Positions 1 to 64,000 of a stretch of 64,000 bases of DNA are shown here, piece after piece (position 1 is the first letter of the stretch; every line of letters begins with the position of its first letter). The DNA is from Pseudomonadota bacterium (GTDB taxonomy: Bacteria; Pseudomonadota; Alphaproteobacteria; G022571365). The notes under the pieces were generated by a model, which saw only the letters and a program-made list of their open reading frames with translations, was not told where the DNA came from and made no database searches. The stretch spans positions 14,402 to 78,401 of the forward strand of contig JACZXZ010000002.1 in assembly GCA_022571365.1 (NCBI GenBank). The letters run 5' to 3'. Made by a program: the position numbers and the translations under genes.

Positions 1-2
1 CG

Positions 3-104
3 CTTGCCGCGAGCCTCGAGCTGGCCCGGACCGGCAAGGCGCAGCTGCGCCAGGACGTGGCATTCGGACCGATCTACCTGCGCCGGACGCCGAAAGGCAA
101 ATGA
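3..104 (+). CDS. scpA: Segregation and condensation protein A, C-terminal fragment (gene starts upstream of window)
   Basis: Frame-3 translation ...ASLELARTGKAQLRQDVAFGPIYLRRTPKGK* resembles a ScpA C-terminus; stop overlaps the ATG of scpB (ATGA), the usual scpA-scpB coupling. Confidence 0.55.
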   Translation, partial: LAASLELARTGKAQLRQDVAFGPIYLRRTPKGK

Positions 105-742
105 CCGACAGGCACCAGCAATTGCGTCTTTTGGAGGCGGTGTTGTTCGCGACCCGCGAACCACTGAGCGAAGCGGTCCTGGCCGAGCGGATGCCCGACG
201 GGGTGGCGGTGTCATCGCTCATCGAAGACCTCAAGGAGCTTTACGCCAACCGGGGCGTTAACCTGGTGCGGGTCGCCGGCGGATGGGCCTTCCGCACCGC
301 CTCGGACCTGGCGTCCCGGCTTGCGGTCGAGACCCGGGTCGAACGCAAGCTGTCGCGGGCCGCGATCGAAACATTGGCGATCATCGCCTACCATCAGCCG
401 GTGACGCGGGCCGAAATCGAGGAAATCCGCGGGGTGTCTCCGAGCCGGGGGACCCTCGACATCCTGTTGGAGGCGGGGTGGATTCGCCCCGGACGTCGGC
501 GGCGCAGTCCGGGCCGGCCGCTCACCTGGGTTAGCACGGGGGCCTTCCTCGACCATTTCGGTCTGGAAAGCCTCGAGGATCTACCTGGTATCGAGGATCT
601 CAAGGCCACCGGTTTGCTCGACGCGCGGCCGGCCATCGGCGACTTTAGCGCTGGACTGTCCGACGCGGAACTTGCGGAAGAGGAGGCCGAGGCTCCGTCC
701 GGCGAGGAAGGGGACATGGCGCGCAACGCCGAGGACGACTGA
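101..742 (+). CDS. scpB: Segregation and condensation protein B
   Basis: 213 aa; N-terminal LRLLEAVLFATREPLS motif and winged-helix repeats typical of ScpB; acidic C-terminal tail. Confidence 0.85.
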   Translation: MTDRHQQLRLLEAVLFATREPLSEAVLAERMPDGVAVSSLIEDLKELYANRGVNLVRVAGGWAFRTASDLASRLAVETRVERKLSRAAIETLAIIAYHQPVTRAEIEEIRGVSPSRGTLDILLEAGWIRPGRRRRSPGRPLTWVSTGAFLDHFGLESLEDLPGIEDLKATGLLDARPAIGDFSAGLSDAELAEEEAEAPSGEEGDMARNAEDD

Positions 743-1105
743 GCGCCCGGCCGTCCAACCCCTATGGCGGGCTACCTCAGCCAAGTCTTCATCGTCAACG
801 GCGACACCTGATTCCGAAGTTTCGCACGCTCGACATGGGCCTACCTGCACCAGGGGTGTCCCGGCACGCCGTGGCGCAGGGGAGCATCGCCGCTGCTCAG
901 GGCCATCCATCACCGCTATGAGATTCGCCCGTATGAGCCGATCGCAAAGCCTCATCCCGGCCGTGGACAGCAAAGCGGCGTCAGTCCGGTCCGGCAGGGA
1001 CCCGCGTTGCCTGGAATCCCATCATCGCTGGCGCACGATGCGCGCGCCCGAGCCAAAAACTAAGGCCTCGCGACGGGCGAGGCCTCATTGAGGATGCCGG
1101 TGATG

Positions 1106-1133
1106 TTGCTAATAAGACTTATTCGCATTAATC
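1106..1133. promoter_or_regulatory. Candidate metal-responsive operator: perfect 13-bp palindrome AATAAGACTTATT in an AT-rich patch upstream of the ABC permease
   Basis: TTGCTAATAAGACTTATTCGCATTAATC in an otherwise GC-rich intergenic region; a hairpin GGCCTCGCGACGGGCGAGGCC lies just upstream (1063-1085). Confidence 0.25.
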
Positions 1134-1264
1134 TGGCAACAGGCGCGTGGTGACACAGATCGAAGCCGCGTCCTTGCCGATCTGCTTTGATTGCGAGAAA
1201 TGAGCCCGTGGCGAATTTGCCAGTAACTCCACTGACCCTTGAGCCGGCCGTTCGAGTCTGGCGG

Positions 1265-2911
1265 ATGTCACGGGCATGGCTCAACGGCTGGACTCTATTT
1301 ACCCTGCTCATTGCGGCGCTCGTCTCGATCCCGGTCATGGTCGTCGTGAGTAACGTATTCGTCCCGACCGGCGAGATCTGGAATCACCTGGCGGCGACGG
1401 TTCTGCCGCGCTACATCGCCAACTCCTTCTGGTTGATCCTCGGGGTCGGGACGGGCGTCCTGATCATCGGGGTCGGGACGGCCTGGCTGGTGACCATGTG
1501 CCGTTTTCCCGGCCGCCGAGCCATGGAGTGGGCGTTGTTGGTGCCGATGGCCGTGCCGGCCTATGTCATCGCCTATACCTACACCGGCCTGTTCGAGTTC
1601 GCCGGACCGGTGCAGACGGCGTTGAGAGAGGCCTCCGGGTGGACGCGGCAGGATTACTGGTTCCCCGAGATCCGGTCCCTGGGCGGCGCGATCACCATGA
1701 TGACGCTGGTGTTCTATCCCTACGTCTACCTGCTGTCGCGGGCCGCCTTCCTCGAGCAGTCGGTATGCGTGCTCGAGGTCAGCCGGACGCTCGGCTGCGG
1801 GCCGTGGCGGAGCTTCTTCACCGTGGCCCTGCCGTTGGCCCGGCCGGGTATCGTCGCCGGCCTGACGCTGGCGCTCATGGAGACCTTGAACGATTTCGGC
1901 ACGGTTCAATACTTCGCCGTCGACACCTTCACCACCGGCATTTACCGGACCTGGTTGGGCATGGGCGAAGCGGCCGCGGCGGCCCAGCTCGCGGCGGTAC
2001 TCCTGCTGTTCATCTTCGCCCTCGTCCTGCTGGAGCGGTGGTCGCGGGGGGGCGCCCGTTTTCATCACACCTCGGTCCGCTATCGGCCGCTGCCGCGCCA
2101 CCGGCTGCGCGGGCTCCGGGCGACACTCGCGCTTACGGCCTGCCTTCTGCCGATCTTCCTGGGGTTCCTGCTGCCCGGCGGGGCGCTCTTGACCTGGACC
2201 GTGGCAAGCGCGGGCGAGATGATCGACGCGCGGTTCGCGCGCCTGGTGCTCAATAGCTTTACCCTGGCGGCCACGGCCGCCGTGCTGGCCGTCGCTATCG
2301 CGGTCTTGATGGCCTACGGCCTCAGATTGCGGGCGACGAAAGCCATGATGCTCGCGGCCCGGGTCGCGAGCATGGGCTACGCGGTCCCCGGCACGGTGAT
2401 CGCGGTCGGAGTGCTGTTGCCCTTCGCCTGGATGGACAATGCGGTGGACGCGTGGATGCGAACCACCTTCGGGGTCTCCACCGGGCTTCTGTTGACCGGC
2501 ACCATCGCCGCGGTAATTTTCGCCTATCTGGTGCGGTTCCTGGCGATCTCCTTCAACACCGTCGAGGCCAGCCTGGCCAAGGTCACCAACAGCATGGACG
2601 ATGCCGCGCGAAGCCTGGGCCACGGGCCCGCCAGCATGCTCGCCCGGGTGCATATGCCGATGATCCGGGGCAGCCTCTTGACCGCCGGGCTCCTGGTCTT
2701 CGTCGAGGTCATGAAGGAGCTGCCGGCGACGCTCATCATACGGCCGTTCAATTTCGACACGCTCGCGATCCGCGTTTACGAACTGGCCGTCGACGAACGG
2801 CTCATCGAATCGTCCGGCCCCGCGCTTGCCATCGTGTTGGTGGGAATCATTCCGGTTATCCTGCTGAGCATGGCAATCACGCGCTCGCGTCCCGGTCACG
2901 GAAAGGGCTGA
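1265..2911 (+). CDS. ABC transporter permease, fused two-domain type (FbpB/ThiP-like, ~12 TM)
   Basis: Long hydrophobic ORF with two repeated permease halves; ATG at 1265 (MSRAWLNGWTLFTLLIAALV...) preferred over the TTG at 1187; stop adjoins the ATPase start. Confidence 0.8.
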   Translation: MSRAWLNGWTLFTLLIAALVSIPVMVVVSNVFVPTGEIWNHLAATVLPRYIANSFWLILGVGTGVLIIGVGTAWLVTMCRFPGRRAMEWALLVPMAVPAYVIAYTYTGLFEFAGPVQTALREASGWTRQDYWFPEIRSLGGAITMMTLVFYPYVYLLSRAAFLEQSVCVLEVSRTLGCGPWRSFFTVALPLARPGIVAGLTLALMETLNDFGTVQYFAVDTFTTGIYRTWLGMGEAAAAAQLAAVLLLFIFALVLLERWSRGGARFHHTSVRYRPLPRHRLRGLRATLALTACLLPIFLGFLLPGGALLTWTVASAGEMIDARFARLVLNSFTLAATAAVLAVAIAVLMAYGLRLRATKAMMLAARVASMGYAVPGTVIAVGVLLPFAWMDNAVDAWMRTTFGVSTGLLLTGTIAAVIFAYLVRFLAISFNTVEASLAKVTNSMDDAARSLGHGPASMLARVHMPMIRGSLLTAGLLVFVEVMKELPATLIIRPFNFDTLAIRVYELAVDERLIESSGPALAIVLVGIIPVILLSMAITRSRPGHGKG

Positions 2912-2912
2912 G

Positions 2913-3989
2913 ATGAACGAGGAGGCAATCCTGGAGCTCCAAAAGGTGAGTCATGCCTTCGGCCCGCTGCTGGCGCTCGACGATGTCAGCCTGACGATCG
3001 CGCCGGGCGAGCTGGTGTGCCTGGTGGGGCCTTCGGGCTGCGGCAAAACCACGTTGTTGCGCGTCGCCGCCGGCCTCGAGGAGCTGCAACAGGGCGGTAT
3101 CGCCATCGACGGCCGGACCGTGGCCGGTCGCGGCGCGCACATGCCGCCGGAAGAGCGCGGCGTGGGCCTGGTGTTTCAGGATTACGCGCTGTTCCCCCAT
3201 CTTTCGGTGCTCGACAATGTGGGCTTCGGTCTACGCGGGCAGCCCGCGGCCCAGCGCCGCATGCGCTCGCTCGAGATCCTGGAGCAGCTCGGGGTGGCCG
3301 GTCTCGCCCGGAACTTTCCCCACACGCTCTCCGGCGGTCAGCAACAGCGCGTCGCGCTGGCCCGCGCGCTTGCGCCAAAGCCCCGTTTGATGCTGCTGGA
3401 CGAGCCGTTTTCAGACCTCGACGCACGGCTCAGGGAACGGGTCCGGGACGAGACCCTGCACCTTCTCAAAAAGGCCGCCGCGGCCAGCCTGATCGTTACC
3501 CACGACCCGGACGAGGCCATGTTCATGGCCGAGCGGATAGCGGTTATGCGCGCCGGCCGAATCGTCCAGCTGGGCCGTCCGGCCGAGATCTACCTTCATC
3601 CGACGAACGCCTTCGTCGCCAGCCTCTTCAGCGAGGTCAACCGCATCGACGGCGTGGTTTCCGGCGGTGGGGTGGAGACCCCGTTCGGCATCCTCGACGC
3701 CAAGCATCTCGCCGACGGCACTGAAGTCCAGGTCTTGATCCGGCCCGAGGCGCTCAAGCTGGCCTGGGCCGGCGAAGGGGAGGCCGACCTCAACGTCGGC
3801 AGGGTCGTGACCGCTCGAATGCTGGGCCGCAGCACCCTCATCCATCTTCATCTCGGCCACTTCAACGGCCGGCCCTTGCACCTGCACAGCCGGGTGCCCG
3901 GCTACGTCGCCTTCGCCGAGGGCGACGACGTGACCGTAGGCCTCGATATCAGCCAAGCCTTTGTTTTCCCCAGAGATGACCCTACCTAG
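2913..3989 (+). CDS. ABC transporter ATP-binding protein with C-terminal TOBE-like domain (FbpC/PotA-like)
   Basis: Walker A GPSGCGKTT, ABC signature LSGGQQQRVALARAL, Walker B LLLDEP; ~120 aa C-terminal extension. Confidence 0.88.
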   Translation: MNEEAILELQKVSHAFGPLLALDDVSLTIAPGELVCLVGPSGCGKTTLLRVAAGLEELQQGGIAIDGRTVAGRGAHMPPEERGVGLVFQDYALFPHLSVLDNVGFGLRGQPAAQRRMRSLEILEQLGVAGLARNFPHTLSGGQQQRVALARALAPKPRLMLLDEPFSDLDARLRERVRDETLHLLKKAAAASLIVTHDPDEAMFMAERIAVMRAGRIVQLGRPAEIYLHPTNAFVASLFSEVNRIDGVVSGGGVETPFGILDAKHLADGTEVQVLIRPEALKLAWAGEGEADLNVGRVVTARMLGRSTLIHLHLGHFNGRPLHLHSRVPGYVAFAEGDDVTVGLDISQAFVFPRDDPT

Positions 3990-4086
3990 AAGGGCAGGTA
4001 ATATGCCGGCGTTGCAGGATGGACGTATTTTTGCCATCATCCACCGGTTGTACCGAAGCGGAGAAAACAACTAAGGAGCGACTAGG

Positions 4087-4338
4087 ATGGGGAGTTTCAG
4101 CATCTGGCATTGGCTTGTCGTTCTCGCTGTTATCCTTCTTCTTTTCGGCGGCAGCGGCAAGATATCGAAACTCATGGGCGATACGGCGCGGGGCATCAAG
4201 TCCTTCAAGAAAGGCCTCAAGGAGGAAGAGGAAGAGGAACCCGTCGTTGAGAATCAACCCCAGAAGGCCTTGAAGTCGGAAACGGCGGCGCCGGCCGCCG
4301 AGACCACCACGCAGAAGGACGAGGCGACCAAAAGCTGA
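4087..4338 (+). CDS. tatA: Twin-arginine translocase subunit TatA
   Basis: 83 aa; N-terminal TM helix then [24 protein letters not shown] amphipathic helix; acidic tail. Confidence 0.85.
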
Positions 4339-4392
4339 CGGCTTGAGCGGGACGCCATTCCCCTCGTCATTCACGGAAGGGGCTGACCTCTG

Positions 4393-5079
4393 ATGTTCGA
4401 CCTCGGTTGGTCCGAAATGATGATCATCGCCACGGTGGTGCTGATCATCTTCGGACCGAAGGACCTGCCGAAGGTCCTCAAGACCGCGACCTTTTGGATG
4501 CGCAAGGGCCGGGCGCTCGCCAAGGAGTTCCGGAACGGTCTCGATGAAATAGTCCGGGAAGCCGAACTGGATGAGCTCAAGAAGGACCTCGAATCGGCGA
4601 CGCGCTACGACCTGAAGGGGGAGATGGAAAAAACCATCGACCCGACCGGCAGCCTCGTCAAAGCCCTCGATGCGCCGGACGAACTCACCAAGTCGAAGGC
4701 CGAACCCGCGGCGGCGGGCGACACCGAGGCCAAGCCCAAGGCCGAACCCGCGGCGGCGGGCGACACCGAGGCCAAGCCCAAGGCCGAACCCGCGGCAGGG
4801 GACGACACCGAGGCCAAGCCCAAGGCCGAACCCGCGGCGGCGGGCGACACCGCGGCCAAGCCCAAGGCCGAACCCGCGGCGGCGGGCGACACCGCGGCCA
4901 AGCCCAAGGCCGAACCCGCGGCGGCGGGCGACACCGCGGCCAAGCCCAAGGCCGAACCCGCGGCGGCGGGCGACACCGCGGCCAAGCCCAAGGCCGAACC
5001 CGCGGCGGGGGGCACATCGAGGCCCAGACGAGGGAAGGCGAATCGAAGGCCGGCGGTGGAAAACGCGAGGAGCCGCTAA
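4393..5079 (+). CDS. tatB: Twin-arginine translocase subunit TatB with repetitive C-terminal extension
   Basis: MFDLGWSEMMIIATVVLIIFGPKDLPKVLKT... TatB-type N-terminus; C-terminal half is 7 tandem copies of KAEPAAAGDT(E/A)AKP. Confidence 0.8.
   Translation: MFDLGWSEMMIIATVVLIIFGPKDLPKVLKTATFWMRKGRALAKEFRNGLDEIVREAELDELKKDLESATRYDLKGEMEKTIDPTGSLVKALDAPDELTKSKAEPAAAGDTEAKPKAEPAAAGDTEAKPKAEPAAGDDTEAKPKAEPAAAGDTAAKPKAEPAAAGDTAAKPKAEPAAAGDTAAKPKAEPAAAGDTAAKPKAEPAAGGTSRPRRGKANRRPAVENARSR
4696..5010 (+). repeat. 42-bp tandem repeat, about 7.5 copies, inside tatB coding sequence
   Basis: AAGGCCGAACCCGCGGCGGCGGGCGACACCG(A/C)GGCCAAGCCC repeated head-to-tail; copies 1-3 carry GAG, copies 4-7 GCG, copy 3 carries AGDD variant. 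Confidence 0.9.
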
Positions 5080-5166
5080 CGGGGGATGCCCTGGTGGCGG
5101 CGAAATCTGAGGGGGCCTAAGAAAGTGGCCGAAGAAGCCGCAGGCGAGGAGCGTGAGGAGAAAAAG

Positions 5167-5928
5167 ATGCCGATGCTCTCCCATCTGGGGGAGCTCCGCA
5201 ATCGGCTGATCTATTCCTTCATTGCCTTCATCATCGCGTTTTTCGCCTTTTTCTACGTGGCCGAGGACATATTCGCGTTCCTGGTCAGGCCGTTAGCCCG
5301 GGTCATGGAGAAGGAGACCGGCGGGCGCATGATTTACACCGCCCTGCACGAGGCGTTCTTCACCTACGTCAAGGTGGCGTTCTTCAGCGCGGCCTTTGTG
5401 TCCTTTCCGGTCGTCGCCGGCCAGATCTGGGCGTTCGTCGCGCCGGGCCTCTACAAGAACGAAAAACGGGCCTTCCTACCCTTCCTCGTCGCGACCCCCA
5501 TCCTGTTCATTATGGGCGCCGCGCTCGTCTATTACCTTATTTTCCCGCTTGCCTGGCAGTTCTTCCTGGGCTTCCAGACGCCGAGCAGCGAGGGCATGCT
5601 GGCCATCGAGATCGAGCCCAAGATCAACGAGTATCTCTCCCTGGTCATGCGGCTGATCTTCGCCTTCGGCGTCGGCTTCCAGCTTCCGGTGTTGCTGTTG
5701 CTGATGGCGCGGGCCGGCCTGGTGACCGCCAAGGGCCTCGCCGCCAAGCGCAAATACGCCATCGTCCTGGCCTTCATCGCCGCCGCGATCCTGACCCCGC
5801 CGGACGTCATCAGCCAAGTCGGCCTGGCCCTGCCGATCCTCCTGCTCTACGAGATATCCATCTTCCTGGTCCGCCTGTCCGAGAAACGGCGGGCTGCCAA
5901 GGAGGCGGCCGAAGAGGCCGAGAGCTAG
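5167..5928 (+). CDS. tatC: Twin-arginine translocase subunit TatC
   Basis: MPMLSHLGELRNRLIYSFIAFIIAF... canonical TatC N-terminus and 6 TM segments; GAGGAG RBS before ATG 5167 (ORF track begins 5086). Confidence 0.85.
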   Translation: MPMLSHLGELRNRLIYSFIAFIIAFFAFFYVAEDIFAFLVRPLARVMEKETGGRMIYTALHEAFFTYVKVAFFSAAFVSFPVVAGQIWAFVAPGLYKNEKRAFLPFLVATPILFIMGAALVYYLIFPLAWQFFLGFQTPSSEGMLAIEIEPKINEYLSLVMRLIFAFGVGFQLPVLLLLMARAGLVTAKGLAAKRKYAIVLAFIAAAILTPPDVISQVGLALPILLLYEISIFLVRLSEKRRAAKEAAEEAES

Positions 5929-6064
5929 GACAAAGCGCGGGGAAACCGATTTCAACCCGGGCTTTTGACCCCGCGCGGCGGTGGACGCGGCCCGCACCGC
6001 GACCTATAAGAGCACGCCGGCACACGGCGCTTGGTATTGAGTTTCGCGGAAACGCAAGTCGTAT

Positions 6065-6170
6065 TCCTGGCCCTCATGCTTCGACAGGCTCAGCACGACG
6101 GCTTCGACAAGCTCGGTATGAGGACTTCGACAGGCTCAGCATGAGGGCATAAGCATGCGTTCGATCCTGA
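6065..6170. repeat. Composite intergenic repeat element (REP/MITE-like) upstream of serS
   Basis: Inverted ends GCCCTCATGC ... GCATGAGGGC enclosing two direct copies of CTTCGACAGGCTCAGCA plus a degenerate third (CTTCGACAAGCTCGG). Confidence 0.35.
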
Positions 6171-6240
6171 GCCGCTCGAGGGGCGAGGCCCGTCTCGCGT
6201 ATCTACGATAGTACGTAGCTAGTCACGACGACGGTTCCCG

Positions 6241-7518
6241 ATGTTCGATCTCAAATGGATCCGCGACAATTCGGCGGCCTTCGACGCCGGGCTCAAGGCC
6301 CGCGGCGTGGGGCCGACAGCCGCGCGCGTCATCGCGCTCGACGAGAAGCGCCGCGAGGCGCTCACCGCCGCCCAAGAAATCCAGGCCCGGCGCAACAAGC
6401 TGTCCAAGGAGATCGGCATCGCCAAGACCAAGGGCGAGGACGTGAGCGGGATGATCCGCGCCGTATCGGCCGAGGAAGAGCTCCAGGCTGAAGCCGAGGA
6501 ACGGGTGCGGCAATTGGCCGCCGGGCTCGACGAGCTGCTCGAAGGCCTGCCCAACCTGGCGGCCGATGACGTGCCGGTGGGGGAGGACGCCAGCGCCAAC
6601 GTCGTCTTGCGCACCGTCGGCGTGAGGCCCGAATTCGACTTCACGCCCAAGGAGCATTTCGAGATCGGCGCGGGGCTGGGCCAGATGGACTTCGAGCGGG
6701 CGGCGAAGATGTCCGGGGCGCGGTTCGTCGTGCTCACCGGCGCGCTCGCCCGGCTCGAGCGGGCGCTCGCCCAGTTCATGCTCGACCTCCACACCACCGA
6801 GTTCGGCTACACGGAAGTGAGCCCGCCGCTCTTGGTGCGGGACGATGCTGTGTTCGGCACCGGGCAGTTGCCGAAATTCGGCGCCGATTTGTTCCGCACC
6901 ACCGACGATTACTGGCTAATCCCGACGGCCGAGGTGCCGCTCACCAACCTGGTGCGCGAGCGGATTCTCGACGAGGGCGACCTGCCGCTCCGATTCACCG
7001 CCTTCACCGGCTGCTTCCGCTCCGAAGCCGGAGCCGCCGGCAAGGACACCCGCGGCATGTTGCGCCAGCACCAATTCTACAAGGTCGAGCTGGTCAGCAT
7101 CACCCATCCCGACCACTCGGAGGCCGAACTCGAGCGCATGACGTCCTGCGCCGAGGAGGTGTTGAAACGGCTCGGGCTCCACTACCAGGTGGTGGTCCTG
7201 TCCACCAGCGACATGGGATTTGCCGCGCGCAAGACCCTCGACATCGAGGTCTGGCTGCCCGGCCAGGAGGCCTACCGCGAGATTTCCAGCTGCTCGAACT
7301 GCTGGGACTTCCAGGCCCGGCGCATGAAGGCGCGCTTCAAGCCGGCGGGGGGCAAGGGCACGCGCTTCGTCCACACCCTCAATGGCTCCGGCCTTGCCGT
7401 CGGGCGCACCCTGATCGCGCTGCTGGAGCACTACCAGCGCGCCGACGGCTCGGTCGAGATGCCGACGGCCTTAAGACCCTATATGGACGGGCTCGAGGTC
7501 TTGACCGCCGATGTTTAA
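6241..7518 (+). CDS. serS: Seryl-tRNA synthetase
   Basis: 425 aa; N-terminal coiled-coil arm, class II motifs ([21 protein letters not shown]; [15 protein letters not shown]). Confidence 0.95.
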
Positions 7519-8293
7519 GTGGCCGCTCGACCTCGCCCGGGCGCGGATCCTGATCTCGAATGACGACGGCGTTTACGCGCCCGGCCTGAAGCTCCTGGAG
7601 CGAATCGCCCGCCAGTTGTCGAAGGACGTCTGGGTGGTGGTGCCGCAAATCGAGCAAAGCGCCGCCAGCCATTCGCTGACCCTGTCCCGGCCGCTCAGGA
7701 TCCGGAAGCTGTCGCCGCGCCGCTACTGGCTGGACGGCACGCCCACCGACTGCGTGCTGCTGGCGATCAAGAATATCCTGAAGGACCATCCTCCCGACCT
7801 GGTGCTGTCCGGAGTGAACCGGGGCGGCAATCTGGGCGAGGACGTCACCTACTCGGGCACCATCGCCGCGGCCATGGAGGCGACGCTCTTGGGCGTCCCG
7901 GCGATCGCCTTGAGCCAGTATGTGGTCGGCAACAACCGGACCAAGTGGCAGACCGCCGAGCGTCACGCGCCAGGGCTCATCAGGCGGCTGGTCGAGGTGA
8001 CCTGGCCCGCGGGCGTGGTCGTCAACGTCAACTTCCCCGACGTTCCCGCCGATGAGGTCACGGGGATCGAGATCACCCGCCAGGGTCGGCGCAAGGTCGG
8101 CGACGAGCTTCAGGAACGGCTTGACCCGCGCGGCAGGCCCTATTACTGGATCGGCAGCATGCGCAGGGAGGAGCTGTCGCGGCCCGGCACGGACCTGGCG
8201 GCGGTCCACCAGGGCGCCATTTCGGTAACACCGCTCTACCTCGACCTGACTCACGCGCCGACCGTCAAGGCGTTCAGAAAGACTTGGCATTGA
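7511..8293 (+). CDS. surE: 5'/3'-nucleotidase SurE
   Basis: [16 protein letters not shown]-terminal motif; 260 aa; overlaps serS stop. Confidence 0.9.
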
Positions 8294-8471
8294 CCTTTGA
8301 GGCCCGAATATCCCCCTGCTTGCGGAACTCAGGCGGTTTATACTATGGGGGTATTGGGGCTCGCCCTGTCCCGCTCGTCGCCGATGGGCCACGCGGTGCC
8401 GGAATGAAGCCGGAAGCCGATGCAAGGGACGCGCGCCTGACGGTATAAACTTCACCTCGGGGGCTTGATCG

Positions 8472-9458
8472 ATGGAGAGGTCTCGCCCGGTCGTGGGCGG
8501 GCTCGGTTTCGCGACGGCGCTCGCCGCCATGGTGTTGCTCACCGGCTGCGCGGTACTCGGCCCGCCATTGGTGCCGGTGACGCAACGGACCACGCCGCCC
8601 CCGGGCCAGGCCTTGCGAATCCTCGCGGGGAGCGGGATTCATATCGTCAAGCGCGGCGATACGGTCTACGGCATCTCGCGGCGCTACGGCCTGCCGGTGC
8701 GCGCGGTGATTGACGCCAATGGGCTCGGGCCGCCCTATCTCCTGGAGATCGGCCAGCGCCTGGTCATTCCCGAAACTCTGGAGCACCTGGTCCAGCGCGG
8801 CGACACGCTCTACGGCATCTCGCGGCACTACGGGATCTCCATGAGCGATGTGGCCAGGGCCAACGGGATCAAGCCGCCTTACACCATTGTGGTCGGCCAG
8901 CGCCTGCGTCTGCCGTTGTCGGCGCCCGGCCTGGCGCTCGCCGCGGCGCCGAATCCGGCGGCGCCTTCCATTCCGGCCGACAGGCAGCCGTCCCAACCCT
9001 CCAAGACCGAGCGTCTGGTCGCCATCCCGACCCCGCCGCCCTTGAGCAACGACACGTTCCTGTGGCCGGTCAAGGGCAAGATCATCTCGAGCTTCGGCCC
9101 GAAGAAGAACGGCTTCCATAACGACGGCATCAACATTTCCGCGCCGCGCGGAACGCCGGTCGTGGCGGCCGCGAACGGCGTGGTGGTTTATGCCGGCAAC
9201 GAGCTCAGGGGCTTCGGCAACCTGCTGCTGATCAAACATGCCGACGGCTGGATAACCGCCTACGCCCACAACGAGACCTTGCTGGTCAAGCGCGGCGACC
9301 TGGTGAGAAGAGGCCAGATCATCTCTCGCGTCGGCAGCACCGGCAACGTCGCCGAGGCCCAGCTTCATTTCGAAATTCGCCGCGGCCGGCGCGCGGTCAA
9401 TCCCCTGGACCAGATGGTCCAGATAGGCCGGCCCACACAAGCGGTCGCCAAGGCCTGA
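8472..9458 (+). CDS. nlpD: LysM-domain M23 family murein endopeptidase lipoprotein (NlpD-like)
   Basis: Lipoprotein signal (..LLTGCAV), two LysM repeats (VKRGDTVYGISRRYG; VQRGDTLYGISRHYG), C-terminal M23 domain; follows surE as in the surE-(pcm)-nlpD arrangement. Confidence 0.85.
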   Translation: MERSRPVVGGLGFATALAAMVLLTGCAVLGPPLVPVTQRTTPPPGQALRILAGSGIHIVKRGDTVYGISRRYGLPVRAVIDANGLGPPYLLEIGQRLVIPETLEHLVQRGDTLYGISRHYGISMSDVARANGIKPPYTIVVGQRLRLPLSAPGLALAAAPNPAAPSIPADRQPSQPSKTERLVAIPTPPPLSNDTFLWPVKGKIISSFGPKKNGFHNDGINISAPRGTPVVAAANGVVVYAGNELRGFGNLLLIKHADGWITAYAHNETLLVKRGDLVRRGQIISRVGSTGNVAEAQLHFEIRRGRRAVNPLDQMVQIGRPTQAVAKA

Positions 9459-9713
9459 TGAATTGACGGGCGGGGTGGGGAGCTCGGCCGCAACGCTCCG
9501 ACACGCCCGCCTCGATCGTCAATCGAGGTGAGCGGGGCAGCGGCGGGTGTGAAGGACCACGGCGTTTGCTCCCTCCCTGCGTTGCCGGTATGGTGCCGGG
9601 AGGATTGCCGCGGGCGCGCCGCGGGCCCTGCGGCGTGGCCCCGGTCGCTTGCAAGTGTGGCTTCTGGCGGTATAGTCCGGCAGATTTCGCCGTCTTGAGA
9701 GGGGAGACCCGCG

Positions 9714-10106
9714 ATGTTCATTTCGCCAGCTTACGCGCAAGACGCGGCCAACGGGGGCGGGTTCGATCTCATGGCGCTCCTGCCGCTGATCCTGATCTTC
9801 GCCGTGTTCTACTTCCTGCTGATCCGCCCCCAGCAGAAGAAAATGAAGGAGCACAAAGTCAAGGTCGCGGCGATGAGGCGTGGTGATAAGGTCGTGACCG
9901 GCGGCGGCATCATTGCCACCGTTACCAAGATCGTGGACGACAACGAGGCCGTCGTCGAAATCACCGACGGCATCAAGGTGCGCATCATCAAGTCCACGGT
10001 CTCGGACGTGCTGGCCAAGCCCGAGCCAGCCAGCGGCGGAAGAGGCCAGGCCGAGGGCGACGGCGAATCCAAGCGGGGCGCGGACAAGCTGGTGGGACGC
10101 CGCTGA
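9714..10106 (+). CDS. yajC: Preprotein translocase subunit YajC
   Basis: LILIFAVFYFLLIRPQQKKMKEHK... YajC signature; precedes secD. Confidence 0.9.
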   Translation: MFISPAYAQDAANGGGFDLMALLPLILIFAVFYFLLIRPQQKKMKEHKVKVAAMRRGDKVVTGGGIIATVTKIVDDNEAVVEITDGIKVRIIKSTVSDVLAKPEPASGGRGQAEGDGESKRGADKLVGRR

Positions 10107-10143
10107 TCTTCCGACGAACTAAGGAGAGCGCGCCCGTCCTCCA

Positions 10144-11778
10144 ATGGTTTATATCGCCCGATGGCAGATCTTTCTCGTCCTCGCGGTTTGCGCCTTCGGC
10201 CTGATCTTCGCGGCCCCGAACGCCCTCGAACGCAAGACGGCGGAGGACCTGCCGGGCTGGCTCCCGCATAAGCAGATCAGCCTCGGGCTCGACCTCCAGG
10301 GCGGGTCCCACCTGTTGCTCGAGGTCGAGGTCGAGGAGGTCATCGAGGAGCAACTCACGACGCTCACCGATGCGGTCCGCAGCGGCCTGCGCCAAGCACG
10401 CATCGGCTATACCGGCCTGGGCACGGAGGGAACGAGCGTCGTCTTCCAGGTGCGGGATCTCACCGAGCTCGAACGGACCCGAGAGGTGGTGGAGGAGATC
10501 GCCGGTGGGTTCGGCGGCGGAATCGGCCTCGTCCGGAGCATCGTCACCGGCGCGGGCCGCGAGGTCGAGGCGACGGTCTCGGACGACGGCAGCGCGATCC
10601 TGGCGCTCACCGAGAAGAGCATCAAGGATCGCCAGCAGCGAGCGATCGAGCAATCGATCGAGATCATCCGCCGCCGGATAGACGAGACCGGCACGCGGGA
10701 GCCGACCATCCAGCGCCAGGGTGCGAATCGCATCCTGGTGCAGCTGCCGGGCGTCGGCGACCCCGAGCGCGTCAAGCGCCTGTTGGGCAAGACGGCGAAG
10801 CTCACCTTTCACCTGCTGGACCCGACAACCACCGTCGCCCAGGCGCTCCGGGGCCAGCTGCCGCCGGGCTCGATGCTGCTCCCCGGCGATGATGTCGACG
10901 CCGCCGGACAGCCGACAACCGAATATGTCGTGCGCAGGCGCGTGGAAGTGGGCGGCGACCGCTTGATCGACGCCCAGCCCACCTTTGATCAGAACAACCA
11001 GCCGGTCGTGAGTTTCCGTTTCGATACGGTCGGCGGCCGGAAGTTCGGCGATGCGACCAAGGAAAACGTCGGCCGACGTCTCGCCATTGTCCTCGACGGC
11101 CAAGTGATCAGCGCCCCCGTCATCCGCGAGCCGATCCTGGGCGGCTCCGGGCAAATCAGCGGGAACTTCACCGTGAGCTCGGCCCAGGACCTGGCACTCT
11201 TGCTCCGGGCCGGGGCCCTGCCGGTGCCTCTCGTCATCCTCGAGGAGCGCACGGTCGGCCCCGGCCTCGGCGCCGACTCGATCGAGGCCGGCAAGATAGC
11301 GAGCATCCTCGGCCTCATCCTGGTCCTCGTGTTCATGGCGACGGTGTACGGTCTGTTCGGGTTGATGGCGGACATCGCGCTCCTGCTCAACCTGATGTTG
11401 ATCGCGGCGGTGCTTTCGACCCTGCAAGCGACGCTGACTCTGCCCGGCATCGCCGGAATCGTGCTCACCATCGGCATGGCGGTGGACGCCAATGTGTTGA
11501 TCTTCGAGCGCATCCGCGAGGAAGTGCGCGGCGGCAGGACGCCGATCTCCGCCATCGACGCGGGTTACAAGCGCGCGCTCACCACCATCATCGACTCGAA
11601 TCTCACGACGCTGATCGCGGCGATCTTGCTCTTCATATTCGGCTCCGGCCCGATCAAGGGTTTCGCCGTGACCCTCTCGATCGGAATCGTGACCTCGATG
11701 TTCACCGCCATGATGGTGACGCGGTTGATGATCGTGACGTGGCTCAGGCAGCGCCGCCCGCAGGCTCTGCCGATCTAG
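10144..11778 (+). CDS. secD: Protein translocase subunit SecD
   Basis: 544 aa; N-terminal TM, large periplasmic domain, C-terminal 6-TM bundle (LGPGLGADSIEAG...). Confidence 0.95.
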   Translation: MVYIARWQIFLVLAVCAFGLIFAAPNALERKTAEDLPGWLPHKQISLGLDLQGGSHLLLEVEVEEVIEEQLTTLTDAVRSGLRQARIGYTGLGTEGTSVVFQVRDLTELERTREVVEEIAGGFGGGIGLVRSIVTGAGREVEATVSDDGSAILALTEKSIKDRQQRAIEQSIEIIRRRIDETGTREPTIQRQGANRILVQLPGVGDPERVKRLLGKTAKLTFHLLDPTTTVAQALRGQLPPGSMLLPGDDVDAAGQPTTEYVVRRRVEVGGDRLIDAQPTFDQNNQPVVSFRFDTVGGRKFGDATKENVGRRLAIVLDGQVISAPVIREPILGGSGQISGNFTVSSAQDLALLLRAGALPVPLVILEERTVGPGLGADSIEAGKIASILGLILVLVFMATVYGLFGLMADIALLLNLMLIAAVLSTLQATLTLPGIAGIVLTIGMAVDANVLIFERIREEVRGGRTPISAIDAGYKRALTTIIDSNLTTLIAAILLFIFGSGPIKGFAVTLSIGIVTSMFTAMMVTRLMIVTWLRQRRPQALPI

Positions 11779-11789
11779 GGGGCCGAGAC

Positions 11790-12734
11790 ATGTGGACGCT
11801 GAGACTGTTTCCGGCCGGGACCAAGATCGAGTTCATCAACCCGCATCGTCTTTGGTTCGCCCTGTCGGCGACGCTCATGGCGCTGTCGATCGGCTTCTTC
11901 CTGGTCCGGGGGCTGAATTTCGGCATCGACTTCAGGGGCGGCATCCTGATCGAGGCCCGAACCCCGGGCCCGGCGGACTTGGGCGAGATGCGGGCCAGGC
12001 TCACCGGGCTCGGCCTGGGCGAGGTGGCGCTCCAGGAATTCGGCACGCCGAGAGACGTGCTGATCCGCGTCCAGCGCCAGGAGGGCGACGAAAAAGCGCA
12101 GATCCGCGCCATCAGGATCGTCAAGGAGGCCCTGGGCGAGGATGTCGACTACCGCCGCACCGAGTTCGTCGGGCCCAAGGTCGGCGCCGAGCTCGTCCGG
12201 GCCGGGGTGACCGCGGTGGTGCTCGCGGTGCTCGCGATCATGGTCTATATCTGGTTCCGATTCGAGTGGCAGTTCAGCCTCGGCGCGGTGGTGGCGCTCG
12301 CTCACGACGTGCTCTCGACCATCGGCATCTTCGCCGCGCTGCAGCTCGAGTTCAACCTGTCGACCCTGGCGGCGATCCTGACCATCGCGGGCTATTCCAT
12401 CAACGACACGGTGGTGGTCTATGACCGGGTGCGCGAGAACCTGCGCAAGTACAAGAAGATGCCGTTCGCCGAGCTCTTGAATCGCAGCATCAACGACACC
12501 CTGTCGCGTACCCTGATGACCAGCGTCACGACGCTCTTGGCGCTCTTTGCCCTGTTCATTTTCGGCGGGCAGGTCATCCGCGGCTTCAGCTTCGCCATGA
12601 TCTGGGGCGTGGTCATCGGCACCTACTCGTCGATCTGCCTGGCGGTGCCCCTTTTGCTTTACATGAACTTGAGGCGCGGCGCCCCGGGCGACGTCGGCCG
12701 ACCGAAAGCAGCGGTGGCGGACCAGGCGTCCTGA
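11790..12734 (+). CDS. secF: Protein translocase subunit SecF
   Basis: MWTLRLFPAGTKIEFINPHRLWFALSA... SecF N-terminus; AGGGGG RBS before ATG 11790 (ORF track begins 11739 inside secD). Confidence 0.9.
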   Translation: MWTLRLFPAGTKIEFINPHRLWFALSATLMALSIGFFLVRGLNFGIDFRGGILIEARTPGPADLGEMRARLTGLGLGEVALQEFGTPRDVLIRVQRQEGDEKAQIRAIRIVKEALGEDVDYRRTEFVGPKVGAELVRAGVTAVVLAVLAIMVYIWFRFEWQFSLGAVVALAHDVLSTIGIFAALQLEFNLSTLAAILTIAGYSINDTVVVYDRVRENLRKYKKMPFAELLNRSINDTLSRTLMTSVTTLLALFALFIFGGQVIRGFSFAMIWGVVIGTYSSICLAVPLLLYMNLRRGAPGDVGRPKAAVADQAS

Positions 12735-12742
12735 GGGGCATC

Positions 12743-13120
12743 ATGGATATCGGCCCACGCGCCCTGGGCGATCGACAGCTCATCCAGAGCTACGGCGAGG
12801 GCCGCTTCCGCATAAGCGGCACGGTCCATGACGGCGGCGTTCTGGTATTCCCAGAGCGGACCTTGCCCTGGCCGGTTGCAAGCATCCGGGGCGTGACGGT
12901 CGATTCGCTCGCCGAGGTGACGGCGGCCGAGCCGGCGGTCGAAATCCTGCTCTTGGGCTGCGGCAGCCGCTTCGAGACGATTCCCGCCGCGCTCAAGGAA
13001 GCGCTCAGGGAGGCCGGCGTGATGGTCGACTCCATGGACACGGGCGCGGCGTGCCGGACCTACAACGTGCTGGTGTCCGAAGGCCGCCGGGTCGCGGCGG
13101 CGCTGATCGCCATCGACTGA
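12743..13120 (+). CDS. Mth938-like domain protein (DUF498; homolog of complex I assembly factor NDUFAF3)
   Basis: 125 aa; IQSYGEGRFRISGTVHDGGVLVF ... VEILLLGCGSRF pattern; position right after secF is typical for this family in Alphaproteobacteria. Confidence 0.65.
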   Translation: MDIGPRALGDRQLIQSYGEGRFRISGTVHDGGVLVFPERTLPWPVASIRGVTVDSLAEVTAAEPAVEILLLGCGSRFETIPAALKEALREAGVMVDSMDTGAACRTYNVLVSEGRRVAAALIAID

Positions 13121-13184
13121 CGGGGGCCGAGGGCGGTACGGCGCGCGGCTCAAGTAGGGCGGTGAAATACGTCGTGCTTCCTCG

Positions 13185-13320
13185 CCCTTCGAGACGCCGC
13201 CCTCATCCCGAAGGCCCGCCCTTCGAGACTCCGCCCTCATCCTGAGGAGAGGCGAAGCCTCGTCTCGAAGGAGAGGGCCGTTCCTCAGGGGAGCGGGGAC
13301 GTCTCGAAGGGTGAGGCGCA
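13185..13320. repeat. Cluster of direct and inverted ~26-bp repeats between convergent genes (REP-like / bidirectional terminator hairpins)
   Basis: CGCCCTTCGAGAC(G/T)CCGCCCTCATCC twice in direct orientation, then inverted partial copies (..GTCTCGAAGGAGAGGGCCG.., ..GTCTCGAAGGGTGAGGCG..). Confidence 0.4.
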
Positions 13321-13343
13321 GCCCGAACTCGTGACGGCAGGTC

Positions 13344-13961
13344 CTAGAAGATGTTCTGCGCCGCGACCATGCCGAAGAACATCGGCACCGAAAGCATGGT
13401 GTTGGTGCGCGAGAACAGCATGGCCGTGCGGGCCGCCTTCGCCTTGGCGTCGGCGTCCGCCTCGACGATGCCCAGCACCTTCTTCTGGTTGGGCCAGATC
13501 ACGAACCAGACGTTGAACCACATGATGATGCCAAGCCACATGCCGATGCCGATGGCGGTATAACGCGGGGTGTAGCCTTCCGCGAGCGCCGTGAGGCCAG
13601 CGGTGGCTACGTGATGATAGTTACTCCAATCATAGACAAGCCCCACGAGGATCAAGCCGGTGACGATCGTGGCCATCGCTGCCCAACGGAACCAGAACAG
13701 GGCCGCCGGCGCGATCACTTTGCTGATCGCCGGTTTCTGGTCGTCGGGGATCTTCCCCATGTTTGGGATTTGCACGAAGTTGAAATACCACAAGAGGCCG
13801 ATCCACATGACGCCGGAAAGCACATGCAGCCAGCGGAATAGGAAGGACCAAAATTCCCCGCCGTCCCAACCGCTGATCCAGAGGTAGACAAGGAAGAAAA
13901 TAACCGCGAGGACGACGCCTGCGGTCACGGTCCGCCACAAAGATGCAAGAATCGCAGCCAT
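13344..13961 (-). CDS. Conserved integral membrane protein of unknown function (Trp-rich, 5-6 TM)
   Basis: 205 aa, start at MAAILASL; several hydrophobic helices rich in W/F (WIGLLWYFNFVQIP; WLGIIMWFNVWFVIWP); no family recognised with confidence. Confidence 0.5.
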   Translation of the reverse strand: MAAILASLWRTVTAGVVLAVIFFLVYLWISGWDGGEFWSFLFRWLHVLSGVMWIGLLWYFNFVQIPNMGKIPDDQKPAISKVIAPAALFWFRWAAMATIVTGLILVGLVYDWSNYHHVATAGLTALAEGYTPRYTAIGIGMWLGIIMWFNVWFVIWPNQKKVLGIVEADADAKAKAARTAMLFSRTNTMLSVPMFFGMVAAQNIF

Positions 13962-14107
13962 TGGTAACCTCCCCCGAGGCAACATGAGAAGCTTTATAAA
14001 CTACTCTAACACTGCCTCCCCCGCCGCGACAAGGACGGGCCGCTGGTGAAGTTGGGTTTATGGCCGGATTTGGCTGCGGCGCCGCCGAGACTTACATTTC
14101 CCTTGTC

Positions 14108-14956
14108 ATGGCCCGGAAGTCAGACTCGTCCTACTGCGCCGAACAGGTCCGAACCCACGACGGCGATCGCTATCTGTGCGGCCTGTTTGCGCCCGAGCCG
14201 CGGCGCCGCGCGCTCTTTGCCCTCTACGCCTTCAACATCGAGGTTGCCAGGATCCGCGAGGCGGTCAGCGAGCCGCTGTTGGGCCATATCCGGCTGCAAT
14301 GGTGGCGGGAGGCCATCCTGGGCATCTATGAAGGCTCGTCGCGCGACCATCCGGTGGTTCGCGCGCTGGCCGACGCGATCGAGCGGTTCGACCTTTCCAG
14401 GACTTACTTCGACCGGCTCATCGAGGCGCGCGGGTTCGACCTGGACGACTCGCCGCCGGAGAATTTGCCGGCCCTCAAGCGCTACGTGGAGGAGACCTCG
14501 GCCAACCTGATCCTGCTCGCCCTCGAGGCCCTCGAGGTGCGCGAGGGAAGGACGTTCTGGGCCGGCCGCCATGTCGGCGTGGCCTGGGCCTTGACCGGGC
14601 TGCTGCGCGCGGTGCCGTCCCACGCCCGGGCAAAGCGCCTCTACCTGCCCGCCGATCTGATGGAAAAGGAGGGCGTCAGGAAGGCCGACCTGTTCGAACT
14701 GAAGCCCTCCGCCGGGCTCGCGGCCGTGGCCAGGACGCTGGCCGGCGAAGCCCGGGAGCACCTCGCCCAGGCCCGCGCCCTCAGCCGGCACGTGCCGCGC
14801 CAGGCCGTGCCGGCGCTGCTGCCGGCAGCCCTCGCCGAGGCCTATCTGCGGCGCATGGAGAGGCGGGGCTTCAACCTCTTCGACCCCAGGCTCGGCTTGA
14901 GCAAGCCCGGGCGGCAGCTACGCCTCGCCTGGGCGGCCTTTCGTAACCGCTATTGA
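14108..14956 (+). CDS. Phytoene/squalene synthase family protein (NDUFAF6-like)
   Basis: Trans-isoprenyl diphosphate synthase head-to-head fold signature (LYAFNIEVARIRE; HIRLQWWREAI; YLPADLMEKEG); no carotenoid or hopanoid neighbours. Confidence 0.7.
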   Translation: MARKSDSSYCAEQVRTHDGDRYLCGLFAPEPRRRALFALYAFNIEVARIREAVSEPLLGHIRLQWWREAILGIYEGSSRDHPVVRALADAIERFDLSRTYFDRLIEARGFDLDDSPPENLPALKRYVEETSANLILLALEALEVREGRTFWAGRHVGVAWALTGLLRAVPSHARAKRLYLPADLMEKEGVRKADLFELKPSAGLAAVARTLAGEAREHLAQARALSRHVPRQAVPALLPAALAEAYLRRMERRGFNLFDPRLGLSKPGRQLRLAWAAFRNRY

Positions 14957-14983
14957 GGGCTCGCCCCGGCGGCGGTGGCGGCG

Positions 14984-15364
14984 CTATCGACTCCACTCAG
15001 CGCGCAGCTCGACCATGAGAGCCTCGATTTCGCTCACCCGCTCGTCGCTGCAGAAATCGTCCGGCAGTTCTTCGGCGTAAGACGCCTGGTAGAAGCCGAA
15101 CAGCGCGCCAATGAAAGCCAACTGCTCTTGAGTCCAGGGCTTACGCCGTTCCCGGGCCATGAAAGCGAGGTAATAGGGCTCCCAGTCCAGGCCGCATTTC
15201 AAGGCCATTCCCGCGGGCTCACTCGCTACGCCGATGCGTTCGAGATCCTCCTCCGAAGGAATGTTGAAATCCTCCGCCGTTGCCGGGATGGCCAACATCA
15301 ACCCGGCCGCGACGACGACGGCTGTGACGGCGCGGTGAGGTAAACTCGCCCATCGCCACACCAT
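14984..15364 (-). CDS. Hypothetical secreted protein (signal peptide, 2 Cys)
   Basis: MVWRWASLPHRAVTAVVVAAGLMLAIPATA/EDF... predicted signal peptidase I site; mature part acidic/aromatic; lies just downstream of uvrA on the same strand. Confidence 0.4.
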   Translation of the reverse strand: MVWRWASLPHRAVTAVVVAAGLMLAIPATAEDFNIPSEEDLERIGVASEPAGMALKCGLDWEPYYLAFMARERRKPWTQEQLAFIGALFGFYQASYAEELPDDFCSDERVSEIEALMVELRAEWSR

Positions 15365-15488
15365 TCCGCCGCCCGAGCGCCGTCGAGACACAGGACCAAT
15401 TCGACGAGCGCCCTGGAAGCGATCGCGCGCTTGCTCTCGCGGCCGCCCGAATTCGAGCCAGGCCAGACATCCAGCTCGGTGGTGCAAC

Positions 15489-18359
<2,871 letters not shown>

Positions 18360-18637
18360 CGGGTCCCTTCAGAAAGGCGGCCGGCGGTCGGGCCGCAGCG
18401 TTCGAATATCACGCCGGGGGCGCGCTGGAAAGCCAGTGCGAAGCAAGGCCCGGCCCCTCACGACGCCGGCTTGCAGCCGCCGAAAACGGCGCCGCGGGCA
18501 ATGAAGGCGCGGCTGTCGTCGTCGCTCCAGCCTTCGGTCATCGGCGCCTTCCACCTCAACACATGGCGGTGGCAAACCACCCGGCTTTGCGTGTACAGTA
18601 CGTCAACGCGACTATACCGTGAACCGGGAGCAATTTC

Positions 18638-19102
18638 ATGGCAGGCAGCATCAATAAGGTCATTCTGATCGGCAATCTTGGGCGCGACCCGGAGGTCCGC
18701 TCGACCCAGGATGGCACCCGGGTCGCCAACTTCACCCTGGCGACCAACGAGACCTGGCGGGATCGTGAGAGCGGCGAGCGCCGCGAGCGCACCGAATGGC
18801 ACCGGATCGTCATCTTCAACGAGCGCCTGGTCGATGTCGCCGAGAAGTACCTGAGAAAAGGCTCGAAGATCTACCTCGAAGGCCAGATCCAGACCCGCAA
18901 ATGGACCGATCAGTCGGGCCAGGAGCGCTATACCACGGAGGTCGTCCTGCAAAAGTTCCGGGGCGAGCTGACCATGCTCGATACGCGCGGCGAGTCGGCG
19001 ACGGCCGAGGCCGGCGCGGAGGCAGAGGGGAAGACGGAGGCGGAGCCGGCGGAGGGCGGCTCGAAAGTAGGGGAGGACCTGGACGACGAAATCCCCTTCT
19101 AG
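18638..19102 (+). CDS. ssb: Single-stranded DNA-binding protein
   Basis: [21 protein letters not shown]... OB fold, Gly/Glu-rich tail ending DDEIPF; divergent from uvrA. Confidence 0.95.
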
Positions 19103-19307
19103 CTTGGGACTCCAGGCGAACGGCCGTACCTTCCCGTGCCCACATCTCTGACGTCCGATATCCTTGGAAGGGTCAGCGTCAGCGAGCGTTGCCGCGCGGG
19201 CTTTTCCGGAGTCAAAAACTCCCAGAGCCGCCGCCCCCGTAAAGGGCTGCCGCCCGGCGTGCAAGGTGTGCGGTAAATCGATGGCCAAGGGGGAACGAAT
19301 CCCGTAG

Positions 19308-20477
19308 ATGGCTCAAGGCACGCGCGCCCTGTTCCCCGATCTCGAGACGGATTCAGCCAGCCGCCACAAGACAGGGATACTGCCCTCCCAGGAGGTTGAG
19401 GCGTTGGTTCGGGCCGGCCACATCACGGCCGAGCCGGCCATCTGCGACGACCAGATCCAACCGGCCAGCATCGATCTGAGGCTCGGGGGCGTCGCCTATC
19501 GCGTCCGCTCGAGCTTCCTCGCCGGCGAAGCCTCGACGGTGAGGGACAAGATCGAAACCCTGGCCATGCACGAGATCGATCTGACAGGAGGCGCCGTCCT
19601 GGAGAAAGGATGCGTCTACATCGCTCCCCTGGTGGAGGAGCTGAGGCTTCCGGCGCAGGTCGCGGGCCGGGCCAATCCCAAGAGCAGCACCGGCCGGTTG
19701 GACATCTTCACCCGCGTAATGACCGATTATTCCAAGGAATTCGAGACCATCACAAAGGGCTACAAGGGAAAGCTGTTCGTGGAAATCTCGCCGCGCACCT
19801 TCAGCATTCTTGTCCGCGCCGGCGCCAGATTGAACCAGCTGCGTTTCATCCGCGGCTCCCCGTTGTCTTCCGACACCGAGCTGTCGCGTTTGCATGACCG
19901 GGAGACCCTCGTCTACTCGGAAGACGAGTCGCCCGAAGAGGCCACGATTTCGCGGGGACTCTGGATCTCGATCGACCTCAAGGAAAACCGTAAATCAGGC
20001 CTTATCGGCTACCGGGCCAAGAAACACGCGCCCGTTATCGACCTCGATCAGGCCGGCTTCTATGAGCCCTTGGACTTTTGGGAGCCGATAACCAAGATCG
20101 ACGCCAAGGGTATCATACTCAATCCAGGCGACTTCTATATCCTGGGCTCGAAGGAGAAAATCCGCATCCCGCCCGCCTACGCCGCGGAAATGGTCGCCTA
20201 CGACACCTCCCTGGGCGAATTCCGCATACATTACGCCGGGTTTTTCGATCCCGGCTTTGGATACGGCAGCGACGATATCCCTGGGACGCGGGTAACCCTC
20301 GAGGTGCGATCCCACGAGGTGCCGTTCCTGCTGGAGGACGGACAGAAGGTGGGCCGCTTGATTTATCAGCGCCTGACCCAGAGGCCGAGCAAAATTTACG
20401 GGCCCGCGATCGGCTCCTCCTACCAACGTCAGGAACTGGCCTTGAGCAAACAGTTCAAGGCCGTTGGTGCGCCTTGA
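19308..20477 (+). CDS. dcd: 2'-deoxycytidine 5'-triphosphate deaminase, long bimodular form (~390 aa)
   Basis: dUTPase-fold motifs (PASIDLRLG; GRANPKSSTGRLDIF) in N-terminal half and a second degenerate copy in the C-terminal half. Confidence 0.75.
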   Translation: MAQGTRALFPDLETDSASRHKTGILPSQEVEALVRAGHITAEPAICDDQIQPASIDLRLGGVAYRVRSSFLAGEASTVRDKIETLAMHEIDLTGGAVLEKGCVYIAPLVEELRLPAQVAGRANPKSSTGRLDIFTRVMTDYSKEFETITKGYKGKLFVEISPRTFSILVRAGARLNQLRFIRGSPLSSDTELSRLHDRETLVYSEDESPEEATISRGLWISIDLKENRKSGLIGYRAKKHAPVIDLDQAGFYEPLDFWEPITKIDAKGIILNPGDFYILGSKEKIRIPPAYAAEMVAYDTSLGEFRIHYAGFFDPGFGYGSDDIPGTRVTLEVRSHEVPFLLEDGQKVGRLIYQRLTQRPSKIYGPAIGSSYQRQELALSKQFKAVGAP

Positions 20478-20676
20478 GCCGGCCGCCTACCCGAGGAAAC
20501 CGGACCGCCGGATCGTCTCATCCGTCCTGGGAGATCGGCGGGGCGCGGCGGCCCGCCAACTCCGCCATCCTGTTGTTCGCAGGCGCAAAATCTGCTAAAT
20601 TTAGGGGCACAGATTTCGTGCAACCGGTGGACCTCGCCGGGGCCACGCCTTCCCTTGAAATCCGGAGCAAGATGGG

Positions 20677-23598
20677 TTGACCACGCCGCCCGCACCGCCT
20701 GAATACGACATCACGATCGTGAGCCTCGAGGAGGAGATGAAGCACTCCTACCTCGACTACGCCATGAGCGTGATCGTGGCCCGCGCGCTGCCCGACGTGC
20801 GCGACGGGCTGAAGCCGGTCCACCGCCGCATCCTTTACGCCATGAAGGAGGGCGGCTACGACCGGGCCAAGCCGTTCCGCAAGTCGGCGCGCATCGTCGG
20901 CGACGTCATGGGCAAGTACCACCCCCACGGCGACGCCGCCATCTACGACGCCATGGTGCGCATGGCCCAGGATTTCTCCATGCGGCTCATGCTCATCGAA
21001 GGGCAGGGCAATTTCGGCTCCATGGACGGCGACCCGCCGGCCGCCATGCGTTACACCGAGGCGCGGCTCGCCCGCTCGGCCGAGGCGATTCTCGAGGATT
21101 TCGACAAGGGCACGGTCGACTTCAAGCCCAGTTACGACGGCAACGCCCAAGAGCCCGCCGTGCTGCCGGCCCGGTTTCCCAACCTGCTGGTCAACGGCGC
21201 CGGCGGTATCGCCGTCGGCATGGCGACCAACATCCCGACCCACAACCTGGGCGAGGTGATCGACGCCTGCTGTGCCTACGTGGACAATCCTGAGATCACC
21301 ATCGACGAGCTGATGGAGCACCTGCCGGGGCCGGACTTCCCGACCGCCGGCATCATACTCGGCAGAACGGGCATCCACGAAGCGTATCACACCGGTCGTG
21401 GCTCCATCGTCATGCGCGGACGCGCCGAAATCGAGGAGATCCGCAAGGATCGCCAGGCCATCGTCATCACCGAGATCCCGTATCAGGTCAACAAGTCGCG
21501 GATGGTCGAGCGCATCGCCGAGCTGGTTAGGGATAAGACCATCGAGGGCATCGTCGATCTGCGCGACGAGTCCGATCGCCACGGCGTCCGCGTGGTGGTC
21601 GAGGTCAGGCGCGATATCATCCCCGAGGTGGTGTTGAACCAGCTCTACCGTTACACGCCACTGCAGACCAGCTTCGGCGTCAACATGCTGGCCTTGAACC
21701 GCGGCCAGCCGGAGATGATGAATCTCAAGGACATCATCGCCCTCTTTATCGACTTCCGCGAGCAGGTCATCACCCGGCGCACGATATTCGAACTCAACAA
21801 AGCGCGGGCGCGCTCCCACATCCTGCTCGGCCTCGCCATCGCCGTGATCAACCTGGATCCGGTGATCGCGCTGATCCGCAAGGCTTCCGATCCGGCGGCC
21901 GCGCGGGCCGCGCTCAGGAAGCCGCCGTGGCCGGCCGGCGAGATGGAGGCGCTGATCCGCATGATCGACGAGCCGGAACAGAGCCTTAAGGACGGCGCCT
22001 ACCGCCTGTCGGAAGAGCAGGCGAAGGCGATATTGGAGCTCAGGCTCCATCGCTTGACCGGGCTCGAGCGCGACAAGATCGTCGAGGACTTGAAGGCGCT
22101 CGTCGATCAGATCTCCGGATATCTCGAGATCCTCGGCTCCCGGGAGCGCCTTTTGGAGATCCTGCGCCGCGAGCTTCAGGAGATGAAGGAGGAATTCGCG
22201 ACCCCGCGCCGCACCCAGATCGAGGAGATCGAGTTCGAGCACGACATCGAGGACCTGATCCAGCGCGAGGAGATGGTCGTCACCGTCACGCACACCGGCT
22301 ACATCAAACGGGTGCCGCTGTCGACCTACCGGGCGCAGCGCCGCGGCGGCAAGGGCCGGGCCGGCATGGCCACCCGCGAGGAGGACTTCGTCAGCCAGGT
22401 CTTCGTCGTCAACACCCACACCCCGGTCCTGTTCTTCTCCTCGCGCGGCATCGTCTACAAGATGAAGGTCTACAGGCTGCCCTTGGGCGCCCCGCAGGCG
22501 CGCGGCAAGGCGCTGGTCAATCTGTTGCCGCTGGAGGAGGAAGAGACGATCACCACCCTGATGCCCATGCCCGAGGACGAGCAAAGCTGGGGCGAACTCC
22601 ACGTCATGTTCGCCACCTCGGCCGGCCATGTCCGGCGCAACAAGCTGTCGGATTTCGTAAACGTCATGGCCAAAGGCAAGATCGCCATGAAGCTCAAGAA
22701 CGGCGACCAGCTCGTCGGCGTTCAGACCTGCACCGAGGACGACGACGTGTTGTTCGCCACCGGCGGCGGCAAGTGCATCCGCTTTCCGGCCACCGACGTC
22801 CGGGTGTTCAGCGGCCGCTCCTCGATCGGCGTCAGGGGCATCAGACTAGCCTCGGGCGATAAGGTCATTTCGATGTCGATTCTCACCCACATCGCAGCCG
22901 ACCCGAAGGATCGGGAGGAATACCTGCAAGCAGTCAACGCCAAGCACCGGCTTGCCAGCACCGAGTACACCGGCAAATCGGAGGAGAAAGCCCGCGATGA
23001 GCAGCGCGCCGCGCGGCTTGACGAGCAAAATTTCGTCGAGATGGCCGAGCACGAGGAGTTCATCCTGACGGTTGCCGAGAATGGTTTCGGCAAGCGTACC
23101 TCGGGTTACGACTACCGGATCGCCCGGCGCGGCGGCAAAGGCATCGGCAGCATGGAGCTGGAGCGCGACGGGAACGCCGTGGTCGCGGCGTTTACTGTCA
23201 CCGACGACGATCAGATCATATTGATGACCGACGGCGGGCAGATCATTCGATGCCCGGTGAATGACATTCGCGTCGCGCGGCGCGCCACCAGGGGAGTCAC
23301 CGTGTTCAAGCTCGCGGAAGGCGAGAAGGTGGTGTCGGTGTCGCGCCTCGGTGACGTCGGCGTCGAAGGCGACGGAGAAGAAGCAGGCGACGGAGAAGAA
23401 GCAGGCGAGGGCGAAGAGGCGGCGGACGGAGCGGCGGAATCGGAGGCGACGACCGTGGAGGACGACGGCAAGGGGGATGGTGGAGCGACGGCATCGGAGG
23501 CGACGGCCGTGGAGGACGACGGCAAGGGGGATGGTGGAGCGGCGGAATCGGAGGCGACGGCCGTGGAGGACGACGGCAAGGGGGACGGAGAACAATGA
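20677..23598 (+). CDS. gyrA: DNA gyrase subunit A
   Basis: 973 aa; [36 protein letters not shown] region, active-site Tyr region (AAMRYTE), C-terminal beta-pinwheel repeats and acidic tail; TTG start at 20677. Confidence 0.97.
23380..23590 (+). repeat. Tandem repeats encoding the GyrA acidic C-terminal tail (18-bp x2 then ~60-bp x3)
   Basis: GGCGACGGAGAAGAAGCA x2; GGAGCG(A/G)CGG(C/A)ATCGGAGGCGACG(G/A)CCGTGGAGGACGACGGCAAGGGGGATGGT x3 giving [16 protein letters not shown] repeats. Confidence 0.85.
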
Positions 23599-24116
23599 GC
23601 GAGTCGCACACCGGCGTCTATCCGGGGACCTTCGATCCGACCACGAACGGCCATCTCGACATCATCTGGCGGGCGCTGCGGACCGTCGACCGTCTGATCG
23701 TGGCGGTCGCCGTCCATGCCGAAAAGGAGACGCTGTTCGACGTCGATGAGCGGGTCGAAATGATGCGCGAGGAGATTGCCACCCTGGACCGGAGCGAGGC
23801 CGGGCGGATCGAGGTCCATTCCTTCGACACCCTGCTCATGGACTTCGTCCAATCCGTCGGGGCCTCGATCATCATCCGGGGCTTGCGGGCGGTCTCGGAC
23901 TTTGAATACGAGTTCCAGATGACCGGCATGAACCGTCGCCTCAACCCGGATGTCGAGGCGGTGTTTCTCATGGCCTCGGAGGCGCACCAGTTCATCGCCT
24001 CGCGTCTGATCAAAGAGATCGCGCGCCTGGGCGGCGATATCTCCCCGTTCGTCTCGCCCCGTGTCGCCCGGCGCCTCGCAGAGCGCATCGCGGAACGGCG
24101 CCGGTCGCGGAAATAG
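23595..24116 (+). CDS. coaD: Phosphopantetheine adenylyltransferase
   Basis: [17 protein letters not shown] (HxGH nucleotidyltransferase motif); 173 aa; start overlaps gyrA stop. Confidence 0.92.
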
Positions 24117-24129
24117 CCAGAACGGACTC

Positions 24130-24600
24130 TTAGAGCCAGCGCCTGACGGACGCCTTGTAGGCCAGGTACGCCGCGCCGAACTTCCCCTCCAGGTACCGTT
24201 CCTCGCGGGCGATCACGCCATAGCGGATGACGGCGAGGGCAGGCACGAGCAGTCCCAGAATCCACGGATTGTCCGCGACGATCCCGATTCCCGCGTGGAT
24301 CAGGCTCAACGACAGATAAATCGGGTTGCGGGAGAGCCGGAAGGGGCCCGTGGTGACGAGCGCGGTGGTCGGCTTGTGCGTTACGACGTTGGTGCCGGCC
24401 TTGCGGAGGCGCCGCATGACGAGGGCTATGATGACGACGCCCGGGAAGATGAGCGCAAGTCCGGCGGCGAATTGCCCGGTGCCCGGAAGGATCGCGGCCG
24501 GCCAGACATAATCGAGCCCCAAACCAAGCCCGAGAAATCCCAGATAGATGACCGGCGGCGGGGCGATGACCCCGGGGCAATCCCTGTTGTCTGCGGTCAC
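24130..24600 (-). CDS. Isoprenylcysteine carboxyl methyltransferase (ICMT)/phospholipid methyltransferase family membrane protein
   Basis: GPFRLSRNPIYL and REERYLEGKFGAAY motifs, 4-5 TM; GTG start. Confidence 0.7.
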   Translation of the reverse strand: MTADNRDCPGVIAPPPVIYLGFLGLGLGLDYVWPAAILPGTGQFAAGLALIFPGVVIIALVMRRLRKAGTNVVTHKPTTALVTTGPFRLSRNPIYLSLSLIHAGIGIVADNPWILGLLVPALAVIRYGVIAREERYLEGKFGAAYLAYKASVRRWL

Positions 24601-24652
24601 GATCGGCGTCTTCCTCGGGTGTCTGCGGTCACGATCGGCGTCCTCCTCGGGG
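24588..24652. repeat. 32-bp tandem duplication spanning RBS and GTG start codon of the ICMT-family gene
   Basis: TGTCTGCGGTCACGATCGGCGTC(T/C)TCCTCGGG x2 (one mismatch); second copy out of frame with the CDS. Confidence 0.85.
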
Positions 24653-24920
24653 TTTCAGGCTAGTCGTTCCGATCCGGCGATCCAAGCCGCTGCGCCCGAC
24701 CCCCAGGGGCGAGGGCCTTGTATCAGGAGCTTTCAAGCCGCCTGGCCGAGTGGTGCGGGCGCCTGGCAAATGGTGCGAGCTCCTGGCGAGGCCCCGCCTA
24801 TCGCCGGGCAAACCGCGCCCGAAAGAGAGGGCTGGAACTGGGGTGGCGTCACCGGCGCCGTGGCGCCGGCTAAGCGGCGGCGCCGACTATTGACCGGCTC
24901 CGGCCCCAGACCTATGTTCC

Positions 24921-24943
24921 GGCCTATGTTCCGCGGCGTCAGG
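24921..24943. repeat. 12-bp tandem duplication (CCTATGTTCCGG x2) immediately upstream of tRNA-Lys, duplicating a -10-like TATGTT
   Basis: TTGACC-N17-TATGTT promoter-like arrangement (24888-24928) with the TATGTT-containing 12-mer duplicated. Confidence 0.6.
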
Positions 24944-24952
24944 GGCGCGTAG

Positions 24953-25028
24953 CTCAGTCGGCAGAGCAACGGACTTTTAATCCGCAGGTCCCCGGTTCGA
25001 ATCCGGGCGCGCCCACCAATCAAAATCA
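24953..25028 (+). tRNA. tRNA-Lys (anticodon UUU)
   Basis: GGGCGCG acceptor stem, GCTCAGTCGGCAGAGC D-arm, anticodon loop CUUUUAA, TTCGAATCC T-loop, encoded CCA. Confidence 0.92.
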
Positions 25029-25468
25029 ATGATTCATCCGGAGCCTCGCGGACGATAAGCCCCGCCAGGTCCTGGTTTGCAATTCCGGCCGCACCCATAG
25101 TCCGCACCGCCAACACTTGGGTCACGGAATTCCTCGACCTGGCCGAGCCGGCCGGCCTGCCATAATAGTACGGCGGGCAGGCTGGCGGGCGCCTGTCCGA
25201 AGCGGGAAATTCCCCTCATCCTGGACGACCTGGACCGGCTGCTCGCCCGCCGCCGCACATCCGGCGCGGAGCCGGTGACGAGCCCGTGAAGCGATTGGTC
25301 CTATCCGGCGTGAATTTCGGGAGCGCCGTTTCGTCGCCCGCCCGAGGGACCCGGCTCCTCCCGCGCGGGCCGGCGGAGGGTCCGATGCTAGGCTCATCGA
25401 CACCCGCGGCACACCAGCTTTGCGGCAGGCATGACGGCAGCTTGCCGCCCGCCGGCAGGACGCCCCTC

Positions 25469-26914
25469 TCAGCCGGCGCAACAGGGCAGTTTGCTCACGT
25501 CCTTCTCGAAACTCAGGGCCGCGAGCTTGAGGCCTTCCACAGTCGTCAGATAGGGAAAGATGGTCTCCGCCAGATCGGTCACGGTGAGGCCGTGTTTGAT
25601 GGCGAGCACGGCCGTCTGGATACTGTCGCACCCTTCCGGCGCCAGAATGTGCGCGCCGAGCAAGCGCCCCGTCTTCCCCTCGGCCACCAATTTGATGAGG
25701 CCGCGCGTGTCGCGCGCGGCGAGCGCCCGGGGCACCAGCGCCAGCGGGAGGATGGCCGTCGCCACCTTCAGGTCCCGGTCGCGGGCTTGGGCTTCGGTCA
25801 AGCCAACGCTGGCCACTTGGGGATCGGTGAAGGCGATGGACGGCATGGCCGTGGCGTCGTAGTGGCGTCCGTCGCCGTTCAGCGCGTTCTCGGCCGCGAT
25901 CTTGCCCCCGTAGGCCGCCATGTAGACGAACTGGTCCCGGCCGGTCACGTCGCCGGCGGCGTAGATATTCGAGCCCGTCGTGCGCAACCGGTCGTCCACC
26001 TTGATGCCGCCGTTCGGGGTCAGCTCCACACCGGCCTCCTTCAGGCCCAGCCCCTGCGTGTTGGGCCGGCGACCGGCGCTGACCAGAATCTTCTCGGCCT
26101 CGATCGTCTCGGCGGCTTCGTCGCCTCCGATTGAAATAGCCACGCCTTCCGCCGTCCGCCGGATTTCTCTGTAGGAGATTCCACTGCGAATGGTGATCCC
26201 CTCGTCTCGGAAATAGCCGGCCAAGGCCTCGCCGATCTCCGGCTCGGCTTCCGGGAGCAGCCGGCGCCGGCAGAGGACGGTGACCTTCACGCCCGCCCGG
26301 GCAAGCATCTGGGCGAGCTCGCAGCCGATATATCCGGCCCCGATCACAAGCAGCGAGGCGGGCAGGCGCTCGAGCTCCAGGGCGCTCGTGCTGGTCAGGT
26401 AAGGAACGTCCTCAATCCCGGGGATCGGCGGCACCGCGGCGGAGGCGCCCGTTGTAATGACGATCTTATCGGAGCGCAGCAGGCTGCCGTTCACCGCCAC
26501 GCCGTCGCCGGTAAGGCGCGCCGGACCCTCCATATAGGTGATGGCGCTGTAGGACGGCAGCGGATCGCTGTACTTGGTCCGCCGCAGGCTTGCCACCAGT
26601 TCATCCTTCTGCGCGACGAGCGCGCGCCAGTCACCCAGCTCCGCATGGCCGCGGATGCCGGCAAAGCGCGCGGCGGTTCGTGCCTGATGGAGGGTCTCGA
26701 CCCCGCGGATCAGCGCCTTGGAAGGGACGCAGCCGACGTTGACGCAGGTTCCGCCGATGGTCCCGTGCCCGATGAGCGCGACTCGCGCCCCAAGCTCGGA
26801 AGCTTGGATGGCGGCGGCAAATCCCGCCGAGCCGGCGCCGATGACGATCAGGTCCGGCGCCCCATTGGCCTGGCTGGCGCTGCTGTCGCAGCAAGCCCGC
26901 GTGGCGCTGGTCAT
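25469..26914 (-). CDS. merA: Mercuric reductase MerA, core form without N-terminal HMA (NmerA) domain
   Basis: Redox-active disulfide GGTCVNVGCVPSK, FAD/NAD(P) Rossmann motifs, C-terminal vicinal Cys pair ...KLPCCAG* diagnostic of MerA; start at MTSATRACC (ORF track extends further upstream). Confidence 0.85.
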   Translation of the reverse strand: MTSATRACCDSSASQANGAPDLIVIGAGSAGFAAAIQASELGARVALIGHGTIGGTCVNVGCVPSKALIRGVETLHQARTAARFAGIRGHAELGDWRALVAQKDELVASLRRTKYSDPLPSYSAITYMEGPARLTGDGVAVNGSLLRSDKIVITTGASAAVPPIPGIEDVPYLTSTSALELERLPASLLVIGAGYIGCELAQMLARAGVKVTVLCRRRLLPEAEPEIGEALAGYFRDEGITIRSGISYREIRRTAEGVAISIGGDEAAETIEAEKILVSAGRRPNTQGLGLKEAGVELTPNGGIKVDDRLRTTGSNIYAAGDVTGRDQFVYMAAYGGKIAAENALNGDGRHYDATAMPSIAFTDPQVASVGLTEAQARDRDLKVATAILPLALVPRALAARDTRGLIKLVAEGKTGRLLGAHILAPEGCDSIQTAVLAIKHGLTVTDLAETIFPYLTTVEGLKLAALSFEKDVSKLPCCAG

Positions 26915-26937
26915 TGCACGGTCCCGGTGCCGCCGGA

Positions 26938-27183
26938 TCAAGCGGGCCGGTCGGCCCCTTGTCTCGAGGCCCTGCGGGCCAGAGCGTAGCGCACCACCGC
27001 ATAGATGGTGATCGCGATAAAGATCGCGAGAAGTGGAAAGAGAATGTAATCGAGCCAGCCGCCAACCCACGCCGACAGCCCAACCACACCGAACAGAACC
27101 GCCAGCACCGGGGTGAAACAGCAGACCCCGGTGATGACCGTGCCCCAGCCACCTGTGCGAAGAAGATTTTCGTTGGTGATCAT
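26938..27183 (-). CDS. merF: Mercury transporter MerF-like (81 aa, 2 TM)
   Basis: TGVCCFTPVLAVLFGVVGLSA ... LDYILFPLLAIFIAITIYA closely parallels MerF; only one vicinal Cys pair (the C-terminal CC of canonical MerF is absent). Confidence 0.7.
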   Translation of the reverse strand: MITNENLLRTGGWGTVITGVCCFTPVLAVLFGVVGLSAWVGGWLDYILFPLLAIFIAITIYAVVRYALARRASRQGADRPA

Positions 27184-27341
27184 GAGAGTCTCATCCTTGT
27201 CGAATGGTTGACTCCGCCGGAGTCAACAGGTCCATGAAAATGGCTTTGCCGACCTGCATTCCTTCTATCGAGGGACGACGGAGACCCCTTGACGCCGGGA
27301 ACCGACCTTGCAAATCGCCGATGGATGGTCCAATCATAGGA

Positions 27342-27358
27342 CCTGTAGTAACTATAGG
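27342..27358. promoter_or_regulatory. Candidate MerR operator (imperfect dyad CCTGTAG-TAA-CTATAGG) in the merR / merF divergent intergenic region
   Basis: Near-palindrome centred between the merF start (27183) and merR start (27385); MerR-type operators lie in the spacer of the regulated promoter. Confidence 0.3.
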
Positions 27359-27384
27359 TTCAAGTCTTTTTTTGGAGGGTCGCC

Positions 27385-27804
27385 ATGCTCGAGATTGACA
27401 TACCGCTCCTCAAGATCGGCGCGCTGGCGGAGCGGATCGGCTGCAAGGTCGAAACCATAAGGTATTACGAGGCCATCGGGATTCTGCCGAAGCCCGGGCG
27501 CAGCGAAGGCGGCCAGCGGATCTACAATCGCGACCACTTGAAGCGTCTCAACTTCGTCCGCCGCGCCCGGAACCTCGGCTTCACCCTGGACGAGGTCCGC
27601 GCGCTGCTGCGCCTGGTCGACGAAAAGGGGCATAGCTGCGCCGAGGTGCGGGCGCTGGGGCGCGCCCATCTCGACGGCGTCCGCGCCAGGATCGCGGACC
27701 TTGAGGCGCTCGAAGCGGTGTTGGAGAAGCTGGTCCAGGACTGCGCCGGCGGCACGGTCCCGGAGTGCCCGATCATCGAGGCGCTGTTCCGGGAGGCGGA
27801 CTAG
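27385..27804 (+). CDS. merR: MerR family Hg(II)-responsive transcriptional regulator
   Basis: N-terminal MerR HTH (IGALAERIGCKVETIRYYE), coiled-coil, three Cys in MerR positions (C in GHSCAEV; C-x8-C in DCAGGTVPECP); divergent from merF-merA. Confidence 0.8.
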   Translation: MLEIDIPLLKIGALAERIGCKVETIRYYEAIGILPKPGRSEGGQRIYNRDHLKRLNFVRRARNLGFTLDEVRALLRLVDEKGHSCAEVRALGRAHLDGVRARIADLEALEAVLEKLVQDCAGGTVPECPIIEALFREAD

Positions 27805-27948
27805 GGTCCGCGCCAAACCGCCGGTTAGCTGGCAGCAGAGGCCCGCTTTGTGATAGAGTTTCGGTGCCCGACAGGCTCGTGTGGGAAATGCCGGATTAAG
27901 GATGTCGGGTAAGATCAATAAGAATACCGGGTAAGATCAAAAGGGAGG

Positions 27949-28536
27949 ATGACGAAAATGACGAGCGCGACTTCAATTCACCCTGCCGTGGATCAGGGTG
28001 TGAAACCTGGGGCGCAGGATTTTGCGGGCGGGACGCTCGTGTGCAAATGCGATCAAAACCCCGTTGAGGTAACGGTTAAAGGGCAATGTGCACATAATCA
28101 CGTATGCGGCTGCACGCAGTGCTGGAAGCCTGAGGGCGCAGTGTTCTCGCAGATCGCGGTCGTGTCGCGTGACAACCTCAGCGTAACCGCGAACGAACAT
28201 AAGCTTGAGATCGTGGACCCCTCCGCAGGTATTCAGCGATACGCCTGCACGGGGTGCGGCGTTCATATGTATGGCCGTATCGAAAACAAAAATCACCCAT
28301 TCTTCGGGCTTGATTTCATCCATACTGAACTATCCAAGGAAGACGGCTGGGCAGAACCTAAATTCGCGGCATTCGTTTCCTCAGTCATTGAATCGGGAAC
28401 CAAACCCGATCAGATGGATAGTATCAGAGCAAGGCTGAGAGAACTGGGTCTAGAGCCTTATGATTGCCTTTCGCCGGCCTTGATGGATGCAATTGCAACC
28501 CATACCGCCAAGGCAGCGGGCGTCTTGAGTGACTAA
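27949..28536 (+). CDS. gfa: S-(hydroxymethyl)glutathione synthase (glutathione-dependent formaldehyde-activating enzyme)
   Basis: Near-identical to Gfa across its length (IHPAVDxGxKP...FAGGTLxCKC...[16 protein letters not shown]...[11 protein letters not shown]...FAAFVSSxIESG...[13 protein letters not shown]); coding GC ~52% vs ~68% surroundings. Confidence 0.9.
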
Positions 28537-28790
28537 TCATTCGATCGCGGTGAAATAACACCCGGCCGTCAATGGCCGTCTGTTCAAAGAGGGTATGCGC
28601 CTGAAAGCGCCGCTGTTTTGAGCTTGGGCAATATGGCGCGCCACGTCCACGAGCGGATCATGGACCATGGGTGAACGGTCGCCGGCAAAGCATTCCGAGT
28701 CGCTGAAACGTCTGCTCGACCGGGACGAGCCGGATTTCAAACACTAACGAGGGCGCCAAGGCAACAAGCACAATCCAAGGGAGGGATGGC

Positions 28791-29900
<1,110 letters not shown>

Positions 29901-29962
29901 AGCCTGATTCGAAAGATCCGACGCGGATGCCGGCGGGATCGCGGCGGCAACCCCGGCCGGCG

Positions 29963-31372
29963 TCAAAGCCGGCACAGGGGAGGGGTCCCGAGGCGCTCGC
30001 GCGCCGTGCCCAGAGTCTTCTCGATGGCGAGGCCCAGGGCGAGAAGCCGCTCGTCCGCGCCATGGCGGGCCATGAGCTGGAGTCCGACCGGCATGCCCGC
30101 TTGGTCGCGTGCGACCGGTAGCGTGAGCGCGCACATCCCGAACATGTTGGCGATGGAGGTATTGCGCAGCGCGCGCATGTTCATGGAATGATAGCCATCC
30201 ATCCCGGTCACCTCGGCGACCGCCGGCGGCGTCACCGGAACCGTGGGCGAGGCGAGCAAGTCCACGGCCGCCAGACGCCGGCCCGCCGAGGCGGCCAGCT
30301 CGGCGCTTCGGCGGTTCGAAAAGCCCCCGGCCGGCATGCCGCCACTGGCGGAGATTCGCCCCGTAACCACGGGATCCAGGGTCCCCAGCCATTCCGGAAG
30401 CCGGCTGGACAGGAAGGCGGAGCGTTCGGCGGCGATGCCGCCGCGGCCGACCTTGGAATAGATCTCGGACGCCTCTGCGGCTTCCGGCAGCGCGATCCTC
30501 ACGAGCTTGGCGCCCCTGGCGGCCACCTCGTCGAGCGCGGCCTTCACGCCTTCGGCCACGCCCGGCGAGCAGTCATCCCAGAACAGATCGTCGCAGATTC
30601 CGAGCCTCAACCCCGCCACCTCCACGCCCGCCAACAGTTGCCGGAAGCGCTCGATATCGTCGCACTCGGGATCGATGCCCGGAAAGGCGAAGGCGATGTC
30701 GGCCACCGACCGCGCGAGCAGGCCGGCGGTGTCGTAGGTCGGGCTCAAGGGCACGATCCCCGCCGTCGACCACCGGCCGACGGTGGTCTTGAGCCCGACA
30801 TTGCCCGTCATGCTGGCCGGAATCCTGATCGACCCCCCGGTGTCGGACCCGAGCGCGAGGAATGCCGAGCCTTCGCACAGGCTCACGCCGGCGCCGCTCG
30901 ACGACCCGCCGGGCACGCGGTGGACCTTCGCGTCCCACGGATTGCGCGGCGTACCCCAGTGCGTGTTGGTACCCAAGCCGCCAAAAGCGAACTCGACCGT
31001 GTGGGTCTTGCCGGTGATCACCGCCGCCTGCCGGCGCAGGGCCTGGATCACGGGCCCCTCGGCTTCCCACTCTTCCGGCAACCGCCTGGGCGAGCCGGCG
31101 TAGGTCGGCAAATCCTTGACCCCGTAGATGTCCTTGACCGAGATGGGAATGCCTTGCAACGGCCCCGAATCGAGGCCGGCGGCGAAAGCGGCGTCGGCCG
31201 TCCGGGCCTGGGCCAAAGCGCCATCGGGGTCCCAGGTCTTGTAGGCGCCGAGGACCGGGTCGAGGTGGTCGTGTCGGGCGATCGCCTCCTCGGCGAGCGC
31301 CTCGGCGCTGGTGCGCCCGGCCCTGAGGGCCTCGGCCACCTCTTCAAGCGGTTGGTGCATGAACTCAGTCAT
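29963..31372 (-). CDS. Amidase signature family protein
   Basis: GGSSSGAGV...GSDTGGSIRIPA amidase signature with Ser-cisSer-Lys catalytic context; start at MTEFMHQPLEE. Confidence 0.8.
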   Translation of the reverse strand: MTEFMHQPLEEVAEALRAGRTSAEALAEEAIARHDHLDPVLGAYKTWDPDGALAQARTADAAFAAGLDSGPLQGIPISVKDIYGVKDLPTYAGSPRRLPEEWEAEGPVIQALRRQAAVITGKTHTVEFAFGGLGTNTHWGTPRNPWDAKVHRVPGGSSSGAGVSLCEGSAFLALGSDTGGSIRIPASMTGNVGLKTTVGRWSTAGIVPLSPTYDTAGLLARSVADIAFAFPGIDPECDDIERFRQLLAGVEVAGLRLGICDDLFWDDCSPGVAEGVKAALDEVAARGAKLVRIALPEAAEASEIYSKVGRGGIAAERSAFLSSRLPEWLGTLDPVVTGRISASGGMPAGGFSNRRSAELAASAGRRLAAVDLLASPTVPVTPPAVAEVTGMDGYHSMNMRALRNTSIANMFGMCALTLPVARDQAGMPVGLQLMARHGADERLLALGLAIEKTLGTARERLGTPPLCRL

Positions 31373-31427
31373 GGTGAGTGACCGTGGCGTGGAGTCGATC
31401 CCGCGGGGATCCGCCTTCCCGGCCCGA

Positions 31428-31928
31428 TTACGCGGCGCGGCGGCCGCTGAGCGCCGCCTCTTCAACGCGCACGCGGTGACGCAGCAGAAGGAGGTTCATG
31501 AGGGAGAAGACGAGGGCGATCTCCCACGCGCCGAAGGCGAGCGGCAGGATGGCGATCTCGGCGATCACCACCAGGTAGTTGGGATGGTGGAGGAAACGGT
31601 AGGGGCCGCGCTTGACCAGCGGCGCGCCGGGCAACGTGATGATCCGGGTCGTCCAGTATTTGCCCAGGCTCGCGATGGTCCAGACCCGCGCGGCCAACAG
31701 CGCGGCGAAGAGGCCGATGAGCGGCCAGTGGAGCGGCGCGTCCTCCGGCACCGCCAGCAGGAGGGCGAGGAGCCAGGCGCCGTGGAGCAGGATGAACAGC
31801 GGGTAATGGTCCGCCCCGACCTCCACCGCACCCTCGGCCAGCAGGCGCCGGGTGTTGCGCCGGGCGTGGACGAGCTCGCCCAGGCGCTGCAAGACGACCA
31901 GCGCGACGATCCAGTCGTGGATGCTCAC
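31428..31928 (-). CDS. ICMT-family membrane methyltransferase, translationally coupled to the type III PKS (SrsB-like)
   Basis: GPYRFLHHPNYL motif, 4 TM, 166 aa; start overlaps PKS stop (31925-31928). Confidence 0.7.
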   Translation of the reverse strand: MSIHDWIVALVVLQRLGELVHARRNTRRLLAEGAVEVGADHYPLFILLHGAWLLALLLAVPEDAPLHWPLIGLFAALLAARVWTIASLGKYWTTRIITLPGAPLVKRGPYRFLHHPNYLVVIAEIAILPLAFGAWEIALVFSLMNLLLLRHRVRVEEAALSGRRAA

Positions 31929-32971
31929 CCCACCTCCATGGTGAGAAACGCGGCCGTGAAGCCCGGCCCCAGCGCCGACAGGAGATAGCGGCCGGTATCG
32001 CCCGCTTTAAGCGCCCGGTCCAGAACGAACATGACGGAGGCCGCCGACATGTTGCCGTACTCTCTGAGAACGGCGCGGGCGTGGTCCAAGACGCCGTTGT
32101 CGAGGCCGAGCGCCGCCTCAAACGCGGCCAGCACCTTGGCGCCCCCGGGATGGCAGAGGAAGCTGTCGATGTCGTCCAAGCCCAGGTCCTGCCGCCCGAG
32201 AAAGTCTTCGAGCGCGGGGCGCAGCTGGTCGCGCACCAGGGCCGGGATATCGCGCGAGAACAGGACGCCGAGGCCGTCCTCCTCGACCCTCCAGCCCATC
32301 ACGTCGAGGGAGTTCGGCCAGGTGTGCTCGCCCCAAGCGGTTAACGTGGATCCGTTGCCGGTGCAGCCGATGAGGGCCGCGGCGGCGCCGTCGCCGAACA
32401 GGGCCGAGGCGATGACGTTGCTTTTCGATTGGTCGGTCCGACGGAAGGTCAGGCCGCACAACTCCACCACCAGGAACAGGATCTTCTGTTCCGGCGCCGC
32501 CTGGGCGAGGGCGGCGGCGCGGGCCAGTCCCAGCACGCCGCCGGCACAGCCCAGGCCGAAAATCGGCAGGCGCTGGACGTCGCGCCGCATGCCGAGGCGT
32601 TCCATGAGCAGCGCATCGAGGCTCGGGGTGGCGATGCCCGAGGTCGAGACCGCGACGATGCCGTCCACCTCCTCGACGCCGCACCCCGCCGCCGCCAGGC
32701 AGTCGAGGGTGGCACGCTCCAGAAGCGCGACGGCGTTATCGATATAGAGCCGGTTGCGTTCGACCCAGCCATGCTTTTTCTGGTACCAGTCCACCGGCAC
32801 GCAGGAATAACGCGTCTCGATGCCGGCATTTTCGTAGACGGGCAGCAGGCGCTCGATCTCGTCGCCGAGTTCGGGAAACAGCCGCCGGGCGTGGGCCGCC
32901 ACCTCCGATTGCCGCAATATGAAAGGCGGGACGGCGGTGGCGAGGGCAAGCAGTCCAGGTGCGGGCAGCAT
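31925..32971 (-). CDS. Type III polyketide synthase (chalcone/stilbene synthase superfamily)
   Basis: Catalytic Cys in FGLGCAGG, His in FLCHPGGAKV, Asn in GNMSAASV; 348 aa. Confidence 0.9.
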   Translation of the reverse strand: MLPAPGLLALATAVPPFILRQSEVAAHARRLFPELGDEIERLLPVYENAGIETRYSCVPVDWYQKKHGWVERNRLYIDNAVALLERATLDCLAAAGCGVEEVDGIVAVSTSGIATPSLDALLMERLGMRRDVQRLPIFGLGCAGGVLGLARAAALAQAAPEQKILFLVVELCGLTFRRTDQSKSNVIASALFGDGAAAALIGCTGNGSTLTAWGEHTWPNSLDVMGWRVEEDGLGVLFSRDIPALVRDQLRPALEDFLGRQDLGLDDIDSFLCHPGGAKVLAAFEAALGLDNGVLDHARAVLREYGNMSAASVMFVLDRALKAGDTGRYLLSALGPGFTAAFLTMEVG

Positions 32972-33189
32972 CGCTCACGGACCTCCTTTGCTCTTAGCCC
33001 TACAGTCGATAATGGCCGAATGCCAGCGAGACATATGGACATATCGATAAAGCCCGCCGCCAACGGAAGCGACGTTATCGGTCAGGTCCGAGCCGGCCGG
33101 AAGCGCAATTCGGTTGCGCTTCGGCGTGGACTTTACCATTCTGGGGACGAAACCGTTGCGGTGAATCGATTCATTCGACGGGAAGCAGA

Positions 33190-33990
33190 ATGAAACGCGA
33201 GAGTTCCGAAGCTCAGAGTCCATCCTCGCGCAAGCCGAAGGTTGTCAACAACCCGGCGGCGCAGGCACAGCCCGTGAAGATCAAGCTGGGCGGCAAGCTG
33301 CGCGCCTATTTCCTTGCCGGCGTCCTGGTCACCGCACCGATCGCGATTACCTTCTACATCGCTTGGCTGGTCATCGATTTCGTAGACAGTCGGGTGACGC
33401 CGCTCATCCCGGCCAAATACAATCCGGAAACCTACCTGCCGTTCGGCATTCCCGGCCTCGGGCTGATCATCGTGATCATCGTCCTCACGCTGGTCGGCTG
33501 GCTCACCGCCGGTTACCTCGGCCGCCTGTTCCTGCGCATGGGCGAAAGGGTGTTGGCCCGGATGCCGTTCGTCCGCAGCGTTTACAGCGCCACCAAACAA
33601 ATCGTCGAAACCGTGCTGACCCGGCAGTCGAGCGCCTTCCGCCAGGTTGTCTTGTTCGAGTACCCGCGCCGCGGCAGCTGGGCGCTCGGCTTCATCACCG
33701 GCCAGACCCAGGGCGAGGTCCAGAGCCTGACCCAGGACGAGGTCGTCAACGTGTTCCTGCCGACCACGCCCAACCCGACCTCCGGCTACCTCCTGTTCGT
33801 GCCGCTGAAAGATCTGGTGGTGCTGGACATGACGGTGGAGGAGGGCATCAAGATGGTCGTCTCGGGTGGGATCATCACGCCGCCCGACCGGCGGCCGGCG
33901 CGCATCCGCGCGCTGCCGAAGATCGCCGCGGCCGAGCGAGACACGCCCACGATCCCGATCAAGGCGGGCAAAAAGGGCGGCTCAGCCTGA
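33190..33990 (+). CDS. DUF502 family membrane protein
   Basis: Two N-terminal TM helices then conserved MPFVRSVYSATKQIVETV ... PTTPNPTSGYLLFVP motifs typical of DUF502. Confidence 0.7.
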   Translation: MKRESSEAQSPSSRKPKVVNNPAAQAQPVKIKLGGKLRAYFLAGVLVTAPIAITFYIAWLVIDFVDSRVTPLIPAKYNPETYLPFGIPGLGLIIVIIVLTLVGWLTAGYLGRLFLRMGERVLARMPFVRSVYSATKQIVETVLTRQSSAFRQVVLFEYPRRGSWALGFITGQTQGEVQSLTQDEVVNVFLPTTPNPTSGYLLFVPLKDLVVLDMTVEEGIKMVVSGGIITPPDRRPARIRALPKIAAAERDTPTIPIKAGKKGGSA

Positions 33991-36057
33991 GCGCACGTAT
34001 TTCACCACGGCATCCCGTTCGAACAGGTACAACAGCGTCCTCAAGGCCGCGCCGCGGGGCGTCTCGAGGCCAGGGTCGCGCTCCAGGATGAGCCGGGCGT
34101 CGTCGCGGGCCACGGCCAGAAGCTCGGCATGCTCGGCCAGGTCGGCCAAGCGGAAGTCGGGCAGGCCGCTTTGCCGCGTGCCCAGAAGCTCGCCGGCGCC
34201 GCGCAGGCGCAAATCCTCCTCGGCGATGCGGAATCCGTCGTCGGTCTCGCGCAGGATTTTGAGCCGCGCCCGCGCCGTCGGGGTGAGCGGCCCGGCATAT
34301 AGAAACAGGCAGGTGGACGGCTTGTCGCCGCGCCCGATACGCCCGCGCAGCTGATGCAGCTGGGCCAGGCCGAAGCGCTCGGCGTGCTCGATCACCATGA
34401 TGTTCGCCGCAGGCACGTCGACGCCGACCTCGATCACCGTGGTGGCGACCAGGACGCCCAGGTCGCCTTTGGCGAAGGCGGCCATGACCGCGTCCTTCTC
34501 GGGGCCCTTCATGCGTCCGTGAACGAGGCCCACACGGCCGCCGAACCGGCCGGTGAGGTAGGCGTGACGCTCGCTGGCGGCGGCCAGATCCACCGCCTCG
34601 GACTCCTCGACCAGGGGACACACCCAATACGCTCTCGCCCCCTGGCCGACCCTCCGCTTGACGGCGGCGACCACCTCCCCGAGGCGGGACAGCGGCATCG
34701 TCCTGGTATCGACCGGCGGCCGGCCGGCCGGCTTCTCGGTGAGGGGCGAGACATCCATGTCGCCGTAGGCCGCGAGCAACAGCGTGCGCGGAATCGGCGT
34801 CGCCGTCATCACCAGCATGTCGACGCCGCGCCCCTTGGCCGCGAGCATCAGGCGCTGGTGCACGCCGAACCGGTGCTGCTCGTCGACGACGGCGAGACCC
34901 AGATCCCGGAAGGCGACCTGTTCCTGGAACAGGGCGTGGGTGCCGACCGCGAGTTTGATATCTCCGGCGGCGAGACCGTCGAGGACGGCCCGGCGCTCCT
35001 TGCCCTTGCCGCGTCCGGTCAAGAGCGCGATCTCGACGCCGGCGGCCCGGGCCAGCGGCTCCATGGTGGCCATGTGCTGGCGCGCGAGGATCTCGGTCGG
35101 CGCCATCAGCGCGGCCTGATGCCCGGCCTCGACCGCATTCAGCATGGCCATGAGCGCGACCACCGTCTTGCCGCTGCCGACATCGCCCTGGAGGAGGCGC
35201 AGCATGCGCGCGTCCGAGGCCATGTCGGCGGCGATCTGGGCAAGCGCCTGTTCCTGCGAGCCGGTGAGTCGGAAGGGCAGTGCTTTCAACACGCGCTCAC
35301 GCAACCGGCCGTCGCCGGCAACGGCCCGACCCGGCAGGCGGCGCAGCTGGACCCGCGCCAGGGCGAGCGCCAGCTGGCTGGCCAGGAGTTCGTCATAGGC
35401 CAGCCGCGCCCGCGCCGCCGGCGTCAGCCCGGCCCGGGTCTCCGGCGCGTGCGCTTCGCACAGGGCCGCGCGCCAGGATTTCCAGCCCTGGCGTGCGAGG
35501 TAGGCCGGGTCGATCCATTCGGCCAGCTCGGGCGCCCGTTTCAGCGCCGCGCGCACCGCCTTGCCCAAGGTGTTGAGGGTCAGCCCGGCGGTCAGCCTGT
35601 AGACCGGTTCGACCCGCTGCAGATGGTCGAGCTCGTCGAGGGTGGCGATATAGTCGGGGTGGGTTATCTGAATCTGCTTGTTGTAGTGCTCGACCTTGCC
35701 GCTTACGACCCGAAGCTCGCCTTCCGGCAGGACCCGACGCAGGTAGTCGGGCCGGGCGTGAAAGAACACCAGATCGAGACGGCCGGTCTGGTCGGAGCAG
35801 CGCACCTTATAGGGCAGGCGCGGATGCCGCGGCGGCAGGTGGGCATCGACCCGAAGCTTGATCGTCGCGATGGCGCCGGGCGGGGCCTCCGCCACCTTGG
35901 GGGCGAAGCGGCGGTCGATCACGTCCGTCGGCAGGTGCCACAGGAGGTCGACCACATGGGGGCCGGCAACCTTCTCGATGAGCTTGGCGATGCGCGGGCC
36001 GACCCCGTCAAACGAGGTCACGGGCGCAAACAAAGCAAACAGAATCTCCGGACGCAT
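33982..36057 (-). CDS. recG: ATP-dependent DNA helicase RecG
   Basis: 691 aa; wedge domain, helicase motifs (GDVGSGKT; DEQHRFG; TATPIPRT), C-terminal TRG motif. Confidence 0.95.
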   Translation of the reverse strand: MRPEILFALFAPVTSFDGVGPRIAKLIEKVAGPHVVDLLWHLPTDVIDRRFAPKVAEAPPGAIATIKLRVDAHLPPRHPRLPYKVRCSDQTGRLDLVFFHARPDYLRRVLPEGELRVVSGKVEHYNKQIQITHPDYIATLDELDHLQRVEPVYRLTAGLTLNTLGKAVRAALKRAPELAEWIDPAYLARQGWKSWRAALCEAHAPETRAGLTPAARARLAYDELLASQLALALARVQLRRLPGRAVAGDGRLRERVLKALPFRLTGSQEQALAQIAADMASDARMLRLLQGDVGSGKTVVALMAMLNAVEAGHQAALMAPTEILARQHMATMEPLARAAGVEIALLTGRGKGKERRAVLDGLAAGDIKLAVGTHALFQEQVAFRDLGLAVVDEQHRFGVHQRLMLAAKGRGVDMLVMTATPIPRTLLLAAYGDMDVSPLTEKPAGRPPVDTRTMPLSRLGEVVAAVKRRVGQGARAYWVCPLVEESEAVDLAAASERHAYLTGRFGGRVGLVHGRMKGPEKDAVMAAFAKGDLGVLVATTVIEVGVDVPAANIMVIEHAERFGLAQLHQLRGRIGRGDKPSTCLFLYAGPLTPTARARLKILRETDDGFRIAEEDLRLRGAGELLGTRQSGLPDFRLADLAEHAELLAVARDDARLILERDPGLETPRGAALRTLLYLFERDAVVKYVRSG

Positions 36058-36135
36058 GACTCGCGGCTTGTGAGAGCTGACAGGGCAAGCTCAAGGTTCT
36101 ATATCCTACATACTAGGGTGTCGCAGGTGCACGCA

Positions 36136-36408
36136 ATGACTGAGGAGACGAACGCCCGCCTGAAGCGCCTCCTGTTCCGCAGTTGGCACCGGGGCACGCG
36201 GGAAATGGATCTGCTGCTCGGCAATTTTGCCCGGCGCCATCTCGAGTCCTTCACCGAGGACCAGCTCGACCGGTTCGAAGCCCTGATCGAGCTCGGCGAT
36301 CCTGAGCTTTTTGCCTGGATCAGTGGTCTTGAGAGCGTGCCGCCGGGCCTCGACAACGACGTCATGAGCCTTCTAAAGGACTTCAAGTTCAGGTCTATAA
36401 GTGATTGA
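36136..36408 (+). CDS. sdhE: FAD assembly factor SdhE (DUF339)
   Basis: 90 aa; RLLFRSWHRGTREMDLLLGNFA ... DPELFAWI signature. Confidence 0.8.
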   Translation: MTEETNARLKRLLFRSWHRGTREMDLLLGNFARRHLESFTEDQLDRFEALIELGDPELFAWISGLESVPPGLDNDVMSLLKDFKFRSISD

Positions 36409-39400
36409 AATTAAACTATAACGAACTTTCAGAGCCGGGCCGGGTCGTAATCTCGGGGGCGCCCGAGGGCTTCGACGCCCTGATCCTCGGCGCCTTTGCC
36501 GCCTCGGGCGCGGTCCGCGATCTCCTGCACATCGCCCGCGACGATGCGCGCATGGCGCTCATGGCCGAGGCGCTGGCCTTCTTCGCCCCCGGGGTCGAGG
36601 TGCTGACCCTGCCGGCCTGGGACTGTCTGCCCTATGACCGGATGTCGCCCAACGGCGACGTGGTGAGCCGCCGCATCGACACCTTGAGTCGGCTCGCCGC
36701 GGGCCGGACCCCATGCCGGATCGTGCTGACCACGGTGAACGCGTGCTTGCAGCGCATGCCGCCCCGGGAAATGTTCGCGGACTCGACCTGGCGCGCGCAT
36801 GTCGGCGAGACGCTGTCGCGTGACGAACTCCTCGGATTTCTGACACGGAACGGCTACAGCCGGGCGGAGACCGTACGCGAGCCCGGCGAGTACGCGGTGC
36901 GCGGCGGCATCATCGACATCTTCCCCCCGGGGAGCCGGGAGCCCTTGAGGCTCGATCTGTTCGGCGAGGTGCTCGACGGGGTGCGCAGCTTCGATCCGCT
37001 GTCCCAGCGGAGCACCGGCAAGCGCCAGGCGATCACGCTCAAACCCGTGAGCGAGATCCTGCTGGACGGCGCGACCATCTCCCGCTTCCGCATGGGTTAC
37101 CGGGAGCTGTTCGGAGCGGTGGCCGGGCACGACCCGCTCTACGAGGCGATCAGCGCCGGCCGCAGGCACATTGGCATGGAGCACTGGCTGCCCCTGTTCC
37201 ACGAGAGGCTGGAGACGGTGTTCGACTACCTGCCCGAGGCCGCCGTCACCCTCGACCACCAGGCCGAGGAGGCGGTCGGGGCGCGGTTCGACCTGATCGC
37301 CGAACACTACCAGGCGCGCGGCAGCCTGGCCGGCCGGGGCGGAGCCGCCGCCGACGGAGCGATCTACAAGCCGCTGCCGCCGGATCGGCTCTATCTCGGC
37401 CGGAAGGAATGGAAGGCGCTCATCGGGCGGCGCGCGGCCGGCTTCTTTTCGCCGTTCGCGGCGCCGGAAGGGGAGGCGAGGACGGTCGATGCCGGCGGCA
37501 AGCGGGGCCGTGACTTCGCGGACGCCCGCGTCCGGGCCGACGTCAACCTGTTCGACGCCGTGGGCCGCACCATCGCCGAGGAACGCGCGGCCGGGCGACG
37601 CGTCATCATCACCGCCTACAGCGCCGGCGCCCGCGACCGCCTGCACGGGCTCTTGAGGGATCACGGGGTCGCCGAGCTGGTCATCGTCGATAGCTGGCCG
37701 GACGTGGTCTCCCTGCCGCCCGCCGCCGCCGCCCTTGTCGTCCTGGCGCTCGAGCACGGATTCCAGACGCCGGAAGCGACGGTCATCACCGAGCAGGACA
37801 TCCTGGGCGAGCGCTTGACCCGCGCCGTCCGCCGCCGGCGCCGGGCGGAGAACTTCATCCAGGAGGCATCGAGCCTCAACCAAGGCGACCTGGTCGTCCA
37901 CGTCGAGCACGGCATCGGCCGTTATGACGGGCTGGAGACCCTGGAGGTCTCGGGCGCGCCCCACGATTGCCTGCGCCTGGCCTACGATGGCGGCGACCGG
38001 CTGTACGTCCCGGTCGAGAACATCGAGATGCTGTCGCGCTACGGCTCGGAGACCAGCGGCGTCCAGCTCGACCGCTTGGGCAGCGCCCACTGGCAGGCCC
38101 GCAAGGCCCGGGTCAAGAAGCGCATCAAGGACATCGCCGAGCGCCTGATCCGGGTCGCCGCCGAGCGGCATCTGCGCACGGCTCCGGTCATGGCCCCGCC
38201 CGAGGGCCTGTACGACGAGTTCTGCGCCCGCTTTCCCTATCCCGAGACCGAGGACCAGCTCAAGAGCATCGAGGACACCCTGGAGGACTTGAGCAACGGG
38301 CGGCCGATGGACCGCCTGATCTGTGGCGACGTCGGTTTCGGCAAGACCGAGGTGGCGCTCAGGGCCGCCTTCATCGCGGTCATGTCGGGCGCCCAGGTCG
38401 CGGTGGTGGTGCCGACCACGCTCTTGAGCCGCCAGCACTACCAGACCTTCCATGAGCGCTTCGCCGCCTTGCCGGTTCGGATCGAGCAGCTCTCGCGGCT
38501 GGTGTCGGCGGGACGCGCGGCGGCGGTCAAGCGGGGACTCGCCGAGGGCACCGTGGACATCGTCATCGGCACCCACGCGCTCTTGGGCAAGACCGTCCGG
38601 TTCAAGAACCTGGGTCTGGTGGTGGTCGACGAGGAGCAACATTTCGGCGTGGCCCAAAAGGAGCGGCTCAAGGAGCTCGAGAGCGACGTCCACGTGCTCA
38701 CGCTCACCGCGACTCCGATCCCGCGCACCCTGCAGATGGCCCTGACCGGCGTGCGCGAGATGAGCCTGATCGCCACCCCACCGGTCGACCGGCTGGCGGT
38801 CAGGACCTTCGTCCTGCCCTATGACCCGGTGGTCGTGCGCGAGGCGATTCTGCGCGAGCACCGGCGCGGCGGACAGGCCTTCTACGTCTGCCCCCGGATC
38901 GAAGACCTGCCCCGGCTGGGCCAGCGGCTCGAGGAGCTGGTGCCCGAGGTCAAGATCGCCACCGCCCATGGCCGCATGGCGGCGGGCAAGCTGGAGCGGA
39001 TCATGGCGGGCTTCTACGACCGCGCCTACGACCTGTTGTTGTCCACCAACATCATCGAGTCCGGCCTGGACATACCGAGTGTCAACACCATGATCGTCCA
39101 CCGCGCCGACATGTTCGGGCTCGCCCAGCTTTACCAGCTCCGGGGCCGGATCGGGCGCTCCAAGGTCCGGGCCTACGCCTACCTCACCCTGCCGTCCCAC
39201 GACGTGCTCTCGGCCACCGCGCGCCGGCGGCTCGATGTCATGCAGACCCTCGACAGCCTCGGGGCCGGCTTCAGCCTGGCGAGCTACGACCTGGATATTC
39301 GCGGCGCCGGCAACCTCCTGGGCGATGAACAGTCGGGCCATATCCGCGAGGTCGGCATCGAGCTGTATCAGCAGTTGCTCGAGGAGGCGGTGGCGCGCGG

Positions 39401-39929
39401 CCGAGAGGAGGGGCGGGGAGCCGACGGCGGCGCGCCGGCGGCCGAAGAATGGAGCCCGCAGATCAACATCGGAACGCCGGTGCTCATCCCCGACGGCTAC
39501 GTGGCCGATCTGGGCGTCCGCCTGGGCCTCTATCGCCGCATCGCCGAGCTGGTCGATCAAGCCGAGATCGAGGCCTTCGCCGCCGAGCTGATCGACCGTT
39601 TCGGACCGCTGCCGGGCGAGGTCGAGAACCTGCTCAAGGTCGTCGCCATCAAACGGCTCTGCCTCCAGGCCGGAATCGACAGGCTGGAGGCGGGCCCCAA
39701 GGGCGCGGTGGTGTCGTTCCGCTTGAACCGTTTCGCCAATCCCGAGGGGCTGGTGGATTTCATGTCGTCCGAGGCCCAAAGGGTCAAGATGCGCTCCGAC
39801 CACAAGCTGGTCTACCGGCACGACTGGAGCGAGCCGGAGCGGCGCTTTGCCGGCATCGAACGCCTGATGCGGCGGCTTGCCGAGATCGCGGCAAAAGCCG
39901 CGCCACGCCGGCCCGTCGCCGGATCCTGA
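36405..39929 (+). CDS. mfd: Transcription-repair coupling factor
   Basis: 1174 aa; UvrB-homology N-terminal region, RNAP-interaction domain, superfamily 2 helicase motifs (GDVGFGKTEVA; DEEQHFGV; LTATPIPRT), TRG and C-terminal domain; start uncertain (TTG at 36405 overlapping sdhE stop). Confidence 0.95.
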   Translation: MKLNYNELSEPGRVVISGAPEGFDALILGAFAASGAVRDLLHIARDDARMALMAEALAFFAPGVEVLTLPAWDCLPYDRMSPNGDVVSRRIDTLSRLAAGRTPCRIVLTTVNACLQRMPPREMFADSTWRAHVGETLSRDELLGFLTRNGYSRAETVREPGEYAVRGGIIDIFPPGSREPLRLDLFGEVLDGVRSFDPLSQRSTGKRQAITLKPVSEILLDGATISRFRMGYRELFGAVAGHDPLYEAISAGRRHIGMEHWLPLFHERLETVFDYLPEAAVTLDHQAEEAVGARFDLIAEHYQARGSLAGRGGAAADGAIYKPLPPDRLYLGRKEWKALIGRRAAGFFSPFAAPEGEARTVDAGGKRGRDFADARVRADVNLFDAVGRTIAEERAAGRRVIITAYSAGARDRLHGLLRDHGVAELVIVDSWPDVVSLPPAAAALVVLALEHGFQTPEATVITEQDILGERLTRAVRRRRRAENFIQEASSLNQGDLVVHVEHGIGRYDGLETLEVSGAPHDCLRLAYDGGDRLYVPVENIEMLSRYGSETSGVQLDRLGSAHWQARKARVKKRIKDIAERLIRVAAERHLRTAPVMAPPEGLYDEFCARFPYPETEDQLKSIEDTLEDLSNGRPMDRLICGDVGFGKTEVALRAAFIAVMSGAQVAVVVPTTLLSRQHYQTFHERFAALPVRIEQLSRLVSAGRAAAVKRGLAEGTVDIVIGTHALLGKTVRFKNLGLVVVDEEQHFGVAQKERLKELESDVHVLTLTATPIPRTLQMALTGVREMSLIATPPVDRLAVRTFVLPYDPVVVREAILREHRRGGQAFYVCPRIEDLPRLGQRLEELVPEVKIATAHGRMAAGKLERIMAGFYDRAYDLLLSTNIIESGLDIPSVNTMIVHRADMFGLAQLYQLRGRIGRSKVRAYAYLTLPSHDVLSATARRRLDVMQTLDSLGAGFSLASYDLDIRGAGNLLGDEQSGHIREVGIELYQQLLEEAVARGREEGRGADGGAPAAEEWSPQINIGTPVLIPDGYVADLGVRLGLYRRIAELVDQAEIEAFAAELIDRFGPLPGEVENLLKVVAIKRLCLQAGIDRLEAGPKGAVVSFRLNRFANPEGLVDFMSSEAQRVKMRSDHKLVYRHDWSEPERRFAGIERLMRRLAEIAAKAAPRRPVAGS

Positions 39930-40220
39930 TGGGGCGCTGTCGCGGCCTGGCCCCGGGGCCGCTTGCCTCCCGGCGCGATTGCCGTTGACGGTCGCCGGCG
40001 CGTGAGTCCCTATAGGAAGTCAATCGGGTCGAGGCCCGCCCGGGCGCCGCGGCGGGGTGCGCCGTTGAAGGAAAAGTCCCGTCCATAGAGCGGCCATGGA
40101 CATTCGAATCGACTGGCTCCTGACCATGTGCAAGGCCTGGAAGCTGGACCCGGGCGAGGCCGTCTCCGAGGCGCATGAGCCGTCCCGACTCCGGCCGCGG
40201 AAAGGGGGGGATTTCCGGCC

Positions 40221-41252
40221 GTGGAGTTGAGCGCCAAAGGCTCGCAGGTCCGACTCGAGAGATTCATCGCCGAGGCGGCCGGGGCCGAGGCGGCGGCGGT
40301 CGAGTCCATCGCCCTGCTGGACGGCGGGGCGGTGCTGGAGAACTGGGCCGTCGAGGTGAGCATCCGAGGCGGCCCGCAGGCCGGCCGCCACCGTCTGGTG
40401 TTGCGGACGGATCCGCCGGCGAGCCTTCCCGAAAGCCTCTCCCGCCTCCAGGAGTTCGCCGTGTTGAAGGCGGTGTTCGAGGCCGGCGTCACGGTGCCGG
40501 AGCCCCTCTGGCCCTGCGCCGACCGGGAGGTCATCGGCCGGGACTTCTACCTCATGCGCCGGATAGACGGCACCACCGCCGGCCTTCGCCTGGTGCGCGA
40601 GGAGTCGCTTGGAGGCGACCGCGAGGCCCTGCTCGAACGGCTCGGACGGGAGCTCGCGCGCGCCCATGCCATCGTGCCGCCCCGGGCCGACCTCGACTTC
40701 CTGCCCATGCCGGAGCCCAGTCCGGCGCTGTCCTCGGTCGCCAAGTGCCGCGCCTATCTGGACTCCTACCCCCGGCCGTACCCGGTGCTCGAATGGGGGC
40801 TCCGGTGGCTCGAGCGGAACGCGCCGGAGGCCACGGAGTTGGTGCTGGCCCATCACGACTTCCGCACCGGCAATTACATGGTGGACGGGACCGGGTTCAC
40901 CGGCATCCTCGACTGGGAGTTTGCCGGCTGGAGCGATCCCATGGTGGATCTGGGTTGGTTCTGCGCCGGATGCTGGCGTTTCGGCGCCTATGACAAGGAG
41001 GCCGGCGGGATCGGCTCGCGCGAGAGCTTCTATCGCGGCTACCAACGGGCCTCGGGCCGGGAGATCGACCCGGCCGCCGTCTACTACTGGGAGGTGATGG
41101 CCCACGTCCGCTGGGCGGTCATCACGCTTCAGCAGGGCATGCGGCACCTCTCCGGCGAACAGCCGTCGCTGGAGTTGGCGCTGACCGGGCGCCGCCCGGC
41201 CGAGCTCGAGCTGGACATCCTGTTGATGACCGACAAGCCGAGGGTGCCCTGA
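40221..41252 (+). CDS. Phosphotransferase enzyme family protein (APH/choline-kinase-like fold)
   Basis: Brenner motif HHDFRTGNYMV and downstream DWEF...D motif; GTG start with G-rich RBS. Confidence 0.75.
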   Translation: MELSAKGSQVRLERFIAEAAGAEAAAVESIALLDGGAVLENWAVEVSIRGGPQAGRHRLVLRTDPPASLPESLSRLQEFAVLKAVFEAGVTVPEPLWPCADREVIGRDFYLMRRIDGTTAGLRLVREESLGGDREALLERLGRELARAHAIVPPRADLDFLPMPEPSPALSSVAKCRAYLDSYPRPYPVLEWGLRWLERNAPEATELVLAHHDFRTGNYMVDGTGFTGILDWEFAGWSDPMVDLGWFCAGCWRFGAYDKEAGGIGSRESFYRGYQRASGREIDPAAVYYWEVMAHVRWAVITLQQGMRHLSGEQPSLELALTGRRPAELELDILLMTDKPRVP

Positions 41253-41656
41253 TGCAGGACCGACCGAAGGGCGCGGAGCTGCTCGCCATCGCCCGGCGGA
41301 CCCTGGTCGAGAAGCTCACGGACCTGCTGCCCGAGGAGCGCCGTGGTGACGCTTCGAGGATCGCCGAGGCCATGGCGATCGCCGCCCGCGAGATCGAGGC
41401 CGGCGAGCGGCCCTTGCGCGCCGAGCTCGAACGGCTCGCCGCGCTCTATGGCGAGACGCCGGCCGAGGCCGGCGACCGGGAGGCCTTGGAAGGCGAGGTG
41501 ACACGGCTCAACCGGCGGCTGGCGGCCGATATCCGCGCCGGCAAGTTCGACTCGCCGGACCGCCGCCGGGCGGCCCGGGCCCATCTCCTGGACAGCGCCC
41601 GGGACAAGCTCGCCGAAAGCAAACCGGAACACCTGAAGGCGCGGGGGCTGGACTAG
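41252..41656 (+). CDS. Hypothetical helical protein, translationally coupled to the phosphotransferase gene
   Basis: 134 aa, Ala/Arg/Glu-rich, start ATG overlaps upstream stop (TGATG). Confidence 0.45.
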   Translation: MQDRPKGAELLAIARRTLVEKLTDLLPEERRGDASRIAEAMAIAAREIEAGERPLRAELERLAALYGETPAEAGDREALEGEVTRLNRRLAADIRAGKFDSPDRRRAARAHLLDSARDKLAESKPEHLKARGLD

Positions 41657-41737
41657 CCGTCGGGGCCGGCCTAGCCTCGCGGGGCTCGGCGCGCGCGAAC
41701 CGATCTCGGAGAATCGAAGGGAGCGAGACCGGACAGC

Positions 41738-41808
41738 ACCGCCGTCGGCGAAGGCGGGCCTGCCAGCCGAAGCTATCGGCGAAGGCGGGCCTGCCACCCG
41801 AAGCCGAA
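41738..41808. repeat. ~37-bp direct repeat x2 immediately 3' of tRNA-Ser
   Basis: CGGCGAAGGCGGGCCTGCCA(G/C)CCGAAGC repeated with a 10-bp spacer. Confidence 0.8.
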
Positions 41809-41817
41809 GACGTAGGG

Positions 41818-41907
41818 TGGCGGATGGGGTGGGATTCGAACCCACGAGGAGCGTTAACCCCTGCCGGTTTTCAAGACCGGTGCCTTAAACCGCTCGGCCA
41901 CCCATCC
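41818..41907 (-). tRNA. tRNA-Ser (anticodon UGA)
   Basis: Reverse complement reads GGATGGGTGGCCGAGCGGTTTAAGGCACCGGTCTTGAAAACCGG...GGTTCGAATCCCACCCCATCCGCCA: long variable arm, anticodon loop CUUGAAA, encoded CCA. Confidence 0.9.
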
Positions 41908-42124
41908 CCATGAGAGGCAAGGCGCAGGCCGTCTCTTCCGCGCCAATGTCTAGCATGGGCCTCGCCAGACGGCTAGCCGGGACAACCATCCGGTTGATCC
42001 CCGGCGCCCGGCCAATCGGCTCCCGGCCCGCGCCCTCCAAACAGGCGGCACGCCGGCTGTTGTGAATTGCGCCTGGCCGAGGGCTGTGGCACAAGAGGCC
42101 GCGGACTTCTGGAGTCGGCATGAA

Positions 42125-43129
42125 ATGCACAGCCCCGCCGCCTGGACGCGCGCCTTGCCAGCCTCCATCCTGGTTTCAGCGCTCGTCTTCTTCCTTGCCC
42201 TGGTCATGGGCTCGCGGGCGAGCGCCCATGAGACCTTCGCCGGCTGGCTCGAAGGGGTTCGGGCGGAGGCCGCTTCCCGCGGCATTTCCCAGGCGACGAT
42301 CGAGGCCGCTCTCACCGATCTCGAACCCATTGCCCGGATCATCGAACTGGACCGCAACCAGCCGGAGTTCACCCTGAGCTTCAAGGAATACCTCGACCTG
42401 GTGGCGTCCGCCTCCAGGATCGAGACGGGCCGGTTGAAGCTCGCCGAACACCGCGCCGTCCTGGAGGAGGTCGACGGGAGATTCGGCGTCGCGCCCCGGG
42501 TCATCGTCGCGCTCTGGGGCATCGAGACCGATTTCGGGCGCAGGCCGGGCACCTTCCCGGTGATCGGCGCGCTCGCCACGCTCGCCTATGACGGGCGGCG
42601 CGGCGCCTACTTTCGAGGCGAGCTGTTCGACGCCCTCGTGATCCTCGAGGAAGGCCATATCGAGCCCGAGCGCATGATCGGATCCTGGGCCGGAGCGATG
42701 GGTCAGAACCAGTTCATGCCGTCGAGTTTCCGCCGATACGCGGTTGATTACGACGGCGACGGCCGGCGCGACATCTGGACCGCGCCCGGCGATATCTTCG
42801 CCTCGGCCGCCAACTACCTGGTGGGATCGGGCTGGCGTCGCGGCCAGCCCTGGGGCCACAAAGTCGTGCTGCCGAGCGACTTCGACCCGGCGCTCGCCGA
42901 CCTCGAGGTGGTAAAGCGCGTGGGCGAATGGCAGGCTCTTGGCGTCCGCGGCGCCGACGGCGACGAGCTCGCGCCCGGCGACCGGCTCGCCTCGGTGGTC
43001 CTGCCGGATGGGCCTCAAGGCCCGGCTTACGTGATCTATGACAATTACCGGGCGCTCCTGAAATGGAACCGCTCGATTTTCTTCGCGACCTCGGTGGGAT
43101 ACCTTGCCGACCGGATCGGAGGCGGGTAG
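42125..43129 (+). CDS. mltB: Lytic murein transglycosylase (MltB/SLT_2 family)
   Basis: Signal peptide then conserved ALWGIETDFG catalytic Glu region and MGQNQFMPSSF motif; ATG 42125 chosen (ORF track begins 42062 GTG). Confidence 0.85.
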   Translation: MHSPAAWTRALPASILVSALVFFLALVMGSRASAHETFAGWLEGVRAEAASRGISQATIEAALTDLEPIARIIELDRNQPEFTLSFKEYLDLVASASRIETGRLKLAEHRAVLEEVDGRFGVAPRVIVALWGIETDFGRRPGTFPVIGALATLAYDGRRGAYFRGELFDALVILEEGHIEPERMIGSWAGAMGQNQFMPSSFRRYAVDYDGDGRRDIWTAPGDIFASAANYLVGSGWRRGQPWGHKVVLPSDFDPALADLEVVKRVGEWQALGVRGADGDELAPGDRLASVVLPDGPQGPAYVIYDNYRALLKWNRSIFFATSVGYLADRIGGG

Positions 43130-43170
43130 ACTACTATATATAGGTCAGGATATTTGCAGCCTACTACATC

Positions 43171-44136
43171 ATGCTGCGTTCGCGTCTCGCACTCTGGCTC
43201 AATCTGATCGCGGCGGGGCTTGTGCTCGGCGCCTGCGCCGAAATCGAGCTGGCCTTCTATGGGGCCAAGGGGATCGTGCGCGAGGGGCCGGCACCCGCCA
43301 AGGGGATCTACAAGATCGGGAACCCGTACCAGATCGACGGCGTCTGGTACTATCCGGGTGAAGACTACGGCTATGCGGAGACCGGCATCGCGTCGTGGTA
43401 CGGCGTGGAGTTTCACGGAAAGACCACCGCCAACGGCGAGATCTTCAACATGAACGCGCTGACGGCGGCCCACCGCACGCTTCCCATGCCCAGCCTGGTG
43501 CGGGTGACGAATCTGGAGAACGGCCGGGCCGTGGTCGTCCGCGTGAACGATCGCGGCCCGTTCAACCATGGCCGGGTCATCGATGTCTCGCGCCGCACCG
43601 CCCAGCTTCTCGGCTTTGAGAGGAAAGGCACGGCCAAGGTGCGGGTCAAAATCCTGCCCGAGGAAAGCCGCTCCCTTGCCTTGATGGCAAAGGGGTCCAT
43701 GGTCACCGCGCAAGAGCGCATGGCCGTGGCCGCCGCGCCTTTGACCACGGTTATCAGCGAGCCCTTGCCGCCACCGCCTGGTCTCGAGGCCGCGCCCGCG
43801 CTTGGGGCGGACCTCCCGCCACCGGCCCCCGCGGGTCCGCCGCCGGCCACGGAGCCGGCGGTCTGGCCCTCCGCAACCGGCGAGGTCACCTTCGAGCCGG
43901 TCCGGCCGACAAATATTTTCGTCCAGGCCGGCGCCTTCACCCAATACGACAACGCCAACCGCTTGAGAGCAAGGCTCTCCGGCCTGGGGCCGACCCGGGT
44001 CACCCAAGTGGAGATTACGGGCCAGCTGTTCTTCCGCGTCCGGCTGGGACCGATCGCGAGCGTAGGGGAGGCCGACCGGCTGCTCGCCCACATGATCGAC
44101 GCGGGATACCCGGAGGCGCGGATCGTGGTCGACTAG
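43171..44136 (+). CDS. rlpA: Septal ring lytic transglycosylase RlpA (DPBB domain + C-terminal SPOR domain)
   Basis: Lipoprotein-like signal (LVLGAC), DPBB core [21 protein letters not shown] ... VRVNDRGPF, Pro-rich linker, SPOR-like C-terminus (IFVQAGAF...). Confidence 0.85.
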
Positions 44137-44314
44137 ATGGTCGAATTCAGTCGCCTTGTTAAGGTTCCCTTCCTCGCCGCGATGGGGTTTGCCCACCCAG
44201 CCGGCCTCGCGCCGACACAATTCCGGCCTATTTCGCACCTAGGATGCGACCAGGATGAGCCGGCGTGGATTGACGGCCGGATCGAAGCGAGGCAAAGCCA
44301 AGAATAGGAAAGCC

Positions 44315-45481
44315 ATGAGTATCTGCCGATTTGCCGCAACTGTACTTCGTCCTCACCGGCCGCTTGCCGTGGCCGTACTCATCGCCCTGCTGGTGGCCGG
44401 GGGCCCGGCGGCGGCGACCGAGACCCCGGCCCGCCAGGCCATCCTGGTGGACATGACCACGGGAAGCGTGCTGCTCGAGAAGAACGCGGACGAACTCGTG
44501 CCGCCGGCGTCCATGAGCAAGATCATGACTCTCTACATGGTGTTCGAGCGTCTCAAGGACGGCAGTCTGTCGCTCGACGACACCTTCCTGGTCAGCGCGA
44601 AGGCGTGGCGCAAGGGCGGCTCCAAAATGTTCGTGGAAGTCGACAAACGGGTCCGGGTCGAGGACCTGCTGCGCGGCGTCATCGTCTCCTCGGGCAACGA
44701 CGCCGCCATCGTGCTGGCCGAGGGCCTCGCCGGCACCGAGGAGCTGTTCGCCGAGGAGATGACCCGGCGGGCCCGCGAGATCGGACTCGAACACAGCGTG
44801 TTCAAGAACGCCACCGGATGGCCCGACCCCGAGCACCTGATGACGGCGCGGGACCTCGCGATCCTGGCCCAGCACACGATCGAGAATTTCCCCGGGCTTT
44901 ATCCCTATTACGCCGAGACCACCTTTACCTATAACGGCATCCGGCAGGAAAACCGCAACCCGCTGCTGAACCAGCGCACCGGGGCCGACGGCCTGAAAAC
45001 CGGCCACACCGAGGCCTCCGGCTACGGGCTCACGGCCTCGGTGGAGCGCGATGGACGCCGGCTCATCCTGGTCGTCAACGGGCTCGCCGGCGTGCGCGAG
45101 CGCGCCACGGAGTCGGCCCGGCTGATCGAATGGGGCTTGCGCGAGTTCGATACCTACGCCCTGTTCAAGGCCGGGGAGGTCGTGGAGGAGGCCGAAGTCT
45201 GGTTCGGTGAAGCGGCGCGTGTACCGCTCGTCGTCGCCTCGGACGTCGTCGTCACCCTGCCGCGCAAGGCCCGGGTAGAGATGACGGTGGCCGCGCATTA
45301 CGAGGGACCGATCCCGGCGCCAATCGAGGCCGGCGCCCAGATCGCCAAGCTGGTGGTAAGCGCGCCCGGAATCCAACCCGTGGAGTTTCCCCTGGTCGCG
45401 GGTGCGGGGGTCGAGCGGCTGGGCCTGTTCGGCCGGCTGAGCACCACGTTCAACTACCTGCTGTGGGGTGTCCTGGATTGA
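44315..45481 (+). CDS. dacC: D-alanyl-D-alanine carboxypeptidase (PBP5/6 class, DacC-like)
   Basis: Signal peptide; SXXK (ASMSKIMT), SGN (SSGND), KTG (LKTGHT) motifs; C-terminal beta-sandwich domain; an upstream in-frame ATG at 44255 is also possible. Confidence 0.88.
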   Translation: MSICRFAATVLRPHRPLAVAVLIALLVAGGPAAATETPARQAILVDMTTGSVLLEKNADELVPPASMSKIMTLYMVFERLKDGSLSLDDTFLVSAKAWRKGGSKMFVEVDKRVRVEDLLRGVIVSSGNDAAIVLAEGLAGTEELFAEEMTRRAREIGLEHSVFKNATGWPDPEHLMTARDLAILAQHTIENFPGLYPYYAETTFTYNGIRQENRNPLLNQRTGADGLKTGHTEASGYGLTASVERDGRRLILVVNGLAGVRERATESARLIEWGLREFDTYALFKAGEVVEEAEVWFGEAARVPLVVASDVVVTLPRKARVEMTVAAHYEGPIPAPIEAGAQIAKLVVSAPGIQPVEFPLVAGAGVERLGLFGRLSTTFNYLLWGVLD

Positions 45482-46158
45482 GCAACGGCCCCGGTCGGAG
45501 GAAACGCAAGCAGGGGGCACAGCCGACGCGCGGACGATTCATCACCGTCGAGGGCGGCGACGGGGTCGGCAAATCGACCCAGACCCGGCTGCTGGCCGAG
45601 GCGCTTGCCGGCACCGGCATCGACCTGCTCACCACGCGCGAGCCCGGCGGCGCGCCCGGCGCCGAGGAGATACGCAAGCTGCTGGTCGACGGCGCCGTCG
45701 GCCGCTGGGATGCGCTCACCGAGGCCCTGTTGCACTTCGCGGCGCGGCGCGACCACCTGGTGCGGACGGTGTGGCCCGCCCTTGAGGCCGGTCGCTGGGT
45801 GGTCGCCGACCGCTTCGCCGATTCGACCCTGGCCTACCAGGGCTACGGCCAAGGTCTCGAAGGTGCCACGGTCGAGACCCTTTACCGGCTGACCGTCGGT
45901 GATTTCGCGCCCGATCTGACCCTGATCCTCGACCTGCCGGCGGAAGTCGGGAGATCGCGCGCCGCGGACCGGTCGGCGGGCAAGCACCGCTACGAGCGCA
46001 TGGATCTGTCGTTTCACCGGCGCCTGCGCGAGGGTTTTCTCGACATCGCCCGCCGCGAGCCCTTGCGCTGCGTCGTGATCGACGCGAGCGGGACCGAGGC
46101 GGAAACCCACACCTTGATTTGCGCCGCCTTGCGCGAGCGTCTGGGCGTGGAGCTTTGA
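45478..46158 (+). CDS. tmk: Thymidylate kinase
   Basis: P-loop FITVEGGDGVGKST, DRF motif (VVADRFADS), LID region; start uncertain (TTG 45478 overlapping dacC stop). Confidence 0.85.
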   Translation: MSNGPGRRKRKQGAQPTRGRFITVEGGDGVGKSTQTRLLAEALAGTGIDLLTTREPGGAPGAEEIRKLLVDGAVGRWDALTEALLHFAARRDHLVRTVWPALEAGRWVVADRFADSTLAYQGYGQGLEGATVETLYRLTVGDFAPDLTLILDLPAEVGRSRAADRSAGKHRYERMDLSFHRRLREGFLDIARREPLRCVVIDASGTEAETHTLICAALRERLGVEL

Positions 46159-47255
46159 CGACGGGGCCCGACACAGCGCCCGAGGTCGCGCCGTCGCCCA
46201 GGGCCAATCCGGAGCTCGTGGGCCACCCGGCCGCCGAGCGCACGCTCATCGAGGCTTGCCGCTCGGGCCGTCTCGCCCACGCCTGGCTGATCACCGGCCC
46301 CAAGGGCATCGGCAAGGCGACGCTCGCCTTCCGCTTCGCCCGTTTCGTCCTGACCGCGGGCGGCGGCGCCAGGCCGTTCGAGGGGGCGCCCGAGTCCCTT
46401 CGAGTCGACCCCGACCATCCCGTGTTCCGGCGCGTCGCCGCGGGCGGCCATGCCGACTTGTTCACCGTCGAGCGCGGCTATGACGAGAAACGCGGGCGGC
46501 TGCGCACCGAGATCGTCGTCGACGACGTCCGGGATGTCGGCGCCTTCCTGCACCTGACGCCGGCGGAGGGCGGCTGGCGGGTCGTGGTGGTCGACAGCGC
46601 CGACGAGATGAACCGCAACGCCGCGAACGCCCTCCTCAAGGTGCTCGAGGAGCCGCCGCGCCAAGTGCTGATCCTAATGGTGAGTCACAACCCCGGGCGG
46701 CTTCTGCCCACTATCCGGTCGCGCTGCCGCAAGCTCCCACTCAGGCCTTTGGACGAGGCGGCGGTGGCCGGGATCCTTGCCCGCGCCCGCCCGGACCTCA
46801 CCGCCGAGGATATGCGAACGCTGGTGCGGCTCGCCGAGGGCAGCGCCGGGCGCGCCGTGGATTTGGCGGAGCAGGGCGGACTCGACCTCTACCGCGAGCT
46901 GGTCGGCCTCGTGGAAGGACTGCCGCAGCTCGATGTCGGAGCGCTTCACGCGCTCGCCGACCGGCTGGGCCGGGCCGGGGCGGAGACCGCCTACTACACC
47001 ATGACCGGGCTCTTGAGCTGGTGGCTCGCTCGGCTGATCCTGAGCGGCGGCGAGCTCGGAGGCAGGCCCGGCGAGATCGTGCCGGGCGAGGGCGCCGTGA
47101 TGGCGCGGCTGCTCAAATATCGCGGCCTTGATCAATGGCTGGGGGTGTGGGAAAAGATCACCGGCCTCTTCGCTCAGGCGGAGAGCGCCAATCTGGATCG
47201 CAAACAGGTTGTCCTCAACGCCTTTGTTACGCTAGGGCGCGCCGCGGGCCCTTGA
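46155..47255 (+). CDS. holB: DNA polymerase III subunit delta' (clamp-loader AAA+)
   Basis: GRLAHAWLITGPKGIGKATLAF P-loop-like region, SRC motif (TIRSRC); start uncertain (TTG 46155 or GTG ~46218). Confidence 0.85.
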   Translation: MTTGPDTAPEVAPSPRANPELVGHPAAERTLIEACRSGRLAHAWLITGPKGIGKATLAFRFARFVLTAGGGARPFEGAPESLRVDPDHPVFRRVAAGGHADLFTVERGYDEKRGRLRTEIVVDDVRDVGAFLHLTPAEGGWRVVVVDSADEMNRNAANALLKVLEEPPRQVLILMVSHNPGRLLPTIRSRCRKLPLRPLDEAAVAGILARARPDLTAEDMRTLVRLAEGSAGRAVDLAEQGGLDLYRELVGLVEGLPQLDVGALHALADRLGRAGAETAYYTMTGLLSWWLARLILSGGELGGRPGEIVPGEGAVMARLLKYRGLDQWLGVWEKITGLFAQAESANLDRKQVVLNAFVTLGRAAGP

Positions 47256-47315
47256 TTCCCCGGCCTGGCGCGTTCACCCTGCAGTCCCGAGCCGCGTCAC
47301 CAGCAGGAGCTTGCC

Positions 47316-48926
47316 ATGCCCGGGCTCCAGCCCGCTAACCGAACGGCCTACTATATCACCACGCCGATCTACTACGTGAACGACGCCCCCCACATCGGTC
47401 ACGCGTACACGAGCCTTGCCTGTGACGTGCTGGCCCGGTTCATGCGGCTCGACGGCTACGAGGTCAAGTTCCTGACCGGTACCGACGAGCACGGCCAGAA
47501 GGTGGAGAAGTCGGCCACGGCGGCGGGGATGGAGCCAGGGGCCTTCACCGACAAGATGTCGGAGAACTTCCGGACGCTCTCCCACGCCATGAACTTCAGC
47601 AATGACGATTTCATCCGGACCACGGAGCCGCGCCACATCGCCGCTTGCCAGGCCCTGTGGCGGGAGTTGAAGGCGCGCGACCAAATCTATCTCGGCGTCT
47701 ATGCCGGCTGGTACGCGGTGCGCGACGAGACGTACTACACCGAAAGCGAGGTCGTCGAAGGCCCGGACGGCAAGAGGGTGGCCCCGACCGGGGCCGAGGT
47801 CGAATGGGTCGAGGAGCCGAGCTATTTCTTCCGGCTTTCGGCCTGGCAGGAGCCGCTTTTACAGCTCTACGAGGACAATCCCGACTGCATCGCGCCCGAC
47901 AGCCGGCGCAACGAGGTCGTCAGCTTCGTCAGGAGCGGGCTCAAGGATCTGTCCATCTCCCGCACCAGCTTCAAGTGGGGCGTGGCGGTTCCCGACGACC
48001 CCGACCATGTCATGTATGTCTGGCTCGACGCGCTCACCAATTACATCACCGCGGTCGGCTATCCGGACGCGGAAGGGAAGGGGTTCACCCGCTTCTGGCC
48101 CGCCGACCTGCACGTGGTGGGCAAGGATATCCTCCGGTTTCACGCGGTCTACTGGCCGGCCTTCCTCATGGCCGCGGGACTCGAGCCGCCCAAGCGCGTT
48201 TTTGCCCACGGCTGGTGGACCAACGAAGGCCAGAAAATCTCCAAATCCCTGGGCAACATCATCGAACCCCTGCATCTGGTGGAGGAATACGGGCTCGACG
48301 CGGTGCGCTATTTCCTCCTGCGCGAGGTCCCCTTCGGCAATGACGGCGATTTTTCCCACCGGGCCATCATCGGCCGCGTCAATGGGGATCTCGCGAACGA
48401 CTTCGGCAACCTCGCCCAGCGCGTGCTGTCGATGATCCACAAGGACTGCGGGGGACAGGTGCCAGATCCGACGGACAAGGTGGATTACAAAAGGGATGCC
48501 GAGTCCCTGAGCGCATTGACCGGCGCCCATGAGCTGATCGGATCGCTGCGGCCAATCATGGCTCGTCAGGCCTTTCACGAGGCGCTTGAGTTGATCTGGG
48601 ACGTCGTTCGTGAAGCGAACCGTTATGTCGACAAACAGGCGCCTTGGGCGTTGAGGAAAACGGATCCCGCGCAGATGGATGCCGTTCTCTATGTCCTGGT
48701 GGAAGTCCTGCGCCATCTGGCGATCGTGCTTTGGCCGTTTATGCCTGGTTCATGCGACCGCCTACTGGACCAGCTTGCCGTCCCGAAAAAGGCGCGCGAC
48801 TTTGACTGCCTGACGACCGACCCCGATCGCTTCAGGAACGCTCACTCGCTTAAACCAGGGACCGCCCTGCCCAAGCCCGAAGGCGTCTTCCCGCGCTATG
48901 TGGAGGCGAAGGAGAAGACCGCGTGA
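47316..48926 (+). CDS. metG: Methionyl-tRNA synthetase (short form without C-terminal tRNA-binding domain)
   Basis: HIGH motif (APHIGHAYT), KMSKS motif (KISKSLGN), 536 aa. Confidence 0.95.
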   Translation: MPGLQPANRTAYYITTPIYYVNDAPHIGHAYTSLACDVLARFMRLDGYEVKFLTGTDEHGQKVEKSATAAGMEPGAFTDKMSENFRTLSHAMNFSNDDFIRTTEPRHIAACQALWRELKARDQIYLGVYAGWYAVRDETYYTESEVVEGPDGKRVAPTGAEVEWVEEPSYFFRLSAWQEPLLQLYEDNPDCIAPDSRRNEVVSFVRSGLKDLSISRTSFKWGVAVPDDPDHVMYVWLDALTNYITAVGYPDAEGKGFTRFWPADLHVVGKDILRFHAVYWPAFLMAAGLEPPKRVFAHGWWTNEGQKISKSLGNIIEPLHLVEEYGLDAVRYFLLREVPFGNDGDFSHRAIIGRVNGDLANDFGNLAQRVLSMIHKDCGGQVPDPTDKVDYKRDAESLSALTGAHELIGSLRPIMARQAFHEALELIWDVVREANRYVDKQAPWALRKTDPAQMDAVLYVLVEVLRHLAIVLWPFMPGSCDRLLDQLAVPKKARDFDCLTTDPDRFRNAHSLKPGTALPKPEGVFPRYVEAKEKTA

Positions 48927-49738
48927 CGCTGGTGGACAGCCACTGTCATCTCGATTTTCCGGATTTCGCGGGCGAGCTCGACGCGGTCATCGCCCGGGCC
49001 GCCGCCGCCGGTGTCGGCGTCATGGTGACGATCTGCACCAAATTGAGCGCCTTCGATCGGGTGCTCGCCATCGCCGAGACCCATGACAACGTCTATTGCT
49101 CGGTCGGGGTCCACCCGCACGAGGCGGCGGGCGAGGGGGTAGAGGAACCCGATCGCCTGATCGCGCTGGCACGTCATCCCAAGGTGGTCGGCATCGGCGA
49201 GACCGGACTCGACTACCACTACGAGCACAGCCCAAGGGAGGCCCAGCAGGAAAGCTTCCGAGCCCATATCGGCGCGGCGCGGGAGACGGGCCTGCCACTC
49301 ATTGTCCATACCCGCAAGGCCGATGAGGACACCGCCCGGATTCTTCGGGAGGAAACCGCGATCGGACCGTTTACAGGCCTCATACATTGCTTTAGCACAT
49401 CTAGAGAACTAGCTGAAATTGCTATGAAACTTGGATTCTACATCTCCCTTTCGGGGATCGTTACCTTCGAGAAAGCCGGCGATCTTCGGGCAATTGTCCA
49501 GAATCTGCCGCTCGAGAGGCTCCTGGTCGAGACCGACGCACCCTACCTGGCGCCGGCACCGATGCGGGGTAAGCGGAATGAACCCGCCTTCGTCGTCCAC
49601 ACGGCCGAGGCCGTCGCGGCGCTCAAAGGAATGGCGCCGGAGGCTTTTGCGCGGGCGACCAGCGATAACTTCTTCCGCCTGTTCCAGAAGGTCCAGACGC
49701 CAACGTCCGCGCGGCTTTCCGCAACGGCACGCGGGTAA
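48923..49738 (+). CDS. tatD: TatD family metal-dependent hydrolase
   Basis: VDSHCHLDF start, conserved His/Glu/Asp metal ligands (GVHPHEA; GETGLDYHY; HCFS; ETDAPYL). Confidence 0.9.
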   Translation: MTLVDSHCHLDFPDFAGELDAVIARAAAAGVGVMVTICTKLSAFDRVLAIAETHDNVYCSVGVHPHEAAGEGVEEPDRLIALARHPKVVGIGETGLDYHYEHSPREAQQESFRAHIGAARETGLPLIVHTRKADEDTARILREETAIGPFTGLIHCFSTSRELAEIAMKLGFYISLSGIVTFEKAGDLRAIVQNLPLERLLVETDAPYLAPAPMRGKRNEPAFVVHTAEAVAALKGMAPEAFARATSDNFFRLFQKVQTPTSARLSATARG

Positions 49739-50020
49739 CCATTGCGGGCCGCGAGGACGGCGAAGTAGCCACCGCCGCAGACCACCACAGCGCTTGGATA
49801 GGGACGGTTCGAGGGAACGGTTCGAGGGGCCGGATTCCTCGAACCCTTGGACAGAGGTCAAAACAACCCTTATTATTTACCATAATATACATTATGCGCT
49901 AAATTTATATGGCGGCATCGCCCGCCGGGCCAAGCGCCCTCTCGCCTTCCTCCCCGCTCCCTCTGTCCACCAATTTTCCCGGCCGATGGCACCGCTCACG
50001 GTGAAAGGTCTCGATTAACC

Positions 50021-50120
50021 GCTGAATCCCGTTGAATCCCGTTGAATCCCGCTGAATCCCGTTGAATCCCGCTGAATCCCGTTGAATCCCGCTGAATCCC
50101 GCTGAATTCTGCTGAATCTT
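50021..50120. repeat. 10-bp tandem repeat array (G[C/T]TGAATCCC), 8 perfect + 2 degenerate copies
   Basis: GCTGAATCCC GTTGAATCCC GTTGAATCCC GCTGAATCCC GTTGAATCCC GCTGAATCCC GTTGAATCCC GCTGAATCCC GCTGAATTCT GCTGAATCTT within an ~850-bp non-coding gap. Confidence 0.9.
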
Positions 50121-50595
50121 GCAACATCTCCCGGCTAGCTCCAGAGCATGGAGCGCCTGAGAGACCCCGAGCATGGCTGATCTTTGTCGTTCCGAGCCGA
50201 CAACGCATCGCTCCTCAAGGAGCGCGCTACGCCAGGGTATGTATAATAGGTTCCAATGGTCCAGGCCGCGGTGATGGCAGGCGCGGTGGACCGTCCACCG
50301 GATAACCCGGGTTCTCCTCCTGCCAGGGCGCCGAACACACCCGCCGCGGCCAACCGGAGCCCGTAGCAAGGCAAACATCGCCAAGCCGGGCTCTGCACCT
50401 GGTCTCGCGGCACGCTCTTGGACCGCTACGCGCCAGCGACGACCTAACCACCCCGGTGCCCGAGCCCGGCGGCACCCCAGAGCCCCGCCACGGCTACGCC
50501 AAGAGCCCCCAACAGTGCGGCAGCCGATGAGAATTTCGATATTGACGCCGTGGGCACGCGGTCACGGGCCCGGCGCCGGCGCGCGGGACCGAGCC

Positions 50596-51402
50596 TCAGT
50601 CGGCGGCGAACCTGTCCCGAAGCATCCGCCAACTCGCCTCATCAGGGGCAAGCAGGAAGTTGCCGGCGGTGAGCGTCGGCCGGTAGGGCGTGCCGTCGAG
50701 GCAAGCGTTGTAACCGCCGGCCTCGCCGTGAATCAAAGCGCCCGCGGCGTGATCCCAGGGCCAAAGCCGGGTGAACAGGCCGAAATGCGTCTCGCCGCGG
50801 GCCAGCGCCAGATATTCGTGGCCGACGCAGCGGCGGTAAATGGCGGCGCCGAGTCCCTTCTTGCGCTCGGCGAGGTCGGGCGTAATTCCAGGCCGGCCTG
50901 GGCGGGCATAGACGGCGCCCCGCATTTGCTCCGGCGCGGCGGCCGCGGCGACGTGCAGACGCCGCTTCCCAATCCAGACCCCCTCGCCTTGCGCGGCCAT
51001 CACCGTCTCGCCGCCGAGCGGATCGTGAATCCAGGCGGCCGCGGTGCGCCCGCGCACGACAAAGGCCACTATCATGGCGAACGGTGGCTTGCCGTCGGCG
51101 AAATTGGCCGTGCCGTCCAGGGGATCGATGATCCAGACGGGCGCTTTGCCCGCGAGATTGCCCAGGATCGTCGGGTCCTGATCGACCGCTTCCTCACCGA
51201 CCACCAACGACCCCGGGATGAGCTCCCGGAACGCGCGCGTCAGCCGCCGCTCGGCGGCCAGGTCGGCTACCGTGACCAGGTCGCCCGGCTGTTTCTCCCT
51301 CACCTCGCTCGCCGCGAGCCGCTTGAAGCGCGGCAGGATATCGACCGCGGCGGCCTCGCGGATCAACCGCTCGACCCTGTCCATATCGGGTGTCATAGGC
51401 AT
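50596..51402 (-). CDS. Inositol monophosphatase family protein
   Basis: WIIDPLDGTANF metal-binding motif and second Asp motif region; start at MPMTPDMDRV (ORF track extends through an upstream duplicated segment). Confidence 0.8.
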   Translation of the reverse strand: MPMTPDMDRVERLIREAAAVDILPRFKRLAASEVREKQPGDLVTVADLAAERRLTRAFRELIPGSLVVGEEAVDQDPTILGNLAGKAPVWIIDPLDGTANFADGKPPFAMIVAFVVRGRTAAAWIHDPLGGETVMAAQGEGVWIGKRRLHVAAAAAPEQMRGAVYARPGRPGITPDLAERKKGLGAAIYRRCVGHEYLALARGETHFGLFTRLWPWDHAAGALIHGEAGGYNACLDGTPYRPTLTAGNFLLAPDEASWRMLRDRFAAD

Positions 51403-51530
51403 GTTCGACGGTAGCACGGACGCTCGGAAGAAAAAGGGGCCGCGCGGATCAACCGCTCGACCCTGTCCATATCGGGTGTCATAGGCATGTTCGACGGTAG
51501 CACGGACGCTCGGAAGAAAAAGGGGCCGCG
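51359..51530. repeat. 86-bp perfect tandem duplication covering the IMPase start codon region and half of the groEL terminator
   Basis: CGGATCAACCGCTCGACCCTGTCCATATCGGGTGTCATAGGCATGTTCGACGGTAGCACGGACGCTCGGAAGAAAAAGGGGCCGCG present twice head-to-tail (51359-51444, 51445-51530). Confidence 0.9.
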
Positions 51531-51545
51531 TGGCACGCGGCCCCT
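51510..51545 (-). terminator. Rho-independent terminator of groESL
   Basis: 10-bp GC stem AGGGGCCGCG/CGCGGCCCCT with 5-nt loop, followed on the minus strand by TTTTTCTTCC; 27 bp past the groEL stop. Confidence 0.75.
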
Positions 51546-51571
51546 GAAAAACCAAGATTCGGTCGGGCCGG

Positions 51572-53212
<1,641 letters not shown>

Positions 53213-53500
53213 CTATTCGATAATACCGATAATGTCAGACTCTTTCATGATCACGAGGTCCTCTCCCTCGATTTTGACCTCGGTGCCCGACCACTTGCCG
53301 AACAGCACGCGGTCGCCCTTCTTGACGTCCAGGGGACGGAGCTTGCCGTCCTCGCCGAGCGTGCCCGCGCCGACGGCTTTCACCTTGCCCTCCATGGGCT
53401 TTTCCTTAGCGGTGTCGGGGATAATGATGCCTCCCGTGCTCTTTGCATCCTTCTCCAGGGGCTTGATCAGCACACGGTCATGTAGCGGTCTGAATTTCAT
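53213..53500 (-). CDS. groES: Co-chaperonin GroES
   Basis: 95 aa; [16 protein letters not shown] start, mobile loop, [13 protein letters not shown]. Confidence 0.97.
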
Positions 53501-53544
53501 TGAGGCACCTCCTTGGTTGTCGGCCTGAGCTCAAGTCCGGATTG

Positions 53545-53571
53545 TTAGCACTCCGGGGAAGTGAGTGCTGG
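53545..53571. promoter_or_regulatory. CIRCE (HrcA operator) inverted repeat in groES leader
   Basis: TTAGCACTC-CGGGGAAGT-GAGTGCTgg matches TTAGCACTC-N9-GAGTGCTAA except the last two bases. Confidence 0.75.
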
Positions 53572-53572
53572 C

Positions 53573-53601
53573 TATATAAGAGGTGCCTCTGGCCTTGTCA
53601 A
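53573..53601 (-). promoter_or_regulatory. Sigma-70-type promoter of groESL (TTGACA-N17-TATATA on minus strand) immediately upstream of CIRCE
   Basis: Reverse complement of 53573-53601 reads TTGACAaggccagaggcacctctTATATA. Confidence 0.5.
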
Positions 53602-53674
53602 CCGGGTTTGTCGGGCGAGATCTGAGCGGTCCCGGCAGCACCAGAGGCCTTGGTTTCAAAGAGAATCAGCGCGC

Positions 53675-54988
53675 TCAATGATACCGGTCCCGTGCCCGGT
53701 GTTCGAACCGGGCGATGTCGGCGGCATTGAGGCTGACTTTGAAATGTGCGAAGCCCGCGTCGTCGTGGCGGCTTAGCACCTCGCCACGGTCGTAGAGCCA
53801 GGCCATGGCTGCGCCGTCCGCCAGATCCACGGTGAGCTCGACGATTTGGCGAGATGCCCTGAGCCGTCCGTCGATCAGTGTCAGCAGCGTATCCAGGCCC
53901 TCGCCGGTGAGCGCCGAGGTGGGGACTGCGTGGCCGTTGCGCCGGGCCTGATTGTAGGCCCCCCGCTTCGCTTCGTCGTCGAGCAGATCGAGCTTGTTCA
54001 ACACTTCGATCAGGCCGCTGTTCACCGCGTCGCCCAGGCCAAGGTCGCGGAGCACCCTGTGGACATCCTCCTTCTGCTCCGCGCTATCGGGATGGGCGAT
54101 ATCGCGCACGTGAAGGATGACATCGGCCTGGCGAACTTCCTCTAATGTGGCTCGGAACGCCGCCACCAAGTCGGTCGGCAGATCGGAGATGAAGCCCACT
54201 GTGTCGGACAGGATGACCGGGTGGCCCGAGGGCAGCTTGAGGACGCGCATGGTCGGATCGAGCGTCGCGAACATGAGATTCTTGGCATCCAGCTCGGCCT
54301 TGGTGAGGCGATTGAACAGGGTTGATTTGCCAGCGTTGGTGTAGCCGACCAGTGAGATGATCGAATACGGCATCCGCCGGCGCGCGTGGCGGTGGAGCCC
54401 GCGGGTCCGCTTGACCCCCTCCAGCTCACGCTTCAGCCGCGCGATTCGCTCACCGATGAGCCTGCGGTCCACTTCGATCTGAGTCTCGCCCGGCCCGCCG
54501 ATGAAGCCATAGCCGCCGCGTTGCCGTTCCAGGTGGGTCCAGCTCCGTACCAGGCGGCTTCGTTGATAGGACAGGTGCGCCAGCTCGACCTGCAGGCTGC
54601 CCTCCCGCGTGCGCGCCCGCTCGCCGAAGATTTCGAAGATCAAGCCGGTGCGGTCGATCACCTTGCAGTCCCAGGCGCGCTCAAGGTTACGCTGCTGAAC
54701 GGGCGTGAGGCCGGCATCCACGATCGCCACTTCCACCCTTTTCGCCTTGACCAAGGCGGCGAGGGTTTCCACCACGCCGGCGGCGAACAGAGTCGCCGGG
54801 CGCGGCCGGTTCACCCGGATCGTGTCCGTGTGGACAACCGTGAGATCGATGGCATGGGCAAGGCCGATTGCCTCCTCCAGCCGCGCCTCGGGTGTCCGTC
54901 CGGCCTCTCTCGCCGACTTGAGAACAGGATGCAGGACTACCGCCCGGCCTGTCGATGGTGCCTCGCGAGAAGGGAGGTTGCGCGTCAA
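53675..54988 (-). CDS. hflX: GTPase HflX
   Basis: N-terminal HflX domain, G1 GYTNAGKSTLFN, G3/G4 motifs; directly downstream of hfq. Confidence 0.92.
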   Translation of the reverse strand: MTRNLPSREAPSTGRAVVLHPVLKSAREAGRTPEARLEEAIGLAHAIDLTVVHTDTIRVNRPRPATLFAAGVVETLAALVKAKRVEVAIVDAGLTPVQQRNLERAWDCKVIDRTGLIFEIFGERARTREGSLQVELAHLSYQRSRLVRSWTHLERQRGGYGFIGGPGETQIEVDRRLIGERIARLKRELEGVKRTRGLHRHARRRMPYSIISLVGYTNAGKSTLFNRLTKAELDAKNLMFATLDPTMRVLKLPSGHPVILSDTVGFISDLPTDLVAAFRATLEEVRQADVILHVRDIAHPDSAEQKEDVHRVLRDLGLGDAVNSGLIEVLNKLDLLDDEAKRGAYNQARRNGHAVPTSALTGEGLDTLLTLIDGRLRASRQIVELTVDLADGAAMAWLYDRGEVLSRHDDAGFAHFKVSLNAADIARFEHRARDRYH

Positions 54989-54989
54989 A

Positions 54990-55241
54990 TCAGCCTTCGT
55001 CGTCCTCCTTGTCCGGTTCGAACAGCTGGATTGCTCCCGTCGGCATCACCGTCGAAATGGCGTGTTTGTAAACCAACTGGGAATGGTGATCGCGGCGCAG
55101 GAGCATGGAGAAATTGTCGAACCAAGTGATGTTTCCCTGAAGCTTGACGCCATTGATCAGAAAGATGGTCACAGGCGTCTTGTTCTTGCGGACGTGGTTC
55201 AAGAACACGTCCTGCAGGTTCTGTGATTTTTCTGAGGGCAT
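54990..55241 (-). CDS. hfq: RNA chaperone Hfq
   Basis: 83 aa; Sm1 ([11 protein letters not shown]...[13 protein letters not shown]) and Sm2 (YKHAIST) motifs. Confidence 0.97.
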
Positions 55242-55366
55242 CGGTAACTCCGCTCATTTGGTCTTCTGGACCAGCCAGGCAAAGGCCCTGGCCCTCCCCG
55301 CTTGCCGGATGCGAACGGTCATCCCGCGCGAGTCGGTCTTCTACTTCAATATGAAAATATGGGGCC

Positions 55367-56020
55367 TTACGGGTCCCGCACAAGGGCGGCGAACGCCGAG
55401 CACCCGCTGATCCACCTGTCCGGCTGCGGAGCTGTGATCCCAGCCATCTCCGGCTGCGCTTCGCCCATCAGCACGGCCGTGCAGCCGGCGTTGCGCGCGC
55501 ATTCCACGTCAATGGCCGCGTCACCGACGAACCATACCGCCGGACCGCGGGGGATGCCGCTGCCGGCGAGCGCCAGCTCGACCGCCGCCACTGCCGGCTT
55601 GTCCTCGGCCGCGTCCATCGCCCCCACCATCCGGGCAAAATAGGCTGCCCAGTTCAGGTGGACCGCCTCCCGGCGCAACAAGTCGCCGCGCTTGTTGCTG
55701 ACGACACCGAGATAGATGTCCTCGGCCGCAAGCCCAGCCAGCATCTCGGCGGCGCCGGGCCGCGCCGTGAGAGTCTCGAGATGGTTGGCGGTAAAGCGGT
55801 CGTAAAAGATCCTCGTCGCCTCGTGCCAGCGCTCGCCGAATACCCGGGGGAAGCTGTTGCGCGCGGACTCGCGCACCCGTGCTCGCACCTCCGCCCGGTT
55901 CCAGGGCTCATGGCCCATGGCGACGAGGGTGGCGTTGAGAGCCTCGTAAATGGCCGCCCAGTTGTCCACCAGAGTGCTGTCCCAGTCGAACAGTATGGCG
56001 CGGGGACGATTGAGTCTCAT
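55367..56020 (-). CDS. HAD superfamily hydrolase (phosphoglycolate phosphatase-like)
   Basis: DxDxT motif ILFDWDSTL, S/T motif (GVVSNK), K and DD motifs (KP...VGDAAID). Confidence 0.75.
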   Translation of the reverse strand: MRLNRPRAILFDWDSTLVDNWAAIYEALNATLVAMGHEPWNRAEVRARVRESARNSFPRVFGERWHEATRIFYDRFTANHLETLTARPGAAEMLAGLAAEDIYLGVVSNKRGDLLRREAVHLNWAAYFARMVGAMDAAEDKPAVAAVELALAGSGIPRGPAVWFVGDAAIDVECARNAGCTAVLMGEAQPEMAGITAPQPDRWISGCSAFAALVRDP

Positions 56021-56886
56021 CCCAGGTGGGGAGCCGGCGCACCCGCCATGTGGGCGAGATAGAGATCACGTATTTTCAGGGTCAGCGAGCCGGGCTTTCC
56101 ATTGCCCACGACCGCGTCGTCGATACGCACGACCGGAAGCACCAGGGAGGTCGTGCTGGTGAGAAACGCCTCGCGGGCGGCCTTGGCCTCGCCCACGGTG
56201 AAGGGCCGTTCCACGAACTCGACGCCGTTACGGCGCGCCAGATCGAGCACCGAAAGCCGGGTGATGCCGCCCAGGATCGCGGTGTCGGTCGAGCGGGTGA
56301 TCAACAGGCCGTCGCGGCCGACAATCCAGGCATTGGTCGAGGTGCCTTCGGTGATGAAGCCGTCCCGATCAATCTGCCAGGCCTCGAATGCGCCGGCCTC
56401 TTGGGCAGCTTGCTTGCCCAGCACGTTGGGCAGCAGGGACACTGACTTGATATCGCAGCGCCGCCAGCGAATGTCCGGGATCGTGATGACGGTGACGCCA
56501 TCCTGGGCAAGACGCTCGCGATGAAGATCCGTTTGCCGAGCCGTCATCACCAACGCGGTCTTGTTTTGCGCCGGAAACGCGTGCTCGCGGGGGGCGGTGC
56601 CACGGGTCGCCTGGATGTAGAGGATGCCGTTCACGACGCGATTGCGGCGCACCACCTCGCGCATAACGATCGTGAGCGACCGGCGTGACAGCGGCGGCGC
56701 GATCCGAAGCTCGCGGAGCGAGCGTTCGAGGCGGTCGAGGTGGGACTCTTCGTCGATCAGTCGGCCGCCCTCAACCGCGATCACTTCATACACCCCGTCC
56801 GAGAACTGGTAGCCGCGGTCCTCGATATGCACGGCGGCCCGCCGGTGGGGGAGGTATTGGCCCTCGACATAGGCGACGCGGGACAT
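56017..56886 (-). CDS. dat: Class IV (D-amino acid / branched-chain) aminotransferase
   Basis: FSDGVYEV and catalytic Lys region (RCDIKSVSLL), EGTSTN motif; 289 aa; 4-bp overlap with downstream HAD gene. Confidence 0.8.
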   Translation of the reverse strand: MSRVAYVEGQYLPHRRAAVHIEDRGYQFSDGVYEVIAVEGGRLIDEESHLDRLERSLRELRIAPPLSRRSLTIVMREVVRRNRVVNGILYIQATRGTAPREHAFPAQNKTALVMTARQTDLHRERLAQDGVTVITIPDIRWRRCDIKSVSLLPNVLGKQAAQEAGAFEAWQIDRDGFITEGTSTNAWIVGRDGLLITRSTDTAILGGITRLSVLDLARRNGVEFVERPFTVGEAKAAREAFLTSTTSLVLPVVRIDDAVVGNGKPGSLTLKIRDLYLAHMAGAPAPHLG

Positions 56887-57033
56887 GATCTATGCCGCCT
56901 TTACGCCGCCCTAGAGATAGCTGGCGATGTGATCGCCAGCCTCACGGTTTCGGGACTCTCGGAACCAGCCCCCGGACAGGGCGCGCCGCGGCAACGCCTC
57001 CGGTGCGCCCCAGCCCGGTTCGCCCTCGGCCCA

Positions 57034-58410
57034 TCAGAAAAATTCAAGGCGCACCGCGAACATCTTTTCGACCTTCTTGACAGTGCGTTCCGTAGCAAAG
57101 ACGACCACGCGGTCGCCGACGCTGACGACCGTGTCGGGGCGCGGGATGATCACCTCGCCCGCCCTCAGGATGGCGCCGACGATGACCCCCTTGGGAAGCT
57201 TGATCTTCCGCAAGGGTGCGCCGATCAGGCTGGATGTTTCCAGGGCTTCCGCCTCGATGATCTCGCCGAATCCTTCGCGCAGGGAGTGCACCGAGAGAAT
57301 CCGCCCGCGGCGGACATGCTGCAGGATGGTGGAAACCGTGATCGCGCGCGGGCTCACCACCACATCCACGCCCAACGTGGTGATCAGCGGCTCGTAGGCC
57401 ATGTTCTTGATCAGGGTCACCGCCCGCTTGCAGCCGGACCTCTTGGCCAGCAGCGAGGACAGGATGTTGACCTCATCATCGTTGCTCACCGCGACGATGG
57501 TTTCGGCCGCCTGTACGTTGGCCTCATCGAGGATCTCCGGATCGAGGGCATCGCCGTTGATGACCAAGGTCCGGGGCAACATTTGGGCGATGTGTTCGGC
57601 CCGATCCGAGTCCATTTCGATGACCTTGGCGGTCACGCCCGGATGGTGAGCTTCGATCTCCTGGGCGAGGTACAGGCCGATATTGCCGCCGCCGGCGATG
57701 ACCACGCGCCGCGCCTCGCTCTCCTCATGGCCGAACGCCGCCATGCCGCGGGCGACGTGATCGCTGTCGACCACGAAATACACGTCGTCGCCGGGCAGCA
57801 TGACCTGGTCGCTGGTCGGGACGAATGGCCGGTCCTCCCGGATGATACCGACGACCACGATATTGAGATCGGGGAACAACTCGGTCAGCTCTCTCAGCGG
57901 CGTGTCCAGGATCGGGCAGTCATTTGTGCAGCGGACCCCGATCACCCTGATCTTGCCGTCGGCCAATGGAATCATGTCGAACGCGCCCGGCGCTTGAAGC
58001 CGGCGGCTGATCGCCCGGGCCACCTCGATCTCCGGCGAGATGATCACATCGATCGGCAATTGATCGCGGCTGAACAGGTCGGCCCAGATCGGCTGGAGAT
58101 AGCTTTGATGGCGCACGCGGGCGATCTTGGTCGGCACGTTGAACAGCGAGTGCGCGACCTGGCAGGCGACCATGTTCACCTCGTCGGCATAGGTCACCGC
58201 GATGATCATGTCGGCATCGGCGGCACCGGCCCGCTCAAGGACATGAGGATGCGAGGCATAGCCGACCATCGCCTGGACATCGAGCGAATCGCCGATCCTG
58301 CGAATCAGCTCGGGCGACTTGTCGATCACGGTAACGTTGATGTCTTCCGCCGCCAGGTGACGGGCAATGCTAAAGCCCACCTGTCCGGCGCCGCAGACGA
58401 TGACTTTCAT
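57034..58410 (-). CDS. trkA: Trk potassium uptake system protein TrkA (tandem RCK/NAD-binding)
   Basis: MKVIVCGAGQVGFSIARHL Rossmann start, second Rossmann half VVIAGGGNIGLYLAQEI; 458 aa. Confidence 0.9.
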   Translation of the reverse strand: MKVIVCGAGQVGFSIARHLAAEDINVTVIDKSPELIRRIGDSLDVQAMVGYASHPHVLERAGAADADMIIAVTYADEVNMVACQVAHSLFNVPTKIARVRHQSYLQPIWADLFSRDQLPIDVIISPEIEVARAISRRLQAPGAFDMIPLADGKIRVIGVRCTNDCPILDTPLRELTELFPDLNIVVVGIIREDRPFVPTSDQVMLPGDDVYFVVDSDHVARGMAAFGHEESEARRVVIAGGGNIGLYLAQEIEAHHPGVTAKVIEMDSDRAEHIAQMLPRTLVINGDALDPEILDEANVQAAETIVAVSNDDEVNILSSLLAKRSGCKRAVTLIKNMAYEPLITTLGVDVVVSPRAITVSTILQHVRRGRILSVHSLREGFGEIIEAEALETSSLIGAPLRKIKLPKGVIVGAILRAGEVIIPRPDTVVSVGDRVVVFATERTVKKVEKMFAVRLEFF

Positions 58411-58460
58411 CGGCTAAATCCCCTCGCCGTCAATCCCGCTGGACGGTCGGGCTCAGCGGT

Positions 58461-59867
58461 TCAGGCGTCGAATTTGTGAGACTTCTGCCCGCCGTAGACG
58501 CCGAGCGACTTCAGCTTGCGGTGCAGGGCGGAGCGCTCCATCCCGATAAATGCCGCCGTCCGCGAGATGTTGCCGCCGAAGCGCGTAACCTGCGCCATGA
58601 GATACTCCCGTTCAAAGATTTCGCGTGCCTGGCGCAACGGCAGTCCCATCACTTCGCCGCTCTTTTCCCAACGCAGCACGGGGGGGGTGATGCTACTGAT
58701 CTCGGGCGGCAGCATGTCGGCGCGGATCGGCTGGTCGGCTTTGCCGGGCGCCATGATCAGCAGCCACTCAACGACGTTGCGAAGCTGGCGCACGTTGCCG
58801 GGCCACTCATAGGCCTGGAGCGCGGCCAGGGTGTCGTCGCCCAACTTGCGCGCCGGCAGGCCGGCTACCTCGGCTATCAACGCCATGAGGTGTCGGGCCA
58901 AGAGCGGGATGTCCTCGCGCCGCTCCGTCAACGGCGGCACCCATAGCGGAACCACGCTCAGGCGGTAGTACAGGTCCTCGCGGAACCGGCCGGCGGCGAC
59001 TTCCGCCTGCAAGTCGCGGTTGGTCGAGACGATCACCCGAACGTCGACCTCGACGCCGGCTCGACCGCCGAGGCGCAGGAAGGTCTGTTCCTGAAGCACG
59101 CGAACGATCTTACCCTGCGTTTCCAGCGGCATATCCGCGACCTCGTCGAGCACAAGCGTCCCGTTATGGGCTTGCTCGAAGGTTCCGACCTTGCTCGGCG
59201 TGCCGGCCCCTGCCCCGCCCGGCTCGATCCCGAACAACTCGACTTCCATCCGATCGGGCTGCATCGTCGCGCAGTTCAGAATAACGAACGGCCCGTTGCC
59301 GCGGCGCGAGCGCCCATGCAGCAGCCGTGCGATCATCTCCTTGCCCACGCCGGCCGGTCCCGTGATCAGGACCCGGCTGCTGGTGGGCGCGACGCGATCG
59401 ATGGCCTGGCGCAGCTGGTTGATCACCGCGGACTTGCCGATGAGTTCCGAACCGACGCCCGCCCGCAATCTCAGCTCTTCGTTTTCGCGCCTGAGACGCG
59501 CCGCCTCGATGGCGCGCTCGACAATGACCAGCAGGCGGTCGGCCTTGAATGGCTTCTCGATGAAGTCGTAGGCCCCCTTCTTGATCGCGGTCACGGCGGT
59601 CTCGATGTTGCCATGGCCGCTGATCATCACCACCGGAACCGAGGGGTGCTCGTTCATGACGATGCCGAGGACCTCGAGTCCATCCAGTTTGCTATCCTGG
59701 AGCCAGATATCGAGGATCACCAGGTTCGGCCGCCGGCTTCGGACGGCCTCAAGCGCGCTCTGGCCGTCGGCCGCCTGGCGGGTGTGGTAGCCCTCATCCT
59801 TGAGGATGCCGGCGATCAACAACCGAATGTCGGTTTCGTCATCGACGATCAGGATATCATGAGCCAT
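58461..59867 (-). CDS. ntrX: Sigma-54-dependent response regulator NtrX
   Basis: Receiver domain ([11 protein letters not shown]...), AAA+ sigma-54 activation domain (GPAGVGKE; GAFTGA-like region; ESELFGHE equivalents), C-terminal HTH; start overlaps ntrY stop. Confidence 0.88.
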
Positions 59868-62166
59868 CGTCAGTCGTCTTCGTGGTTGGTGAGTGAGGAG
59901 TGTCAACAGACGGGGTTTCGTCTTGTGGCGCCTGGTCCTCGCCCGCGTCGAAGACCAACCTGACCCGGGCGCCGCCGCCCTCGCGGTCCTCCAGGGTTAG
60001 GTCGGCACCGTGATCTTCCATGATTTTCTTAACGATCGCCAGCCCCAGACCGGTGCCATTGCTGCGGGTGGTCACATACGGTTCGGTGTACTGATCGCGC
60101 TCCTCCGACGGGAAACCGGTGCCGTTATCCTCGATCTCGATGACGACCCGGCCCTGGTGGGGCTCGGCGACGCGGACGACGACACTACCCGGCGGCGGCT
60201 TCGAGGTGGAAGACGACTCGCGGCTCAGGATCGAATCGATCGCGTTCTGCAACAGGTTGGTCAGGGCCTGGCCGAGCTGGCGCCCGTCGCACCGCAGCAT
60301 GATGGCTCGATCCGGGAGCTCGACCGAAAACGCGATGTCGGGATGGGCGCTCTGTTGCAGGAATATGGCTTGCCGGCACAGCCCGGAAAGGTCCTCCGAC
60401 TTCATGACCGGTGCCGGCATCCGGGCAAAGGCCGAGAACTCGTCGACCATGCGCTCGATATCGCCGACCTGCTGGACGATGATGTCGGTGCAGGCTTTGA
60501 AGATCTCCGGGTCGCTCTTGATCTGCTTGAGATATTTGCGCTTCAGCCGCTCCGCCGAAAGCTGGATCGGGGTCAGCGGATTCTTGATCTCGTGGGCGAT
60601 GCGCCGGGCCACGTCGGCCCAGGCGGCCTGGCGCTGCGCGGTCAACAGCTTGGTGACGTCATCAAAGGTAACCACAAAGCCTTTGGCCTCGTCGTCGACG
60701 CGCTCCGCGGCGATCCGCACAAGGAGGGTCCGCGTGTGGCCGGAGCGGGTGATCTTGATCTGCGATTGGACGAGCCGCAAGGGATGGCGACGGGCGGACT
60801 CGATCAGCTCGGCCATCTCCGGCAGGGCCTTGGCCAGTTTCTGTCCGATGAGCTGCTCCACATTTACCGATAGCAAGCGAGAGGCCGACCGGTTGAGGAG
60901 GTTGATCCGCCCCGCACGGTCGAGACCGATCACCCCCGCCGAGACGCCCTCGAGCACAGTTTCGGTGAAGCGCCGCCGGATGTCGAGCTGGCGATTGGCT
61001 TCCACCAGCTCGCTCCGCTGGGTCGCAAGCTGGCTGGTCATGCGGTTAAAAGCGCGGTTGAGCGAGCCGATCTCGTCGGTGTCCGGTCCATCGGCCACAC
61101 GGACCGTGAGGTCTCCGGCCCTCACCTGCTCGGTCGCGGTGATGAGGCGGCTGATCGGCCGTACCAACCGCGTGGCGAAGGCGAGTCCGACCCAGATCGC
61201 GGCGAGCAGCAGCAGCAACGCGCCCGCGGTGAAAATCATGACGAAGGTGATCTGCAGGCCGGAGCGCCGGCCCTCCAGCTGTTCATAGATGGCGACGGCG
61301 GTCTGGGTCCGCTCGATATGGCCCAACACCCCGGGTTCGACAAAGCGGCCGACGATCAGGAATGTATCGAGGAAGGGGTCGAGCTGGACCAGCGCGCGCA
61401 CCCGGTCGTCCGCCTCGCTGGTAAGGATGGCAATCTCGCCGTTGCGGGCCTTCTCGAGCGCCCAGACCGGCAGCGGCTCGAACTCGAGGGCGAAAGTGAG
61501 GCCCGAACGGGCGAACACCCGGCCTTTAGCGTCGAAAATCAGCGCTTCCGAGAGGGATCTGAGCGCCGCCTGGGCGGCGACGAACTGCTGGAACCGGCCT
61601 GGATCCTGCATCGACAGCAGGCTCTCGCGACGAAGGTCGTTCCCCATGGCCAGGACGTCGGAGCGGATGTTCTGCTGATGCTCGTCCAGATAGGCCTCGG
61701 TCACGGCGAGGGACTCCTTCAGCGCCGTGCGCACCCGCTCGCTGAACCACGCCTGGACACCGAAATCGAAAAACAGCACCGAAAACACCGAGACCGCAAT
61801 GGCCGGCGTCACCGCCACCAGGCTGAACAGCAGGACCAGCCGAACATGCAGCCTTGAGCCGGCCGAACCGCGGCGGCGCTCGGCCCAGACTTGGACGATG
61901 CGCCGAGCGATCACCGTGCCCAGCAGCAGCAGCACCACCAGATCGACGTTGAGCAGCAGGAGGACCGTGTCCGGATCGGGCCCCAATGGCGGCGAGCCGG
62001 TCAACGCGGCATAGGTCGCGATACCCGAGAGGATGGCCGCCGCCGTCAAGGCAAAGGCCAGCTTGCGCGCTAGACCGACGCGGTTCGCCCAACGCATCAA
62101 TTGCACGGAAAGTTCGCTTGGCGCTCCGGCAGAGTCGACCGTCATCGTGAAACCCGTCGCGGGCAC
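59857..62166 (-). CDS. ntrY: Sensor histidine kinase NtrY
   Basis: 769 aa; N-terminal TM segments, HAMP, PAS, H-box [18 protein letters not shown], HATPase G-boxes (DNGTGF; GTGLGLAIV). Confidence 0.9.
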
Positions 62167-62212
62167 CCCGGCTCCATGGGCGCTGTGTCGCTGTGGTGCG
62201 GTTGAACGGCGG

Positions 62213-63094
62213 TCATTTTACGCCCCGGGCCACCCGGATGTCCAATTTGCGGATCTTCTTTCTCAATGTGTTGCGGTTGAGGCCGAGCAATCGCGCCGCC
62301 TTGAGCTGGTTGCCCCGGGTCGCCTTCAGGCTCAGGGAGATCAGCGGCCTCTCGACCTCGCGCAGCACCCGCTCATAGAGCCCGGTCGCCGGCAGGCCGC
62401 CCCTGTGGGCGTCGAAATAGGCCTTTAAATGATGTTCGACCGCCTGGCCCAGATTGCCGTCTTCCGGTGTCCCCGCCGGGGTGGGCGGCGCCGTGACATC
62501 GGCCAGCTCAGCCTCGATGATATCGACCCCAATGACCTCTTCCGCGTGCAGCACGGCGAGGCGCCGGATCAGATTCTCGAGCTTGCGGTCCGCATCCGAT
62601 GCGTTCTGTTCCAGGAGCTGCGCCGCGCCGCGAATGCCCGAAAGCGGGGTCTTGACCTCGTGGGCCAAAAGCGCAGCCATCGCCGTCACCGAACGGGCCG
62701 CGTTGCGATGCGTGGGCTGCCGATCGATCTTGCGGGCGATCGACTGTTCGTGAAGCCAGACCACGATCCGGTCCGGGAGTTCGGCGAGCGGCGCCGCTTG
62801 AATCGCCACCAATCGGGCGCCCATGCGCGGCGTCTCCAGGGTGACGCCGTATTCGGAAACGCCGGCGCCATGGGCGCGGACCTGCTCAAGCAACGCGAAC
62901 AGCGGGCTGTCCGCGGGGATGAGGTCGTGCAGCGGCCGCCCGCGCAAGTTGGCGGCGCTGGTGTCGAAGAACTGCTCCGCCGCCATGTTGACATAGCCGA
63001 TGCGGTCCTCGGGACCGATCACCAGCACCGGACCGGCCAGCGCGTTCAAGACCGCGCCGGCGTCGACTTCGAGCCGGTCCTCGCGTTGCCGCAC
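62213..63094 (-). CDS. In-frame NtrB'-'NtrC fusion ORF: NtrB N-terminal PAS + H-box (DHp) joined to NtrC C-terminal AAA+ lid remnant + Fis-type HTH; probable deletion derivative of ntrBC
   Basis: N-terminal part [30 protein letters not shown] (NtrB PAS) and [20 protein letters not shown] (H-box); C-terminal part [28 protein letters not shown] ... [31 protein letters not shown] (NtrC end). No HATPase, receiver or sigma-54 AAA+ core. Only ~0.94 kb lies between dusB stop and ntrY start. GTG start at 63094 is tentative. Confidence 0.7.
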
Positions 63095-63108
63095 GGAGAG
63101 CCCGCCGG

Positions 63109-64000
63109 TCACGCCGCCATCTTCTCCATGACCGGGGCTTTCTCCATGACCGGGGCATAGAAGGCGCGAATCGCCGCGCGTACCGCCCCGGGGTCCGCGA
63201 GGCGGTTGATCCCGGCGCGGAACTCGGCCGAGCCGGGAAGACCCCTGCTGTACCAGGCGATGTGTTTGCGCGCCATGCGCACGCCGGCTTCGGCGCCATA
63301 GTGGATCATCATGTCCTCGTAATGGTCCAGCACGGTTTGGAGCTGCTCCCTGAGCGACGGGGCGGCCAGGCGCTTTCCGGTCCTCAGGAAATGGATGACC
63401 TGCCTCAGAAACCACGGCCGGCCACAGGTGCCGCGGCCGATCATCACGCCGTCGGCTCCCGATTCGGCGAGACATTGCTTGACCTCCTCGAGCGAGGTGA
63501 TGTCGCCGTTCGCAATCACCGGGATGTGCACCGCCTCCTTCACTTCTCGGATGAACTTCCAGTCCGCCCGTCCCCGATAGAGCTGGCAGCGGGTGCGCCC
63601 GTGGACCGTGATCATCTGAATGCCGCAGTCCTCGGCGATTTTGGCAAGGCTGGGCGCGTTGCGTGCGCACTCGTCCCAACCGGTCCGCATCTTCAGCGTC
63701 ACCGGCAGGTCAACCGCCTCGACCGTGGCCTCGAGGATGCGCGCGGCGTGGACCTCGTCGCGCATCAGAGCCGATCCGGCATGGCCCTTGACCACTTTCT
63801 TGACCGGACAGCCGAAGTTGATATCGATGATCGCGGCCCCCCGGTCCTGGTTGAGCTTGGCCGCCTCCGCCATGACCTCGGGCTCGTAGCCGGCGAGCTG
63901 AACCGCCATGGGGTGTTCCTCGGCGCAGTTCGACGACATTTTCATGGACCGGCGAGTCCGGCGGACCATGGCCTGGCTGGCGATCATCTCGGAGACGACA
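63109..64000 (-). CDS. dusB: tRNA-dihydrouridine synthase B (NifR3), N-terminus beyond window
   Basis: [12 protein letters not shown] catalytic Cys motif, TIM-barrel FMN sites (TVHGRTR; IANGDI); ORF runs to window edge. Confidence 0.9.
63122..63157. repeat. 18-bp tandem duplication in the 3' end of dusB (adds APVMEK to C-terminus)
   Basis: TTCTCCATGACCGGGGC(T/A) x2; translates on minus strand as ...[15 protein letters not shown]. Confidence 0.85.

Follow-up and report, generated by a model that had tools for sequence, protein, structure and literature searches.

A single ORF between dusB and ntrY

What is left of nitrogen signalling by NtrBC where dusB and ntrY enclose only one ORF? The question is raised by a locus in the window (the whole 64-kb stretch of alphaproteobacterial DNA analysed here). 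An earlier note on this DNA had proposed that the ORF begins as NtrB and continues in frame into the end of NtrC, following an internal deletion of about 1.7 kb, and had described the surrounding gene block as near-universal in Alphaproteobacteria, with every other member intact. "Near-universal" is an overstatement, since ntrBC is found at the same locus in 674 of 917 (74%) ntrYX genomes (PMC9409073). Intactness holds for ntrY and ntrX; dusB runs off the window end, and its 3' end is marked by an 18-nt APVMEK tandem repeat. Pfam searches of 30 other window genes returned housekeeping functions only, with no glnA, glnB, amtB or rpoN among them and no sign of general gene decay.

The coordinates of the fusion ORF and its neighbours are given in Table 1. 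The GTG start of the ORF shares the sequence GTGA (63109-63112) with the dusB stop. NCBIfam profiles align aa 16-174 with positions 7-162 of the 349 in NtrB NR(II) (NF008293; 65.6 bits, cutoff 240) and aa 175-290 with positions 353-463 of 463 in the ntrC model TIGR01818 (89.7 bits, cutoff 558.6). Pfam finds a PAS domain at 20-118, a partial HisKA at 144-183 and HTH_8 at 250-290, and no match in the ORF to HATPase_c, Response_reg or Sigma54_activat. Judged from these profiles and from alignment to an intact relative (L004), the ORF consists of an NtrB part, aa 1 to ~177, with the PAS domain and H-box helix, and an NtrC end, aa ~177-299. The N-terminal segment is 93% identical to L004 NtrB and the C-terminal part 93.5% identical to L004 NtrC aa 358-481, residues 1-357 of that protein being missing. 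The proposed composition of the ORF thus stands, including the NtrC origin of its C-terminal part, and all of the motifs named for it were found.

Table 1. Location of the fusion ORF, its parts and its neighbours in the window
Feature	Position	Strand	Basis
dusB (nifR3), 5' end beyond window	63109..64000	-	TIGR00737, 351 bits
ntrB'-'ntrC fusion ORF, 299 codons and stop	62213-63112	-	Domain profiles, alignment to L004
PAS domain, NtrB-derived (aa 20-118)	62759..63055	-	Pfam PAS, 38.5 bits; AF2 pLDDT 85-93
H-box / DHp helix 1 remnant of NtrB (aa 144-176), helix 2 absent	62585..62683	-	Partial Pfam HisKA; AF2 pLDDT < 50
Deletion junction, 9-nt microhomology, codons R-K-L	62579-62587	-	Alignment to L004
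AAA+ lid remnant of NtrC (aa 179-207)	62492..62578	-	TIGR01818 positions 353 onward
Fis-like DNA-binding domain of NtrC, complete (aa 215-292)	62237..62470	-	HTH_8, PDB matches; AF2 pLDDT 61-87
HTH_8 core (aa 250-290)	62243-62365	-	Pfam HTH_8, 50 bits, cutoff 22
Sigma-70-like candidate TGGACA-18-TAAAAT, over last fusion codons, upstream of ntrY	62215..62244	-	Consensus match only
ntrY, intact, 46 nt downstream of fusion stop	59857..62166	-	Pfam NtrY_N, HAMP, PAS, HisKA, HATPase_c
ntrX, intact, 468 aa from ATG at 59867	58461..59867	-	NCBIfam NF051870, 716 bits, cutoff 600; gene call in L001

As an NtrB, the protein has the homologous N-terminal PAS domain and lacks HATPase_c with its N, G1, F and G2 boxes; as an NtrC, it has the Fis-type HTH and lacks both the receiver with its phospho-acceptor Asp and the AAA+ core with GAFTGA, a motif that is present in NtrC of the intact relative. 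Its HisKA match covers only profile positions 4-45 of 66, which is less than a complete DHp unit. The phospho-acceptor His is kept in the window allele, but HExxN has become HExxT there.

Loss of 1,661 bp between 9-nt repeats

The ancestral arrangement is preserved in L004, which carries an intact dusB-ntrB-ntrC-ntrY segment at ~97% nucleotide identity over both ntrBC ends and the flanks. Nucleotides 1-534 of the fusion ORF align with ntrBC nucleotides 1-534, and nucleotides 526-900 with 2187-2561; from these two overlapping blocks the deletion is 1,661 bp, in keeping with the size first suggested. The overlap falls inside the interval (~62560-62600) where the junction had been placed. It reads CGCAAGCTC in the window allele and CGCGAGCTC at both parental sites in L004, where the repeat encodes R-E-L in ntrB and ntrC alike, as anticipated by the suggestion of recombination across a common "REL" stretch. 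The loss of the NtrB HATPase, NtrC receiver and AAA+ core is likewise confirmed on the DNA by comparison with this relative.

Deletion between the two repeat copies took out DHp helix 2 and the ATP-binding domain of NtrB and, in the same 1,661-bp event, the NtrC receiver and sigma-54 AAA+ core, joining ntrB and ntrC in frame. With these domains removed, NtrBC phosphotransfer, the PII-controlled kinase/phosphatase and sigma-54 activation are therefore abolished at the locus. We regard the deletion and the loss of NtrBC signalling here as very nearly certain, and the reading of an NtrBC-null background is supported for the dusB-ntrY locus, where the kinase, receiver and AAA+ parts are gone. The fusion is young, with dS about 0.02-0.05, and inactivates NtrBC.

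The organism could still have a working NtrBC system if another, intact ntrBC pair lay elsewhere in its genome and only this locus were dead. We consider this improbable: a tblastn search of the 64-kb window found no further copy, and ntrBC is single-copy at the dusB-ntrY slot in all of the relatives' loci examined. Paralogous ntrBC pairs are also unusual in Alphaproteobacteria.

The fusion allele is fixed in a marine population

The earlier note had left room for an assembly collapse, in which full-length ntrB and ntrC exist and an assembler joined them across a short repeat. The position of the junction in a 9-nt repeat common to both genes fits such an error, but this repeat is far below assembler k-mer sizes. 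Identical fusion DNA is present on three other contigs from three samples (L001-L003), and the same fusion ORF recurs in at least 19 protein clusters at 91-99% identity. One and the same junction was recovered in independent ENA, Logan, JGI and NCBI assemblies produced by different assemblers. At least 74 amino-acid changes have accumulated among the alleles since the event, and a 192-kb contig carries a sister allele of 343 aa whose junction is different. An assembly artefact is refuted by these observations and can for practical purposes be dismissed. In the population concerned, that of an uncultured marine alphaproteobacterium of ~66% GC, the fusion allele has gone to fixation.

The fused alleles have 23 derived sites in common relative to the intact relatives. 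One contig of the 343-aa sister allele was traced to deep-sea sediment. The nearest named relative of the lineage is a Kiloniellales MAG (81% identity) in which ntrB is intact. When the fusion protein was searched against GTDB species genomes and JGI metagenome contigs, the fusion was not found in close relatives, the other loci recovered all had intact ntrB and ntrC, and no whole genome of the fusion lineage was recovered from either set. Three loci with matches extending to query residue 227 (L013, L034 and L036) were considered as further fusions and rejected once their ORFs were listed, each having a normal ntrB and a normal ntrC.

The 343-aa and 299-aa alleles differ by 132 nt (44 codons), in frame. 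The junction codon of the window allele, AAG (K), is also that of the 343-aa form, which suggested that the 299-aa form arose from it by a second deletion of 132 bp. Most 299-aa alleles, though, have GAG (E) at the junction and K co-occurs with a derived N-to-T change, so K in the window allele is probably a later point change. At informative flanking sites the 343-aa form is sister to all 299-aa forms, a placement that is compatible with a nested origin and equally with an independent one.

Relaxed selection on the fusion ORF

Neither the window ORF nor any of the 19 related clusters has a stop or frameshift, and the reading frame is open throughout. We weighed two explanations for this. In the first, the ORF is a remnant under relaxed selection that may still bind DNA. 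In the second, it is a functionless relic, open because the deletion is young or because nonsense and frameshift mutations would be polar on ntrYX, in which case selection would act on the frame and not on the amino-acid sequence.

The N:S ratio over the whole fusion ORF is 36:12, compared with 30:57 in ntrX and trkA together (Fisher p = 6.6e-6). Such a ratio is close to the neutral value, taken as ~2.4-2.7:1, as a relic would have it, and overall omega is ~1; in the segments of the intact ntrB/ntrC pair that match the fusion, omega is 0.24 and 0.19. Between 2.3 and 2.6 stop codons are expected among 74 missense changes, and the probability of seeing none (0.07-0.10) is not significant, so their absence is weakly informative and is compatible with a relic. 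In the 343-aa alleles the phospho-acceptor His has changed to Y or R in two independent losses, and other H-box residues have changed as well, again as expected without function. The further length changes are in frame (the 132-nt difference and a 3-nt deletion in L045), and the 46-nt gap to ntrY holds no terminator; in a fusion from a different lineage, the stop codon and the start of ntrY overlap. Both arrangements are compatible with co-transcription and hence with the polarity form of the relic explanation. However, the sigma-70-like candidate at the ORF end could give ntrYX a promoter of its own, which weakens the polarity argument.

The distribution of changes along the protein argues against a relic. 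N:S is 15:0 in the centre compared with 15:10 in the PAS and DNA-binding ends (p = 0.006); the latter value is indistinguishable from 55:39 in ntrY and does not depart significantly from neutrality. The 20 alleles compared carry at least 74 amino-acid changes, whose regional distribution departs from uniform (chi-square p = 0.0019). Their density in the PAS and DNA-binding ends is about half that of the centre, and the DNA-binding domain has 9 of them against an expectation of 17.8 (p = 0.008). None of the 20 alleles differs at residues 220-242 or in the recognition helix. An overlapping antisense gene was considered as the cause of the lack of third-position changes in the centre and was rejected because the changes there split 7 to 11 over codon positions 1 and 2. 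From these comparisons we infer that the fusion is under strongly relaxed selection, the centre drifting freely and the two ends remaining weakly constrained.

Two foldable modules and a segment predicted to be disordered

Two foldable modules are retained, one being the PAS domain of NtrB and the other the whole of the four-helix, Fis-like DNA-binding domain of NtrC. The chimeric segment of ~95 residues between them is unconstrained and is predicted to be disordered (AF2 pLDDT < 50); a disordered centre would also be expected of a relic. The description of the product as a DHp dimeriser does not hold up in this respect, since with DHp helix 2 deleted the DHp cannot drive dimerisation.

The start, Shine-Dalgarno sequence and GTGA coupling to dusB are unchanged, and the fusion should still be translated. 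Its likeliest residual activity would be the occupation or repression, independent of sigma-54, of former NtrC sites by a dimeric DNA-binding domain, and NtrYX would be left as the only Ntr-type system at the locus. We put the chance that a DNA-binding role has been retained at about even. Weak constraint of the kind seen here could also reflect selection against misfolding, or against polarity on ntrYX, and not a function.

Independent fusions in other marine lineages

At least six other junction types, making nine or ten in all, were found at the dusB-ntrY slot in other marine lineages (P0022, P0023, P0025, P0165, P0166/P0268, P0269/P0275/P0365/P0366 and P0471). The order dusB-[fusion]-ntrY was present in every other fusion whose contig was retrieved. 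All of them keep the PAS domain and are without the CA, REC and AAA+ core, and all but P0165 have the whole DNA-binding domain. They are 30-52% identical to the window ORF, each with a different junction and lineage, and most keep DHp helix 2 or have no H-box at all. We found no description of natural NtrB-NtrC fusions in the literature.

These fusions bear on both explanations. P0165, with only half of the HTH, indicates that an in-frame remnant need not have a DNA-binding function, which again suits a relic. The P0269 family, on the other hand, is an old PAS-DNA-binding fusion of the same architecture, with members down to 53% identity and omega of 0.27 overall and 0.09 in the HTH (dS 0.86); it is under clear purifying selection, in contrast to the young, nearly neutral allele of the window. 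Such a family at the dusB-ntrY slot counts against the relic explanation, which we hold at somewhat less than even odds. As a whole, the best explanation of the window ORF is a deletion fusion that persists as a relaxed remnant with a possible DNA-binding role, to which we assign a probability of roughly 0.55.

A bolder proposal is that NtrBC has repeatedly collapsed in frame, under selection, to a PAS and Fis-HTH "one-component" regulator in marine Alphaproteobacteria, with the window at the earliest stage; we advance this tentatively, as possible but not the likelier outcome. The breakpoints of the nine or ten junction types, which are independent or semi-independent, always leave the PAS domain in place and always take out the CA, REC and AAA+ core. 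A census of out-of-frame events compared the tails of short NtrB-like matches with alternative-frame translations of ntrB and ntrC. Almost all proved to be simple ntrB frameshifts, and P0130 was the only apparent out-of-frame ntrB-ntrC deletion; as the sensitivity of the census is low, any excess of in-frame events can be no more than suggestive. Were the proposal true, the window population would be one with two junction alleles and a junk linker still drifting, and the conversion would run opposite to the usual one-component-to-two-component direction.

At this locus the canonical nitrogen two-component system has been knocked out naturally and cleanly, through a deletion that left the reading frame intact. 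Because a ~97% identical relative keeps the ancestral state, the event can be followed at single-base resolution, together with its 9-nt microhomology mechanism and what came after it. Should selection lie behind the recurrence, it provides a route from a two-component system to a one-component PAS-HTH regulator and implies that the NtrC DNA-binding domain is reusable without sigma-54. The locus also draws attention to proteins labelled "DNA-binding protein Fis" or "PAS domain protein" by annotation pipelines that mark the loss of NtrBC control in marine lineages, of which at least one comes from deep-sea sediment. If the ORF is only a relic, it is a well-dated case of early gene decay and a caution against calling NtrBC function from partial domain matches.

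Comparison with known systems

The fusion derives directly from NtrB/NtrC (GlnL/GlnG), with ~97% nucleotide identity to both ends of intact ntrBC, and it occupies the same slot in dusB(nifR3)-ntrB-ntrC-ntrY-ntrX, its start being coupled to dusB as in that pair and its stop and the spacer before ntrY also being the same. Unlike that pair, it has no DHp helix 2, no HATPase domain (the target of PII), no receiver Asp domain and no AAA+ core with GAFTGA.

In architecture the protein resembles PpsR/CrtJ, which is sigma-54 independent: PAS is followed by HTH_8, and neither an ATPase nor a receiver is present. Specific homology is lacking, however: TIGR02040 scores 28.3 bits against a cutoff of 275.4 and matches the HTH only; the fusion differs in origin and in having a single PAS domain, and a shared repressor function is putative.

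Fis and the isolated C-terminal domain of NtrC are self-sufficient dimeric DNA binders. Residues 215-292 of the fusion align to the whole four-helix Fis core, with matches to PDB entries 6m10, 1ety (Fis residues 27-95) and 1ntc (NtrC DNA-binding domain residues 5-89). The fusion differs from Fis in its 214-residue N-terminal extension, made up of the PAS domain and disordered linker, and in having no beta-hairpin arm; at 299 aa, it scores 69.3 bits against a cutoff of 99 for the equivalog model NF001659, which describes a protein of ~98 aa.

In RegA/ActR/PrrA-type regulators an NtrC-like DNA-binding domain works without the sigma-54 ATPase. Unlike the fusion, which has neither, they retain both a receiver and a cognate kinase; their layout is comparable to that of P0440, a remnant recovered in our searches that consists of a REC and a DNA-binding domain.

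Locus layout and domain content

The earlier note described ntrB and ntrC as collapsed into one in-frame fusion ORF. This was right in every checkable detail: the ORF layout, the Pfam and NCBIfam split, the intact neighbors and tblastn all agree. NCBIfam splits the fusion protein cleanly, with residues 16-174 matching NtrB positions 7-162 of 349 and residues 175-290 matching NtrC positions 353-463 of 463, both with scores far under the family cutoffs. Pfam gave no match to HATPase_c, Response_reg or Sigma54_activat in this protein. The ntrX gene is intact (NtrX score 716 bits versus a cutoff of 600 in NCBIfam), and tblastn using intact NtrB and NtrC as queries found no second copy of either gene in the 64-kb window. 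An antisense ORF of 243 codons (GC3 0.77) that shadows the fusion ORF was not counted as a gene, being a typical high-GC shadow frame.

Features of the ntrBC fusion locus and its flanks (window coordinates unless marked as residues of the fusion protein)
Feature	Position	Strand	Remarks
hfq-hflX junction	~53675-55240		
ntrY	59857-62166	-	start at 62166, 46 nt past the fusion ORF end; intact
Sigma-70-like site	62215-62244	-	over last codons and stop of fusion ORF
Fusion ORF	63112 to 62213	-	299 codons, GTG start at 63112
PAS	fusion aa 20-118	-	Pfam
Central chimeric segment	fusion aa 119-227; 62432-62758	-	
Partial HisKA	fusion aa 144-183	-	Pfam, profile positions 4-45 of 66
HTH_8	fusion aa 250-290	-	Pfam
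Deletion junction	62579-62587		CGCAAGCTC
Antisense ORF	62429-63160	+	
dusB	3' end at 63109	-	stop overlapped by fusion GTG (63112) as GTGA
18-nt tandem repeat (APVMEK)	63113-63150	-	dusB 3' end

Origin and spread of the deletion

An intact relative was found on metagenome contig L004, which carries dusB-ntrB(372 aa)-ntrC(481 aa)-ntrY-ntrX-trkA-dat-HAD-hfq-hflX-groESL in the gene order of the window and has nucleotide identities of 97.6% and 96.8% to the two fusion halves. Aligned to L004, fusion nt 1-534 correspond to ntrBC nt 1-534 and fusion nt 526-900 to ntrBC nt 2187-2561, a deletion of 1,661 bp with a 9-nt overlap between the alignments at the junction. L004 has CGCGAGCTC at both parental sites, within ..D-R-E-L.. 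in NtrB and ..V-R-E-L.. in NtrC. The ~1.7 kb deletion across a shared REL stretch proposed earlier is thereby confirmed, and the loss is a textbook case of deletion via microhomology. With ntrB and ntrC overlapping by 4 nt and lying in different frames, losing 1,661 bp puts what is left into a single frame. The intact NtrC carries GAFTGA, so the ancestor was a conventional sigma-54 activator.

The exact fusion ORF, identical in DNA, is present on three further contigs from three samples, and a search of 5.8 billion proteins yielded 19 clusters with the fusion architecture (91-99% identity), drawn from assemblies in ENA, Logan, JGI and NCBI. Two of the 19 are a 343-aa form, one of them on a 192-kb contig with window synteny; here ntrBC nt 1-663 are joined to nt 2178-2561 (deletion of 1,529 bp) at the microhomology ACGTGCGC[A/G]AG. 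An assembly artefact is ruled out by the identity across three samples, the clusters from four sources and the second junction type. The fused alleles have 23 derived sites in common across the fusion ORF, ntrY and ntrX versus two intact relatives and so form one clade, with the 343-aa form as sister of the 299-aa forms. The latter may have arisen directly or through a second, 132-bp deletion within the 343-aa form.

The observation is genuine and its main interpretation stands: the locus is an NtrBC-inactivating in-frame deletion via microhomology. Within a marine alphaproteobacterial population the allele has reached fixation and has already begun to diversify. A contig of the 343-aa form derives from deep-sea sediment (BioSample SAMN11268098, Arctic Mid-Ocean Ridge subsurface sediment; PMC7768721). 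Among named genomes, a Kiloniellales MAG with an intact ntrB is the closest.

Flanking sequence

The APVMEK repeat lies directly upstream of the ntrB or fusion start and overlaps the Shine-Dalgarno region of that gene. One copy is present in L045, two in the window, L001 (identical fusion DNA) and L046, three in L004 and four in L047, while the loci L005-L007 carry degenerate copies. The sigma-70-like site, TGGACA-18-TAAAAT, is a consensus match only (10/12), with the ntrY start 49 nt downstream of it. It may serve as an internal promoter for ntrYX, one that any deletion would have had to leave in place. The 5' region of hflX varies between close relatives: it was called as 379 aa with a ~175-nt gap after hfq in L004, L044 and L045, whereas the window lineage (window and L001) and L005 have a call of 437 aa that directly adjoins hfq.

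Selection on the fusion ORF

Pairwise dN/dS among fused alleles (Nei-Gojobori) is ~1 (NtrB part 0.5-1.9, NtrC part 0.4-2.6); it is 0.24 and 0.19 for the matching segments between two intact relatives and 0.11-0.37 for ntrX and trkA. Segregating nonsynonymous and synonymous changes (N:S) among four fused alleles are 36:12 in the fusion ORF, for which the neutral ratio is ~2.2-2.7 to 1, versus 30:57 in ntrX plus trkA (Fisher p = 6.6e-6). Of the 343-aa alleles, one has Y and another has R in place of the phospho-acceptor His, and HExxN has become HExxT in the window clade; phosphotransfer is no longer under constraint.

Across 20 fused alleles, the amino acid changes (at least 74) are uneven by region (chi-square p = 0.0019), with 9 observed versus 17.8 expected in the DNA-binding domain (DBD, aa 228-299; binomial p = 0.008). 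At the DNA level, N:S is 15:0 in the central chimeric segment versus 15:10 in PAS plus DBD (p = 0.006), the latter being indistinguishable from 55:39 in neighboring ntrY. With neighboring-gene dS as yardstick, omega is estimated at ~1 for the center and ~0.6-0.7 for the folded ends. The partition predicted by AlphaFold (pLDDT 85-93 for PAS, 61-87 for DBD and <50 for residues 126-219) agrees with this pattern. Five alleles show 19 nucleotide differences in the center, of which 18 are first- or second-position changes. No synonymous change is among them, where ~6-8 would be expected from the flanks; high GC3 accounts for this only in part.

For ntrY, N:S in the fused lineages is higher than that of ntrX plus trkA (55:39 versus 30:57, p = 0.0017), and omega between the two intact relatives is 0.17. 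In lineages that have lost NtrBC, and specifically there, the NtrY sensor seems to be under relaxed selection or to be adapting.

Possible activity of the product

The NtrC/Fis-type DNA-binding module is self-sufficient in folding, dimerisation and DNA binding, and at some promoters binding by NtrC is by itself enough for repression. Residues 215-292 of the fusion align to the entire four-helix Fis core (PDB 1ety residues 27-95; 6m10) and to the solved NtrC DNA-binding domain (1ntc residues 5-89). The fusion can neither autophosphorylate nor be phosphorylated, and it can make no contact with sigma-54. PII acts on the NtrB ATP-binding domain, which is deleted here, so PII control is lost as well. 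The sole plausible residual activity would be to occupy former NtrC sites or to repress there, perhaps with some influence of the PAS domain.

The most fitting description of the fusion ORF is a young remnant with a junk middle, and with PAS and DNA-binding ends under at most weak constraint. It may already be a sigma-54-independent DNA binder, as older independent fusions apparently are, or it may merely not have been broken yet; we consider the chances about even. No stop or frameshift occurs in any fused allele, which is weak evidence: alongside 74 missense changes only 2.3-2.6 nonsense ones are expected, and the probability of seeing none is 0.07-0.10.

Recurrence in other lineages

Scanning 1.84 billion cluster representatives, together with a profile search and a search with P0269 as query, brought up other in-frame NtrB(N)-NtrC(C) proteins whose junctions all differ: P0022 (324 aa), P0023 (294 aa), P0025 (295 aa), P0165 (189 aa), P0166/P0268 (233 aa), P0471 (191 aa) and P0269/P0275 (258 aa), the last grouped with P0365, P0366 and P0179 (208-237 aa). 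In every case with a retrievable contig, the gene is flanked by dusB and ntrY. In L004 numbering, all breakpoints fall at NtrB residues 120-220 and NtrC residues 358-457, and all these fusions keep PAS and have lost the ATP-binding domain, receiver and AAA+ core. The whole DNA-binding domain is kept except in P0165, where only the recognition helix is left. The NtrB part of the window ORF is 60-72% identical to many intact NtrBs versus 45-52% to the other fusions, so the events are independent.

P0269 and P0275 differ by a dS of 0.86 with an overall omega of 0.27 (PAS 0.27, linker 0.65, C-terminal domain 0.12, HTH 0.09), and the family has members down to 53% identity and a variable linker length. 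By these measures, the fusion in this lineage is an old gene under selection. Comparison of tails with alternative-frame translations revealed one probable out-of-frame NtrB-to-NtrC deletion, P0130; a true in-frame excess is not established because in-frame queries under-detect out-of-frame remnants. Other NtrC remnants were also seen, namely P0440 (receiver plus DNA-binding domain, AAA+ core deleted), P0247 (AtpF-like N-terminus joined to an NtrC C-terminus), and P0188 and P0191 (unrelated N-termini).

Gene fusion by deletion and regulator loss are already known as types of event. Literature searches returned no description of proteins with the NtrB-PAS/NtrC-HTH architecture, of their repeated occurrence at a single locus or of purifying selection on an old example.
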